A stretch of DNA of 63,877 nt, the filler included, from Octopus bimaculoides (taxonomy: Eukaryota): assembly GCF_001194135.2 (NCBI RefSeq). It is 6 parts of 6 records of this genome, joined end to end, with 100 filler letters (N's around TTAATTAATTAA, not from the genome) between each part and the next. Parts side by side here need not be neighbours in the genome. Positions count along the whole stretch, not along the records: positions 41,078 to 55,626 come from NC_069008.1; 5 more parts are not named here. The stretch is one strand, 5' to 3'. The notes beneath the pieces were generated by a model. It had not been told where the DNA came from and ran no database searches. It saw only the letters and a list, made by a program, of their open reading frames with translations. Position numbers and translations under genes: made by a program. Of the stretch, positions 1 to 63,877 are shown piece by piece (position 1 is the first letter of the stretch; each line of letters begins with the position of its first letter).

Positions 1-9
1 TATGTATGT

Positions 10-324
10 ATGTATGTGTGCACAGTCTGTGACAGACCATGTCTGTCCTTGGCTGGCCTCAAATCTCACCTGCGAACCCATGGAAAACAAACCTCACCCA
101 GCTATTCTGATTATATGTCTGTGCACACGTTTGAATGTGGTGTGTGCCAGAGGGTTTGCAAATCCAATGGGGGTCTTAAAAGACATGTTAGGATCCACAA
201 TGAGCAGAACTTACTTGCAGGTATTGGTAGTGCAAATCAGAGGTGCAATCTGTGTGGCTGTTTTTTCAAAACACTGTCTGGTTTAAAAAGCCACATCAGA
301 CGCCATGAAAGGGCTAAGGTGTAG
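10..324 (+). CDS. ORF with three C2H2 zinc fingers; probably the C-terminus of a 5'-truncated RTE-type LINE rather than a host ZNF gene
   Basis: Three C-x2-C-x12-H-x3-H units (CTVCDRPCLSLAGLKSHLRTH, CGVCQRVCKSNGGLKRHVRIH, CNLCGCFFKTLSGLKSHIRRH). They carry the GLxxHxRxH signature typical of RTE C-termini and have no TGEKP linkers. A ~45-nt 3' UTR runs straight into a (TATG/TA)n tail. Confidence 0.6.
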   Translation: MYVCTVCDRPCLSLAGLKSHLRTHGKQTSPSYSDYMSVHTFECGVCQRVCKSNGGLKRHVRIHNEQNLLAGIGSANQRCNLCGCFFKTLSGLKSHIRRHERAKV

Positions 325-371
325 GTGCAGGAGGTGGTCAAACTCTGTTTAAGGAGTAGACAACCACCATG

Positions 372-535
372 TATGTGTATATATATTTATGTGTGTGTAT
401 ATATATGTGTGTATATGTATGTGTATATATATATATATATGTTTATATATATGTATATATGTAAGTTTATATGTATGTGTATATATATGTATGTATGTGT
501 GTGTGTATATATATATCTCTACATATATATAAGTA
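372..535. repeat. Compound (TA)/(TG)/(TATG) microsatellite
   Basis: Directly visible low-complexity run. Confidence 0.95.
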
Positions 536-1033
536 TAAAACAAGAAAAAAGAAAAATGAGAGAAGAAAAGAGGAAAGAAATCTTGGAGTGTTCGTTTTTT
601 CTTGTTTTACGTCTTTAATTTTCTCTTGTTCTTCCTCATCCGTTCTCGCTTTCTCTCACACAACAGCCAAGTTTGCTTTGAGCCTAACAGATTGCAGCAT
701 GCTACACAAGCCTGTCCGATCACTGTGAAATCTAAGTATAAAACTTGAAGTCGCTCACATTTAAATCCTGTGTTAATTAAATGATACCTCTTGCTGGATG
801 ATAGAGTAATTCTTTGGTTGATCCTACCAATAACGAAACATTATACATACACAGACACTCACTCATGCATATATGCACCATGCTTAGATATATTATAAAT
901 ATAGTTATGGTATATTCTGTAAAGTACGTAGTAGAGTACAGTATAAAGCTCGTCCTCCTTCAGATTTCCCCCTGTGATATCCAGCAGTAGTATTATATGT
1001 ACTTCTGGGTATCTGTCGTGTGTGAATAGAGAA

Positions 1034-1295
1034 TTGAAAAAATTTGGAACCAACAAGAAGGGGTATGGTTGGACATTTATTTTCAGTTACTACAATTGTT
1101 TCTATTGAGTTTCCCTGCATTTTAAGATTTAGTTGTGATTCCTTGTGCTTCCATAACTAGATCTCATAATACAGGGAAACACTTGCATAATCAAGTACCT
1201 GCATGCCTGGAGAAATACTTTGTGTAGAAACAATTGTAGTGATTGAAAATGAATGTCTAAATGCACTTTTTCTTGTTGACTCCAAAGTTTTTCAA
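1034..1295. repeat. Imperfect inverted repeat, 71-bp arms (1034-1104 / 1225-1295)
   Basis: Reverse complement of the left arm aligns without gaps to the right arm at about 57/71 identity, mostly transitions. Confidence 0.85.
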
Positions 1296-1324
1296 ATTTT
1301 TTTTAGCAATATCATAAATATAAA

Positions 1325-1800
1325 TACATGTGTGGTAATTATCTTGCTTACCAGCCACATGGTTCCAGGTTCAGTCCCACTATGTGGCACCTTGGGCAAA
1401 TGTCTTCTACTAAAGCCTTGGGCCGACCAAAGCCTTGTGAGTGGATTTGGTAGACGGAAACTGAAAGAAGCCCATCTTATATATATATATATATNNNNNN
1501 NNNNNNNNNNNNNNNNNNNNNNNNNNNNNNNNNNNNNNNNNNNNNNNNNNNNNNNNNNNNNNATATATGTGTGTGTGTATGTATGTATGTATGTGTGTGT
1601 GTGTGTGTGTGTCTGTGTTTGTCGCTCCAACATTGCTTGACAACCGATGCCCCGTAACTTAGCAGTTCAGCAAAAAGCGACTGATAGAATAAGTACTAGG
1701 CTTACAAAGAATAAGTCCTGTGGTCGATTTGCTTGACTAAAAGCGGTGCCCCAGCCTAGCTGCAGTCAAATGAATGAAACAAGTAAAAGAATAAAAGAAT
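1325..1800 (+). mobile_element. tRNA-headed SINE, family B (head ...TGTGTGGTAA...GGTTCAGTCCCAC, internal microsatellite, tail ...TGAAACAAGTAAAAGA)
   Basis: A/B-box-like head. The same body recurs at about 3082-3508(-), 16493-16910(+), 28583-28775(+), 50150-50480(-), with further partial copies. Confidence 0.85.
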
Positions 1801-3081
1801 CTACAGATATATGCTTATATTTACATATACGAATATGTGTATGTATGGATATAAAAAATAAATATGCATACATGTGTGGGGATGGGGATGCATTTCATAA
1901 CATAAATGAATATCAAGTTTTAACGTTGTTGTTATAACAAGTTTTTGTCTTACTGTTTTTCGGCCCTACTAAAACTTTCATTACAATATAGAACAACATA
2001 TAGGTACTATGTAGTCATGCATTTATTTATACAATACTTCGCTTTTCTGTTTTCGCTTGTGATATTGTTGATATTTAGTTTGCACCGTGTTTGAATATAA
2101 GTATCGTAACAAATGTGTACCCTGTCAGAATGAACAAATATTTTCTCAGGGAATTTAAACACTCTTTCCTCTTTTTTTTAGTGCCATTTAAATGTATACG
2201 TTTCAGAACAAAATGTTATCTCCATCTTCTCAAAACTAATGCTTTATAAAAATTCTATTATTTTGTTGTGATGTTGGGGTAACAATCAGTTTTCATAAAA
2301 TCATAGTTATGATCACTATGGGCATTGGTTGAGGTTATGTCAACTAAGCATGGTTTCCAGTGCATCCATTTTATCTGATTTTAGTAAATGTTTTAAGTAG
2401 ATAAATACAGTAAATACAGTATCAACCGAGTATTGGTGTCGGTGTAATCACTATTCCCTCTCCTTAAAATTACTTACCTTGGGCCAAAATTCAAACCTGA
2501 ATCCCTAGATACGCAGTCAGACACCATGAACAAACCACCATAGTTTCATGCGATCAGTCTATTAACCGACTAATCAGCATGAAGGGATGGCATGGACAGG
2601 TTTTGTTGAAAATTATAGATTTTTATTTCCAGTCCCTTATAAAAACCATTCGGTGTGAATTTTTAGGAGCCAGACGATTCAGAAAGGTGACTAAGGCAAA
2701 TGGCGTACATAGTTGACAGGAACTTTCATCACCACGAATATAGCACAATTATTTCCAGTAATGTTGGGCAAGTTGTTTGTTGTTGTATCAGTGGCTTGCC
2801 AAAAACTCCTGGCACTGTCTTTCTCCCAGTATGTAATTATTGCTGTTGTGATCTGTAAAATCCCTACGCAGTTTATCTTTATGTGCGATAATAAAATTTT
2901 CGTTAGATGCTCGCAGATGTTGTTCACTTCTACACACAACCCCAAAAAACATATATTTACTCATGGACCCTAACAGACAAACCAACAACAGCCAACATTC
3001 ATAGCCTGTGACACTATTATTTTTATCTGTTGCTGTTTGCAATACTTATTTTGATTTAATGCAAGTCTGGTCAGCTATACT

Positions 3082-3310
3082 CTTTACTCTTTTACTTGTT
3101 TCAATCATTTGACTGCGGCCATGCTGGAGCACCGCCTTTAGTCGAGCAAATCGACCCCAGGACTTATTCTTTGTAAGTCCAGTACTTATTTTATCAGTCT
3201 CTTTTGCCGAACCGCTAAGTTACGGGGACGTAAACACACCAGCATCGGTTGTCAAGCGATGTTGGGGGGGGGGGGCAAACACAGACACACAAACATATAC
3301 ACACACATAC

Positions 3311-3345
<35 letters not shown>

Positions 3346-3508
3346 CGACGGGCTTCTTTCAGTTTCCGTCTACCAAATCCACTCACAAGGCTTTGGTCAG
3401 CCCGAGGCTATAGTTGAAGACACTTGCCCAAGGTGTCACGCAGTGAGACTGAACCCAGAACCATGTGGTTAGTAAGCAAGCTACTTACCACACAGCCACT
3501 CCTGCGCC
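3082..3508 (-). mobile_element. SINE family B copy
   Basis: Near full-length reverse complement of the 1325-1800 element. Confidence 0.9.
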
Positions 3509-3517
3509 TAAAGAAAT

Positions 3518-3972
3518 CAGCCAAAGAAGAAATATGGTATAAATCAGCAAATATTTTGTTTGTTAATTTCTATACTGAAACCAAGATTCTGACATGAGTC
3601 AATATGACAGGGTGTGTTCATCTCGGAAAAAGCCAGAAGTCGAAACACTGGTGTCTAACTATCTGCTGAAGTCCTGCTGAGTGAGTTCTTTTTCTTAAAT
3701 TACATTAATTCAACCCGAGACTTATGTTACGAGTGCGGAATACTCAGCCAATTATACGATAGTTCAGGAGCAGATAATTCAGTTGATTCATCGAACAACC
3801 GGATATTGAAATATTTATTGTGAAACGACACAGATTCACCATCATATAATTAAACGCATTTGTGTGTATGTATGTATATTTATATATTCTTTCATTCATT
3901 TCAGCCATGCAGCTGCGGTCATGCCGGAGCTCCATCATGATTTTGTACCTTTACATATTTCTTCTTTGGCTG
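3518..3972. mobile_element. MITE-like element with perfect 19-bp terminal inverted repeats
   Basis: CAGCCAAAGAAGAAATATG at 3518-3536 and its exact reverse complement at 3954-3972; non-coding interior. Confidence 0.7.
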
Positions 3973-4031
3973 TAGAGCGCCGCGTCTTGGGCGGCGTCCA
4001 GTGCGCTCTCGGCGGCCCTGGAAAATCCGGG
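3972..4031 (+). rRNA. ~60-bp 28S rRNA fragment (pseudogenic)
   Basis: GTAGAGCGCCGCGTCTTGGGCGGCGTCCAGTGCGCTCTCGGCGGCCCTGGAAAATCCGGG closely resembles the metazoan 28S segment ...AGCGTCGCG..GCGGCGTCCGGTGAGCTCTCGCTGGCCCTTGAAAATCCGGG as I recall it. It is a GC/CpG-rich island in AT-rich DNA. Confidence 0.75.
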
Positions 4032-4034
4032 TCC

Positions 4035-4295
4035 GTAATTCTCAGAGAGACTCAGTGTGACAGTGTGTGACAAGGCTGGCCCTTCGAAATACAGGTACAA
4101 GAGAAACAGGAAGAAAGAGTGAGAGAAAGTTGTGGTGAAAGAGTACAGCAGGGTTCGCCACCATCCCCTGCTGGAGACTCTTGGAGCTTTAGGTGTTTTT
4201 GCTCAATAAACACTCACAATGTCCTGTCTGGGAATCAAAACTGCAATCCTATGTCTGTGAGCCTGTTGCCCTAGCCACTGGGCCATTGTGCCTCC
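4035..4295 (-). mobile_element. tRNA-headed SINE, family D-like copy
   Basis: Shares GGGCCAGCCTTGTCACAC..TGTCAC.CTGA.TCTC.CTGAGAA with the copies at 8699-9005 and 19205-19515; tRNA-like head at about 4200-4295. Confidence 0.75.
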
Positions 4296-4346
4296 ACATA
4301 TATTCATACATAAACATATACATACATACATACATACATGCATACA

Positions 4347-4406
<60 letters not shown>

Positions 4407-4813
4407 AAATATAGAGATGCCTATAATAGGACATCTAACCCGCTAGAAAGAGCAGCAAAATGCTCTATACCACAAAAATAGGGAGAATTTCGAAAGAGAA
4501 TGAAAAATAAAAACATTTTTACCAGTCTATACTCTGTACCATGGTTTCAAGCTATTTAGCAAGATAAAAATATATCTAACTCGGGAGCTTTCGTCAGCAG
4601 AGTTCCGGATTAGCGTGTAAACACGAGCCAAGGAAGGAAACTGACTCGAGTTTACAAGCTTAATTTCTCAAAAATTAACCACGCATGTGCGCATTAACTA
4701 ATTGGCAGTAAATGTAAAACAAATGCCGATTTTCTTTCAGAAATTAGCCCAAAAATATAATATTATTATTAATCATAGGGCAGCAAAAAGAAATTTTAGA
4801 AATNNNNNNNNNN

Positions 4814-4852
<39 letters not shown>

Positions 4853-6029
4853 GTGTATGTATGTATATGTGTTTATAATGATATATATAACAATTGATAG
4901 AGACAGAAAGTGATTGGTGTTAGGATGAGTTTCTGGCCATATAGACCATCCACCCTAAGTGGACAGTCGGAGCTTGATGTAGTTCCACAGTCCTTTGGTT
5001 CATCAGATCATGTCAAACTATCCAACTCATGTCAGCATGGAGAAATGGACACCACATGCTGATGGTGATGGTAACAATGATGATGATCATGATGATGATA
5101 CGGTCTGCTCAACCAGGATTTTCCTGGGGCTTGAAGAAACACCACCAACAACAGCAGCATGGTTCTTTTGGGAAACCATCACTGAAACAACAGTTGCAAT
5201 GTAATCATAAAGAAAAATGGAGAAAACAAAACGAGGAAAAGAAAAGAAACAAAGAAAAAGGTTTGAGATGTTAAACAGAGGCTTGAAGATAATCGATTGG
5301 GAAAATAAGGAGATCAATGAAATTCAATGGCAAAAATTGTAAAGGAATGTTTCTGATTATCTAGAGAATGCTGCCATCTATTGGTTAAATGTCTGCTACA
5401 CCGACAACTGAGAAATCTCCAAGAGTGAGGAATATAGGGAATTTTGGCTACGATGAAATGAATGAAAATATTTCCCTTCAATGGAGATTTATTTGTTTAA
5501 CAATTGTTTTTGTTGTTATTGTCGCTGATAAATTTATTGCTGTGTTGCTTTCGTTGTTGTTGTTGTTGACATTACTTTTGGATTGCAGCATTTGATTTTG
5601 TTGTTGTTGCGGTTATTGTCTCATTCAAATGTTCTCTCGGTTTTCTGTATTCATTTAATAGTTGCCGTTATTGTTGTTATATTTTTGTTGCTGTTTTTGT
5701 TTGCCATATTATTGTTGTTGTCGTTCATATTGTTGTATTCCTTCTTCTATTTCCACTATTCGTTTAGCAGTTGCTGTCTTTAATGTTACTGATGTTATTT
5801 CTCTTGTTGTTTGTGTTCCTGTTGTAGATACTGTTACTGTTATTGTTCTGCTCCTTTTATATTCTATATTTTATTTTTCTATCATTTTTACGAAAACCCC
5901 TTTTCATAAATGATTTCATTTCTGTGGTGATTCTCAGTACCATGTAAATTGGGAGATATTTGGAACGCAAGTCTTCATATGCAGAACAAATTCCAATGTA
6001 TGTATATGTGTATAAGTCGATGATCTGGG

Positions 6030-6460
6030 AGAAACGTTAACACACCGGGTAAAATTCTTAGTCTGTCTTTATGTTCTAAGTTCAAATTCTGCTGAAGTCG
6101 ACTTTGCCTTTCATCCTTTCGGAGTCGATAAATTAAGTACCAGTTGTGTACTGAGGTCAATTTAATCAACTGATCCCCCCCCCCCTCAATCCCCAAAAAT
6201 TTTGGGCCTTGTGCCTAGTGTAGAAAAGAATATTTGAGTATCCAAAAAGACAGCAGGCTGGCAGAAACGTTAGCACGCCGGGCGAAATTCTTAATGGTAT
6301 TTCACCTGTCTTTAAGTTCTGAATTCAAATTCCGCTGACGTCGACTTTGCCTTTCATCCTTTTGGGGTCAATAAATTAAGTACCAGTTGCGTACTGGGGT
6401 CAATCTAATCGACTGGCTCCCTCCCCAAAAATTTGGGCCTTGGTGCTGAGACTAGAAAAA
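6030..6460 (+). mobile_element. Two adjacent copies of SINE family A (GGCAGAA.CGTTAGCAC...GAGTTCAAATTCCGCCGAGGTCGACTTTGCCTTTCATCC)
   Basis: Most abundant repeat in the window (more than 20 copies), with a B-box-like GAGTTCAAATTCC. Confidence 0.85.
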
Positions 6461-6474
6461 AATATATATATATA

Positions 6475-6700
6475 TCATCATCATCATCATAGATTAACGT
6501 CCATTTTCCATGTTGGCATGGGTTGGGCGGTTTGACTGAGGTCTGGAAATCCAGCAGCTGTACTAGGTTCCAATCTGGTCTGGCAGAGTTTCTACAGCTG
6601 GATGTTCTTCCTAATGCCAAGCACTCCAAGAGTGTAGTGGGTGCTTTTTACGTGCCACTGGCACAGGGGCCAGTGAGGCAGTGTGTGAATGAAAGAGTGG
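6475..6700 (-). mobile_element. SINE family C copy (RTE-like (GAT)n tail)
   Basis: Reverse complement ends ...CCAACCCATGCCAACATGGAAAATGGACGTT..(GAT)n, as in other family C copies. Confidence 0.8.
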
Positions 6701-6854
6701 TGTGAGGAAGGGGAGACTGGCTAACTGGAGGGATAAGATTGTTGGACAGATGAGTGGATGGAATCTATAATGATCTTTGATAAAATAAGCAGCAGCTATG
6801 ACAGCAACGACAAAAAAAACAACTTGGAACAGAATAATAATAATAATAATAATA

Positions 6855-7435
6855 ATCCTTTCTACTATTAGCACAAGGCCTGGATTTTGAGGGGAGTGGG
6901 GCCACTCGATCACATCGACACCAGTACGCAACTGCTACTTAATTTTATCAACCACGAAAGGATGAAAGGCAAAGTCAACCTCGGCAGAATTTAAACTCAG
7001 AATGTAATGACATGAAATGCTGCTAAGTCTTCTTTTCTACTCTTGGCAGAAAGCCCGAAATTTTTGTAGAGGGGCCAGTTGATTAGATCAACCCCAGCAC
7101 GCAACTGGTACTTAATTTATTGACCCTGAAAGGATAAAAGGTAAAGTCGACCTCTGCAGAATTTGAACTCAGAATGTAAAGACAGACGAAATACCACTAA
7201 GCATTTTGCCCGGCATGCTAACGATTCTGCCAGCTCGCCACCTTCAAATCATGATAATAATGGCTTCAAATTGTTTTTGGCCCTTTGTCAGCAAGTTAAG
7301 GAAAGGAGTAAGTTGATTACATCGACCCCCAATGCTCAACAAGCACTTATTTTATTGACCCCGAAAGGATGAAAAGCAAAGTTGGCCTGAGTAGAATATG
7401 AACTCAGAAAGTAACGACGGCTGAATTGTCAGTAA
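6855..7435 (-). mobile_element. Cluster of three family A SINE copies
   Basis: Repeated GGATGAAAGGCAAAGTCGACCTCGGCGGAATTTGAACTCAGA motif. Confidence 0.8.
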
Positions 7436-7483
7436 GTATTTTGTCAGATGCGCTAGTGCATCTGCCACCTTGCCACACACACA

Positions 7484-7497
7484 ACAACAACAACAAC

Positions 7498-7578
<81 letters not shown>
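7484..7578. repeat. (AAC)n(AAT)n microsatellite
   Basis: Directly visible. Confidence 0.95.
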
Positions 7579-7582
<4 letters not shown>

Positions 7583-8220
7583 TGGTGTATCTTTCATGTT
7601 GATGAAGAAAGAGANNNNNNNNNNNNNNNNNNNNNNNNNNNNNNNNNNNNNNNNNNNNNNNNNNNNNNNNNNNNNNNNNNNNNNNNNNNNNNNNNNNNNN
7701 NNNNNNNNNNNNNNNNNNNNNNNNNNNNNNNNNNNNNNNNNNNNNNNNNNNNNNNNNNNNNNNNNNNNNNNNNNNNNNNNNNNNNNNNNNNNNNNNNNNN
7801 NNNNNNNNNNNNNNNNNNNNNNNNNNNNNNNNNNNNNNNNNNNNNNNNNNNNNNNNNNNNNNNNNNNNNNNNNNNNNNNNNNNNNNNNNNNNNNNNNNNN
7901 NNNNNNNNNNNNNNNNNNNNNNNNNNNNNNNNNNNNNNNNNNNNNNNNNNNNNNNNNNNNNNNNNNNNNNNNNNNNNNNNNNNNNNNNNNNNNNNNNNNN
8001 NNNNNCTTGTATAAATATATGTGCATGCATGTATATTATATGTATGTATGTATGTATGCATTTAATTTATAGCTTATTCTTCTATCCGTTTATTGCAAAT
8101 TTAAGGGATTGACGGATTTCTCTGTGAGTTGCAATTGGCATATTTTATAGCTGGAAGTTAAGTTTTTCAGTGGCTTGGGTTTTGTAGCTTTCATTGTTGT
8201 TTGGTTGGTTATATATATGG

Positions 8221-8264
<44 letters not shown>

Positions 8265-8698
8265 TCACACAAACACATATGTGCATATATACATGTACAT
8301 ACGTGTGTATGCATGCATTTTGATATACCTCTTTTTTCTTTCTTTCACTTTAGTTTCTGTGTTCATTACTGTGCTGCAACGATACCATTTTTATTTACTA
8401 TTTACCATTCTACATACAATTATCTGTTCATTTGTATGAAGAAAGAAAACAACAAAAATTATGTTTCTTTTTATTTTTTTTTTATATTCTCTATAATACA
8501 TTACTCATTCTACCATTGCTAATATTTCTTCTTCCTTTCCACCTCATAGTTCTATTATTGAACTTATTTTCCAATCATTCTCAATGCGTTCCACTATACA
8601 TTACGGTAAATATATTCATCCTAATACCATTACACAGTACATTTCTGAATCTGCTAGACTTAATGCATATATTTTTTTCAGTGTATGTATGCATATGT

Positions 8699-9005
8699 AG
8701 TGAAGGCGCGTGACTTAGTGGGTTAGGGTATTCGTCTCACAATCATAAGGTCGTGTTTTCGATTCCTGGCGGTGCATTGTGTCATTCAGCAAGACACTTT
8801 ATTTAACATTGCTCCAGTCCACTTAATTAGCTAAAATGAGTAGTAACTGTAATTCAAAGAACTGGCCTTGTCACTTCCTATGTCACACTGAATCTCTTTG
8901 AGAACTAACATTAAGGGTACATACGTCTGTGAAGTGCCCAGCCACTTGCACGTTAATTTCACGAGCAGGTTGTTTCGTTGATCGTCATAACTGACAGAGT
9001 ACCAG
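8699..9005 (+). mobile_element. tRNA-headed SINE, family D
   Basis: Head GTGAAGGCGCGTGACTTAGTGG..TCGATTCCTGG; near-identical copy at 19205-19515. Confidence 0.85.
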
Positions 9006-9204
9006 TGTTAGGTATCTATACATACATATATACATATATATACGCACTTACATGGACATGTATATGCATGTGTTTGTTTGTGTGCATCTCTAGAAAGTCT
9101 GCCTCCCAACCGCATGGTTTCATGTTCCTTCCCACTGCATGCCAGCTTAGGTGTCTTCTACTATAATCCCAGGCAGACCAAAGTTTTATGATGGAATCTG
9201 AAAG

Positions 9205-9465
9205 AAGTCCATGCCGGTGGTACGTAAAAAGCACCATTCAAGTGTGGTTGATGCCAGTGACAACTGACTGGCTCTTGTGCCAGTGGCACGTAAAAAGCAC
9301 CCACTACATTTTCGGAGTGGTTAGTGTTAGGAAGGGCATCCAGCTGTAGAAACTTTGCCAGATCAGATTGGAGCCTGGTGCAGCCTTCTGGCTTGCCAGC
9401 CCTCAGTCAAACTGTCCAACCCATGCCAGCATGGAAAGTGGATGATAAACGATGATGATGATGAT
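9205..9465 (+). mobile_element. SINE family C copy
   Basis: GTGCCAGTGGCACGTAAAAAGCACC units, AGGAAGGGCATCCAGCTGTAGAAAC core and (GAT)n tail. Confidence 0.85.
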
Positions 9466-10214
9466 GGCTGACCATCTAATATGGCAGCACAGATTATTAA
9501 CGTTTTTTAAAGTTTTGTTTTCTCTCTAGGCTGCTTCTGTTTGGTAATTTCATTACTGTGTACATTGCACATTTCTCCTAAGTGTTCGTTATGAGTGATA
9601 GCAACTGTGGATATGAAGATATTAATATTCCAGAAATAAACGTCACATGATTCCATCTGCTCTCCAGTGACATCATCGATAACTTTCAACATTAGAGAAG
9701 TTGGATTTTTCTTAATCTTGTTAAGAGTGGCCTGTCACTCAATGATAGTTTCGAAAAAGTGGTAAAGTTTTCTACAGGTTGTGCTTTCAAGATATTTCTA
9801 AGTTGAATATATTCCACAGTTGTCTCTGTCGACTCAGCTACATTTGGACATAAATGGGGGTTTAGGGATGATGGCAGCATTTTGTTTTACATAATTTTCA
9901 CTCTTTCTTCTGTCTGGCAAATTTTGCCTAATTCTCCACAACCACTTCACAGAGTACATCAGGTGTTTTTTACACGACACCGGCACTGAGGTCACCATGT
10001 AAGTCACAAGACAAGGCCCTGATCAAGTGAGGTGGTAGGGAGAGCGTAATATTGAGGGAGGTGGTTTTATACCAGGTGAAGAAAGGTTAAAATAAGGGAG
10101 AACAACAGGAATAGATGTGGAGGGGATACAGGTTTACCTCAGTTTGAAAAGGGAGACTACGGTGATGAAGATATATCAGGGCATACCCTCATGTTACAGG
10201 ATGGTAAATCCACA

Positions 10215-10450
10215 CACATCTCATACCTGTACCAGCACAATCTTCGTTCTTGTACACTGCAGATGATTTTTCATATATATCCAGTTTTCCTCTGAGCTCC
10301 TTTGTACTGTTGTTCACGCACACTAACATTACACATCCAATTGAGTAAGCTCACTTTGTTGCTTTCTAGCCTTTACAAATGTTCTACATTGAAGTCCCAT
10401 ATTTCAGTACCCTGCAGCATCACAGTCCATACACAAGTATTATACAATCA
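10215..10450 (-). mobile_element. Degraded RTE-clade LINE, post-RT C-terminal fragment
   Basis: Minus strand reads LYNTCVWTVMLQGTEIWDFNVEHL*RLESNKVSLLNWMCNVSVRE...VQERRLCWY, matching the RTE pattern LYxxCVRxxMLHGSETW...RRLRWYGHV. Confidence 0.75.
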
Positions 10451-11884
10451 AACCATCCAACTCATGCCCGCATCAAAAACGAACGCTAAATGTTGATGAT
10501 AATGAAGATAATGATGATGATGATGATAAGCTTCCACTGCTAAACTGTGTTGAAACTTATCATCATCATCATCATCATTTAACTCTGTTTTTGATGTTGG
10601 CATGGGTTGGACGGTTTGACAGGATCCGGCAAGCTGGAGAGCTGCACCAGGATCCATTTGTCTGTTCTGGCGAAGTTTCTATGGATGGATGCTCTTCCTA
10701 ACACTAACCGCTTTACAGAGAGTACTGGCTTTTTATGTGGCACCAGCAGATGTGCTTTTTACGCGGCACCAGCACATTCTATGTGGCATGTAATGTGTGT
10801 GAGTGTTTTTGTGTCTCTGGTTATGCCCCACCCCTATCCTAATATTTGACAGCTGAGATTAATTTGCTTATGTCCCTGTGATCTAGCAGTGTGGCCAAGA
10901 AGACCGACAGAATAAATACCAGGCTTTAAAAAGTGAGTACTGGAGTCGATTTGTTTGACTAAACTTTTCAGGATTCTGCCCCAGCATGGCCACAGTCCAA
11001 TGACTGAAAGAAGTGAAAGGTCAAAGATATTGGTCAGTCCGTGTAGAGCTAACAGCCACCACAAATAACAGCTTCGTGTATTTCAGGCAAATATCCAAAT
11101 TTAAAAACCTGTACAACTTTATATAGCAACAGTAAAAAAAATTTGTTAGTGTTGAAACAAATGCAGCCATATATCAACGCCAGGTGTCAATGCAAAAGGA
11201 TAGATCATTTGAACAAGAACTATTTGTAAATTATCAGTTTTCAATATATATTTGATCACCTGATTTCTCAAGTTTCTCACCAAACAGCATCATAAACATC
11301 GAGTTAGTTCCAAATAAACAAGTTTCGAATAATTTTTTTTTTTATCCTTGTTTATTTTTTGTTTTGTTTTTTTGTTTTTTTGGTTGGGATATTTTATTCA
11401 ATTTTATTTATTTCTTATGAGAAAATATCAATTAAAATAATGAATATGAAAAATTCTTCCGATCAGTTTCATAATAATAGAAAATAAAAAAAAATCAATT
11501 TCTGTCCAAGTTTCTGAAACATCAATATACCATTCTAAATCTCTTTTGGCAATATTCTGAAACCTGTGGAGAAAATATTGACCAATTCTTCAAAATGTTT
11601 ATTTTCTGCATTGGAAACATAACATACAGCTTTAATTCCAAAGCTATTTTTAAAATATCAATTTCAGTTTTCTTATTTGTGAAGAATTCAAGTAATTTAA
11701 TATATTTTTGCTGTTATTATTATTATTATTATTTTTACTTTTAATCAACATGTTTATTACAGTCACTTGCTGAGACATACCTGGCGTCTTGAGGCAAGTG
11801 AAGGCTAAGAGATGTTACAGCATAACCGAAAGCTTAGGGAAGGGATGTAGTGAAATATCTTCATGTTATACAACACAGACATGA

Positions 11885-12112
11885 GGGCGGCGAGCTGGCA
11901 GAATCGTTAGTACACCAGGCGAAATGCTTAGTGGTATTTTGTCTGAGTTCAAATTCCGCCAAGGTCGACTTTGCCGTTCATCCTTTCAGGGTCGATTAAA
12001 TAAATACCAGTTATACACTGGAGTTGATGTAATCAACTTAATCCCTTTGTCTGTCCGTGTTTGTTCCTTCTATGTTTATCCCCCTGTGGGCAATAAAGAA
12101 ATAAATGCAACA
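11885..12112 (+). mobile_element. SINE family A copy
   Basis: Full family A consensus. Confidence 0.85.
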
Positions 12113-12124
12113 GACATTTAAATA

Positions 12125-12505
12125 GATAAGGTTTTTCTAAGGATGTTAGCATTACTTGTGAGCACAATCTTTTGGATTTCTCTGAGACATGGTTCTCCTG
12201 GGATCTTATCTAGATGTTTCTGACATCCATTTTTTATCATACCTAGGGCACCTACAATAACAGGAACAGTTCTCGTTTTAAGATGCCACATCTTTTGTAT
12301 TTTGATTTCCAGGTCTCTATAGTTACTTAGTTTGTCAAATTCCTTGACAGGTATATTTTTATCAGTGTATAAGTCTTTTCTTCCTTGTCTTTAATAATTA
12401 TGTCAGGTCAATTAGCCTGGATTGTTCTGTCAGGGCTGACTGGAAAATCCTAGAGGATAGTGAAATTTTTACCTTCAACAACTGGCTCCGGATGATGTAC
12501 ATACA
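12125..12505 (-). mobile_element. Degraded REL-endonuclease domain of an R4/Dong-like non-LTR retrotransposon
   Basis: Minus strand reads PEPVVEGKNFTIL*DFPVSPDRTIQAN*PDIIIKDK...KEFDKLSNYRDLEIKIQKMWHLKTRTVPVIVGALGMIK...IQKIVLTSNANILRKTL (PD..D..K REL motif plus VPVIVGALG). Confidence 0.85.
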
Positions 12506-13204
12506 GTAAGCAGGAGTGCTGATTTTGTAGTGTTTACATATTATTATTATCATTATTATTATTATTGTTATTGTTATTAACTATTATCATTATTATAATT
12601 ACTATTATTTTATTTTTTATTTGTTTCAGTCATTTGACTGCGACCATGCTGAGGTACTGCTTTGAAGGGGTTTTATAGTCGAACAATTTGATCCCAGACT
12701 TTGATTTTTTCCTGACCACTAAGTCACAGGAACATAAACACACCTTCACCGGTTGCCAAGTGGTGGTGGGGAACACAGACACAAAGACATACACCCACAG
12801 ATATATACAAATATATACTTATACGACATCATTATTGAACATGATGGTTCACACCATCAAAGTAGGAGTACAAATATTTTAACTGTCCATGAGTAAAATG
12901 GTCAAGCAACACCAATTCCAGAGTACATGTAGATTACATTGTCCCCCACTAATTAAATCCAGTTTGTTGTGCTCATTTGGGAAATGTCACAGGATTTTGC
13001 AAGTCGCTGACTCAGTCACTCTCTATGGTTTGTGGTTGTACCATGTCTTACCTCTTCCAAATTCCCATTTTCACAATTTTTAATAAAAGACTTTAGCTGC
13101 CTCATCATGTTGCCATAATTTATTCTAGTTTTAGGCAAGTCTTGGACATTCATTTACAATATAGGCAACAGTTTCATCATCCTCATCGTCGTTATTATTA
13201 ATAC

Positions 13205-13640
13205 GGGGAGGGTGGCAAGCTGGCAGAATCGTTAGCACATTGGACAAAATACTTAGCAGTATTTCGTCTGTCTTCACATTCTGAATTCAAATTCCATCGA
13301 GGTTGACTTTGTCTTTCATCCTTTTGGGGTTGATTAAATAAGTACCAGTTATGCACTGGGGTCGATGTAATCAACTAAATACCTTCCCCCAAATTTGAGG
13401 CTTTATGCTTCCATTAATAAGATGGCAAGCTTGCTGAACCATTAGTACACCAAACAAAACTGCTTCCTAGTATTTCATTCGTTTTTATGTTCTAAGTTCA
13501 AATTCCACCTAGGTTCACTTTACTTTTCATCCTCTTGAAGTTGATAAGTATCAGTCAAGATCTGGGTTGATGTAATCGACTTCATCTGTCCCTCAAAAAA
13601 CTGTTGTCCCTGAGTCAAAATTTGAAACCATTATTATGTC
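13205..13640 (+). mobile_element. Two family A SINE copies
   Basis: Family A consensus. Confidence 0.8.
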
Positions 13641-13869
13641 ATGAAAGTGATATTGGGGTAAAATATACGAAGCACAATATACCTATCATGTCTACCCGTC
13701 TGATAAGGGTACACCAGACACATGCACCACAACCACATGTGCACGACGTGGTGATTTCATACCAAGATAAAAAGCGCATGTACCAGTTGCATACTGGGTC
13801 GATCTAATCAACTAGCCCCCTCCCACAAATTTCAAGCCTTGTGCCTATATTAGAAAGGATTATTATTAA

Positions 13870-14335
13870 TTGGCACCTGTGCCAGTGGAGCACTAACAGC
13901 ACCATCCGAGCATCATCATTGCCAGAGCAGCTGTCTGGATTCCGTGCCAGTGGCACGTAAAAACACCATTTGAGCGTGATTGTTACCAGCGTCGCCTTAC
14001 TGGCACTTGTGCCGGTGGCATGTGAAAAAACGTTCGAGTGAGGTTGTTGCCAGTGCCGTTGGACTGACTCCTGTGCAGGTGGCATGTGAAAAAGCACCAT
14101 TTTGTGCGTGGCCGTTGCCAGTACCGCCTGACTAGCCCTCGTGCTGGTGACATGTAAAAACACCCACTACACTCTCAGACTGGTTGGCGTTAGGAAGGGC
14201 ATCCAGCTGTAGAAACATTGCCAAATAAGATTGGAGCCTAGTGCAGCCAATGGTTCGCCAGTCCTCAGTCAAATCGTCCAACCCATGCTAGCATGGAAAG
14301 CGGATGTTAAACGATGATGATGATGATGATGATTA
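13870..14335 (+). mobile_element. SINE family C copy with an internal tandem array of ~60-bp hairpin units
   Basis: Repeated GTGCC(A/G)GTGGCAC/T-GT(A/G)AAAA-CACC units followed by the family C core and (GAT)n tail. Confidence 0.85.
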
Positions 14336-15329
14336 TTGTAATACTCTGTAGAATTATAACCCTTAGCTTTCTATATCTAGAGAAGCATAAATAAATCTGA
14401 GTTTTCTGTGGTATATTAAACTATTAAATTATTAATTTAATGACATCCTTTTTACACAAAATATATTTAGAGTTTTAAAGCAGGTTTAATCATAAAATAA
14501 TTTTATGGTTGAAATCTCAAGTTGTTGAGGGAACATGTGCTGACAGCAGAATAATTATGATTCCATAAACTTCAAGGATTTGTTGTAGTTTCCCCATTTA
14601 GTTGAATATTTTCTAATATACATCAGTGATTGGCAAACCGTGTTGCATTTGGCTTTCTGAAAAGCATGCCTAACTTCGTGAGGAAAATAACATATTAAAA
14701 TTCTGTTGGTTTTGTTTCTTTCTCATTTGTTCGTTCAGATTTTTTCTCAGGGGAAAAATAATGATGCCAAAGTGTGATAGTTATTAAATGTTCAATTAAT
14801 CTCTCTTATTAATTCTTGTTGCAATGTGGGTATACATCGTCATCGTCGTTTAACGTTCTTCTTCCATGCTGGCATGGGTTGGATGGTTTGACAGGAGCTG
14901 GCCAGGCAGGAGCCTGCACCATGCTCCTCTGTTTGTTTTGGCAGGGTTTTTTTATGGCTGGATACCCTTCCTAACACCAACCACCCCACAGAGTGGGCTG
15001 GGTGCTTTTTATGTGGTACTCACACAGGTGAGGTCAGTTTTGGCAAGGTTTTTATAGCTGCATACCCTTCGTAATGCCAACCATTTTACACTGTGGACAG
15101 GGTCACCAAGTATCTTTGCAAGACAAGGAATCTTAATGAAGATGTGCACCATCATCAGTCATCCACGTAATTTTAAATGTGCCTCAGAGACAATTTGGAG
15201 AGATTGTTACCTCACTGGGAAACAGATGAGGGTTGGCATCAGGAAAAGCATCCAACCAGAAAAATTTGGTTCCGTATCGATATGGTTTTTATCGATAGGG
15301 TTATAATGCCAATATACAGTAATTGCAAA

Positions 15330-15690
15330 TTAAGTACCAGCTTCATGAACACAATTCCCAGAAGAGATAGTGGTAACATCACTTTGATTAGACTTGCTCC
15401 TACAATCCAGGAATGCTAAAACAATCATTGTGACCAAACACACTGGGAGGACAGACTTGATGTTTCCCTCCAGGTAAAGAAATCGAAATATCAGGACTTA
15501 ATCAATGGGGCCTTTGTTAAGGGGTGACATGCTTTCTCATTCCCTATTTAAGTAGGCTGCTGCAGCTTTCCATCTAGATCAGTGTCACTATTTCTTGCAA
15601 AAGATAGGTCTGGAATCCAACAACTGAAGAGAGCTACCAAGGAAATAGACACAGCAGTTGAAACTAACTCAAGGTTGTTATAATTGATTA
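15330..15690 (+). mobile_element. Degraded REL domain of a Hero/R2-like retrotransposon
   Basis: Plus strand reads HWEDRLDVSLQVKKSKYQDLINGAFVKG*HAFSFPI*VGCCSF...QLKRATKEIDTAVETNSR, similar to the PWEE..A..RK..Y..L....GW....EVG.RGF pattern also seen at 62800-62950. Confidence 0.6.
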
Positions 15691-16492
15691 GAGACCACAA
15701 GTGAAGCCCTCCCATGGGTGAAGACTAGCTTACTCCTCACTACCCCACTCAGGTGAAGTGTACAGGCTAAATGGTGAAACGCTTGTGATCCTGAGACTCA
15801 TGTTCATGATAATAGAAGGGTTTCCAGCCCTGTAATGGATTTGGAAGAGCTAAAAAAAACCTGAGTAGTTCCTGCAGTTTCTGCACAGGACAAAGCATCT
15901 CTGATATCTATTTCACCTATAGGATATCACCCTACATTCAAATACGTCTCTTGTTGGTTTTCTCAATATTTTTCATTTTTATCAGACATGAAACATATTT
16001 GTTGTTGCCAAAAGTAATTTACATGGAATTGGCAAAGATCTGCCTGAAAAGAAATTAAATGCTGTTTATTCCTTTATCAGTGTTACATATCATTCTAAAT
16101 GTTTTAAAACCAATGAATTACAGAGGAGAAATTCACTGCTATAACTACACAGTTCTCTGCATCTCTTCATTTTACAAATCTAATTAGTAATTAAATATTG
16201 TTGTTGTTATTGTTGTTGCTGTTGTATGTCCATCCTCATTCCTATCTATCCAGCTAATCATTTAGTAAATAGCACACTTGTGATTTGCAACAGAAATAAT
16301 CTTCCACATGCTATTTATGTTACATAGATGAATGCAGTATATTTTACTTGCCAACATCTTACTAACATGACTAATTAATCAAATTTCCTCCTCCCTGGTT
16401 GTATTATAATTCACCATTATCAAATACAATTATCTCTCTGAATTTGCTGGAACAAATGCTGAGTTTTCAAAACATTCTCTTCATAATGCACA

Positions 16493-16665
16493 GGAGTGGC
16501 AGTGCGGTCAGAACGTTGCTTTGCAACGGCATGGTTCTGCATTTAGCCCCATTGCATGGTACCTTGGGCAGGTGTTTTCTTGTGTAGTCCCTGGCTGACC
16601 AAAGCCTTGTGAGTAGATTTGAGAGAGAGAAGCTGAAAGAAACCCATCATATATATACATATATA

Positions 16666-16711
<46 letters not shown>

Positions 16712-16910
16712 TTTGTGTCTGTCTCCCTCATCACTGCTTGCCATCCAGTGTTGGTATGTTTACATCACTGTAACTTAGCGGTTTGGCAAAAGGAACCTGG
16801 AGAATATGTAACAGACTTCGAAAGAAATACTGGGATCAATTCATTCAACTAAAATAAATTCTTTGAGGTGGTGCTCCAGTATGGCCACAGTCTAATGACT
16901 AAAACAAAAG
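16493..16910 (+). mobile_element. SINE family B copy
   Basis: Head AGGAGTGGC.GTGCGGT, internal (TG)n, family B tail. Confidence 0.85.
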
Positions 16911-17279
16911 AATTATGAGAAAAAATAACAAAATAAAACTAGTTTTATTCCCACAAAACTACTTATATTTGTTTGTTTTTTTGTTTTTTTTTTTGGCATG
17001 TCACTTTGAAAATTATAATATATTTTTGAACAGGAGTTTAACAGTGCCATCTCTAGTCAAGCAATTACTCTGTGCTGAGGAAAGGAAATAACTCAGAAAC
17101 CGCGATCCACAGATATTGCTTTGTGCTAAGTGGGGATGCTAAACTCCCCTGTTTGAAAATATAAGGGCACAGATTGTGTGTCATATAGCCTGCTGGAGAT
17201 GATGTTTCCTGGGGCTAAATACCAGTAACATTTATCCCAGCATGGACTGCCACATTATGTTGGCAAAAAATCTTTACTT

Positions 17280-17615
17280 TGTGAAGGCTCATGGCTCAGT
17301 GGTTAGAGCATCGAGATTACTATCAAAAAGTTGTGAGTTTGATTCCCGGATCGGGCTACATGTTGTGTTCTTGAGCAAGACACTTTATTTCACGTTGCTC
17401 CAGTTCACTCATCTGTGGAAATGAGTTGCGACGTCAATGGTGCCAAGCTGTATCAGCTTTTGCCTTTCCCTTGGGTAACATCAGTGGCGTGGGAAGGAGA
17501 GGCTGGTATGCATGGGCGACTGTTGGTCTTCCATAAACAACCTTGCCCAGGCTTGTGCCTCGGAGGGTAACTTTCTAGGTGCAATCCCAGGGTCATTCAT
17601 GACCGAAGGGGGTCA
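17280..17615 (+). mobile_element. tRNA-headed SINE (family D-type head, different body)
   Basis: TGGCTCAGTGGTTAGAGC..GAGTTTGATTCCCGG head; the body diverges from family D after GTTGCTCCAGT.CACTCA. Confidence 0.7.
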
Positions 17616-18517
17616 TCCACACCCTCAGTTTTTATTTTAATAATAACTATTATGTTCTGTTATTCCTCCCCATCATGGGCTACACCAAAAATGCAAAAAT
17701 GCTTCAATTGCAATAAAAGAATCCAGGTTTTCCACTCGTCTTCATGGAATATGTTGCTATTTAAGAACAAGTCTGTAAAATCTGCTACAAGGTGCAGATG
17801 AAACAAGCAATTACACGGATATTGGCACTTGACCAGTCGAGGACTGAACTCAGCATATAAAGGGGTGTAACAAAATACCTCAAGGATTGGTGGACACACT
17901 GTCTACTCTGCTATCTGTTGTCCTAATACTAACAGAAGGCACGGAGCACCGAGATGACTGGAAGGAAAGTTGAAGGGAAAATATTCTGTGCTGCCATATT
18001 TTTGGTGGTTTGGTGAGATATTTTAAGAATCATAAATCTCTTGGCCTCTTTTTACACTTTCATGCATAACTTTCATGCTTAATTAAAATGTCATTATATC
18101 CTCTCCACCCCCTTCATCCCCCCATCATCATCCTTTAACGTCCATTTTCCATGCTGGCCTTAGTGATTGATTATAAATTTAATTAGATGCCTTATAATAG
18201 TTTATCATGCTACAAAAGTAGTGACTTGAAAGAAATCTCAAAGCACTGCAATTAATGAAACAATAATTATTTATTCATTTAATGTTGACTATTGTATAAA
18301 AAAAAAAAAGAAATACCATAGTAAGGATTAATATTTCTATTTCCTGTTGAGTTAGTTTCTTGGCATTTTGAGTTCCCCCTGTGGATGCACAGGGTCTTCT
18401 GTCAAGTCATTTCAGTGAATAAAATTTCAGGGAGATAAAAGCAGGGTACTGATCGGTAAGAAACTGATTGGCAGTGAAATATAAATAAAAAGAAGTTAAA
18501 GATATATTTTCAACAGT

Positions 18518-18567
<50 letters not shown>

Positions 18568-19204
18568 NNNNNNNNNNNNNNNNNNNNNNNNNNNNNNNNN
18601 NNNNNNNNNNNNNNNNNNNNNNNNNNNNNNNNNNNNNNNNNNNNNNNNNNNNNNNNNNNNNNNNNNNNNNNNNNNNNNNNNNNNNNNNNNNNNNNNNNNN
18701 NNNNNNNNNNNNNNNNNNNNNNNNNNNNNNNNNNNNNNNNNNNNNNNNNNNNNNNNNNNNNNNNNNNNNNNNNNNNNNNNNNNNNNNNNNNNNNNNNNNN
18801 NNNNNNNNNNNNNNNNNNNNNNNNNNNNNNNNNNNNNNNNNNNNNNNNNNNNNNNNNNNNNNNNNNNNNNNNNNNNNNNNNNNNNNNNNNNNNNNNNNNN
18901 NNNNNNNNNNNNNNNNNNNNNNNNNNNNNNNATATATATATATATATACATATATACTGTTTAGTATTTATGCATTGAAAATATATCTTTCTACTTGTTC
19001 TACAACACATTTCAATGCATCAAAAACAAACAAATTTATGACGTAAAAAGAAGTTAATAAAATGTTATAGTTTGCTTCAAGCATTTTATATGGAATGTGA
19101 CGTTGAAAGAGATGGAAGGTTAAACAATGCAAAATGGATTGTAAGATGAGGTAACGAAATTTAAAACTAAGTTATCTAGTAATCTTTGTCTTATGTGTCC
19201 AAAG

Positions 19205-19515
19205 TGAAGGTGCGTGGCTTAGTGGTTAGGGCATTTGGCTCATGATCGCGAGTTCAATTCCTGCCGACATGTTGTGTCCTTGAGCAAGACACTTTATTTC
19301 ACGTTGCTCCAGTCCACTCAGCTGGCAAAAATGAGTAGTACCTGTATTTCAAAGGCCAGCCTCGTCATGCTCTGTGTCACACTGAGTCTCCCTGAGAACT
19401 ACGTTAAGGGTACACGTGTTTGTGGAGTGCTCAGCTACTTGCACGTTAATTTCATGAGCAAGCTGTTCTGCTGATCACATCAGTGGGGACCCTCGTCGTC
19501 ATAACCAAACAAGTG
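19205..19515 (+). mobile_element. SINE family D copy
   Basis: Matches 8699-9005. Confidence 0.85.
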
Positions 19516-20584
19516 CTCCTTTTTTTTATGCGTCCAATATTTCGGAACTTAAAAGTCTCTTCATTAGAGTTTAAGGAACTTTCTTTGGATTTNNNNNNNN
19601 NNNNNNNNNNNNNNNNNNNNNNNNNNNNNNNNNNNNNNNNNNNNNNNNNNNNNNNNNNNNNNNNNNNNNNNNNNNNNNNNNNNNNNNNNNNNNNNNNNNN
19701 NNNNNNNNNNNNNNNNNNNNNNNNNNNNNNNNNNNNNNNNNNNNNNNNNNNNNNNNNNNNNNNNNNNNNNNNNNNNNNNNNNNNNNNNNNNNNNNNNNNN
19801 NNNNNNNNNNNNNNNNNNNNNNNNNNNNNNNNNNNNNNNNNNNNNNNNNNNNNNNNNNNNNNNNNNNNNNNNNNNNNNNNNNNNNNNNNNNNNNNNNNNN
19901 NNNNNNNNNNNNNNNNNNNNNNNNNNNNNNNNNNNNNNNNNNNNNNNNNNNNNNNNNNNNNNNNNNNNNNNNNNNNNNNNNNNNNNNNNNNNNNNNNNNN
20001 GGCACATAAAAGACACCATTTCGAGCGTGGCCGTTTTCGTGCGGGTGACACGTAAAAGCGCCCACTACACTCTCTGAGTGGTTGGCATTAGGAAGGGCAT
20101 CCAGCTGTAGAAACTCTGCCAAATTAGATTGGAGCCTAGTGTAGCCATCCGGTTGCACCAGTCCTCAGTCAAATCGTCCAACCCATGCTAGCATGGAAAG
20201 CGGACATTAAACGACGATGATGATGATGATGATGATGTTTAGCTTGTGTGCCGGTGGGTGTATATTTTTATGTTAAGTACTGTGTGCCGAGTTCTAATCT
20301 ATTATCTATTTGCAGGTTGAAGCTATGTATAAGCAAGGCTTCCTTAATTCTTAAGATGCCTGCATTTCTAAGAAGTTATTTGTGGTAAAATTTAAAACGT
20401 TCATCTTCAACAATGTAACTTTTCTAAATTGTTGCTCATGAGATAAATGTGTAAAACGTAAAGCCATAGGCATCTCCTACAGGCTGACGATATTATTTCC
20501 ATTATTGAAGTGATAAAACTATTTCAAAGACAGATTCAGACATAAAAAATAAAGAAGCTCCAGTCAAAGACTTCAAGATGGTGA

Positions 20585-21342
20585 TTAACCCATTTGGTAC
20601 CAACCCACCTGAGACCACCTCTACTGCTGTGATGAAATTTTTCTATTTCAAAGTGATCTAAATTAAACCCTTTCATCAAATTTTGTATTAATTTACGTTT
20701 CAAACACCAGCTTAATGAGAATTATCAGCTTAATAACGACAGAGTTATCAGATTAATAATGACAGTTATTTTACTAAATTCTTTCTTAATTAATTGAAAA
20801 TTAATTGAAACAAAGGCAGTATATTTGAACCATATTGTGATAACAAAAAAAAGGGGGTTAAACGTTTTGCTACAACTCACCTGTGATTGGTCCTGTTTCT
20901 ATGATACAAACTTTTTTCTTTTTTTTTTTTTTTNNNNNNNNNNTTTTTTTTTTTTTTTTTTTTTACAGTGGTTTAAATCAAAACCTTCTCTTAAAATTCC
21001 TTGTTAATTTATGTTCCAAACATCAGCTTAATAATGAGTTATTTTACTAAATTCTTCATTATTTTCAAAATTAATTGAAACAAAAGACAGTGTATTTGAG
21101 TAGTAATGTGGAAGCAAAACCGTTAACCCTTTTCATACCATTCCACATAAGTCTGGTCTTGTTTCTATGCTGCAAACTTCATGTTTCAAAGTGATCTAAA
21201 TTAAAATCTTCCATCAAGAATTTCAGGTTAATTTATGTTCCAAACACATGCGTATTAACGACAAAGTTATTTTACTAAATTCTAAATTATTTTCCCAAAA
21301 TTAATTCAAACAAAAGCAGGGCATTTCAACAGAAATAGTTAA
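20585..21342. mobile_element. Tandem array of about three piggyBac-type MITE units joined at TTAA
   Basis: TTAA|CCC at 20585 and 21123, GGG|TTAA at 20858. The internal block AAAGTGATCTAAATTAAA...TTATTTTACTAAATTC...TTAATTGAAACAAA is repeated three times. Confidence 0.7.
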
Positions 21343-21929
21343 AGGAATCTAAATAGCTGTGGTGTACAGAAAAGCAGTCAAGCATCTGGTAAATAGTTTT
21401 ACTCTGAGTAAAGGAAATTTGTATGAAGATGTTTAGTATTTTATAGCCACAAGAATAGTTATATAAAAAAATTTCTTTTTTAATTTTCAAACCTTTTAAA
21501 CTTTCAAGACGTTTGTGTCCACAAACCTTTTAAAGCTTTTATATCCTTAACCATTTTAAGAAAAAAAATTATACCCACCAACATATTACAGAGAATTAAA
21601 CCTCCTTGTACTTTACTACCTCTATGATGTGTAGATAGGAATGTAATATGAAAAGATATTAATAAAAGATAAAATGTTGGGTTTATAAGCCCCAAAATTC
21701 ACTCTATAATTGCCTATCATCTACTAACCCTCGGATTCTGAGCTCAGGTCGGGGAGGGACTTGTGAAATGATATCAACAGAAAAAAAAAAGATAATATCT
21801 GCAAAAAAGAATACCTTAGGAATTCTAAAATCTGTAAAAGAACTCGAAAGTTTGGGCCTCCATCCAAGCCTTTCATGATAGCCTTAAAGCCAGGAATTTT
21901 TTTAGCACCCCCTTGTATACATTCATATA

Positions 21930-22495
21930 TCATCGTCATCATCGTTTAATGTCCGCTTTCCATGATAGCATGGGTTGGACGATTTGACTGAGGACTGGCG
22001 AACCAGATGGCTACACCAGATTCCAATCTGATCTGGCAGAGTTTCTACAGCTGGATGCTCTTCCTAATGCCAACCACTCCGAGAGTGTAGTGGGTGCTTT
22101 TACGTGCCACCGGCACGAAGGCCAGTCAGGCAGTACTGGCAACGGCCACAGTCAGAATGGTGTATTTTACGTGCCGCCTGCACAGGAGCCAGTCCGGCAG
22201 CACTAGCAATGACCTCGCTTGAATGTCTTTTCACGTGCCACCGGCACAAGTGCCAGGAAGACAATGCTGGTAATGATTACGCTCAAATGGTGCTATTTAC
22301 GTGCCACTGGCATGGAAGTCAGACAGCTGCTCTGGCAACAACGATCATGCTCGGATGGTGCTCTTAGCACTCCGCTGATACAGATGCCATCGTGATTTCG
22401 CCTTCTCTTGCCCCAACAGGTCTTCGCAAGCCGAGTTTAGTGTCCAATGAAGGAGAGGTTAGCATGGGTGCCAGTCGTTGAATTTGGTTCGATTT
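21930..22495 (-). mobile_element. Long SINE family C copy with internal tandem units and 5' region
   Basis: (CAT)n tail at 21930, family C core and several GTGCCACCGGCAC units. Confidence 0.85.
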
Positions 22496-22514
22496 CGATT
22501 TATATATATATATG

Positions 22515-22582
<68 letters not shown>

Positions 22583-22593
22583 TACATACATAC

Positions 22594-22806
22594 ATACAAG
22601 GATGTGCTGAAGAATTCCTGGCTTCAGGTTAAAGAAATTACAGGAGGATCAGTTAATTATGATTTTATTCAACTTATTCCCCTCTCAGATTCACATACTT
22701 ACTGCAGCAGACCTTCAGTTTTTTCTAAGCCCTGTCAAAGAAGTCAGAAGGCTGGGCCTCAAACCAGGCCTTCACAATACCCTTAAAGCCAGGAACTTTC
22801 CAGCAG
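22594..22806. mobile_element. Tc1/mariner-type MITE
   Basis: Ends TACAAGGATGTGCTGAAGAATTCCTGGCTT ... AAGCCAGGAACTTTCCAGCA. A second copy lies at 47577-47774 and a half copy at about 21850-21918. Confidence 0.7.
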
Positions 22807-24444
22807 AGATATATATAGATAGATAGATGCATGCGTGTAGAATTGCATGTTTGTATGAATGTATATATGTATAGATGTATGCATGCATTCATTTCATATC
22901 TGTATATTTCAAGAATGCATTCACACTTAACAGCTACAATATCAACCTGATCATCATAATCAACATCTTTCTCATTATCCTCGTTATCCTTTTTGTTATC
23001 GTCATCAGTTTGCTAAGCCACCAAGTAGGTGCCACTCTCATACCACAATTAACTGATTGACTGGAGGATGATATTTACTAGTATAAAAAAGATTCTCTGG
23101 GTTTTTTTTTTTTCAAGAATACGCAAATGTTTCGATTTGTGAAAATGAGCCCCTGCCTAGCAACAACACCAACAAGAACAGCAACAACAACAAAATTAAA
23201 GAAATATTGATGAATCAATTCCCTGCAGATAAACAGTATTTTCCAATTTTTATTTTCTCATCCATCAAGCTATGAGTGATTTGAGAAATAAGAAGAAATT
23301 GATATCAGACCATTCCGAAGTAGGGAGAAACTAAAATCACGAAATTGGTCTTGTTATTTATGCCAGGAAAAATCCAGTTCAGCAGACCTATGATCAAAAA
23401 GCATTCCAAATGTGACCATCGCATCTTTTACCCAAGTAATTGCACCAAGGAAACAACACAATAAATAATGATCTATTGTGTTGTTTCCTGTGGTGTTGCA
23501 GAGATTTGGCTGCTGTTTCTAGCAGGCTGAACAACCATGTAGAGGTAATTTTCTTGGCTCAAAAATAAGACAGTTGAGTTGCATTTGAACCTTAATCCAG
23601 TATAATTCCACATGGCAGTCTTTTTTCTTTTCAGTCACTGGACTGTGGCCATGCTGGAACACAGCCTTGAAAGATTTTACTTAAAAGAATTGACCTCATT
23701 ACTTAATTTTTTTATTTAAAGTCGGGTATTTATTGTATCAGTCTCTTTTGCTGAACAACTAAGTTACAGGGATGTGAACAAACCAACTTTGTTATTAAGC
23801 AGAACATAGAGGACAAACACACACACATACACAAACACATATATGTATATACACATATCAGATTCTCATGTTAGCTTCGACGTATGAGGATCTGACAGCC
23901 AATCTTATGGATGTTAGATGACCCATACAGATGATTTGTTTTCAACGGAAAGGTTTTCATGGGACCAGACACACATTCTGGAAATGCTGATAGCAGAGAA
24001 TTGGTCCAAATATACTCGGTGGCCCTGTTGGTGCTGGTGCCATTTAAAAAGCACCCATTCTGCTCTGTAAAGTGGTTGGCTTTAGGAAGGGCATCAAGCC
24101 ATAGAAATCATGTCAAGACAGACAAAATATTCCTGGTCTTACATGCTCCTGTGAAACCCTCCAACCCATGCCAGCATAGAAAACAGATGTTAGATGATAT
24201 ATATATGTAGATGTATGTGTTTGTATAGTAATATGTAAAGGTAAGATCCAAGGATCAAGGTGTAGGAAGGTAGTAAGCTTCAAGCAGTCCATAGAAAATA
24301 TAAAAAGCAACTTTCAGGAACAATAATAGTTTATTGACATAGAAACATAGAAGTAACTAGGAAACATATGTAGACTTGATTTTATTTATTCCATTCCCTA
24401 AATTTGGATACATGTGTATATATATATATATATATATTCGCCAT

Positions 24445-24805
24445 GATTGATCACTAGCCACAAAACCTTTTTTATTTTATCTCTGCTTATTTCTGTGTTC
24501 CTTTCTGTCGAAGAGCATAGGCTTGAAATGTAAAAGACTTTCTCACTTCCCGAGCATTAAACTAATACATCTATTCGTTGTTTACACACCCGTCTTTGTC
24601 TTTTGTTTTTTTGTAAATTTTCACTATATATATAGGGAGAATTCACAAAAAAAACAACAGACAAAGACAGGTGGTGTTGAAAACAAACAGATGTGTTAGT
24701 ATAATGCTCGGGAATTGAAAAAGTCTTTAACGTTTCGAGCCTATGCTCTTTAACAGAAAGAAACAAGGAGAAAAAAAAATTGTGTGTAGTGATTAGTGAT
24801 CTATC
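24445..24805. mobile_element. ~360-bp imperfect palindrome; inverted Penelope-type terminal repeat with hammerhead-like motifs
   Basis: Arms pair around a CACTATATATATAGGG centre (24622-24637). Each arm carries CTTT-CTGT(CG/TA)A-A-GAGC-ATAG-GCT(T/C)-GAAA-(T/C)GT(A/T)-AAAG. Confidence 0.7.
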
Positions 24806-24814
24806 ATATGTAAG

Positions 24815-25015
24815 AAAGATCCAGAGGAATAACTACAATGTAGCCAGATGTCACATAAGTGTCCTATGAATCAGTGATCACACTTGACGCACACTGTTGT
24901 TTATATCTTCCTTGATGAGATTGCTGCATTACTCCACATAATTCATTCTGTCGGATTTATTTTGAATGCATCCATTAAAACATACGTCGATGATATGAAG
25001 ATATTAAAGATTTAA
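24815..25015 (+). mobile_element. Degraded CR1/L2-type reverse transcriptase fragment
   Basis: Frame-shifted residues resemble GVPQGSVLGPLLF (..SVL*ISD..RTLLFI) followed by SIKTYVDDMKIL (YADD motif). Confidence 0.5.
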
Positions 25016-26056
25016 TAACATCTTGAGAATTTGTCTCCACTTTCAAATTTTTATATATATATCTATGTATGAATATGGATGTGTGTGTGTATAGGAGGAG
25101 CTTGCTCACAGATTCTATCTATCAAATTCACTCTCAAGACACTGATTGACCCAGGGCTATAGTAGAGGGCACTCTCTCAAGGCGCTGAATAATGGGACTG
25201 AACCCCAAACCAGTGATTTATAATATATATTGAAGAACAAGTTCAATTTTGCATAGATATTAAGCAACATTATAGATACATATCACACAAAAGTATGTTT
25301 TGCCTAGATTTGTGTTCAAAGTGTCATTTTCTTTTGTTATTTTCTGTATTTTTCTGTCAGAATATTCCGATATTTATTGCATTTACTCTGGCAGATGAGA
25401 GACCATAAATTAGTTTTAAACTTGTAAACCCAAGAGCCAGACGCTAGACACCTTATCATCTCATTTATCGTGACTTTTCCAACAAATTGCATTGGCAATA
25501 CAATGAACCAACATTCAACCTTACCGAAAACACTTCCAGCTATATAAACATCCATCCAGCCATTACAAGTTCTGATCAATTTAATTAAAACAAAATAATT
25601 GCCGCCTTGACAATTATTGTTTGAAGTGATAAAAACTGAATTGATTAGCCTGATGTTTAAATTGTCTAAACGTATGTTTGCTGGATACAAATCTTTCAAG
25701 ACGACTTCCTTGGAAACAAAGATGGAAAGAATTTACTTTTGAAGTATCTCCTGAGAGTAATGAAAAACAATCATTGTCTACGAGGAATATTTCTGAAAAG
25801 GAACCAGAATAACAAGAAGTCAAATAGAGTTTCATGAAAAGATTTCTTTCACACAGAAATGGTTGTGGCTTTGACAAATAAAGAATAATTACAAAAGGAG
25901 CCGAGGGGTAGGGGTGGGCGGGGTGCTAAAAGAAACGATTCAAGACTGAGTAGATGTTCCATTTAAAAACAAAAAAAAAATATTGTATTAGCTGCATTGT
26001 AAAGTTTAGTTTAGAAGAAAGAGTTTCTCAATGTTACAGATACCAGTGACATACAT

Positions 26057-26300
26057 GTACCATCATCATCATCATGACCATCATAATCACCTTTTTCATT
26101 ATCATCACCATCATCATAATCACCTTTTTTCATCAACATCATCACCATCATCATAATCACATTTTTCATTATCATCATCATCACCATCATCATTACTGCC
26201 ATCATAATCCCCTTCATCATCATCATCATCACCATCATTATCATCATCATTGTCATTATCATTGTTGTCATCATCATCATCATCAGCATCATAATCATTA
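26057..26300. repeat. Degenerate (CAT)n trinucleotide tract
   Basis: Directly visible; explains the poly-His and poly-Met ORFs. Confidence 0.9.
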
Positions 26301-26904
26301 TTGTTCTAAGGCAAAGAGCTGGCAGAATCACTACAGTGCCAGCCAAAATTCTTCGCAGCATTTCATCTGTTTTCATGCTCTTAGTTCAAATGCCACCAAG
26401 GTTGACTTTGCTTTTCATCCTTTCAGGGTAGATAGAATAAGTACCAGTTAAACACTGGGGTCGATATAATCAACTAGTCCCCTCTCCACCCCTAAATTTC
26501 AGGCCTTGTATCTAGAGCAGAAAGGAGCAAGGTTTTCACACCCACACCCTGTTTCCTTGCTCACATGGGTTGGATGACATTCATTGAGGGTAGATTTTAC
26601 ATTGGTGGGATGCTCTTTTTGTCACCAACCCTTGCTTGTTTCCAAGTAGGGTGATATGTTTCTTCATCACCAGACATGTTACATGTTTGCACAGAAGATT
26701 TAAAATAAAGGGTGCTGCTTGTATGATGGTGATGCTCATTTACAACAATCATGCTATGTCAAAACGAGGAAATGGTAACAGATACATACACTGCAGTAGA
26801 CTAACTGCGTGTAAGAGAGAGAGCAGCAGAGAAGTGGGAGCAAAGTGTGAGGGTATACTCTCAAGGTATGGGGATCAGAGTATCAATGGAATGCTAGAAT
26901 ATTC

Positions 26905-27335
26905 TTTTCTACATTAGGCACAAGGCCTGAAATTTTGGGAAAGGGGGCCAGTCGATTAGATTGACTCCAGTATGCAAGTGGTACTTAATCTATCGACCCC
27001 CAAAAGTATGAAAAGCAAAGTCAACCTTGGTGGAATTTGAACTCAGAACATAAAGACAGACGAACTACCGCTAAGCATTTCGCCCAGCGTGCTAACGTTT
27101 CTTATTTCTTTATTGCCCACAAGGGGCTAAACATAGAGGGGACAAATAAGGACAAACAAGGTATTAAGTCGATTACATCGACCCCAGTGTGTAACTAGTA
27201 TTTAATTTATCGACCTCGAAAGGATGAAAGGCAAAGTCGACCTCCGCGGAATTTGGACTCAGAACATAAAGACAGGCAAAATACCACAAAGCATTTTGCC
27301 CGGCATGCTAACGTCTCTGCCAGCTTGTTGCCTTC
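26905..27335 (-). mobile_element. Two family A SINE copies
   Basis: Family A consensus on the minus strand. Confidence 0.85.
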
Positions 27336-27492
27336 ATTAATGCAGGAATATTGTTTCCCTGTATACTTCTTGCATGTAGTAAGCACTAGCCATTGCAACA
27401 AGTGAATATGATTATAATCTGTTTTGGTTAACTAACTAATTATCAATTTTCTACTATTATATCTTTACTTTGAAATTAGTGTTTTCTCCTAT

Positions 27493-27529
<37 letters not shown>

Positions 27530-27642
27530 ATGGGTATGTATGAATGTATATGAATGTATTTCCTAATAATCACATAAAAATGAAAATGCATGCTAACGTG
27601 CTTGTGACTATCCACACATGGGAATATGCATGTACATTGATA

Positions 27643-27697
<55 letters not shown>

Positions 27698-27797
27698 NNN
27701 NNNNNNNNNNNNNNNNNNNNNNNNNNNNNNNNNNNNNNNNNTTAATTAATTAANNNNNNNNNNNNNNNNNNNNNNNNNNNNNNNNNNNNNNNNNNNN
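27698..27797. other. Artificial contig/scaffold spacer (44 N + TTAATTAATTAA + 44 N)
   Basis: Identical 100-nt layout five times; the 12-mer has stop codons in all six frames. Confidence 0.9.
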
Positions 27798-27841
<44 letters not shown>

Positions 27842-28777
27842 CTTTCCAAACTTCAACATGACTGAATATTCTAACAACAAAGAAAACTTATTGCACAACT
27901 TACATGCTTCAGATAACTTAATATACTGCCGACTTAACTAACACCAAAACATCGTCATACATATATACTAAAATAAAATATATAGATTTCATACTACAAT
28001 GCAGAATTCTGAAACCTATACGAAAAGAGTATATTCTATTTTAATATATATATATATCTTACTCAGTTACAACTATATTTTATTAAGTTATATAGCACCG
28101 GACTATTTTCATTGTGGTGAGGTAGATCTTTTGTTTTATTTTTGTTTCTCTTTTCGCTTGAACATACATTTCTGGCATGTTTTCAGAAATGATTCTATTA
28201 TATTAATGCTTTCGGTATACCGTAATGTATACACACTGAGTCACGATACAATTTGTGTAATATGTATTTTACGTGGTTTCCCACTCTGTTTAAATCATGT
28301 TACTTTACTGGGGTGAATGTTGTGCGTGTATGACTTTGTTTTGTTTTTGTTTTGCTTATTTTATCTATGCATATACGTGTATTTCTGTCATTTTTCTGTT
28401 CTGGATGAAGCCGCGTTGAGTGGTACCACAAGAAGAGCGTTCATAAAAACGGACTTTCTGTATATGCAAACTATTAAATTCTGATAAATATATTTATATA
28501 CTTGTATGTGTGCGTATGCGTATGCGTGAGAGTGTGAGTGTGGGTGTGTGGGTGTGTGGGTGTGTGGGTGTGTGGGGGGTGTCCACTGCCGAATGACAAC
28601 CGATGCTGGTGTGTTTATATCGCCGTAACTTAGCAGTTCGGCAAAATAGACAATAGAATACATACTAGGCTTACTAAGAATAAGTTCTGGAGTCGAATTC
28701 TTCGAATAAACCCTCTTTAAAGCAGTGGTCCAGCATGGCCGCAGTCAAATGACTGAAATAAGTAAAAGAATAAAGGA

Positions 28778-28838
<61 letters not shown>

Positions 28839-29099
28839 TATATCAAATGAATCATAACATACGATGGATAATTTTCACCTCATTACAGTTATTTCTTACG
28901 TAACTTTTTAATACGAAAATGAGAACATTAATCCATTACGAAAGACTGTCATTATCAGATGACAAGTAATTTTATAAACAAAAGAACATCCCAAAAATAC
29001 AACAGTGATGTGGCTGAATATTGTCGAGATCAATATTGTCGAGATAATTTATCCCGTCATGCAATTGAAAAAACCGCATTATTTATGGGATGGCCCAAT

Positions 29100-29560
29100 A
29101 TATTTGAATAGCGATGTTGTGAAACATGAGTTTCTGTGTGTCTAAGGGTATAAAAGCAAAACTATGTAATTCCAACGTAGCATTAGATTTAAATATAGGT
29201 CTCTCTTCACAATTAAAACTGAACGTTTCCCGCCAAGCACCAAGATTTCTTTTCATTTCTTTTTTATGTATAGTTGAAATCATCTATATATGGCGGATGG
29301 TTTATTTACATCCTGGTTTCAACAAATTCATACGCAAGTCGGGTTTTTGTTAGTATACTTGTTAGGGAAATCAATGACGAAAAGCAATATAGAGAAGGAA
29401 TCTCCCTCAAATATCCTTCTCCATAATTTCATACTTCTCGATTATTCCATTTCGCATTTTGGTTCTTCTTCCCATGATCGCATCGTCTTTTCAAAGACAA
29501 GTGTTATCTCCCCTTTTGATGGTATATGTCTTTCTAACACTTCACTTCAGTAAATTGAAC
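29100..29560 (-). mobile_element. Degraded reverse transcriptase of an R4/Dong-like LINE
   Basis: Minus strand reads RRIFEGDSFSILLFVIDF...INHPPYIDDFNY, matching GIFQGDSLSPLLFV...INHLLYMDDLKL. Confidence 0.75.
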
Positions 29561-32068
29561 TAAAGTTGTTTTTGTAAATAGTAGCGAAACAAATTGTTAC
29601 ATAAGGCTTTCCGGAAATACCTTTTAAAAAAATATTCTTTCAGCATCTGTATACATAAGTATATTTCCTAGAAAGTGCATAAAGTTTGGTCGATTGGTAT
29701 TTACAATTGGTAAACTATCATTCACTTCTTATTTAAAAACTTATGAATGAAGTTTAAATTGCCGAGAAGGATAATTTAATAACATATTTATGTTTTCAGC
29801 TATTCAAAAAATACATTTCTAATACGTTTAGTAATAAAAATGCTTTATTAAAAGGTAGATATTATTGAAGTTGAACAAGTACAACTCTGAAAATATTATT
29901 TTCTATTCTCAAAAACATCAATTTGTATTAAAAAAATGTCGATTTTTTTTTCTTTCGTGTTTCATCTCCATCACTAATAAAATTAACATTTCGATCTAAC
30001 TCAGCAGAATTATTTAGACGTGTTAAAAATTTCGATTCACATTATTGATATTGCAGATTCTATGGAAGAACAAAATGCACATGTAAATTGATAAATGAAT
30101 TTAGTAGTAAAAATTTTCCGAGACAAATACAGAAGTTAATAACAAATATTGTAACTACAGCTCAAAACATGTCTTCATGTTTATGGAACTTTCGTCTACT
30201 GCAATTATAATTCATGTATTTAGAATCTATAAAGACATCAGGAAGAATATATAATGTATAAATTATCGTTGATACTGATTTGACACGTCCCTTCATGTAT
30301 ATTATCTCGATCGATGATATACACCTTTTCACGTGCGATAACAAAAATAAGAGAGATATTCAACGGAATAGCTTAATAAAAGACTTGATTTAATTATGTT
30401 TGACAGAAATTGCAGTAATATTAATTCACTGCTGTTTCGTGTGGAACTGAAAGGAGAAGAAAAACACACAGTTAGATGAAAATATTCTTTAAAATGTGTG
30501 ATTCTTTCTATAATCTAAGCCAAACGAATTATGAGAAAATATCACAAAAGGATTATTTGATTTCAACGAGGAATTACATATTCAATATCTGAGGTAATCT
30601 CAAATTTGATTTCTAAGTCACTTTTTAGCTGTATCAAAAAAACTTCTCAACTGTTTTTCCCGGATTACTCCTTAATGCTAATCTCTAGAAATAATTAGTC
30701 CCATAAAATTTTTAATGTTTTTGTTCTCTTTTTCAGAATCTTCCAAATACTTTTATTTGCATATATTTATTTATTTCACGTTGTTTTTTTTTATCACGTT
30801 ATTACGTATTATGGTAATGCACTATATTGATTTGTTTTACTGTAGCATTGTGTGGTGCCGTATGTTAACTATAGTTTAAGTATTTTCTGCTCGTCTATTC
30901 AGTCAGTTATAATATATTTCACCTTAGGTAATTTGTATTTTGTTTTGGTTTGGGTAAGACGATATTATATTCTATGCGATTGTCAGGGATTACAAATGTA
31001 ATGTTCATACAAATGTTTCAGTAAAGTGAACTTAATTTAACTGAGAATTTAAAAATTCGCTACAGTCTTGTCTTGGCTGCAACTTAGCAAATATCATACG
31101 ACACAATGCATAATTTAGTGTTGGTAAAACCATGAGACATGAAGCTGGCCTATGAAATAGATTCGAAACTTTTTAATTTTGAATAAGGGAATGGCACAAC
31201 ATAACTTCTAAGAATAGACCTTAAAATACTCCCTGCTGAAAAACTTTTCATCACAGGTCGCATCAGTTACGGTTCACCGAATGGTAAACAAGAGTGGCAG
31301 CAGCAACAGCAGCAGAAACAACGCATCATGGACTTATTAGACTCTTCAACAATCACGTTTACTCCTCGACAAGATCTATTTATTTTGCATCTAAGCAAGA
31401 AGAGAATGTTTCTGTGTCTTTTTGAGTTGAATGAACATTGATAATGGCGAAATAAGAAATGATAAATTTACATCCTTCTAAATGATAGTATATGTACATA
31501 ACCAATACATCTCCTTGTTTAGTTTTTGATTGTAAAAAATCTATGCGGAAATTTTATCAGCTACAGACGTAATAATTTATAGATTTTTATTGATCTCATA
31601 TTGATAAAAAGATAAAAGTGATATATAAATTCGAAATCTTTTGAAATAGACTTAGCACTTGTGGTTCGTTAGACGCTCATGCTGATGTTTGGTAAAGCTT
31701 TATAAAAGTATAACTATAATATCACATTTTTAAAAAGAAATTTCATCTGTCTGACTTGGGGAGACAATGACATAATCATAATCATCTTCGATATCATAAG
31801 TGGACTGGTTGCTTATGAAGATTTGAGTGTTTCATTAGATGGTCCATTGATATAATTGTTAGAGCGTCGGATTGAATGTTCTAAGGTATTCGTTCCTCCA
31901 ATTCTCTGCTCTCTGAGCTCAAATTCCACCGAGGTAAGCAATGTCTTATATCCTTCTAGAGTCGAGTCTTCTCCATTTTCCACATGTATACACGCACTGT
32001 CTCTCCTCTCCTCTCTCATTTTCTCTCTCCCTATCTCTCCGAAACATGCGCGCATACACACAGACACA

Positions 32069-32118
<50 letters not shown>

Positions 32119-33766
32119 NNNNNNNNNNNNNNNNNNNNNNNNNNNNNNNNNNNNNNNNNNNNNNNNNNNNNNNNNNNNNNNNNNNNNNNNNNNNNNNNNN
32201 NNNNNNNNNNNNNNNNNNNNNNNNNNNNNNNNNNNNTATATTATATTCTACAAAAAATAAAGGAATTCTTGAGCACAGGATGGCTGTGAAAACAGCTTAG
32301 AAAATCGGGTACATACTCTTTAGAAAAGGAAATCAACTGGACACTTTTTTCTGTCTTGTAAAGAGTATTTACCTGATTTTCTGAGCCGTCTTCACAACCG
32401 ACCTGCGTCCGAGAATTCCTTTATTATAGCGACTCACTCGACGCTTAGAAGTTTGTTTACAAAATATTCCTGTTTTCCTTGATCATGATGCATGCAGACG
32501 GAAATCGTTAAGCTTTTAGATGTTAAATGTCCCTGTCCAAAACACAGAGGTGTGTCAGTAAGTTAAATAGAGACGAAAAACAATTCAGCGAATAGAGTGG
32601 ACTGTTGATTATTGTAGCCGTTACAATTCACTTGTGCCTCTAATACTGTTAGAAAATGGTATCAAGTTTGTCGCTTCTTTTTTTCTCGTATCATATTGGC
32701 ATTATTCCTACTTTAGAAATATCAATTCATATCCATAAGATTATTATGTGTAATACCGTAAACTCTACAGGAGATTTGTCCACTCTTTGGCTTTGATACT
32801 TAATTCAGGCCATTTTCATACACCTTTCTAATCACTTTCAAAGCAGCATGAGTATTACTTTAGCCATTTTCTCTTACAGCAAACCAAACAAAAACTATAC
32901 AATCTAATGGATAATTATACAGTCTTTTCTCTCGAATGATTTGGCTGACATGTGAATGACTATGTTGCAGAGATGATGTAATAAAACTGAAACATGTCGA
33001 ATATTTTTACTATGTCTGCCAAAATTCAAGCTGCTCTTTCTCTCGCCACATCACTTATTTGAAATTTTAATTCTTAGAAATTTTTGCGCGTCATGCCTTT
33101 TCAAAAGATCGTTCTTTTGTTTTGGTTTCATTTTGAGTTTAGGCTACCCGTCTTTTATTCTTTCTTTCGCTGAATTAAACGCTGAATCTGTGTCGTCTCA
33201 CTCATCTTATATCTGGCAAGTACTGGTATGACTAGTAAGACCGAAACATGGCCATAGCTGTCATCATACTTATCAAATACGTGACTCATTCTCTATTGCA
33301 TTCCATTTTTAATTCAGGTCTATAAATTTAAATTTAGAGCTGTGTCTAAATTCAAATTTAGAGCGCTACTTCTTTTGACCAAAATAAATATTTTTATTGC
33401 CTATTCTAGGAGGGAAGGGCAACATCAATGTCCTTTGACTTTTTCGAGGTCTGGAACTCATCTCACTGCTGCAACTGCATGAATTCCGCTGGAATCAAGT
33501 TTTGATGATAAACAGGATGAAGGATACTTTGTCTTCACTACGAGCGTAATTTTTGGATCCATTTTTGAACAGTTGAACCTACAAATTGGTCTCCTATTCT
33601 AACTGCATCTTTTTCATAAGAATATCCCCTGTTTCCCCTCTTTTGGCCCACAAGAGCGAGTCAAAGGGAGAATACCTGTCTTCATTGACTTCATACTATT
33701 TATTTTGGGGGGATTTACTGAACAAATGACAGTATAGAATTCCTGCCTCCCATTTGTCTTCGGCTT

Positions 33767-33830
33767 TAGAGTCTGACGAGGCGTTCATGGGGCCAAGCCA
33801 TTTGTGGATGCGAAACCATTGGTCACTTTA
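33767..33830 (+). ncRNA. Type I hammerhead ribozyme (Penelope-type), predicted GUC cleavage after 33824
   Basis: Stem I UAGAGU/ACUUUA; core CUGACGA (33773-33779); stem II GCGUUCA/UGGAUGC plus UGG/CCA; GAAA (33812-33815); palindromic stem III ACCA-U-UGGU; triplet GUC. Confidence 0.8.
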
Positions 33831-33858
33831 TGACCGGACATAGACTTAACTACTTATA

Positions 33859-33889
<31 letters not shown>

Positions 33890-34599
33890 NNNNNNNNNNN
33901 NNNNNNNNNNNNNNNNNNNNNNNNNNNNNNNNNNNNNNNNATATACCATCCTGCCAGAAATTGACAGGCATCGTTATTAAATGAAAGAGGTATGTCTCAT
34001 ATTCTTTCAATTATTACGAGTTAAGTACCGGTTCTCGACAGATCTTCGAAACATTAGACATATATATATTATCAATATTTCAGTCTCTTTCTTCTAAGTT
34101 AGATAAATAAAAGAACTTAATTAACGTTTTAATACAGGAAACAGTTGTTTACCACAGAAGTTCTCTGAACAGTTCTTTTTTATTTCTTTAACATTGTTTT
34201 TTTTTTGTTTTTTATTTTGTTGTAGTTTCTGGAATTGTTCTGCTATTTCTATTATGGAGATTGTTATTAGGATTGATGTGCTGCAGGTGATCACGAACAG
34301 AGTGACTAATGCTGTTGCCCTTCGGTAGATATTTTCCTTTTTTTATAATGTGTCACTCGTATAAATTGTTCTGTTGAGAAATAATCATGTTTGTGTAACT
34401 TATCCGGCAACATAAATGAATCTTTACTTTTGATAATAATATCACTAATTGAATCATAAATCTGGGCAAGCTGAGACAAACATTCTAATAAAATGTATGG
34501 CAACATACACATACAACCAGAAAGTCACATATAGACAAGCACAGACGCACACTCGTAAACACACATATGTGTATATATGTCTATGTATATGTATAGTGG

Positions 34600-34648
<49 letters not shown>

Positions 34649-34658
34649 CATACATACA

Positions 34659-34690
<32 letters not shown>

Positions 34691-34870
34691 AGCACATATA
34701 CATAAATGTCTATACGCCGACATTCATGTAAGCACATACGTATATGGGATAGATATGCATGAGCATATATGTATATGCATATGGTATGTGTGTTTGTGTG
34801 TATGTGTGTGTTTGTGTGTGTGTATGTGTATATGACTATGTGTGAAAAGTGGGCCTAAGTAACGAAAGTT

Positions 34871-34924
<54 letters not shown>

Positions 34925-34930
<6 letters not shown>

Positions 34931-35320
34931 TGACCGCGTGTTTATCGTTGGCGATTTTCTTTCTCCGTCTTCCCTTTGGACCTTTTCCTATATTTTTGAT
35001 GAAGAGCTCCGCCTCGAAACATGAAATCCTTTCCTGAGCGTCCGATAACACACTACCTGTTCCACGTCCTCGATTTGTTGTTTTTTCTTGCTTGTTCATC
35101 TTTGGATTGACTATATACCGCACGCTCACACGGACCACGGACTTCTCACTGACTTTGGAGCAACCAATTCCTGGATTTCTTGTACCTCCTGATTACTGTT
35201 CCTATTCATTCGGATTACGCCACTTACGTCTTCATCGGAAATCATTAGAATTTGTCCGTGACTCTTCCACTTTATCTCTCCACTTTTTGTCTCACCAGTC
35301 CGATATCATTGCTGTTAAAC
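34925..35320 (-). mobile_element. Degraded AP-endonuclease region of an RTE-clade LINE
   Basis: Frame-shifted minus-strand residues EIKWKSHG / SGGTRNPGIG..KSVVRV / GSVLSDAQERISCFEAELFIKNIGKG...ANDKHAV resemble RTE APE (ETRWKG..GVG..QVGC..EEK.FW..L..IP.....DLNGHV). Confidence 0.5.
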
Positions 35321-35449
35321 TAGTCTGACATCATTGCTGTCAAACCTTCGTAGCTGTTATCAACAATAGCGTTAAATATCGGTGCTTTCGAAATTCGAAA
35401 GAAATACATCCAATGTTCTACGTGACATCATCTGAATAAACAAGCATGT

Positions 35450-36075
<626 letters not shown>

Positions 36076-37899
36076 TATACATTTATTTATTGCACTAACC
36101 GGCCGTACACTAATGACCGATGAAACAGCAATGACGCCAATAACACAGAGATTAGCTTCGAGGCAAGACATCAGTGATACGCTAATCAACAGGACTTCAC
36201 AACCAAATACACAAGTATTAGAAAATTATATTATTTTCTAAGCTATTTTATTATAAATATTTTCTTCTACCTTTAACCAAATATATAATTGCTTCTAAAT
36301 ATGCTTCACCTAAATATATCCCCCGTTTTCTGTTTGCGTATTCATTCATTGTATACCACGTTAATCTGTGTATTATATTGGGACATAATTAGGCTTCTTG
36401 GGCCTAAATAAGTCTATGCTTGCTTCTGTTTAAACGTGACTGTTTGTATGTTATTGTTCAGTCCCCAAGTTTAGATCTCAGTAAGGAGACCTATTGTCAA
36501 CTGATCAATTGTTTTCCATCTAGAACTTCATCAGTGAATTTTCTTTTTCCATTTTTTATGATGGTATGTTATGACGCCCATATTATAACTTCTTTATCCA
36601 TTAGTATGCTGTCATTGTTATCTTGTTGTTGAGACTGAAATCAATAATCTTCGAGAGAGCCTAAAAGCAAAGACATCCCAGCTGTAATTATCCCGACTTG
36701 GTGGGCATATCTGAAAAGATATTACCTAATGAGAACATCTTTGTGTTTTAAAGCGATTATATGTGATTGGCGGGAGATTTAGGATATTATTTTTAGTAGT
36801 CTAAAACGGCTTAGATACTTACTTTTTGGATCGTAAGTTGGATATGTGTGGCAAATCAATTTTTCTTCAGCTACACTGTTTCTACCTGTTAGTTTGTGTT
36901 GTTACTCTCTACAATAAGATGTACTGATGAGAATTTGTACGTAAGCGTTTGTATGTGCAACATATTGTGTGCTAAACGAGTAACTATCTTTAGTTCAACA
37001 GTGGCTGATGAAGTAAATAATCTCGGAAATATATAGATGTCCACCAGAAAAATGGTGGTAAATATGCCAGATTTTCTGTGTATGGTATATTTGATGAACA
37101 TTTTTTCTGATTGTTTAATTAACTTATATATTTATAGCACCGACTATCTAATGAGTGCCTTTTACCTGATAAAATATCGCAGATAAATAAACTGAAATTG
37201 TGTTTATCATAATACTTCTGGTAATTTTTTGGTAACTACTTTATGTTTGTGAAGGTGGCACAGGACATAGCTGTTACAGAGTTTCACTCACGATCTTACC
37301 ATTATGATTTTGATTCCCGGAGAGAGTGGTGTTTTATGTTATTGAGCAAAGCACTTCATTTCACCTTTTTCCTGTCCACTCAGCAGTAAATTATTTGCAG
37401 CAATAGCTGTGAAGGATTGGTGTGGCGTTCATGGTCGAGAGTGTTGTAGTCTCTGTCACTTACATACTGTGGAAACATTATTAAGCTCAGGCGTTATGAG
37501 TCTTAGGTCACATGACAGACATGAGTCTAAATAAGTTGCCGTGTTTTGCACCTTTCTTGCATGAGTAGCATGACAGCATATAAACAAAAATATTTGCAAA
37601 CGTATCAAAAGTCAAGAGTACATGGAGATTTCGTTGTCCACATTGAAAATCTTGGAAAATGTGTACTATATAAATCTATTTCTCTCCAAGCATAAAGCCT
37701 GTGTAAGTAAATCCATTTTCATACAAAACTGCGTAAGATAGGTGAATCTTTAGTAATATGTTTTTAAAACATTAATAAACGATTTATATGAGTCATATTT
37801 AAATGTAAGTATTCATGAACAACTCAATGTTGTTTTTAAATATGTGGCTATCTGGCATGCTTATAACAAATCCAGTATGTATGAAATAAAATATGTTAT

Positions 37900-38180
37900 C
37901 CTTTTATTTGTAAATATCTGCAAAAGTTACCAATTCCGATCTTTTGTGCTAAATTGAAAGTCACTGTGATATAATGATAAACGTCCGCAAGATGCAGAAA
38001 TTGCACCTTATGCTCTACAACGGACCAGCTAATCCTCTTATTGTTGATATTGCCATCCTTTAAGTTCCAAATGTATTTAGAGGGTGAAGTAGTAAGACGT
38101 CTTTTTCATTGTTTGAATGTGTACACATGTTGGCAGAATGGTTAGTTTTCAATCAACCCAATACAGTATTTTTGATCTCA
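37900..38180 (-). mobile_element. Degraded GIY-YIG endonuclease of a Penelope-like element
   Basis: Minus strand reads KYCIGLIEN*PFCQHVYTFKQ*KRRLTTSPSKYIWNLKDGNINNKRISWSVV (YIGLTE..FK.R..H..F....T.LSKYIW.LK....W pattern). Confidence 0.75.
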
Positions 38181-38354
38181 CTGCTACCTTCTAGAGAGAG
38201 TTGAACTCGAAAAAATGCTGCTTTAAGTATAAACATGCCTTTGTGGGTAGACAATATACTTGTTTAAATTACATTGAGAGGAAGTGATTCTCTTGTACGT
38301 GGAAGCATGGAAACTGCAAAGGATTTAATGCAACTGTTGTTCACTTTATGCTAT

Positions 38355-38570
38355 TATTAGTTTCAAATTTTAGCACAAGGCCATAAATTTCGGGTCAGAG
38401 GACTACTAAATTACATCGACCCCAGTACTCAAATGATAATTATTTTATCAACCCCGAAGGGATGAAAGACAAGGTCAATCTTGGTGGAATTGAACTCAGA
38501 ACTTAAAGACGGACGAAATGCCGCCAAGCATTTTGACCGGAGTGCTAACGATGCTGCTAGGTCACCACCT
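38355..38570 (-). mobile_element. SINE family A copy
   Basis: Family A consensus. Confidence 0.8.
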
Positions 38571-40019
38571 TATGAAATTACTAGTAGAGAATTTGTGATA
38601 CTTATGGTTATGCTTATTTGTATGATTCAAGGCAACGAATATTTCAATGAATATTTAAACAATAACTAGAATTGTGTGATATAAACTATAGAATTCTACT
38701 TTTATGTTTGTGAACAATAGTATTAGTTTTGTGTGTAACATTATCTATGAAGCGAAGCCACTGCTTTTCATCGAAACTGTAATAACGAGCAGCAAAGATA
38801 AAGTATTCTTGGTAAAAGGACAAACTACATTTTCATTTACTAATGTTGTTAACTAAGATTTACAAGAATTATTGATGAGATTAGAAGTTATATAATCTCG
38901 TTAGGTTTACTATAAGGTCAGTATTGACCATTGCTTAAATCTGAAGTTATATCGAAGAATCATATCAGTAGTGATCATTAATTGAAACTCATTAAATATT
39001 TTGAATTTCTCTCTCTAAAAGCATCCATTATATAACCATATCTATTTCGCAAGATGAATATCCCATCATCTCTACAAGTCCGTCGAACGGAATCTTATCA
39101 ATAATCACCTGAGGTGTACAAATCTATTAATTCAGAACCTCAGCTCCAATGCATTATCTCGCGGTTGCATCAGACAATAACTGACCTATAACGCAAAACG
39201 AATTATCATAAGACATCGGAGATTTCCAAGTGTGCGATAGAGACATTAATCTGTGAATCATAAATTAGAATACCTTCTCTACCAAATTCTCAAACTTACT
39301 GAAGAAAGGATTGGTAGGAGACGGAAAGAATTCTACTGTGTCAACTGCGTACATTTAAAATTATGCTTATAATATAAATTAATGATACCATTTAATGACA
39401 TGTACACCATTATTTCATAACAGAAAAAGGACTAATTTTTATTATCAACACTTGTGAAATTTAAAATAATTGTTTTCCGCAGTTGGTAGGTTATATTAAT
39501 CTGCATGTATGTTAAAAAGTGGTTCAGAATGTCAAAATACTGTGAGTTACAAATATACGAATGAAAATGGAACAAACACAAAAGGTTGTTCTTTTAACTT
39601 GTAGTTCAATATTTCGGTTACATAAGCACTAAACATTAGCAATTGAAAATATAGCTTCACAACTACGTATGGTAAAAATATTACATGCACATACTGAGAG
39701 TACTATGTGAGACAATTAACACTGTTCGACTCATATGCTGTTGAGGCTTTCTCCTTAGAATAGTTTCTTATGTATGTATGTATGTATGTATGTATGTATG
39801 TATGTATGTATGTACGTATGTATGTATGAACGTACGTATACGTATATACATACAGACAGATAATAAAACACAGTCACTTGCTTTGTGAAACTTGTTTTGG
39901 GGAAACTCCACCAGCAGCAGCAAGCTGATGGACAACAGAAAGATTAAACTTTCAGAACAGAACTACAATAGTTCAATAATTTTTATAACTAATGAATTTA
40001 ATAATGATAATATCGGTTT

Positions 40020-40470
40020 CAAATTTTGGCACAAAGTCAGCAATATGGGAGGAGAAGTAATTAGATTACATCGACTTCCGGTGCTCAACCGGTCCTTATT
40101 TTATTGACCCGAAAGGATGAAAAGCAAAGTCTATCCTGGCGGAATTTGAACTCAGAACGTAAAGACGGACGAAATGCCGCTAAGCATTTTGCCCAGCACG
40201 GTAACGATTCTGCATTTCGTCTGTCTTCACGTTCTGAGTTCAAATTCCGCCGAGGTCGACTTTGCCTTTCATCCTTTTGGGCGGGGTCGGTAAATTAAGT
40301 ACCACTTGCATACTGGGGTCGATCTAATCGAGTGGGCCCCCTCCCCAAAAATGTCGGGCCTTGTGCCTAGAGTAGAAAAGAATGAATTAAGTACCGGTGG
40401 AACACAGGGGTCGATGTAATCGATTAGTTCCCTCTCCAATAATTTCAGGCCTTGTGCCTATAGTAGAAGG
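40020..40470. mobile_element. Cluster of family A SINE copies in opposite orientations
   Basis: Minus copy at about 40020-40212 directly abuts a plus copy at about 40213-40378. Confidence 0.8.
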
Positions 40471-40664
40471 GTTTATTATTATTATGATTATTATTCTTAT
40501 TCTTATTATTATTATTAGAAGTAGATGTGGTACTATTGTTATTACCATAATCTATTTTCTAGTATTGCTAATATTTTTAATTTAACACTATCGTTACCTT
40601 TATTATCAGATTGTCGCATTGTTATCACTGCGGGTATTGAAGTACAATAATAGCCGTAATGATG

Positions 40665-40803
40665 ATGACAACGATGACGACGACGATGATGATGATGACG
40701 ATGATGATGGTGATGATGATGATGATGACGACGACGACGATGATGATGATGATGATGATGATGACGACGATGTTGATGATGATGATGATGATGATGATGA
40801 TTG
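40665..40803. repeat. (GAT/GAC)n tract
   Basis: Directly visible. Confidence 0.95.
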
Positions 40804-40977
40804 TAATAATACCCGCTCCTCATCCTGTCTTTACAGTATATATTTCTGCATATTTATTGCTTTCTATAAAGAGATGAGGCTTGACATCTGACCACGCTGT
40901 AAAAAGACAATAAAAATCAGATGCACCCACACTTATATTACTATCTACCTACATATATATATATATATATATATATA

Positions 40978-41077
40978 NNNNNNNNNNNNNNNNNNNNNNN
41001 NNNNNNNNNNNNNNNNNNNNNTTAATTAATTAANNNNNNNNNNNNNNNNNNNNNNNNNNNNNNNNNNNNNNNNNNNN
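40978..41077. other. Artificial contig/scaffold spacer
   Basis: 44 N + TTAATTAATTAA + 44 N. Confidence 0.9.
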
Positions 41078-42076
41078 CATCTCGGTTACGTCCCTTTACG
41101 CTCTCGGGTCTCCCTTGCCATTCTAGTTTTTCGAGTGAACGGCCAGGACACGAGGACGATGTTCAGAATCGTCGGTCGATACCGTTTTAAATCGTGCCCC
41201 ATCATGGCCGAGTAGAATGATTGAAATGCTCTTTGCCCTACACTTTATCCTTCACACACGCTCAAAAAGGTGTATTTTACGTGCCACCTGCACGGGAGCC
41301 AGTCCAGCGGCACTGGCAACAATCTCACTCGAATGTCTTTTCACGTGTCACCGGCACAACTGCAAGGAAGGCGACGCTGGGCACAGGTGCCTGACACTAC
41401 ATTCTGAGTTCAAATTATGCCAAGGTCAACTTTTCCTTTCATCCTTTCAGAGTTGATAAATTAAGTACCAGAGAAACACTGGGGTCGATGTAATCAACTC
41501 ACCCCTCCCCCAAAATGGCTACCCTTGTGGCAAAATTTGAAACCATTATTATTAAGTTGGAAAGCTGGCAGAATCTGCCAACAAAATGATTGACAGTATT
41601 TTATCCATCTTTACATTCTGTGTTCAAATTCTGCTGAGGTTGACTTTGGCATTCGTTCTTTTGGGGTCAATAGAATGAGTACCGGTTGAGTACTGGGGTT
41701 GGTATAATGAACTTAACTACTCCTGGGTATGAATATAAAAAACAATTTAAAAACTGCACCCTTCTGTCATGCCAGAGTGGCTGAGTAGACTCACCAAATC
41801 AGGATGATCTAATGCTCAAATTCCTGACCTCCACATCAGATTGTGGTTGGTGGAGAGATGCTGGGGTCTTCATTCTGCAGTGGACTCAACATGGGCAACC
41901 TAATCCAATGAATCTTAAGTCCCTTGGGCTTGTGACAGAAAAGAAAAAGAAAGATAAAACCTTATACCCAAGATCACATTTTCCATTCCTTCTTGCCTTC
42001 CCAAGGTGGCAGAATGTAATTTGCACAGCTATGTAGAGTCTCCCTCAGCCCATAAAACACACAATGAATGCCTTAA

Positions 42077-42274
42077 CCCTTTAGCATTCAGATGTTTCTG
42101 TCATATAACGCTTGTCTATTCACATTGATTTGAATTGGTTATGCATTAACTTGCAGCTTTGAGATTCCAGTGACATGATTGTAGGGTAAGTGTGAGAGGC
42201 TGGATCTGGTTGGTTTGAACATAAAACACGGAGATTTATTTTCGCTGGATACAGCCTGTTTAAATGCTAAAAGG
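42077..42274. mobile_element. piggyBac-type MITE (198 bp) with TTAA target-site duplication
   Basis: TTAA|CCCTTTAGCATT ... AATGCTAAAAGG|TTAA. Confidence 0.85.
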
Positions 42275-42331
42275 TTAAAGTTTCTATTGTTCTTACAAGT
42301 CTGTTTCTATGTCTATTTTTGGTAATTTCAG

Positions 42332-42428
42332 CTGTGAGCCTTGCCGAATTATTGCTCCAAAATTCGAAGAGATGAGCTTGCAATTCTCAAATGTTGTCTT
42401 CCTTAAGGTCGATGTTGAAGCTTTACCA
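42332..42428 (+). CDS. TXNL1: Thioredoxin-like protein 1, coding exon 2 (xCEPCRIIAPKFEEMSLQFSNVVFLKVDVEALP)
   Basis: tttcag| ... |gtaagt; 97 nt; thioredoxin CxxC, IAP.F and VFL.VDV motifs. Confidence 0.92.
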
Positions 42429-42534
42429 GTAAGTCTCTTTTTTTATCTACACCTCTCTCTCTCTCTCTCTCTCTCCTTCTCTGTCTATGTGAAGACACAC
42501 AAATACAAACCTTTGCACACACACACACACACAC

Positions 42535-42800
42535 ATCATCATCATCATCATCGTTTAACGTCCACTTTCCATGCTAGCATGGGTTGGACGATTTGGCTGA
42601 TGACTGGTGAAACCAGATGGCTACACCAGGCTCCAATCTGATCTGGCAGAGTTTCTACAGCTGGATGCCCTTCCTAACGCCAACCACTCCGAGAGTGTAG
42701 CGGGTGCTTTTACGTGCCACCGGCTAGAAGGCCAGTCAGGCAGTACTGGCAACGGCCACGCTCAAAATGGTGTATTTTATGTGCCACCCGCACAAGAGCC
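42535..42800 (-). mobile_element. SINE family C copy in TXNL1 intron 2
   Basis: Family C consensus. Confidence 0.85.
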
Positions 42801-42804
42801 AACA

Positions 42805-43070
42805 TATCTCCTCATCATTTTTACATCTGCGTCTCCACGCTTGCAGGAGTTGCAATGGACCTCTTTGCAACACTGCATTTTGGCCATTTCTTGCATTTGT
42901 TCCTTTGTCATCACTTGTGTGAGCTTCAACATCACAACATCAATTCCTACCATTTCTGGCACCGTCTCTTCCTTAGTCTTCCCTTTTCCACAGTTCCTTT
43001 CTATTCGGATCTCCCAACTCTTCTTTACCCATATCTTATCTTCCATACACATCACATGTCCTTACTAAAG
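42805..43070 (-). mobile_element. RTE-clade LINE 3' coding end (degraded)
   Basis: GHVMCMEDKIWVKKSWEIRIERNCGKGKTK... matches the RTE terminal GHVMRM....VKK.....EG..GRGRP.K; short (GAT)n tail. Confidence 0.7.
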
Positions 43071-43154
43071 ATGCCTTCAAACTTGCCCACCACAGGTGAT
43101 TGCTCTCAGTCCAACCCCCACCACATTGTTCATGCACACATCACATATAAAAGG

Positions 43155-43385
43155 CGGCGAGCTGCCAGAAACGTTAGCACGCCGGGCAAAATGCTTAGCG
43201 GTATTTCGTCTGTCTTTGCGTTCTGAGTTCAAATTCCGCCAAGGTCGACTTTGCCTTTCATCCTTTCGGGGTCGATGAAATAAGTACCAGTTACGCACTG
43301 GGGTCGATATAATCGACTTAATCTGTTTGTCTGTCTTTGTTTGTCCCCTCTGTGTGTAGCCCCTGGTGGGTTGTAAAGAAATAGC
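43155..43385 (+). mobile_element. Young, near-consensus family A SINE
   Basis: Intact CpGs; ATAGCACACATCACATATAAA/ATGCACACATCACATATAAA-like sequence on both flanks is a possible TSD. Confidence 0.9.
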
Positions 43386-43939
43386 ACACATCACATATAA
43401 AGTTAAAGGAGTTTCATTCTCGAGTCACACCATCTCACAAGGGCTGGTTTCATAGTGTATGTATTCCCCACCTGGCTAAGACACCAATCTGTCGCAAGAT
43501 TATTCCTTTTTGCCAGCTGAGTGGAATAGATCAACGTGAAATGAAGTGTTCTGAACAAGAACACCCCCACCTCATCCAGGAATCGAAACCCCAGCAGCAA
43601 AGTAGGACCCATTAGTTAATGTACTCCCAGATATACTATGTATGAATAACAGGCAGGATGATTACATAAGTCCACTGGATCAGGATTGACCTGGGATTAA
43701 ATAGCAACAAGGAAGGATACATTAGCTAATGTAGTCCTAGATATGCTATGTTTGAATAAAAGCCAGGATGGTCACGACTGGAGCATCTCTGATCATAGTT
43801 CTACTGGACCAGGACTGACTTCAGATTCATCAATGTCTCTAACTCGCAAGGCTTCCCAACGTCCTACTCCCTGCAGTCATCTTCCCCAACCGTCCTCGTA
43901 TTCCCTTAATTGTTGTTCTTTGTTTCCTTTATTGTCCAG

Positions 43940-44110
43940 GGCTTGGCAGAAGCCAACAAAGTCTTCTCCATGCCGACCTTCCAGTTTTTCCGGAACAAGG
44001 TGAAAATCGACGAGTTGAAGGGTTGTAACCCAAAGCCACTTAGGGAGAAGATCATGAAATACAGCAGCGGTGAGGATAGTATTGAGACTGACCCCAACGT
44101 GAAGGGCTAT
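43940..44110 (+). CDS. TXNL1: TXNL1 coding exon 3 (GLAEANKVFSMPTFQFFRNKVKIDELKG...DPNVKGY)
   Basis: gtccag| ... |gtaagt; 171 nt; cis-Pro motif MPTFQFFRNK. Confidence 0.95.
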
Positions 44111-44892
44111 GTAAGTAACAACAGGGGGCAAGTGTGCATCTTGTCCCCACTTTCTTTTTCGTGGGGGTGGCAGTTGACTTTTTTTTTTTGTTTTACCTAT
44201 TTTAGCTCTTGAATGTTTTATGTATTTATTATTATTATTGTTATTATTATTATTAGTAGTAGTAGTAGTAATAGTAGGCAATGAGCTGGCAGAATTGTTA
44301 GCGTACTGGACAAAATGCTTAGCAGTATTTTGCCTGTTGCTATGTTCTGAGTTCAAATTCCACCGAGGTCAACTTTGCCTTTCATCCTTTTGGGGGTCGA
44401 TATAATCGACTAGTCCCCACTCCACAAATTTGAGGCCTTGTGCCTCCAATAGAAAGGATTATTATTATTATTATTAGTAGTAGTAGTATTAGGTGGTGAG
44501 CTGGTAGAATTGTTAGCACGCTGGACAAAAAACTGAGCAGTACTTCACCCATCGCAGTGATGAAAGGCAAAATCACCAGGGTTGATTTTGCCTTTCATCT
44601 TTTTGGGGGTTGATTAAACAAATACCAGCTACACACTGGGGGTCAATGTAATCAACTTAATCCCTTCCCCAATATTTGAGGCCTTGTGCTTCTAGAAGAA
44701 AGGATTATTATTATTAGTAGTAGTAGTTGGCAGCGAGCTAAGATATTTGTACTCAGAGCCAGAGGCGGTTTCAGCCGGGTTGGTAACGAAAGGGTTAAAT
44801 GCTGATGAGCCATGTTGCCTGCTTTCTGTATGGTTTTGTTTCTGTTTTTCTTTCTTAAAAATATTTATCTGATTTTCTCATGTTTGTTCCAG

Positions 44893-45015
44893 ATGGATCT
44901 TTATTCATTAATCAACGAGACTTGCTCAGAATGCCTCAATGAGTCGGACACAAATCCGTTTCACAACTGTCTGTTGAAGAATGGAAGCTACCTAGAATCT
45001 GACTGTGATGAACAG
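44893..45015 (+). CDS. TXNL1: TXNL1 coding exon 4 (MDLYSLINETCSECLNESD...LESDCDEQ), start of PITH domain
   Basis: ttccag| ... |gtaaag; 123 nt; ECLNESD and LESDCDEQ motifs. Confidence 0.95.
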
Positions 45016-45254
45016 GTAAAGTGTTTCTTCGTTTCAGATGTATTCTGATGATGATTGTCTGTCCACTGCATGTCTAACTGTCCACAAAGCTTACAACGTA
45101 CTTGCAATGTCTGATGCCAGCTGCAGTGGCACTCAAAACAACCAGCAAAAGTATGTGACTTGCTACCCTTTTGTACCTTTTTTATTCTTTTATTTGTTGC
45201 AGTCATTTGACTGTGACCGTGCTGGAGCACTGCTTGTAGTTGAACAAATCGACG

Positions 45255-46403
45255 GTAATGGCGGTACTGGCAACGGCCACACTCAAATGGTGTTTTTTAT
45301 GTGCCACCTGCAACAACCTCACTCAAATGTTTTGTTCATGTGCCACCGGCACAAGTGCCAGTAAGGTGACGCTGGTAACGATCATGCTCAAATGGTGTTT
45401 TTTATGTGCCACCTGCAACAACCTCACTCAAATGTTTTGTTCACGTGCCACCGGCTCAAGTGCCAGTAAGGTGACGCTGGTAACAATCACGCTCAAATGG
45501 TGCTTTTTACGTGCCACCAGCATGGAAGCCAGACAGCTGCTCTGGCAGTGATCCTNNNNNNNNNNNNNNNNNNNNNNNNNNNNNNNNNNNNNNNNNNNNN
45601 NNNNNNNNNNNNNNNNNNNNNNNNNNNNNNNNNNNNNNNNNNNNNNNNNNNNNNNNNNNNNNNNNNNNNNNNNNNNNNNNNNNNNNNNNNNNNNNNNNNN
45701 NNNNNNNNNNNNNNNNNNNNNNNNNNNNNNNNNNNNNNNNNNNNNNNNNNNNNNNNNNNNNNNNNNNNNNNNNNNNNNNNNNNNNNNNNNNNNNNNNNNN
45801 NNNNNNNNNNNNNNNNNNNNNNNNNNNNNNNNNNNNNNNNNNNNNNNNNNNNNNNNNNNNNNNNNNNNNNNNNNNNNNNNNNNNNNNNNNNNNNNNNNNN
45901 NNNNNNNNNNNNNNNNNNNNNNNNNNNNNNNNNNNNNNNNNNNNNNNNNNNNNNNNNNNNNNNNNNNNNNNNNNNNNNNNNNNNNNNNNNNNNNNNNNNN
46001 NNNNNNNNNNNNNNNNNNNNNNNNNNNNNNNNNNNNNNNNNNNNNNNNNNNNNNNNNNNNNNNNNNNNNNNNNNNNNNNNNNNNNNNNNNNNNNNNNNNN
46101 NNNNNNNNNNNNNNNNNNNNNNNNNNNNNNNNNNNNNNNNNNNNNNNNNNNNNNNNNNNNNNNNNNNNNNNNNNNNNNNNNNNNNNNNNNNNNNNNNNNN
46201 NNNNNNNNNNNTGGCGGTACTGGCAACGGCCACACTCAAATGGTGTTTTTTATGTGCCACCTGCAACAACCTCACTCAAATGTTTTGTTCACGTGCCACC
46301 GGCTCAAGTGCCAGTAAGGTGACGCTGGTAACAATCACGCTCAAATGGTGCTTTTTACGTGCCACCAGCATGGAAGCCAGACAGCTGCTCTGGCAGTGAT
46401 CCT
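45255..46403 (-). repeat. Family C-derived 105-bp VNTR, duplicated on both sides of an N-gap
   Basis: 45259-45555 and 46212-46403 share the same start and end; the left copy has one extra 105-bp unit. Confidence 0.85.
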
Positions 46404-46534
46404 TTTTAGGGTTGATTAAATAAGTACCAGCTACACACTGGTGTCGATGTAATCAACTTAATTCCCTCACTCGAGCTGCCCTTGTGCCAAAAATTTGAAT
46501 TCATTATTATTGTTGTTGTTTTTTGTTGTTTCAG

Positions 46535-46601
46535 CTTATCCTATTTGTGAGTTTCAACCAACCTGTCCGGTTACACTCGTTCAAATTGATGGGACCATTA
46601 G
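46535..46601 (+). CDS. TXNL1: TXNL1 coding exon 5 (LILFVSFNQPVRLHSFKLMGPL)
   Basis: tttcag| ... |gtaagt; 67 nt; FNQPV.L.S motif. Confidence 0.93.
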
Positions 46602-47321
46602 GTAAGTAATAGACTTGAAATTCCCCTCTCAGCTGTTGGGTATTTACATATTCATTTTGTTTACTACCTCTCTCTCTCTCTCTCTTGGTTTCTACTTTCC
46701 TAACACCAACCCCTACAAGAGTGCAGTGGGTGCTTTTTAGGTGCCACCGGCACGAGTGGCAGTTACGAAACACCGGCATCAGCCACGACTATGATCTCAC
46801 CTGGCTCGACAGGTCCTCTCAAGCATGGTATATTCCTAAGGGTCTCGGACACTTCTCACTGCCTCCAACTTTTAAAGGGTGCTTTTAACATGCCACCAGC
46901 ATGGCTGCTAGTTACACAACACTGGCATCAGCCATGACTACGATTTCACTTGGCTTGATGGGTCTTCTTCTCAAGCATGGCATATTGCCAAAGGTCTCGG
47001 TCACTTTGCTTCCATGAGGCCCAACGCTCAAAGATCACGCTTCATCACCTCCTCCTATGTCTACCTCTTCTACAGGTTCCCTCCATAGTTATCTAATTAC
47101 AAAAATGTTTTTTTTAAACATTGAATGACTAGTGGGGACCAGTTGAATAAAATAGAAATCAAAAGGGTCTATCGAAAAAAAAAAGGGTTGGGAGCCACTG
47201 GTCAAGTGACTCTGGTAAAAAAATATTGTTGTTGGTCACTTACTGGTCTTGTACCAAAATTTGAAAGCATTGTTTAGGTCGTTGTTGTTGGTAATATTGT
47301 TATTTTGTATATTATATTCAG

Positions 47322-47494
47322 AAAACGGGCCCAAAACTATAAAACTGTTTATAAACCAGCCACGGACCCTTGACTTTGACCAGGCTGAAGGCATGGAACC
47401 TGTCCAGTCCCTGAGTATAGAAGCATCAGACTTAGAAAATTGTACGACCATTCCACTGCGCTATGTCAAGTTCCAGAATGTTCAGAACATCACA
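47322..47494 (+). CDS. TXNL1: TXNL1 coding exon 6 (NGPKTIKLFINQPRTLDFDQAE...IPLRYVKFQNVQNIT)
   Basis: attcag| ... |gtaagt; 173 nt; GPK.IK.FIN and PLRYVKFQNV motifs. Confidence 0.95.
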
Positions 47495-47576
47495 GTAAGT
47501 ATACAGATATACATACATATCACAAAAAAAATGCACCCAGTACACTGTAAAGTGGCTGGTATTACACCAGCACACA

Positions 47577-47774
47577 CACGAGAGGACGTGCTGAAAAGTT
47601 TCTGGCTTTGGGTAAAAGAAAATACAGGAGAATCAGTTAATTATGATTTTATTTAACGTATTCCCCTGCTCAGATTCACACACTTATTGCAGTAAAAGAA
47701 CTCAGAAAGGTTAGGCCTCCGACCAGGCCTTTCGTAATATCCTTAAAGCCAGGAACTTTTCACTACCTCCTTGT
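47577..47774. mobile_element. Tc1/mariner-type MITE in TXNL1 intron 6
   Basis: Homologous to 22594-22806; TIR-like ends. Confidence 0.7.
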
Positions 47775-47845
47775 AGTAGTGCTACATTGTTCATTTTCGG
47801 TAAATAACTTTGTGATTTGTTTTCATTCTTTCTTTCTCTCCACAG

Positions 47846-47950
47846 ATATTCATGAAAGACAATCAACAGGGAATGGACACAACACAACTAGATTACTTGT
47901 GTTTTATAGGAACCCCTGTATCTTCAACAGATATGTCTGATTTCAAAAGG
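47846..47950 (+). CDS. TXNL1: TXNL1 coding exon 7 (IFMKDNQQGMDTTQLDYLCFIGTPVSSTDMSDFKR)
   Basis: ccacag| ... |gtacgc; 105 nt; T.M.DFKR motif. Confidence 0.95.
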
Positions 47951-48485
47951 GTACGCCAATTTATTTCCCCCCGTTTTCTTGTTTCTCTCATTCCCAGTCG
48001 GTTCTCTGTAACTGCTGGATGGAAAGCATTAAATCTCTGCAGATAAATCAATCAGTTAATGATCTGTTAATTAATGCTGGTTGTCAGTAAAATGTAACAG
48101 CCATCATCATCAGTGTCCTACACTATCATTGTTACTACCACCACCACCACCACCACGATAGTCATCATCATCATCATCATCACCACCACCATAGTCATCA
48201 TCACCATGCTTTGCTTTCCCTGTCCCCAACCCTTGTCTATTTCCGACGAAGTCTGTTAATGAATCTGTCAGGTTTGTGACAGTCCTAAGACACATACACA
48301 CAGATGTGCATGCACACACACAGAGATATGCATGCACACACGGACATAGTCCCAGATATGTACACCTGCATGCATGCACGCATACACTTACAAACACTCA
48401 GACATTTAACACACACACACATAAACATGCACATGAACACACACACACACATCTGTATTTAACACTTTATTCTTTTTTGTTTCAG

Positions 48486-48515
48486 GTTGCTGGTAAGAAA
48501 GGTGAAAGCCATTAG
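48486..48515 (+). CDS. TXNL1: TXNL1 terminal coding exon 8 (VAGKKGESH*)
   Basis: tttcag|GTT...CAT TAG; the conserved GKKGESH C-terminus; AATAAA at 48528-48533. Confidence 0.95.
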   Translation, partial: VAGKKGESH

Positions 48516-49582
48516 AAGAGGAAGGAAAATAAAAGAAAAAAAAACGCAATGCTCCAGCTGATATAGAACAATGTCCCCCCCCCCCNNNNNNNNNNNNNNN
48601 NNNNNNNNNNNNNNNNNNNNNNNNNNNNNNNNNNNNNNNNNNNNNNNNNNNNNNNNNNNNNNNNNNNNNNNNNNNNNNNNNNNNNNNNNNNTGGTCAAAA
48701 AAAAATGAGTGTCAGCTGACGAAGGGGAACTCTTTCCTTTTTTTTCTTTTTGGTTTTCTATTTGTTTATATCTCCTGATCCCACTCTCCCACTGTCTTAG
48801 TGTGTGCAGTGGTAAGTTTACAGCCCCTTATTCCTTGTCCCCCCCTTTCTCTCTAAACCCACTCCTAACTCTCCTCTTTGTTTCTCGTCTGGGCTTCTTC
48901 CCCTCACCCCCAAGTCTCTTCCTCCTCTGTTGTCACTTCTTTTTCTCCATTTCTTCCTCCTCTGAACACTTCTAACACTTCAATTTTTTTTTTTATTAAT
49001 CCCACAGAGAAAACATCAAACAAAAGGGTTTCTTAGTATTTTAAAATATACATGCATACGTACACATACACACACACACACACACACACTCTCATACATA
49101 CAAATATAGATATTTATATATAAATGTACACACAAATTTTTTCAATGAAAAGGGTTGGCAGTGTCTTCAAAGTTTTACCTTGCTTGCCTTCATCAGACTG
49201 ATGGAGGCAAGCAAATTAAAACTTCATTGTAAAAATTAATATATACTCAGCTAAAAAGGAATTTAGAACAACTTCAATTTAAAACTAGATTGTTTTTACA
49301 CACACACACACCTGCATACATACACGTCTGTGTGTTTATAAATGTAATTATACATGCATGAAACACACTTCAACCATTCTGTTTGTTGATATTTTATGAC
49401 CATAAAATAATAAGTTTAGTAATAATGATGGTGACAAGTCAAAGAATAACATTGACTATTGATAATGTTGATAATAACTCTAATTATAATCATCTTAATA
49501 ATAATTTTTGTATGAGTTGGTTATTTTTCTTTTTTTGTTTTTATATTTGTAATTTTTCATGTTTGTGTGCTGATGCCAGTAC

Positions 49583-49830
49583 CGCTTAGTGGCGTAGTGG
49601 TTAAGAGCGCGGGCTACTAACCCCAAGATTCCGCTTTCGATTCCAAGCAGTGATCTGAACAATAATGACATTGAAAAATACCTTAGGAATGAGAACCCAG
49701 GTTCGGAATTTCCCCAAGACCCCTGATGAAGGCTGGAGGGTATATCAGCTGAAACGTTCTGTTACTAACAAACAAGATGAGGACAAATATTCGTCAAATG
49801 TAAATAATTCCTCTCCTCTTAAATACAGAA
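49583..49830 (+). mobile_element. tRNA-headed SINE carrying a hammerhead-like motif
   Basis: Head TGGCGTAGTGGTTAAGAGCGCGGG...TTCGATTCC (A/B boxes); CTGATGA-A-GGCTG-GAGGGTATAT-CAGCT-GAAA-CGTT at 49723-49758. Confidence 0.75.
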
Positions 49831-50149
49831 TTATGCATACACACACACACATATATATATATATGTGTGTGTGAAGGTGTGTGGCTTAATGGTTAAGCAG
49901 TTACCATAGCAACAGTTCCTATACTCTTTGATCAGATCATCTATATGTCTTTCTTACCTTATACTTATTTCAATCATTGTACTGCAGCCATTCTGGAGCA
50001 CCACCTTAAAGGGTTTGGTCAAAGAAATTGACTGGTACTTATTTTATTAGTCTCTTTTTTTTGCCGAACTGCTAAGTGACTAGACTGTAAACAAACCAAC
50101 ACCGCTTGTTAAGCAGTTGTAGGTAACAAACACAAAAACATTCACACAT

Positions 50150-50480
50150 ATATCTTTTATTTATTTCATTCATTAGACAGTGGCCATGCTGGGGCATCAT
50201 CTTGAAAGATTTTTAGTCAAATGGATCAACCCCAGTACTTATTCTTTCTCTTTTGCTGAACTGCTAAGTCACAGGATGTAAACACACCAACACCAGTTGC
50301 CAAGCAGTAATGGGGAACACACACAAACAACGGACTTCTTTCAGTTTGTTTTAAGAAATCCATCGAAAAGGTTTCTGTTGGTCCAAGACTTTAGTAGAAA
50401 ACCCCTGCCGAAAGTGCCACACAGTGGGACTGAACCCAGAACCATGTGGTCGGGAAGCAAGTTTCTTATCACAGTCATAC
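50150..50480 (-). mobile_element. SINE family B copy
   Basis: Family B consensus. Confidence 0.8.
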
Positions 50481-50713
50481 CTCAGTTATTCTAATGTCTG
50501 TTCTTCCACGCTCTCCTGCATCAGATGAGATTCTTTGAGGTAGATTTACTCCGGCCTCTGGCCAGATACACTTCCTGTTTGTTGTTGTTACCCAAGGTCG
50601 ATCCTGATCGAGTAGACCTATGGTCTACTCGATCCATCTGTGACCATCCCCAGACCATACTATCTTTTATTCAGAGGATATATGTGTTTGAGAGAGAAAG
50701 TCCTGACCCAGGG

Positions 50714-50938
50714 TTAAATAACAATCACCATGACTGTGCCTATATATGTATACAACAACAGCAAATAGCTAAAGGTTTGTTTATTAAGCTTTGTTGTTTC
50801 TGAGCTGTGGTCCCTGGTTTTAAGCAGTTGCAAAGCTTTTTTCTGGTCCCTGTTCAGGGTCGTTATCTGTCTTCTTCGTTGCCAGTACAGGGAGATGTAT
50901 GACAAAGGAGTAGTTTCCTTCATAGTGGCAAATGTCAT
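50714..50938 (-). pseudogene. Frame-shifted remnant of the polycystin channel-entry region (basic helix + TM6/S1-like)
   Basis: Alternate frame TPLSYISLYWQRRRQ...KLNKQTFSYLLLLYTYIGTVMVIVI* overlaps the last ~40 codons of the main ORF and resembles the PKD1L YxP...RxxR...K...YLLFL..L..I segment. Confidence 0.5.
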
Positions 50939-53900
50939 GGATGCGCTCCATGAAGTCCTTGTCTTTGATGTCGACCATGGAGATATAGAAGACTTCTATA
51001 TTCAGTCTCATCCTCAAAAGCACGACGACTGCTGTCTTCAACAAGATCTCAAACGGTTGCTCCAGGAAGATTGACTGCACCAGGGAGGTGAAGAATGCCA
51101 CAGTCCAGTCGATACTCCTCTCGTAGCCATATGTGAGACCATACAGCATGATAAAGTAGGTAGAAATGAGACAGAAGGTCAAAGTTATCGTCCAGGATAT
51201 ATATACAAACCACCAAGGCAGAAGTCCATGTGGCGCCAAGGGGTTGCTGGACTTAGATTCCTTCTTTGTATCCAAATCCTCGTTATCGTCCTTGTCATGA
51301 TTCAGTGAAGCTGAAGAATGTTTTCCATCCTTCTTGTCTTTTTGACTGTCCTTTTCATAGTCATCAGAAGCATTTGTTTTTGGCAGCTGGGCAACATAGC
51401 CGTCGTTAGTATTTGCCGACTGCACCAAATAAACAGAATCCGTTTCCCGTTCCTTCTTTAGTTCTGCCGTGCTATCTTGCTGTTTGTCCTCTGCAGTTGT
51501 GCCTTTCTTCGGTTTCACTTTGGCATCGGCACCAGAGGCTCTTGAACTGCTACTTTCATCTCCAATAAGACTTTGTAGAATATTATAAACGTTTTGGCTG
51601 AGGCTTGGACGGACATGGACCGAAAACGAATAGCTGCCAGTCTTATTTTCTGTATTTGGCTTCCTCTCGTGGTCTTCGGCCATCATCTTTCTCTCTTCTC
51701 CCCCCTCCTCCTTAATCTTTGGTTTCAATTTCTCCTCTTTCTTGTGAACAATAAAGAAGTCATGGAATCTCGGTTTCACTTGTATAAATAGCTGAGTTAG
51801 GATCAGACCGATTGGGATAATCACCAGAGACGTCTGCAGACCGATTATAAGGGGTGTGACAGATACCTTCACAGAACCAACTGTCACCTGTTTCTTGGGG
51901 TCATCTGTAGGGACCCCATAAAACATGATGTTACCTAGCATGAGTGCCAGCAACAGAGCAAAGGTGCAGGTGAGCCGTTGTGCACGAGTGAAGGAACTCG
52001 GGGGTGTAAAAATGTAGCTAAACCATTGGTGAGTTCTTCGAAAACAATTTAAAACTTCCAATTGGAAAATTTTCCACTTAAGAGAGTTTTGCTGAATCGT
52101 ATCCAAGGGTTTTAGGAAGGCATGTGTCAAGAAAAGGCCCCTGTTTGGTGACATCCAGTCTGACAGTATAAAAAGCCACAAATCTTCTGTCTGTAAATCC
52201 TGTATCGTTACGTAATCAAGCTTCCAGTCTGGGCTTGAACCAGAATTGTCATGCCAGATTAAGATCTGTTCTATATCACCAATACCATTCTCAGTTGTAA
52301 GCAGAAACCAATTTGCATCACCCGACTGGAAGCACTGCTTGTGTGAGTCGCGGAGATATACTATGGAGCTGTGGCCCCTAGCCCCCATTAGGACTAGATA
52401 AACCCTTGCTGTGGTACCGGAACCGAGCCACCATTTTGTCTTGACGCAGACAAGGTAGATGTAACCAGTTAAGTTGTTGCTGAGTACAGTCAATGAAGTG
52501 GATTCCCTGTCTCGCCGGTCCAGGCGCTTCGTCAGATGGAGAAGTCCAATGTAGATGACCCATGCTAGGAGCACAACCAAGAACATTATTGGGTTTGTGA
52601 AGACCTCTGCAAACCGATATGCATCATCGATCGGATGCACAAAGTTGGGTGGAACAAAGAACCTGGCTGACAGCACGTTGCTCTGTTCACAGGTACATTC
52701 AACCACCTGGTTGAACTCAACAGAACTGTTACTCAGTTTACAGTTATTCTGACTCCATACATGGTTATTGTCATCCCAGTTGAGACACAACTTGCTCATA
52801 AATCCAAAACGCATTGGTATTTCCACGTGTTCTACAGATTCTTCGCGTCCCATATGACTTTCGTTGCCGTTTGTTTTGTTCATTCGAATCTTGACCGTTT
52901 CGTCAGTCATGGCGTAATACTTGAATGGTTTGACCATGACAAAATAGACTTTTTCCTCGACCGAACCGACAGGTACCAGCACTGTGTAGTTGACATAGTC
53001 CATTTGGGAAACCCTGCTTTCCGACAACCTCTGGAAATTTCCCAACACAAACTGCTTGTACGACAGCTTCTGTGTGAGATGCACAACCACATCAATCTGA
53101 AACGGTCCTTCATCCAGGTTAATAAATATGTAATGGTTACTGGATTGGGACACGTTTAATGTGATCATCGGGATGGAGAAATTCTGAGAATAACTTGGAT
53201 AAAGAAAGTTCCCTTCACGACGCAAATCAAATTTTAGAATGAATTTTTTCCATTGTAGGCCAACCGGAACCTTGGGGCCAGATGCACGGAAGTATTTTGG
53301 ATTAATATCAACATGATTAGGAGTGCTTTTGTAGGCCCTGACTGAGAGTACTGGATAATTTGGCTTTATTGATTCTGCGAGAGCATAAGGATTATCATAA
53401 ATTAAAAATGTGCTCAAAAACGCTGCTCTATCCTCAGATGTCCTGTTTTCAGGTTGGCATTTAAACTTGACAGAGATGTCTGTGTTACCAACATGCAGTG
53501 TGGAAGAGACAGGATAGTCGCAGACGCTATTTTGAAAAATAAGGGCCATTGTTACTTCCAGCACAGAAGTTGGTGACCGAATTTCTACAGGAATTGACGT
53601 TCGATGCCCAAACCAGACAGCTACACTGATGCGGTCGATGACAGAAAGAAAATTATCTACTGATTTAACAGATATTTGTATATTGTTTTTCTTCTCTTCA
53701 GCAGCCATTTTGAACCTTGGTTCAACTTCATAGCTGCTCAGCATGTGACTTATACCGGACACAAGGTATTGAGCATCACTGTCGAATGCCTTCATAGACA
53801 TTGCTGTAACCTGGTCCTGCAACTGAGCTGCAAAATTAGAATAAATTTCGCTGCAGATAAGTTTACTGGTGGAATTAAATTCTCGTTTATTCTTTGTGAT

Positions 53901-55160
53901 TTCATCCATCAATGTTGACAGGTCTGACATTTTCTGCGCCTTGTAAACCTGTAGCCTGTGGACAACCCGCAAAAGCTTATGGCGGAGAGCAATAAAGTTC
54001 TTAAGCCCTTCTTCTTTCTCATTTTCTGTATAAAAGGAATAGGCTTTGTGGAAATGCTGGCTGTGCTTGTTAACTTCACTGGTTAGAAGCAACAAAGAAT
54101 TTTTAGCTATCTTTGCATCCTCAATCAACATCACTCTATCAATCTCATCACTTAGTTCTCTGAATGAAATTGGTGGTTTCACTGTGTACCTGAATGTTGA
54201 CAGTATTTCCATACATGTCTTGCCATTGTTGACACTGTACACATACATATTCATGTCAACTTGATAGTTTGGTGTGGCTGGCAACGTGAAACTAGCATCA
54301 AACGATTCCCCAAGCTTTTCATCCTGTTTTATGTAAGACACCAAACTCTTACACGACAAACTGTAGAAAAAATTACCCTTTTGGCTGAAAAGAGAGAGGT
54401 CTTTACAAGAAAGCCTGTACAAGGTCGTCGTTTGGAAGCCTGACTGTGGCTTCATTTCACAGCGTTTGTCAAACAGGTAGGGGAGAATTTGTATCTGTAT
54501 GTTGTACCTGTACCGGTTCACATCATCTTTTTCCAATGGTTGAGCGCTGCCTAAATTCATGGTCACTTCAAGGGAAATTAAGTTTGGAAAGCCATCCTTA
54601 ACAAGCTGCGATGACAAGAACAGGTATTGTGTGTCTGTGCCTGTAGCAACGATGATGCTAGCACCTTTCATATTACGAGCATCAAAGCAATGTATTTTTT
54701 GTTTTAGGTCACGAAAATTACATTCAAAAAAATCATCAACGCCCAGGAATTCATATTGACCTGTCTTGCAGTTCAGTTGGTAACGAACGTTGCCTTTCTC
54801 ACCCCCTAAACTTAAGCAGTTCTTTGCACACTTTGCTGTGAGTTTTACAGACTCAGTTCCTGAAGCCACAATGGTTAAATACTTTGACTTTGGAAGGATG
54901 CAGTCTGTTCGGATGTAGTCACCCCCCATCAAATCAACGGATTTTGCTTCAAGCAAGCGGCTCATGAATTCTCCGTCCAGGCAACTCAATTCTATGTTCA
55001 TTGTGCTTTTCGAAGCTTTGCTTTGAACGGTATCGGAAACTTTGAAGTCGTCGTAAGGAATGAATTTTTGGGCAATGACACAGAGAATTATTCGTTGACC
55101 TAACAACAACAATAGCAAAATCATATTGGAAACAACAAGACAACATTTACAGATTTCCAT
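50820..55160 (-). CDS. Intronless polycystin-1-like (PKD1L/PKDREJ-like) membrane protein, 1446 aa: signal peptide, REJ-like segment, GAIN/GPS, TM1, PLAT, TM2-5; no channel domain
   Basis: Uninterrupted 4341-nt ORF. N-terminal hydrophobic stretch; RCEMKPQSGFQTTTLYRLSC (REJ-type C.v.P..G..l.T.F...C); CLNWD...WSQNNC...CTC...FFVPPN (GPS); YLVCVKTKWWLGSGTTARV...WHDNSGSSPDWKLDYV (PLAT); HQWFS...SSFTRAQRLTC; LLPWWFVYISW; EQPFEILL. Confidence 0.92.
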   Translation of the reverse strand: MEICKCCLVVSNMILLLLLLGQRIILCVIAQKFIPYDDFKVSDTVQSKASKSTMNIELSCLDGEFMSRLLEAKSVDLMGGDYIRTDCILPKSKYLTIVASGTESVKLTAKCAKNCLSLGGEKGNVRYQLNCKTGQYEFLGVDDFFECNFRDLKQKIHCFDARNMKGASIIVATGTDTQYLFLSSQLVKDGFPNLISLEVTMNLGSAQPLEKDDVNRYRYNIQIQILPYLFDKRCEMKPQSGFQTTTLYRLSCKDLSLFSQKGNFFYSLSCKSLVSYIKQDEKLGESFDASFTLPATPNYQVDMNMYVYSVNNGKTCMEILSTFRYTVKPPISFRELSDEIDRVMLIEDAKIAKNSLLLLTSEVNKHSQHFHKAYSFYTENEKEEGLKNFIALRHKLLRVVHRLQVYKAQKMSDLSTLMDEITKNKREFNSTSKLICSEIYSNFAAQLQDQVTAMSMKAFDSDAQYLVSGISHMLSSYEVEPRFKMAAEEKKNNIQISVKSVDNFLSVIDRISVAVWFGHRTSIPVEIRSPTSVLEVTMALIFQNSVCDYPVSSTLHVGNTDISVKFKCQPENRTSEDRAAFLSTFLIYDNPYALAESIKPNYPVLSVRAYKSTPNHVDINPKYFRASGPKVPVGLQWKKFILKFDLRREGNFLYPSYSQNFSIPMITLNVSQSSNHYIFINLDEGPFQIDVVVHLTQKLSYKQFVLGNFQRLSESRVSQMDYVNYTVLVPVGSVEEKVYFVMVKPFKYYAMTDETVKIRMNKTNGNESHMGREESVEHVEIPMRFGFMSKLCLNWDDNNHVWSQNNCKLSNSSVEFNQVVECTCEQSNVLSARFFVPPNFVHPIDDAYRFAEVFTNPIMFLVVLLAWVIYIGLLHLTKRLDRRDRESTSLTVLSNNLTGYIYLVCVKTKWWLGSGTTARVYLVLMGARGHSSIVYLRDSHKQCFQSGDANWFLLTTENGIGDIEQILIWHDNSGSSPDWKLDYVTIQDLQTEDLWLFILSDWMSPNRGLFLTHAFLKPLDTIQQNSLKWKIFQLEVLNCFRRTHQWFSYIFTPPSSFTRAQRLTCTFALLLALMLGNIMFYGVPTDDPKKQVTVGSVKVSVTPLIIGLQTSLVIIPIGLILTQLFIQVKPRFHDFFIVHKKEEKLKPKIKEEGGEERKMMAEDHERKPNTENKTGSYSFSVHVRPSLSQNVYNILQSLIGDESSSSRASGADAKVKPKKGTTAEDKQQDSTAELKKERETDSVYLVQSANTNDGYVAQLPKTNASDDYEKDSQKDKKDGKHSSASLNHDKDDNEDLDTKKESKSSNPLAPHGLLPWWFVYISWTITLTFCLISTYFIMLYGLTYGYERSIDWTVAFFTSLVQSIFLEQPFEILLKTAVVVLLRMRLNIEVFYISMVDIKDKDFMERIHDICHYEGNYSFVIHLPVLATKKTDNDPEQGPEKSFATA

Positions 55161-55582
55161 ATTGTTGAAAAATAATTTATAACAAGAAAATATCTCAACA
55201 ACATGATGATGATGATGATGGTGAGGATGAAATACAGCTGATACTGCAAGTGGAAAACATTTAAAAAAAAAACACTAAGAAGACAGGTGAACAACACCAA
55301 AAACAAATGTTACATATACAGATCAATGAAATAAAATTGTTTTTAAATAAAGAAAAAAAGAGGCAGAAGGATTAAATGCGACCAAAATGGTTATTTTTGT
55401 TGTGCCATGGCATGGAATGATCAAATTTGTCTTATGATGTCACAGCTAATTGTTGAGAATAAATCTGACAATATTTCGGTTGGCCTTTAAATTTGCTGTT
55501 GGAAAACACACAGTTTAATACAAGTATATAAAAATTATGTGTGTGTATATGCATATCTGTGTATGTACGTGTATATATGATG

Positions 55583-55626
<44 letters not shown>

Positions 55627-55726
55627 NNNNNNNNNNNNNNNNNNNNNNNNNNNNNNNNNNNNNNNNNNNNTTAATTAATTAANNNNNNNNNNNNNNNNNN
55701 NNNNNNNNNNNNNNNNNNNNNNNNNN
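55627..55726. other. Artificial contig/scaffold spacer
   Basis: 44 N + TTAATTAATTAA + 44 N. Confidence 0.9.
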
Positions 55727-55859
55727 GAAGAGATGGTTAGGAACTGAGACTTCTGGCAGTTTGTTGTGCTTGAGAAGATGCATTAAGCTAAAGAAAATCA
55801 TGATTCATGCATACAGGCATGTCCTCTACGTCCCTCTCTCAGCTGAGAGATCCTAGTCC

Positions 55860-56107
55860 TGTGAGCTTGTGGGTGCTGCTGGTGCCATGTAAAAGCATCC
55901 ATGGAGGTTTCACATAAAAGTGACTGTGCAGGTGCTACATAAAAGCGCCCATGCCAGTATCATGTAAAAATGGCATTGCTGGTGCCACATGAAAGCACTC
56001 ATGCTGGTATTATACAAAAGCATCCAGTACACTCAGTAAAGTGGTTAGCTTTAGGAAGGGCATCCAACCATAGAAGTCATGCCCAAATAGACAAATGGAG
56101 TCCCAGT
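55860..56107 (+). mobile_element. 5' part of a family C SINE split by the hAT insertion; continues at about 59168-59235
   Basis: Ends ...TAGGAAGGGCATCCAACCATAGAA...GGAGTCCCAGT. After the hAT element it resumes ...CTCCTGTCAAACCATCCAACCCAAGCCAGC..(AAT/GAT)n. Confidence 0.8.
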
Positions 56108-56115
56108 CACTCTCT

Positions 56116-59100
56116 CGGTGTTGCCAACTTAAAATCAAAATTTTATGCTAAATTTCAGTAGAAAAAATACAAAAAAAATGCTAAATACGACAAAAAAATG
56201 CTAGACTAATTATATCAAAAAGCTCAATTTTTATTTACATTTTTATTTACTTTCTTTAATTATATTCAGCATTGAAAAATAATTTCTTGAATTTCAGATT
56301 TGATCACTTTCAGCTAGTGCCTAGGTCTTGACTTCCGTATTCATTCAAGGTCCCAATCTTGTTAATTATGCGTTTTGGAATATCAATGTTTTTGCAACAT
56401 TTGCCCTATCTTTTCAGGCCATATTTTATAGACAGTATTGATCTAAGCATAGGAAGATGCATTTTGTTTTACAATTTTGATTTGATTACACCCATAGTAC
56501 TGAACGACCATTCAACTTCTGCATTTGAGTTTGGCAATGTCAATAGATTAATGGCAAAATCTGCAACATCTCTGAAAGGATTTCCTCCATTAGCATCTTT
56601 ATATTCCAAGACTTCCAGCCAGAATGCCTCAGTTAATGTATTTGTCCATTTAACTAAATGAATGCTATTGAAATGAATTTCAATTGAAGCACTTTTTTCT
56701 TCATTTAAATGCATTGCTTCTAAGACAGATAAAATTGGCTCTTTGAAATGCTGCAAAATATTCTCTACTGAAAGACATTTGATATTCCTCAGTATATTAA
56801 TATTTCCTGGCAAACGGTGCTTGAGTTCTTTATAAAGGCAGAGTAAAAATTGTTGTGCTCTTTTACGAATATTATTTTCTTCGTTGGCTGTTACAGTCTT
56901 CTTGATAATCACTTCTGCTATCTTTCTTTCGAACCTATAGCCTAAATTTGGTTTAAGATCCAGAAATTTTTCAACAGAAGCATCCGGATCGAGAGGATCA
57001 AATTCTACATGTTAGAAACACTATTATATTAGCAACAGATTTGATCAAATTTGAAAGATCTTCAAGTAATTTTGTTTTGTTGACAGTGTTTGATTCAAAC
57101 AGTTTATTCAATTCCTGAACATGTTTTAAAATTGGATGCAAAAATAAAAAGTAAAGTTCATTCCTAGAATCACAAAACATTTCATGTAACATTTGTGCTG
57201 TAAAGCATTTCTCTTTTGTAGTTGTAGTTTGGAAGTGAGTTTGCAATTCAAACCATTGGCTTAAAATTCTATTTACTGTTGGGTCTGACAGCCACCTAGT
57301 TGTACAAGAATTCACAATCTTCAAAGGCTCTTTATCAGTGATAGCAAGGTAAATTTGTTTATAGGCACTTTGTCTTGTTGAAGAATGAGAGAACCATTTA
57401 TAGGTTTCAGATACTAAAAATTCTAAATTTATGGGCAAGCATTCAGCACAAATGCGGTATACTGCCAACTGTAAAGAACGACATACACATCTAAATAGAA
57501 GGAATGATGGAACTTATTTTAATTTCTGGAAAACACCATTGTTGACTCCTATCATTACTGTAACATTGTCGGTTCCTATAGCCAGTCAATTTTTTATATC
57601 TAATTTCTTTTTCACTAATTCAATTTTTAAGGTATCTACAATGCTATCTGCATCACAGGTTTCTAAAGATACCATACTGAGATATGTATGTACCACTTTT
57701 TTTGTGAGTGTCACTATAATATATGATCACAATTCCTAACAACTTGTTTATCGATATATCATTGGATTCATCTAATAACAGGCTAAATTTTCTATCTCCC
57801 ATATCAGAAATCAAATCTCCATCAAAATATGGAGCTAGAACATTTCTCACAATATTTGCACATTTTGTACGATGAAACTTCACTTTGGATATAATATCAC
57901 TATCAGACATAATTCTTACATAACTCTACCAAGTGATCCCAGCAATTAAATGATGAGTGGCAACAAATAAACATTGCTGAATTTGCTTCAAGCATAGATG
58001 TCTTATCATTTTATCATTTTTGGTTATAATAAAATTGGTAAGAGGAATTATTTGCTGTGGAGTTGATGCCTTATGTTTCTTTGCTTCACAGTGGCTTACT
58101 AAAAGAGAATATTTTGCCAACATATTACATCTACAATATCTGCAATGTGCTTTAGATTGGTCACTAGGTACTTCACACAACCACTTAATAAATGCTGGCA
58201 TCTTAAGCCATTCCTTTTGGAACTTTTGCTGGTACAACTTTGTTTTTTCTTTGCTCATTATAATGTAGTGGGAAGCAAGAAAATAAATTGAGTGATTAAT
58301 AAAAATATAAAATTGAAAACACAACTTATCAGTTTGCCGCTAACAATTCTTTCATTCATCCTTAACAATTCTTATATTTGCTGCTTACAAATTCTTGAGG
58401 TGAAGAATACTGATTCTCAGGATGCAGGATGGCCAACTTATAAATCGAAAAGTAAAATCTGCAGAAATCCTAAAACTGTGTTCTGATATAAACCAGGGAA
58501 CATCATACTTTGCTTCCAATTTACATTTGATATCTATTGGTAAAACCACAAATATAACTACAATACTTGAAAAAAAAAAAAGTAAGTAGAAATATAAAGG
58601 GGGAGAACCCCCCCCCCCCCCCGGACTTCTATACAAGATATATAATCCAAAACAAGCATGAAAAAACACAGGGCTAGTTAAACAGTCAAACAGAGAGTAA
58701 ATCAGTCAACCTGTCATGATAAAAACTCATCACTACAGAATAAAGCATGGTTAGGATGAATTTCCATGCTTTCATTCTTTGCAACATATTTACATTGTTG
58801 TGCAGTGAGTTCAGGTGCTCACATGAGTTATCTTCTCCCCCTCCCTCCACCTGCACCACTCTGTATCCAAGTCGGTGGGGGTGGGGCTTGATAAACTTCC
58901 TTTTGATAAACTTCCATTTGAAGTTTCAAGAAAGAGAAAGAAAAATTCAACAATAGCCGACAGTACTAAAATTTGGCTATAAGATACATTAACGAAAGTA
59001 GAAAAGGAGGAAAAAGAAGAAAAAAAGGGTAACTATTGTGGAAATGTCTTGATCAGAGAAAACTGCTAAATAAAATTTTTAATCTGCTATTTACCCTGCA

Positions 59101-59159
59101 AAATACTGGGGAAAAAAAATGCTAGATCAAGCATAAAATATGTTAAATTAGCAACTCTG
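56116..59159 (-). mobile_element. Full-length but decayed hAT-superfamily DNA transposon (3044 bp)
   Basis: Imperfect TIRs CGGTGTTGCCAACTTA / CAGAGTTGCTAATTTA (12/16); perfect 8-bp TSD CACTCTCT at 56108-56115 and 59160-59167; transposase fragments on the minus strand. Confidence 0.92.
56330..58258 (-). pseudogene. hAT transposase pseudogene (zinc finger + DDE + dimerisation domain), split by frameshifts
   Basis: CRYC..H..H finger; RTKC..IV; FSLLLDESNDIS; GTDNVTVM; CVCRSL (CxxH with H->R); TTRWLS; LTLPNSNAEVEWSFS (ER->EW). Confidence 0.9.
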
Positions 59160-59218
59160 CACTCTCTACATAACCATCTCCTGTCAAACCATCCAACCCA
59201 AGCCAGCCTAGAGAATGG

Positions 59219-59254
<36 letters not shown>

Positions 59255-59448
59255 TGATGATGAGGAGGAGGAGGAAGAAGAAGAGGAGGAGAAGAAGAAG
59301 GTCATTATTCAGTTTTTTTCTCAATATTTCTTACCAATAGAGAAAGAGCTAGTTTCTAACCTAGATCCAAGGCTTCTTCATTGGAATTTCAATAACATCA
59401 ACAGGGTATTCTTGTATGTATGTATGTATGTATGTATGTATGTATGTA

Positions 59449-59548
59449 NNNNNNNNNNNNNNNNNNNNNNNNNNNNNNNNNNNNNNNNNNNNTTAATTAA
59501 TTAANNNNNNNNNNNNNNNNNNNNNNNNNNNNNNNNNNNNNNNNNNNN
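59449..59548. other. Artificial contig/scaffold spacer
   Basis: 44 N + TTAATTAATTAA + 44 N. Confidence 0.9.
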
Positions 59549-61824
59549 ATATATATATATATATATATATACGACAGGCGTCTTTCAGTTTCTGACCAAA
59601 TCCACTCAAAGGGCTTTGGTCGTATATATACTTTATTTGTTGATTAACGTTCCACTTAAGAATGTGCGATTGAACCCGATACCTCGTGGTAGTGAAACGA
59701 TCTTCTTAGCCATTTGGTTATAGTGCGTCTAAATATTCAGCTAAAATGTTAATAGAAATATTAACGTATCTCTTCATTCTTAATACATTTTGATAGATTC
59801 GAACGTGGATACTGATTGCTGTAGTCTTTCATCATCGAAGAACATGTAAGGAACGACCGTGCAAACTCAAAAAGGAGATATGGTGACGAATGGAAAAACA
59901 GAGGACTCATTTTATTTAAACGTGTCACACGGTCGAAAACACAATTATATATCGATGGATGATATACATGATATGTTATGCGACGATAACATAGATGACC
60001 AGTAATGAAAGACCACAACCGTATAAGATGAATAACAGAGATATTTATTGTGGCGTTAAAGATGTATGTCTGTGTAAGAGTGTGAATGCGACATATAAGA
60101 ACATAATCAAAGACAGGCCGTCATACAAAGAAAAGTGTGTATGTGAGTGATACATGTGTGTGAGTTATTACAGCAGATAGAAAGAGAGTCAATAACACGT
60201 GAACAATTATACCAGTTCTTNNNNNNNNNNNNNNNNNNNNNNNNNNNNNNNNNNNNNNNNNNNNNNNNNNNNNNNNNNNNNNNNNNNNNNNNNNNNNNNN
60301 NNNNNNNNNNNNNNNNNNNNNNNNNNNNNNNNNNNNNNNNNNNNNNNNNNNNNNNNNNNNNNNNNNNNNNNNNNNNNNNNNNNNNNNNNNNNNNNNNNNN
60401 NNNNNNNNNNNNNNNNNNNNNNNNNNNNNNNNNNNNNNNNNNNNNNNNNNNNNNNNNNNNNNNNNNNNNNNNNNNNNNNNNNNNNNNNNNNNNNNNNNNN
60501 NNNNNNNNNNNNNNNNNNNNNNNNNNNNNNNNNNNNNNNNNNNNNNNNNNNNNNNNNNNNNNNNNNNNNNNNNNNNNNNNNNNNNNNNNNNNNNNNNNNN
60601 NNNNNNNNNNNNNNNNNNNNNNNNNNNNNNNNNNNNNNNNNNNNNNNNNNNNNNNNNNNNNNNNNNNNNNNNNNNNNNNNNNNNNNNNNNNNNNNNNNNN
60701 NNNNNNNNNNNNNNNNNNNNNNNNNNNNNNNNNNNNNNNNNNNNNNNNNNNNNNNNNNNNNNNNNNNNNNNNNNNNNNNNNNNNNNNNNNNNNNNNNNNN
60801 NNNNNNNNNNNNNNNNNNNNNNNNNNNNNNNNNNNNNNNNNNNNNNNNNNNNNNNNNNNNNNNNNNNNNNNNNNNNNNNNNNNNNNNNNNNNNNNNNNNN
60901 NNNNNAGTTGCCGATTCGAATAATAATCAGTCACGTGATGACAAGGAATGGGTTCTCTACTACGCTCGCATTTATTTATATTTAAATGAGAAGATTGTAT
61001 GTAATGGCGATAGTAGTTTTGTATCTAATGGCGATAGGTAGTTTCACTACAAACATCTCCTGCTCTTAGACGATGTCCTGTCTAAGGGCAAGAGAACACC
61101 TCCTGCCCTATGACACGCGATTCTTCGGTGCGAAGGGACTTTGGTACATCTCGGTGTTTCGACCTCGTCATGTGTCTCCTCAATCAAAGCTACCCTGCCA
61201 GACCGGTGAATCTCAAGAATATGTGTTCTTGCTTATAGAAAATAACTAACAAATTGTTTACGGATACATGCTGACGTCTACCAAACATTCATGGGATGCG
61301 CGTTAAACAGCGAGAATCACAATAATAGCATATTTATTCATTCTTAATACGTTCTGGCAGATACGATCATCAATAGCGACCAGATATTCACGTTCAAATC
61401 TAGGAGAATGTATTAAAAATGAATAGATACATTATTGTTTAGATTGTCACTGTTCTGAGTGCACCCAATGAGTTAATAAATAAGTTTTAGTGTGTAAAAA
61501 ATCCGACTTGAATGCGTGTGTTGTCAAATGAACTCACCTTGACACCGTGTCAGCTTATATAGTGTCAGCTAAACTGGTGATTTAATGACATAAGTTAAAA
61601 AGGTCACGAAGAAACAGATCTCTTGTCTCCAGTATAGAACATGAACATCGTTAGTGGAACAATAGGAGAACGAACTGAGATTCATCATAAGCGAATGGGA
61701 AGATTAGTGGTTCGAAGGTTGGATAAGTTTCATATTACACACACACACGCACGCACACACGTTATGTATGTAAGAATGTAATATATGTGTGCGCGTGTAT
61801 ATATATATATATATATATATATAT

Positions 61825-61924
61825 NNNNNNNNNNNNNNNNNNNNNNNNNNNNNNNNNNNNNNNNNNNNTTAATTAATTAANNNNNNNNNNNNNNNNNNNN
61901 NNNNNNNNNNNNNNNNNNNNNNNN
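61825..61924. other. Artificial contig/scaffold spacer
   Basis: 44 N + TTAATTAATTAA + 44 N. Confidence 0.9.
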
Positions 61925-62100
61925 TTCCACAGGTTCCCTCAACTGTTAGGGTGTGGCACTTTTTCAGGCAGCTAACCTCACCCATTCTCATCACATGTCC
62001 ATACAAGCGCAATCGTCTCTCTTGCACACCACAACTGATGCTTCTTATGTTCAGCTTTTCTCTCAAGATACTTACACTCTGTCGGGTATGCACACTGACA
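61925..62100 (-). mobile_element. RTE-clade LINE C-terminal fragment
   Basis: VSVHTRQSVSILREKLNIRSISCGVQERRLRLYGHVMRMGEVSCLKKC. Confidence 0.85.
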
Positions 62101-62134
62101 ACACATATATACATATACATATATATATATATAT

Positions 62135-63877
62135 ACAGGGGAATTTCAACCATGTTTCGTGGTCTGCTACCACAACAGCTCCTTTATAGGATCCAGTTAA
62201 CTCAAGACATCATCAGGAGGCACCACGTCCGGTTTCGGCCCCTACTCCTCTACCATTTGACATCCCCCCCCCNNNNNNNNNNNNNNNNNNNNNNNNNNNN
62301 NNNNNNNNNNNNNNNNNNNNNNNNNNNNNNNNNNNNNNNNNNNNNNNNNNNNNNNNNNNNNNNNNNNNNNNNNNNNNNNNNNNNNNNNNNNNNNNNNNNN
62401 NNNNNNNNNNNNNNNNNNNNNNNNNNNNNNNNNNNNNNNNNNNNNNNNNNNNNNNNGACACTGTCTAAACTTCCCGCTGCTAGGCTCCAGCAAGCAGCCC
62501 TAGCAAGTTGTCACGTGACACTGTCTAAACTTTAACTGACAATGGAGGGCGTATAATCTTAGCCCACGCATGCTCTAACCGAGACCATCACCTGTCAATC
62601 AGCGAAGCCACTTCAGTGTCAGCCTGTCTCACCAAATGTTATTTTCCTGCCGGCATGTTATGACTTTCAAGCCATTTTTGGTCTTTCCGCTTCAGTCATA
62701 TATAGAAGCTGGCTTTTTCGACAGCCTCCTGTATTCTCCTTATTAGTCTTCTCAGTTCCGAGCTAGAAAATGCAAATCTTCTTTTGAATAGCATCTTCAT
62801 TTTTCTTTCAATGAAGCCCCTAGCCCCCACTGCCAGATGGTAATACTCGACAGTCCATCCCTGTTCTCTGCACTCTTCGATTATTCTTCCGTACCTCTTC
62901 TCCTTTCGTTTCTCTGCATTGTCGATGTTCTCTTCCCATGGTACTGTTAGTTCTAGTAAAATTCCTATTCTCCGTTCTCTGTCCCATAGGATTAAGCCTG
63001 GTCTTTTTGTCGTTTTTATGAGTAGAAATATTACTAGTCTTCCCAAATCCGTGGCCAGCTCCCAGTATCCTTTCCATCTTTCGTCTATCTCATATATTTT
63101 ATTTGGAGGCCTGGCCTTATGTCCTTTTCCCTCCTTCTGGAAGTATATTTTCCTGCGTTTTTCCACTTTTGGGTACTCTCCCCTATTGTATCCCTCGATC
63201 TTCTTGAGCGCTGCGCTTATGACGCCAAGAACTTGATTATGATGCCATGTATACCTTTCTGGTGCTAGTCTGCAGCTTGACAGAACATGTCTCACTGTCA
63301 CTTTCTCTCCGCATCTACATTCATCGGTTGTTTTTACGTTCCAACGGACTAAGTTCGCCAGTGAGGGTAGAACGTCGAAGGTAGACTTGATCAGGAAGGA
63401 TGTTCTTGCTTGTTCCCAAGCCCAAAGTTCCTTCCATGAGATTCTGCAACTGACCACGTATTCGTCCCATCTCAGGCACTGTCCCTGTTGACTACATTGC
63501 ATCAAATGTACATTCTGCCTTTCTTCTTCCTCCTTTCTCACTTCGTGCACCACTGCCTCTTTCATCTCTTTTATACTGCTCTTGCAAAATGGCCTGAAAT
63601 TGTGCAACCCTAGGCCGGCTCTTGCTTATTGTGTTGCTCTGATTATATTGGCATGTCTTAGTTTCTGATCGCTTTGTTTGCTACCTCTTCCGCTTTCCAT
63701 TTCCTCCCTGTTCGTACTTTTGGAGGGCTTTCTCGGATGTTCTGATCTTTTGAATACCTTAGCATCATTACTGTCCTTGCCGGCGATTAATGTTATTGGT
63801 AGTTGCAGCACGGGTTTCCCATATAGTGCAGTTGTATTCAGTGGTTTCGGCAGACCAAACCATTTTCTGATAAACAC
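62135..63877 (-). mobile_element. Hero/R2-like REL-type non-LTR retrotransposon, 3' part (thumb, CCHC, REL, 3' UTR); continues beyond the window
   Basis: KWFGLP...ALYG..LQLP; VRTGRKWKAEE; RAGLG; QQGQCLRW; FLIKSTFDVLPS..NL..W; C.C...H....C; RYTWHHNQVL; ELTVPWEE...RKEKRY; GARGF. Frameshifts and stops are present. Confidence 0.9.
62696..63607 (-). pseudogene. Remnant ORF of the Hero-like element (zinc knuckle + REL endonuclease)
   Basis: 303-aa open stretch. The PD motif reads PG, and the C-terminal ASFYI*LKR probably derives from W (TGG->TGA). Confidence 0.85.

What the first reader, a model, noticed from the sequence alone, without database searches (positions are those of the whole stretch)
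50820..55160. Single-exon 1446-aa polycystin-1/REJ-like receptor
Seen: signal peptide, ~800-aa ectodomain with a short REJ-like motif, GPS, PLAT and 5 TM, all without introns in an intron-rich genome where neighbouring TXNL1 exons are under 175 nt. Known: PKD1-family genes are usually highly multi-exonic; the intronless exception, mammalian PKDREJ, is sperm-expressed, and sea-urchin REJ proteins act in the acrosome reaction. Inference: an independently retroposed polycystin-like receptor, possibly for gamete or sensory signalling. The N-terminal ~230 aa (Cys-containing, beta-rich looking) match nothing I recognise.
Basis: partly seen in the sequence, partly recalled or inferred. Interest (0 to 1): 0.75.

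Follow-up and report, generated by a model that had tools for sequence, protein, structure and literature searches.

The report
Intronless channel-less polycystin-1-like octopus receptor
This is a real, transcribed and selectively maintained single-exon octopus gene for a polycystin-1/REJ-family surface receptor that has lost the whole ion-channel half of the protein; it is an old, derived variant of a known family, not a new kind of gene.

Summary
The 1446-aa ORF (50820-55160, minus strand) is real. One 5.1-kb RNA contig is colinear with the genome across the whole ORF and about 400 nt on each side, while neighbouring TXNL1 is correctly spliced in the same run.

Three corrections:
- **N-terminus:** aa 105-332 are a divergent C-terminal half of a REJ domain (HHalign 93%). 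aa ~333-828 look like a GAIN domain.
- **Truncation:** the protein stops in the TM5-TM6 linker. There is no TM6-11 channel/TOP half and no decayed relic downstream, so it differs from 11-TM PKDREJ.
- **GPS site:** the HL|T/S cleavage triad is replaced (QSN; KSN in O. vulgaris).

dN/dS against O. vulgaris is 0.13 across TM1-PLAT-TM3 and 0.6-0.7 in the ectodomain. A 34%-identical positional orthologue, also next to TXNL1, is likewise intronless and channel-less, so the state is old and not Octopus-specific. The nearest relatives are multi-exon, mostly 11-TM molluscan PKD1L2-like genes with shared intron positions. That favours ancient retroposition plus truncation. Expression is 12-30x enriched in one sample whose tissue is hidden, so a gamete or sensory role is untested.

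The parts
50820..55160 (-). Complete single-exon CDS, 1446 codons plus stop
   Evidence: ORF list. Colinear 5140-nt RNA contig in run X1. Start and stop conserved in the O. vulgaris ORF.
55161..55561 (-). Transcribed 5' leader, colinear with the genome. Contains a (CAT)n run. The contig stops at a TA/CA microsatellite, so the true TSS is unknown.
50422..50819 (-). 3' UTR of at least ~400 nt. AATAAA motifs lie soon after the stop. The contig stops where a high-copy SINE-like repeat begins.
55071..55160 (-). Signal peptide (aa 1-30; hydrophobic core aa 3-21)
   Evidence: Hydropathy. Conserved MEICKCC start in O. vulgaris.
55097..55110 (-). Polypyrimidine-AG candidate splice acceptor inside codon 21. 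It is used by the O. vulgaris RefSeq isoform X1 model. No junction was seen in the RNA laid here.
54849..55070 (-). aa 31-104: Cys-containing N-terminal segment. Conserved in P0004 (C60, C87) and still unassigned.
   Evidence: Alignment A1. AF2 pLDDT <50.
54165..54848 (-). aa 105-332: divergent C-terminal half of a REJ domain, with motifs C111-x-x-N-C115 and R-C234-EMKPQSGFQTTTLYRLS-C252
   Evidence: HHalign probability 93%, E=3.4e-7 against a REJ profile built from 70 relatives. Pfam REJ itself does not score.
53601..54164 (-). aa ~333-520: long-helix bundle, interpreted as GAIN subdomain A
   Evidence: AF2 pLDDT 70-89. The only Foldseek hits at E<=1e-3 are GAIN domains 8oek and 8vti_A. Matches the post-REJ region of Antedon PKD1L2.
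52677..53600 (-). aa ~521-828: beta-rich region ending in the GPS scaffold (aa 792-828), interpreted as GAIN subdomain B. The cleavage triad is replaced by Q826-S827-N828 (nt 52677-52685).
   Evidence: dN/dS hotspot at aa ~441-600.
52500..52676 (-). aa 829-887: conserved stalk (VLSARFFVPPNFVHPIDD) and TM1
   Evidence: PDB alignment to PC1. dN/dS 0.06-0.14. AF2 helix.
52146..52457 (-). aa 902-1005: cytoplasmic PLAT/LH2 domain
   Evidence: Pfam PF01477, 63.8 bits. AF2 pLDDT >90. Foldseek matches lipoxygenase PLAT and PC1.
51783..51986 (-). aa 1059-1126: TM2 and TM3
51234..51764 (-). aa 1133-1309: K/E/D/S-rich disordered cytoplasmic loop. Much shorter in P0004.
   Evidence: AF2 pLDDT <50. Alignment A1. 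dN/dS 0.41.
51015..51209 (-). aa 1318-1382: TM4 and TM5 (LPWWFVYI... motif)
   Evidence: phmmer matches 109 PKD1-like proteins down to E~1e-24. AF2 pLDDT 81-95.
50823..51002 (-). aa 1387-1446: short cytoplasmic tail. The first ~25-30 aa are homologous to the TM5-TM6 linker of 11-TM relatives. The motif ERIHDICHYEGNYSFVI is shared only with P0004. The protein ends about where TM6 would begin.
   Evidence: dN/dS 0.28.
47846..48512 (+). Last two coding exons of the convergent neighbour TXNL1 (47846-47952 and 48468-48512). This is the synteny anchor shared with O. vulgaris (L001) and the P0004 locus (L002).

Best explanation
The ORF is a functional, intronless gene for a channel-less member of the polycystin-1/REJ (PKD1) family.

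Architecture, from N to C terminus: signal peptide; short Cys-containing segment; divergent half-REJ module; GAIN-like domain whose GPS scaffold has lost the HL|T/S autoproteolysis triad in Octopus; conserved stalk; TM1; cytoplasmic PLAT domain; TM2-3; disordered charged loop; TM4-5; and a 60-aa conserved tail. This corresponds to polycystin-1 up to the end of its N-terminal five-helix TM domain. The TM6-11 channel-like half, the TOP domain and the C-terminal tail are absent.

Origin (inferred): a multi-exon, 11-TM molluscan PKD1L2-like gene gave rise to a processed, intron-free copy. That copy landed tail-to-tail next to TXNL1 in an ancestor shared by Octopus and the distant species carrying P0004. 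It either derived from a short transcript or was truncated soon after in the TM5-TM6 linker.

Mechanism (inferred): without TM6-11 it cannot contribute a pore subunit to a TRPP tetramer. It most likely acts as a surface receptor or adhesion-type sensor. The fast-evolving ectodomain would bind an extracellular partner. The strongly conserved stalk-TM1-PLAT-TM2-5 module would transmit or scaffold the signal at the membrane, with PLAT as the lipid/Ca2+/protein-binding platform. In Octopus this would happen without GPS cleavage, so without an exposed tethered stalk. The target tissue is one in which it reaches the transcript level of a housekeeping gene.
For: Shown:
- ORF and unspliced transcript, with spliced TXNL1 in the same runs as an RNA control.
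- PLAT and PC1 homology.
- Confident AF2 model of TM1-PLAT-TM2-5.
- REJ remnant.
- GAIN-like fold: the only significant Foldseek hits are the ADGRB2 and ADGRL3 GAIN domains.
- Triad QSN/KSN in Octopus, against HLS in P0004 and HLT in all other relatives inspected.
- No channel domain in the protein. About 90 single-core relatives have one.
- No channel-coding remnant downstream in the window, in O. vulgaris or in L002. The positive control scores E~1e-92.
- Stop and tail conserved in three species.
- dN/dS 0.13 for TM1-PLAT-TM3, 0.21 for TM4-5, 0.28 for the tail, and 0.59-0.72 for the ectodomain.
- P0004 is one uninterrupted 4002-bp ORF with TXNL1's last exons convergent downstream, as in the window.
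- Octopus+P0004 clade at 100% bootstrap. Its neighbour group is entirely molluscan and mostly 11-TM.
- Pecten and Mya relatives span 38-55 kb with at least 15-17 exons. Intron positions shared at about octopus aa 886/887, 979 and 1313/1316 are all absent here.
- Transcript depth relative to TXNL1 is ~1.0 in X1 and 0.03-0.08 in X2, X3 and X5.
Against: - No poly(A) relic or target-site duplication was found, as expected for an old event, so retroposition is inferred only from the simultaneous absence of ancestral introns.
- The parental 11-TM gene in cephalopods was not identified.
- The molluscan sister grouping has only 26% bootstrap support.
- The organism of P0004 is unknown (unnamed ENA assembly), so 'old' is dated only by sequence distance (0.87, against 0.08 within Octopus).
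- The O. vulgaris RefSeq isoform X1 adds two upstream coding exons, so an alternative spliced 5' end may exist.
- The ectodomain model is low-confidence (mean pLDDT 52).
- Every statement about ligand binding, signalling and lack of cleavage is inference from sequence.
- The tissue of the enriched sample is unknown.
Confidence: 0.6

Rival explanations
1. Same gene, different function. It acts as a non-pore auxiliary subunit or regulator of a TRPP/PKD2-like channel in sperm. This would resemble the sea-urchin REJ proteins that act in the acrosome reaction, and is the reader's gamete hypothesis.
For: - Channel-less REJ proteins with 1-2 TM exist in sea-urchin sperm (PMC1934368).
- The fast-evolving ectodomain, with a dN/dS hotspot of 1.1-1.3 at aa ~441-600, is typical of gamete-recognition proteins.
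- Expression is strongly enriched in a single sample.
- Cephalopods have a TRPP channel gene (PMC13402157).
Against: - The parts of PC1 that contact PC2 in the solved complexes match only TM1-TM5 and PLAT of this protein; TM6-11 is missing. That PC2 also binds the PC1 C-terminal coiled coil is established knowledge, and that region is missing too.
- Tissue labels are coded, so testis expression is unproven.
- Low-level transcripts occur in several other samples.
- The pairwise dN/dS hotspot has no statistical test behind it.
Confidence: 0.2
2. The intronless state arose without retroposition of an mRNA. Possible routes are stepwise intron loss or gene conversion by partial cDNAs in situ, with the channel half lost separately by a later truncating mutation and decay.
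For: - No poly(A) tract, target-site duplications or identified parent gene.
- Retrocopies are usually 5'-truncated, not 3'-truncated.
- The tail up to about aa 1409-1415 is still homologous to the TM5-TM6 linker, which fits a simple premature stop.
Against: - All ancestral intron positions in the region are gone at once in both distant orthologues.
- There is no trace of channel exons downstream in three loci.
- The gene sits tail-to-tail only 2.3 kb from TXNL1, which fits an inserted compact copy.
Confidence: 0.2
3. The ORF is only a giant exon of a larger conventional 11-TM PKD1-like gene, as exon 15 is in human PKD1, and the gene model is incomplete.
For: - The O. vulgaris RefSeq model has extra 5' exons.
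- Many database PKD1-like models that seem to end after TM5 are truncated models. Pecten P0017, for example, has channel-HMM hits just past its annotated end.
Against: - RNA contigs run through the stop codon into about 400 nt of 3' UTR, with no splice junction out of the ORF.
- The stop codon and tail are conserved in three species.
- There is no channel-like coding potential between the stop and TXNL1 in any of the three loci, while the control scores E~1e-92.
Confidence: 0.03
4. It is a decaying retropseudogene, or a transcribed but non-functional copy.
For: It is intronless and truncated relative to the family, and is barely detectable in three deep 2026 RNA runs.
Against: - The 1446-codon frame is intact here. 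The 1451-codon frame is intact in O. vulgaris at dS 0.22, and the 1333-codon frame is intact in P0004.
- dN/dS is 0.07-0.15 across TM1-PLAT.
- Transcript depth equals TXNL1's in run X1.
Confidence: 0.02

Closest known systems
Polycystin-1 (PKD1) N-terminal half: GAIN/GPS - TM1 - PLAT - TM2-5 ('NTMD' in the PC1/PC2 cryo-EM structures 6A70, 8Z6B and others)
   Same: - aa 829-1126 align to PC1 at E=6e-31, and TM4-5 are homologous across the family.
- The stalk motif FVPP, the PLAT position and the topology are the same.
- The AF2 model matches PC1 chains.
   Different: - It stops in the TM5-TM6 linker. There is no TM6-11, TOP/polycystin domain or C-terminal tail.
- There are no PKD repeats, LRR, WSC or lectin modules, and only half a REJ domain.
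- The GPS triad is lost.
- The CDS is intronless.
Molluscan PKD1L2-like proteins (e.g. Mytilus XP_052099063, Mya XP_052792159, Haliotis XP_046574496, Gigantopelta XP_041369822)
   Same: Nearest sequence relatives: 36-40% identity across GPS-TM3, and the all-molluscan neighbour group in the tree.
   Different: They have REJ, a canonical HLT GPS, PKD_channel and Polycystin_dom, and genes of at least 15-17 exons spanning 38-55 kb. The octopus gene has none of these.
Sea-urchin channel-less REJ proteins (SpREJ1, SpREJ2, SpREJ7-9)
   Same: PKD1-family members with REJ or partial REJ, GPS and PLAT, but fewer than 11 TM (1, 2 or 6) and no channel domain. Some are sperm receptors (PMC1934368).
   Different: - The sea-urchin genes have 20-52 exons.
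- None is reported with this 5-TM layout.
- No specific orthology was shown here.
Mammalian PKDREJ
   Same: An intronless PKD1-family gene. It is described as testis-restricted in PMC1934368.
   Different: - PKDREJ has 11 TM with a channel-like domain and a full REJ domain.
- The octopus gene groups with molluscan PKD1L2-like genes, so the two became intronless independently.
- Tissue specificity is not established here.
Adhesion GPCR GAIN domains, including naturally uncleaved ones (ADGRB2/BAI2, PDB 8oek)
   Same: Helical subdomain followed by a beta-sandwich with the GPS scaffold directly before TM1. The best fold hit is an uncleaved GAIN.
   Different: It is followed by a 5-TM/PLAT module rather than a 7-TM GPCR core. 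Fold-match TM-scores are low (0.35-0.41) because the model is weak.

Membership tests
PKD1 (polycystin-1 / REJ) family | PLAT/LH2 domain in the first cytoplasmic loop, directly after TM1 | tested here: met
   Pfam PF01477, 63.8 bits against a cutoff of 23, aa 902-1005. AF2 pLDDT >90.
PKD1 (polycystin-1 / REJ) family | GPS motif / GAIN domain immediately upstream of TM1 | tested here: met
   The Cys/Trp scaffold is conserved. Orthologue P0004 passes Pfam GPS (27.9 bits against 22.5). Fold hits are GAIN domains. The octopus sequence itself does not score with Pfam GPS.
PKD1 (polycystin-1 / REJ) family | HL|T/S autoproteolysis triad at the GPS | tested here: not met
   The triad is Q826-S827-N828 here and K-S-N in O. 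vulgaris. It is HLS in P0004 and HLT in the eight other relatives inspected. Cleavage itself cannot be tested in silico.
PKD1 (polycystin-1 / REJ) family | REJ domain in the ectodomain | tested here: inconclusive
   Pfam REJ gives no hit at E<=10. HHalign of the 3-sequence profile against a REJ profile gives 93% probability, E=3.4e-7, for the C-terminal half only.
PKD1 (polycystin-1 / REJ) family | TM1-TM5 helical module homologous to PC1 | tested here: met
   PDB phmmer E=6e-31 for TM1-3. TM4-5 match 109 family members. AF2 and Foldseek match PC1 chains.
PKD1 (polycystin-1 / REJ) family, canonical 11-TM form (PKD1, PKD1L1-3, PKDREJ) | TM6-11 channel-like domain with TOP/polycystin domain (PF08016, PF20519) | tested here: not met
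   No Pfam hit. No phmmer or HMM hit in the protein or downstream DNA, with a positive control at E~1e-92.
PKD1 (polycystin-1 / REJ) family, canonical 11-TM form | C-terminal cytoplasmic tail after TM11 (coiled coil / G-protein-activating segment) | tested here: not met
   The protein ends 60 aa after TM5. No coiled-coil prediction was run on the short tail.
Mammalian PKDREJ-type gene | Intronless coding sequence | tested here: met
   Colinear RNA contig. Uninterrupted ORFs in three species.
Mammalian PKDREJ-type gene | Orthology or close relationship to PKDREJ | tested here: not met
   The gene groups with molluscan PKD1L2-like proteins. The grouping has weak bootstrap support but is taxonomically coherent.
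Mammalian PKDREJ-type gene | Testis/sperm-restricted expression | not testable with these tools
   Run and tissue names are coded. Only a 12-30x enrichment in one sample was shown.
Retrogene (processed gene copy) | Lacks the introns present at conserved positions in its relatives | tested here: met
   Introns shared by the Pecten and Mya relatives at about octopus aa 886/887, 979 and 1313/1316 are absent. Those relatives have at least 15-17 exons.
Retrogene (processed gene copy) | Poly(A) remnant and target-site duplications; identifiable multi-exon parent at another locus | tested here: inconclusive
   No poly(A) tract follows the window's 3' UTR. There is an A-rich tract after the P0004 stop, but in a 32%-GC locus. 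No systematic search for target-site duplications was run. The parent was not identified. The event is too old for these marks to be expected.
Adhesion GPCR | GAIN domain followed by a 7-TM class-B2 core | tested here: not met
   There are five TM with an intervening PLAT domain, homologous to PC1 rather than to GPCRs.

The most novel reading that the evidence does not exclude
The GAIN-TM1-PLAT-TM2-5 half of polycystin-1 is an autonomous receptor unit. On this reading, a cephalopod lineage has kept it without any channel half, as an intronless gene, over a divergence as deep as 34% protein identity. In Octopus it has further become a non-cleavable GAIN receptor, so it would signal without a tethered agonist and without being a TRPP pore subunit. 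It may be deployed in one specialised tissue for gamete or contact chemosensory recognition.
Probability: 0.3. Interest if true: 0.55.

Novelty: new variant of a known kind. Interest (0 to 1): 0.38.

Why it matters
Whether polycystin-1 is mainly a receptor (an atypical GAIN/stalk-activated GPCR-like protein) or mainly a channel subunit is still debated. This gene is a naturally occurring protein made only of the receptor half, kept under strong purifying selection across a deep divergence. That suggests the receptor half can function on its own. It also offers a compact, intronless 4.3-kb construct for testing this.

Two orthologues differ in the GPS triad (HLS against QSN/KSN). That gives a natural cleavable/uncleavable pair.

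For cephalopod biology it is a candidate tissue-enriched surface receptor with a fast-evolving ectodomain. For annotation, it shows that the 'PKD1L2-like' label in RefSeq hides a protein that cannot be a TRPP-type channel subunit.

Tried and rejected
- **Word-index protein search.** It was too insensitive for this protein. The ectodomain query returned only the self hit, and the family-profile query missed P0004.
- **Bacterial-type promoter/terminator scan and tRNA scan.** Neither was informative.
- **Read laying on TXNL1.** One call was lost to a sequence filter at 48290-48330.
- **First tree script.** It timed out and was rewritten.
- **Other 'channel-less' models as evidence for a widespread 5-TM class.** Pecten P0017 and Gigantopelta P0024 were considered. 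P0017 was rejected because channel-HMM hits lie just beyond or overlapping its last exon in another frame. P0024 lacks even TM4-5 and was not pursued.
- **Octopus tail as read-through of the ancestral intron near aa ~1399-1408.** Not supported. Homology to the TM5-TM6 linker of 11-TM relatives continues to about aa 1409-1415.
- **Ectodomain AF2 model.** It is too weak (mean pLDDT 52) to assign a fold to aa 31-330, so fold matches were used only for the helical/GAIN part.
- **Literature searches for cephalopod polycystins.** They found only TRP-channel surveys, which would not include a channel-less protein.

Full report
**Observation.** The piece 41078-55626 contains one outstanding ORF, 50820..55160 on the minus strand, of 1446 codons. 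Every other ORF is 170 aa or shorter, apart from artefacts that run through an N-gap. Upstream of the ATG the frame is closed 38 codons earlier and has no other ATG. Pfam finds a PLAT domain at aa 902-1005 (63.8 bits). A search of all PDB sequences aligns aa 829-1126 to human polycystin-1 TM1-PLAT-TM2-TM3 at E=6e-31. Hydropathy gives a signal peptide and five TM segments.

**Is it really one exon, and is it expressed?** Public RNA run X1 holds a single 5140-nt contig (k-mer depth ~50). It is colinear with the genome from 50422 to 55561 with no gap and no mismatch, so it covers the whole ORF and about 400 nt on each side. In the same runs the neighbouring gene TXNL1 is properly spliced. The GT..AG intron 47495-47845 is removed and intron depth is 0, so these runs are RNA, not genomic contamination. 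Depth relative to TXNL1 is ~1.0 in X1 and 0.03-0.08 in X2, X3 and X5. Three deep 2026 runs contain almost none. Expression is therefore strongly sample-enriched, but run and tissue names are coded and I could not learn which tissue X1 is. One caveat concerns the 5' end. The O. vulgaris RefSeq model (P0002, 'kidney disease 1-like 2 isoform X1') adds two small exons 7.6 and 12.7 kb upstream, spliced into a polypyrimidine-AG acceptor equivalent to window ~55100. The MEICKCC start and its upstream leader are nevertheless conserved in O. vulgaris, and no such junction appears in the RNA laid here.

**Where the protein ends.** Canonical PKD1-family proteins, including PKDREJ, have 11 TM, and TM6-11 plus the TOP domain form the channel-like half. 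I tested for that half in three ways:
- Pfam finds no PKD_channel or Polycystin_dom.
- A channel-domain query detects the domain in about 90 of the single-core relatives, but not in the octopus protein, its O. vulgaris orthologue or P0004.
- A channel HMM finds nothing in the 2.3-7.6 kb between the stop codon and TXNL1 in the window, in O. vulgaris (L001) or in L002 (E>=0.15). The Mya control scores E~1e-92.

The stop codon and the 60-aa tail are conserved in all three species. The first ~25-30 tail residues are homologous to the TM5-TM6 linker of 11-TM relatives, so the protein ends about where TM6 would begin. RNA contigs run through the stop into the 3' UTR. The 'giant exon of a bigger gene' reading is therefore very unlikely.

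**The ectodomain.** Pfam finds nothing in aa 1-878 even at E<=10. A profile of the three orthologues, compared by HHalign with a REJ profile built from 70 relatives, aligns aa 105-332 to the C-terminal half of the REJ domain (probability 93%, E=3.4e-7). The match includes the C-x-x-N-C and C-x3-P-x2-G-...-T-x-[FY]-x3-C signatures. Only aa 31-104 remain unassigned.

AlphaFold2 on a 9-sequence alignment is weak overall (mean pLDDT 52). It does give a confident long-helix bundle for aa ~330-520, followed by a beta-rich region that ends in the GPS. The only two Foldseek PDB matches at E<=1e-3 are adhesion-GPCR GAIN domains: ADGRB2 in the uncleaved state and ADGRL3. Together with the intact GPS Cys/Trp scaffold, this supports a GAIN domain.

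The autoproteolysis triad is gone. PC1 H-L-T3049 aligns with Q826-S827-N828, and O. vulgaris has K-S-N. P0004 keeps H-L-S, and the eight other relatives inspected keep H-L-T. Loss of GPS cleavage in Octopus is an inference from sequence.

**The membrane module.** With a 30-sequence alignment, AlphaFold2 models TM1, PLAT and TM2-TM5 at pLDDT 80-97. It leaves the K/E/D/S-rich loop (aa 1133-1309) disordered. In the tail it predicts only a short helix over DFMERIHDICHYEG. Foldseek returns lipoxygenase PLAT domains and polycystin-1 chains from PC1/PC2 complexes (26-28% identity over ~280-300 columns).

**Selection.** Against the O. vulgaris ORF (dS=0.22), Nei-Gojobori dN/dS is 0.41 overall. By region:

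| Region | dN/dS |
|---|---|
| GPS | 0.14 |
| TM1-PLAT-TM3 | 0.13 |
| TM4-5 | 0.21 |
| Tail | 0.28 |
| Cytoplasmic loop | 0.41 |
| Ectodomain | 0.59-0.72 |

Sliding windows show a local maximum of 1.1-1.3 at aa ~441-600. This is pairwise only and has no significance test. The gene is clearly not a pseudogene.

**Relatives and age.** An exhaustive HMMER scan of 1.84 billion representative proteins gave 3181 hits. Only one protein outside Octopus shares the whole ectodomain, TM1-5 and the tail: P0004 (1333 aa, 34% identity, E=3e-188), from an unnamed ENA assembly. Its gene occupies exactly 4002 bp, so it is also one uninterrupted ORF. The last two TXNL1 exons lie convergently downstream of it, exactly as in the window and in O. 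vulgaris. P0004 is therefore a positional orthologue.

In a neighbour-joining tree of the conserved core (94 taxa), Octopus+P0004 form a 100%-supported clade. Its neighbour group is supported at only 26% but consists entirely of molluscan PKD1L2-like proteins (Mytilus, Potamilus, Mya, Pecten, Ylistrum, Haliotis, Gigantopelta), nearly all with channel domains. Core distance is 0.08 within Octopus, 0.87 to P0004 and 1.1-1.2 to bivalves. P0004 therefore most likely comes from a distantly related cephalopod. This is an inference.

The Pecten and Mya relatives span 38 and 55 kb with at least 15 and 17 coding exons. They share intron positions at about octopus aa 886/887, 979 and 1313/1316, none of which exists in the octopus or P0004 genes.

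**Interpretation.** The most economical history is this. A processed, intron-free copy of a multi-exon 11-TM molluscan PKD1L2-like gene was inserted next to TXNL1 in a common ancestor of Octopus and the P0004 species. It was either copied from a short transcript or truncated soon afterwards in the TM5-TM6 linker. The event is independent of mammalian PKDREJ, but it is ancient, not Octopus-specific. No poly(A) relic, target-site duplication or parent gene was found, so stepwise intron loss cannot be excluded.

Functionally, a protein without TM6-11 cannot take the pore-subunit position that PC1 occupies in the PC1/PC2 complex. The selection pattern shows a fast-evolving ectodomain and a highly constrained stalk-TM1-PLAT-TM2-5 module and tail. 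That points to a surface receptor whose membrane-proximal module is the conserved effector. Sea-urchin SpREJ proteins with 0, 1, 2 or 6 TM (PMC1934368) are the closest precedent. A role in gamete recognition or in sensory cells is compatible with the data but untested.

**Verdict.** The gene is a new variant of a known family: intronless, channel-less, GPS-triad-dead and 5-TM. It is already present in RefSeq under a generic PKD1L2-like name. Interest is moderate. It is a natural 'receptor-half-only' polycystin-1, useful for asking what that half does alone, but it is not a new kind of system.

Noticed in passing
L001 16567-16740 (O. vulgaris locus): A decayed fragment of this same gene (aa 264-321, 88% identity, with an internal stop) lies about 6 kb upstream of the real ORF, inside the 'intron' of RefSeq isoform X1. 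It is a partial tandem duplicate or pseudogene piece. The X1 exon at L001 14954-15076 may belong to the same debris.
   Followed up: partly
window 55200-55235 and 55562-55626: A (CAT)n run that would read as poly-His sits just upstream of the ATG. It is conserved and longer in O. vulgaris. A (TA)n/(CA)n microsatellite at the piece edge stops the RNA contig, so the true transcription start is unknown.
   Followed up: partly
window 50188-50563, 47581-47654, 48136-48200: High-copy SINE-like repeats with RNA contig depths in the thousands. Raw RNA reads show mostly A>G differences at 50413, 50421 and 50438. These could be other repeat copies or A-to-I editing.
   Followed up: no
window ~45550-46235: An assembly gap (N run) inside a TXNL1 intron is flanked on both sides by near-identical sequence, since the same ORF text appears before and after the gap. 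This suggests a collapsed tandem repeat.
   Followed up: no
L003 ~40510-41340 (Pecten maximus, XP_033756196 locus): This RefSeq 'PKD1L2' model looks channel-less (1179 aa). However, channel-HMM hits (E~1e-12) lie overlapping and just past its last exon in a different frame. The model's 3' end is probably mis-predicted, or it is a frameshifted isoform of an 11-TM gene.
   Followed up: partly
window 53361-53840 (aa ~441-600): A local dN/dS of 1.1-1.3 between the two Octopus species lies at the junction of the helical and beta parts of the GAIN-like domain. This could be positive or relaxed selection. The estimate is pairwise only.
   Followed up: partly
L002 ~14140-14175: An A-rich tract (A13 G A10 G AAAG...) lies about 140 nt after the P0004 stop codon. 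It could be a relic poly(A) of a retrocopy, but the locus is only 32% GC, so it may be chance.
   Followed up: no
window 42309-48512 (+): TXNL1 (thioredoxin + PITH) lies convergent to the receptor gene and ends 2.3 kb from its stop. This tail-to-tail arrangement is conserved in O. vulgaris and in the distant P0004 locus.
   Followed up: yes
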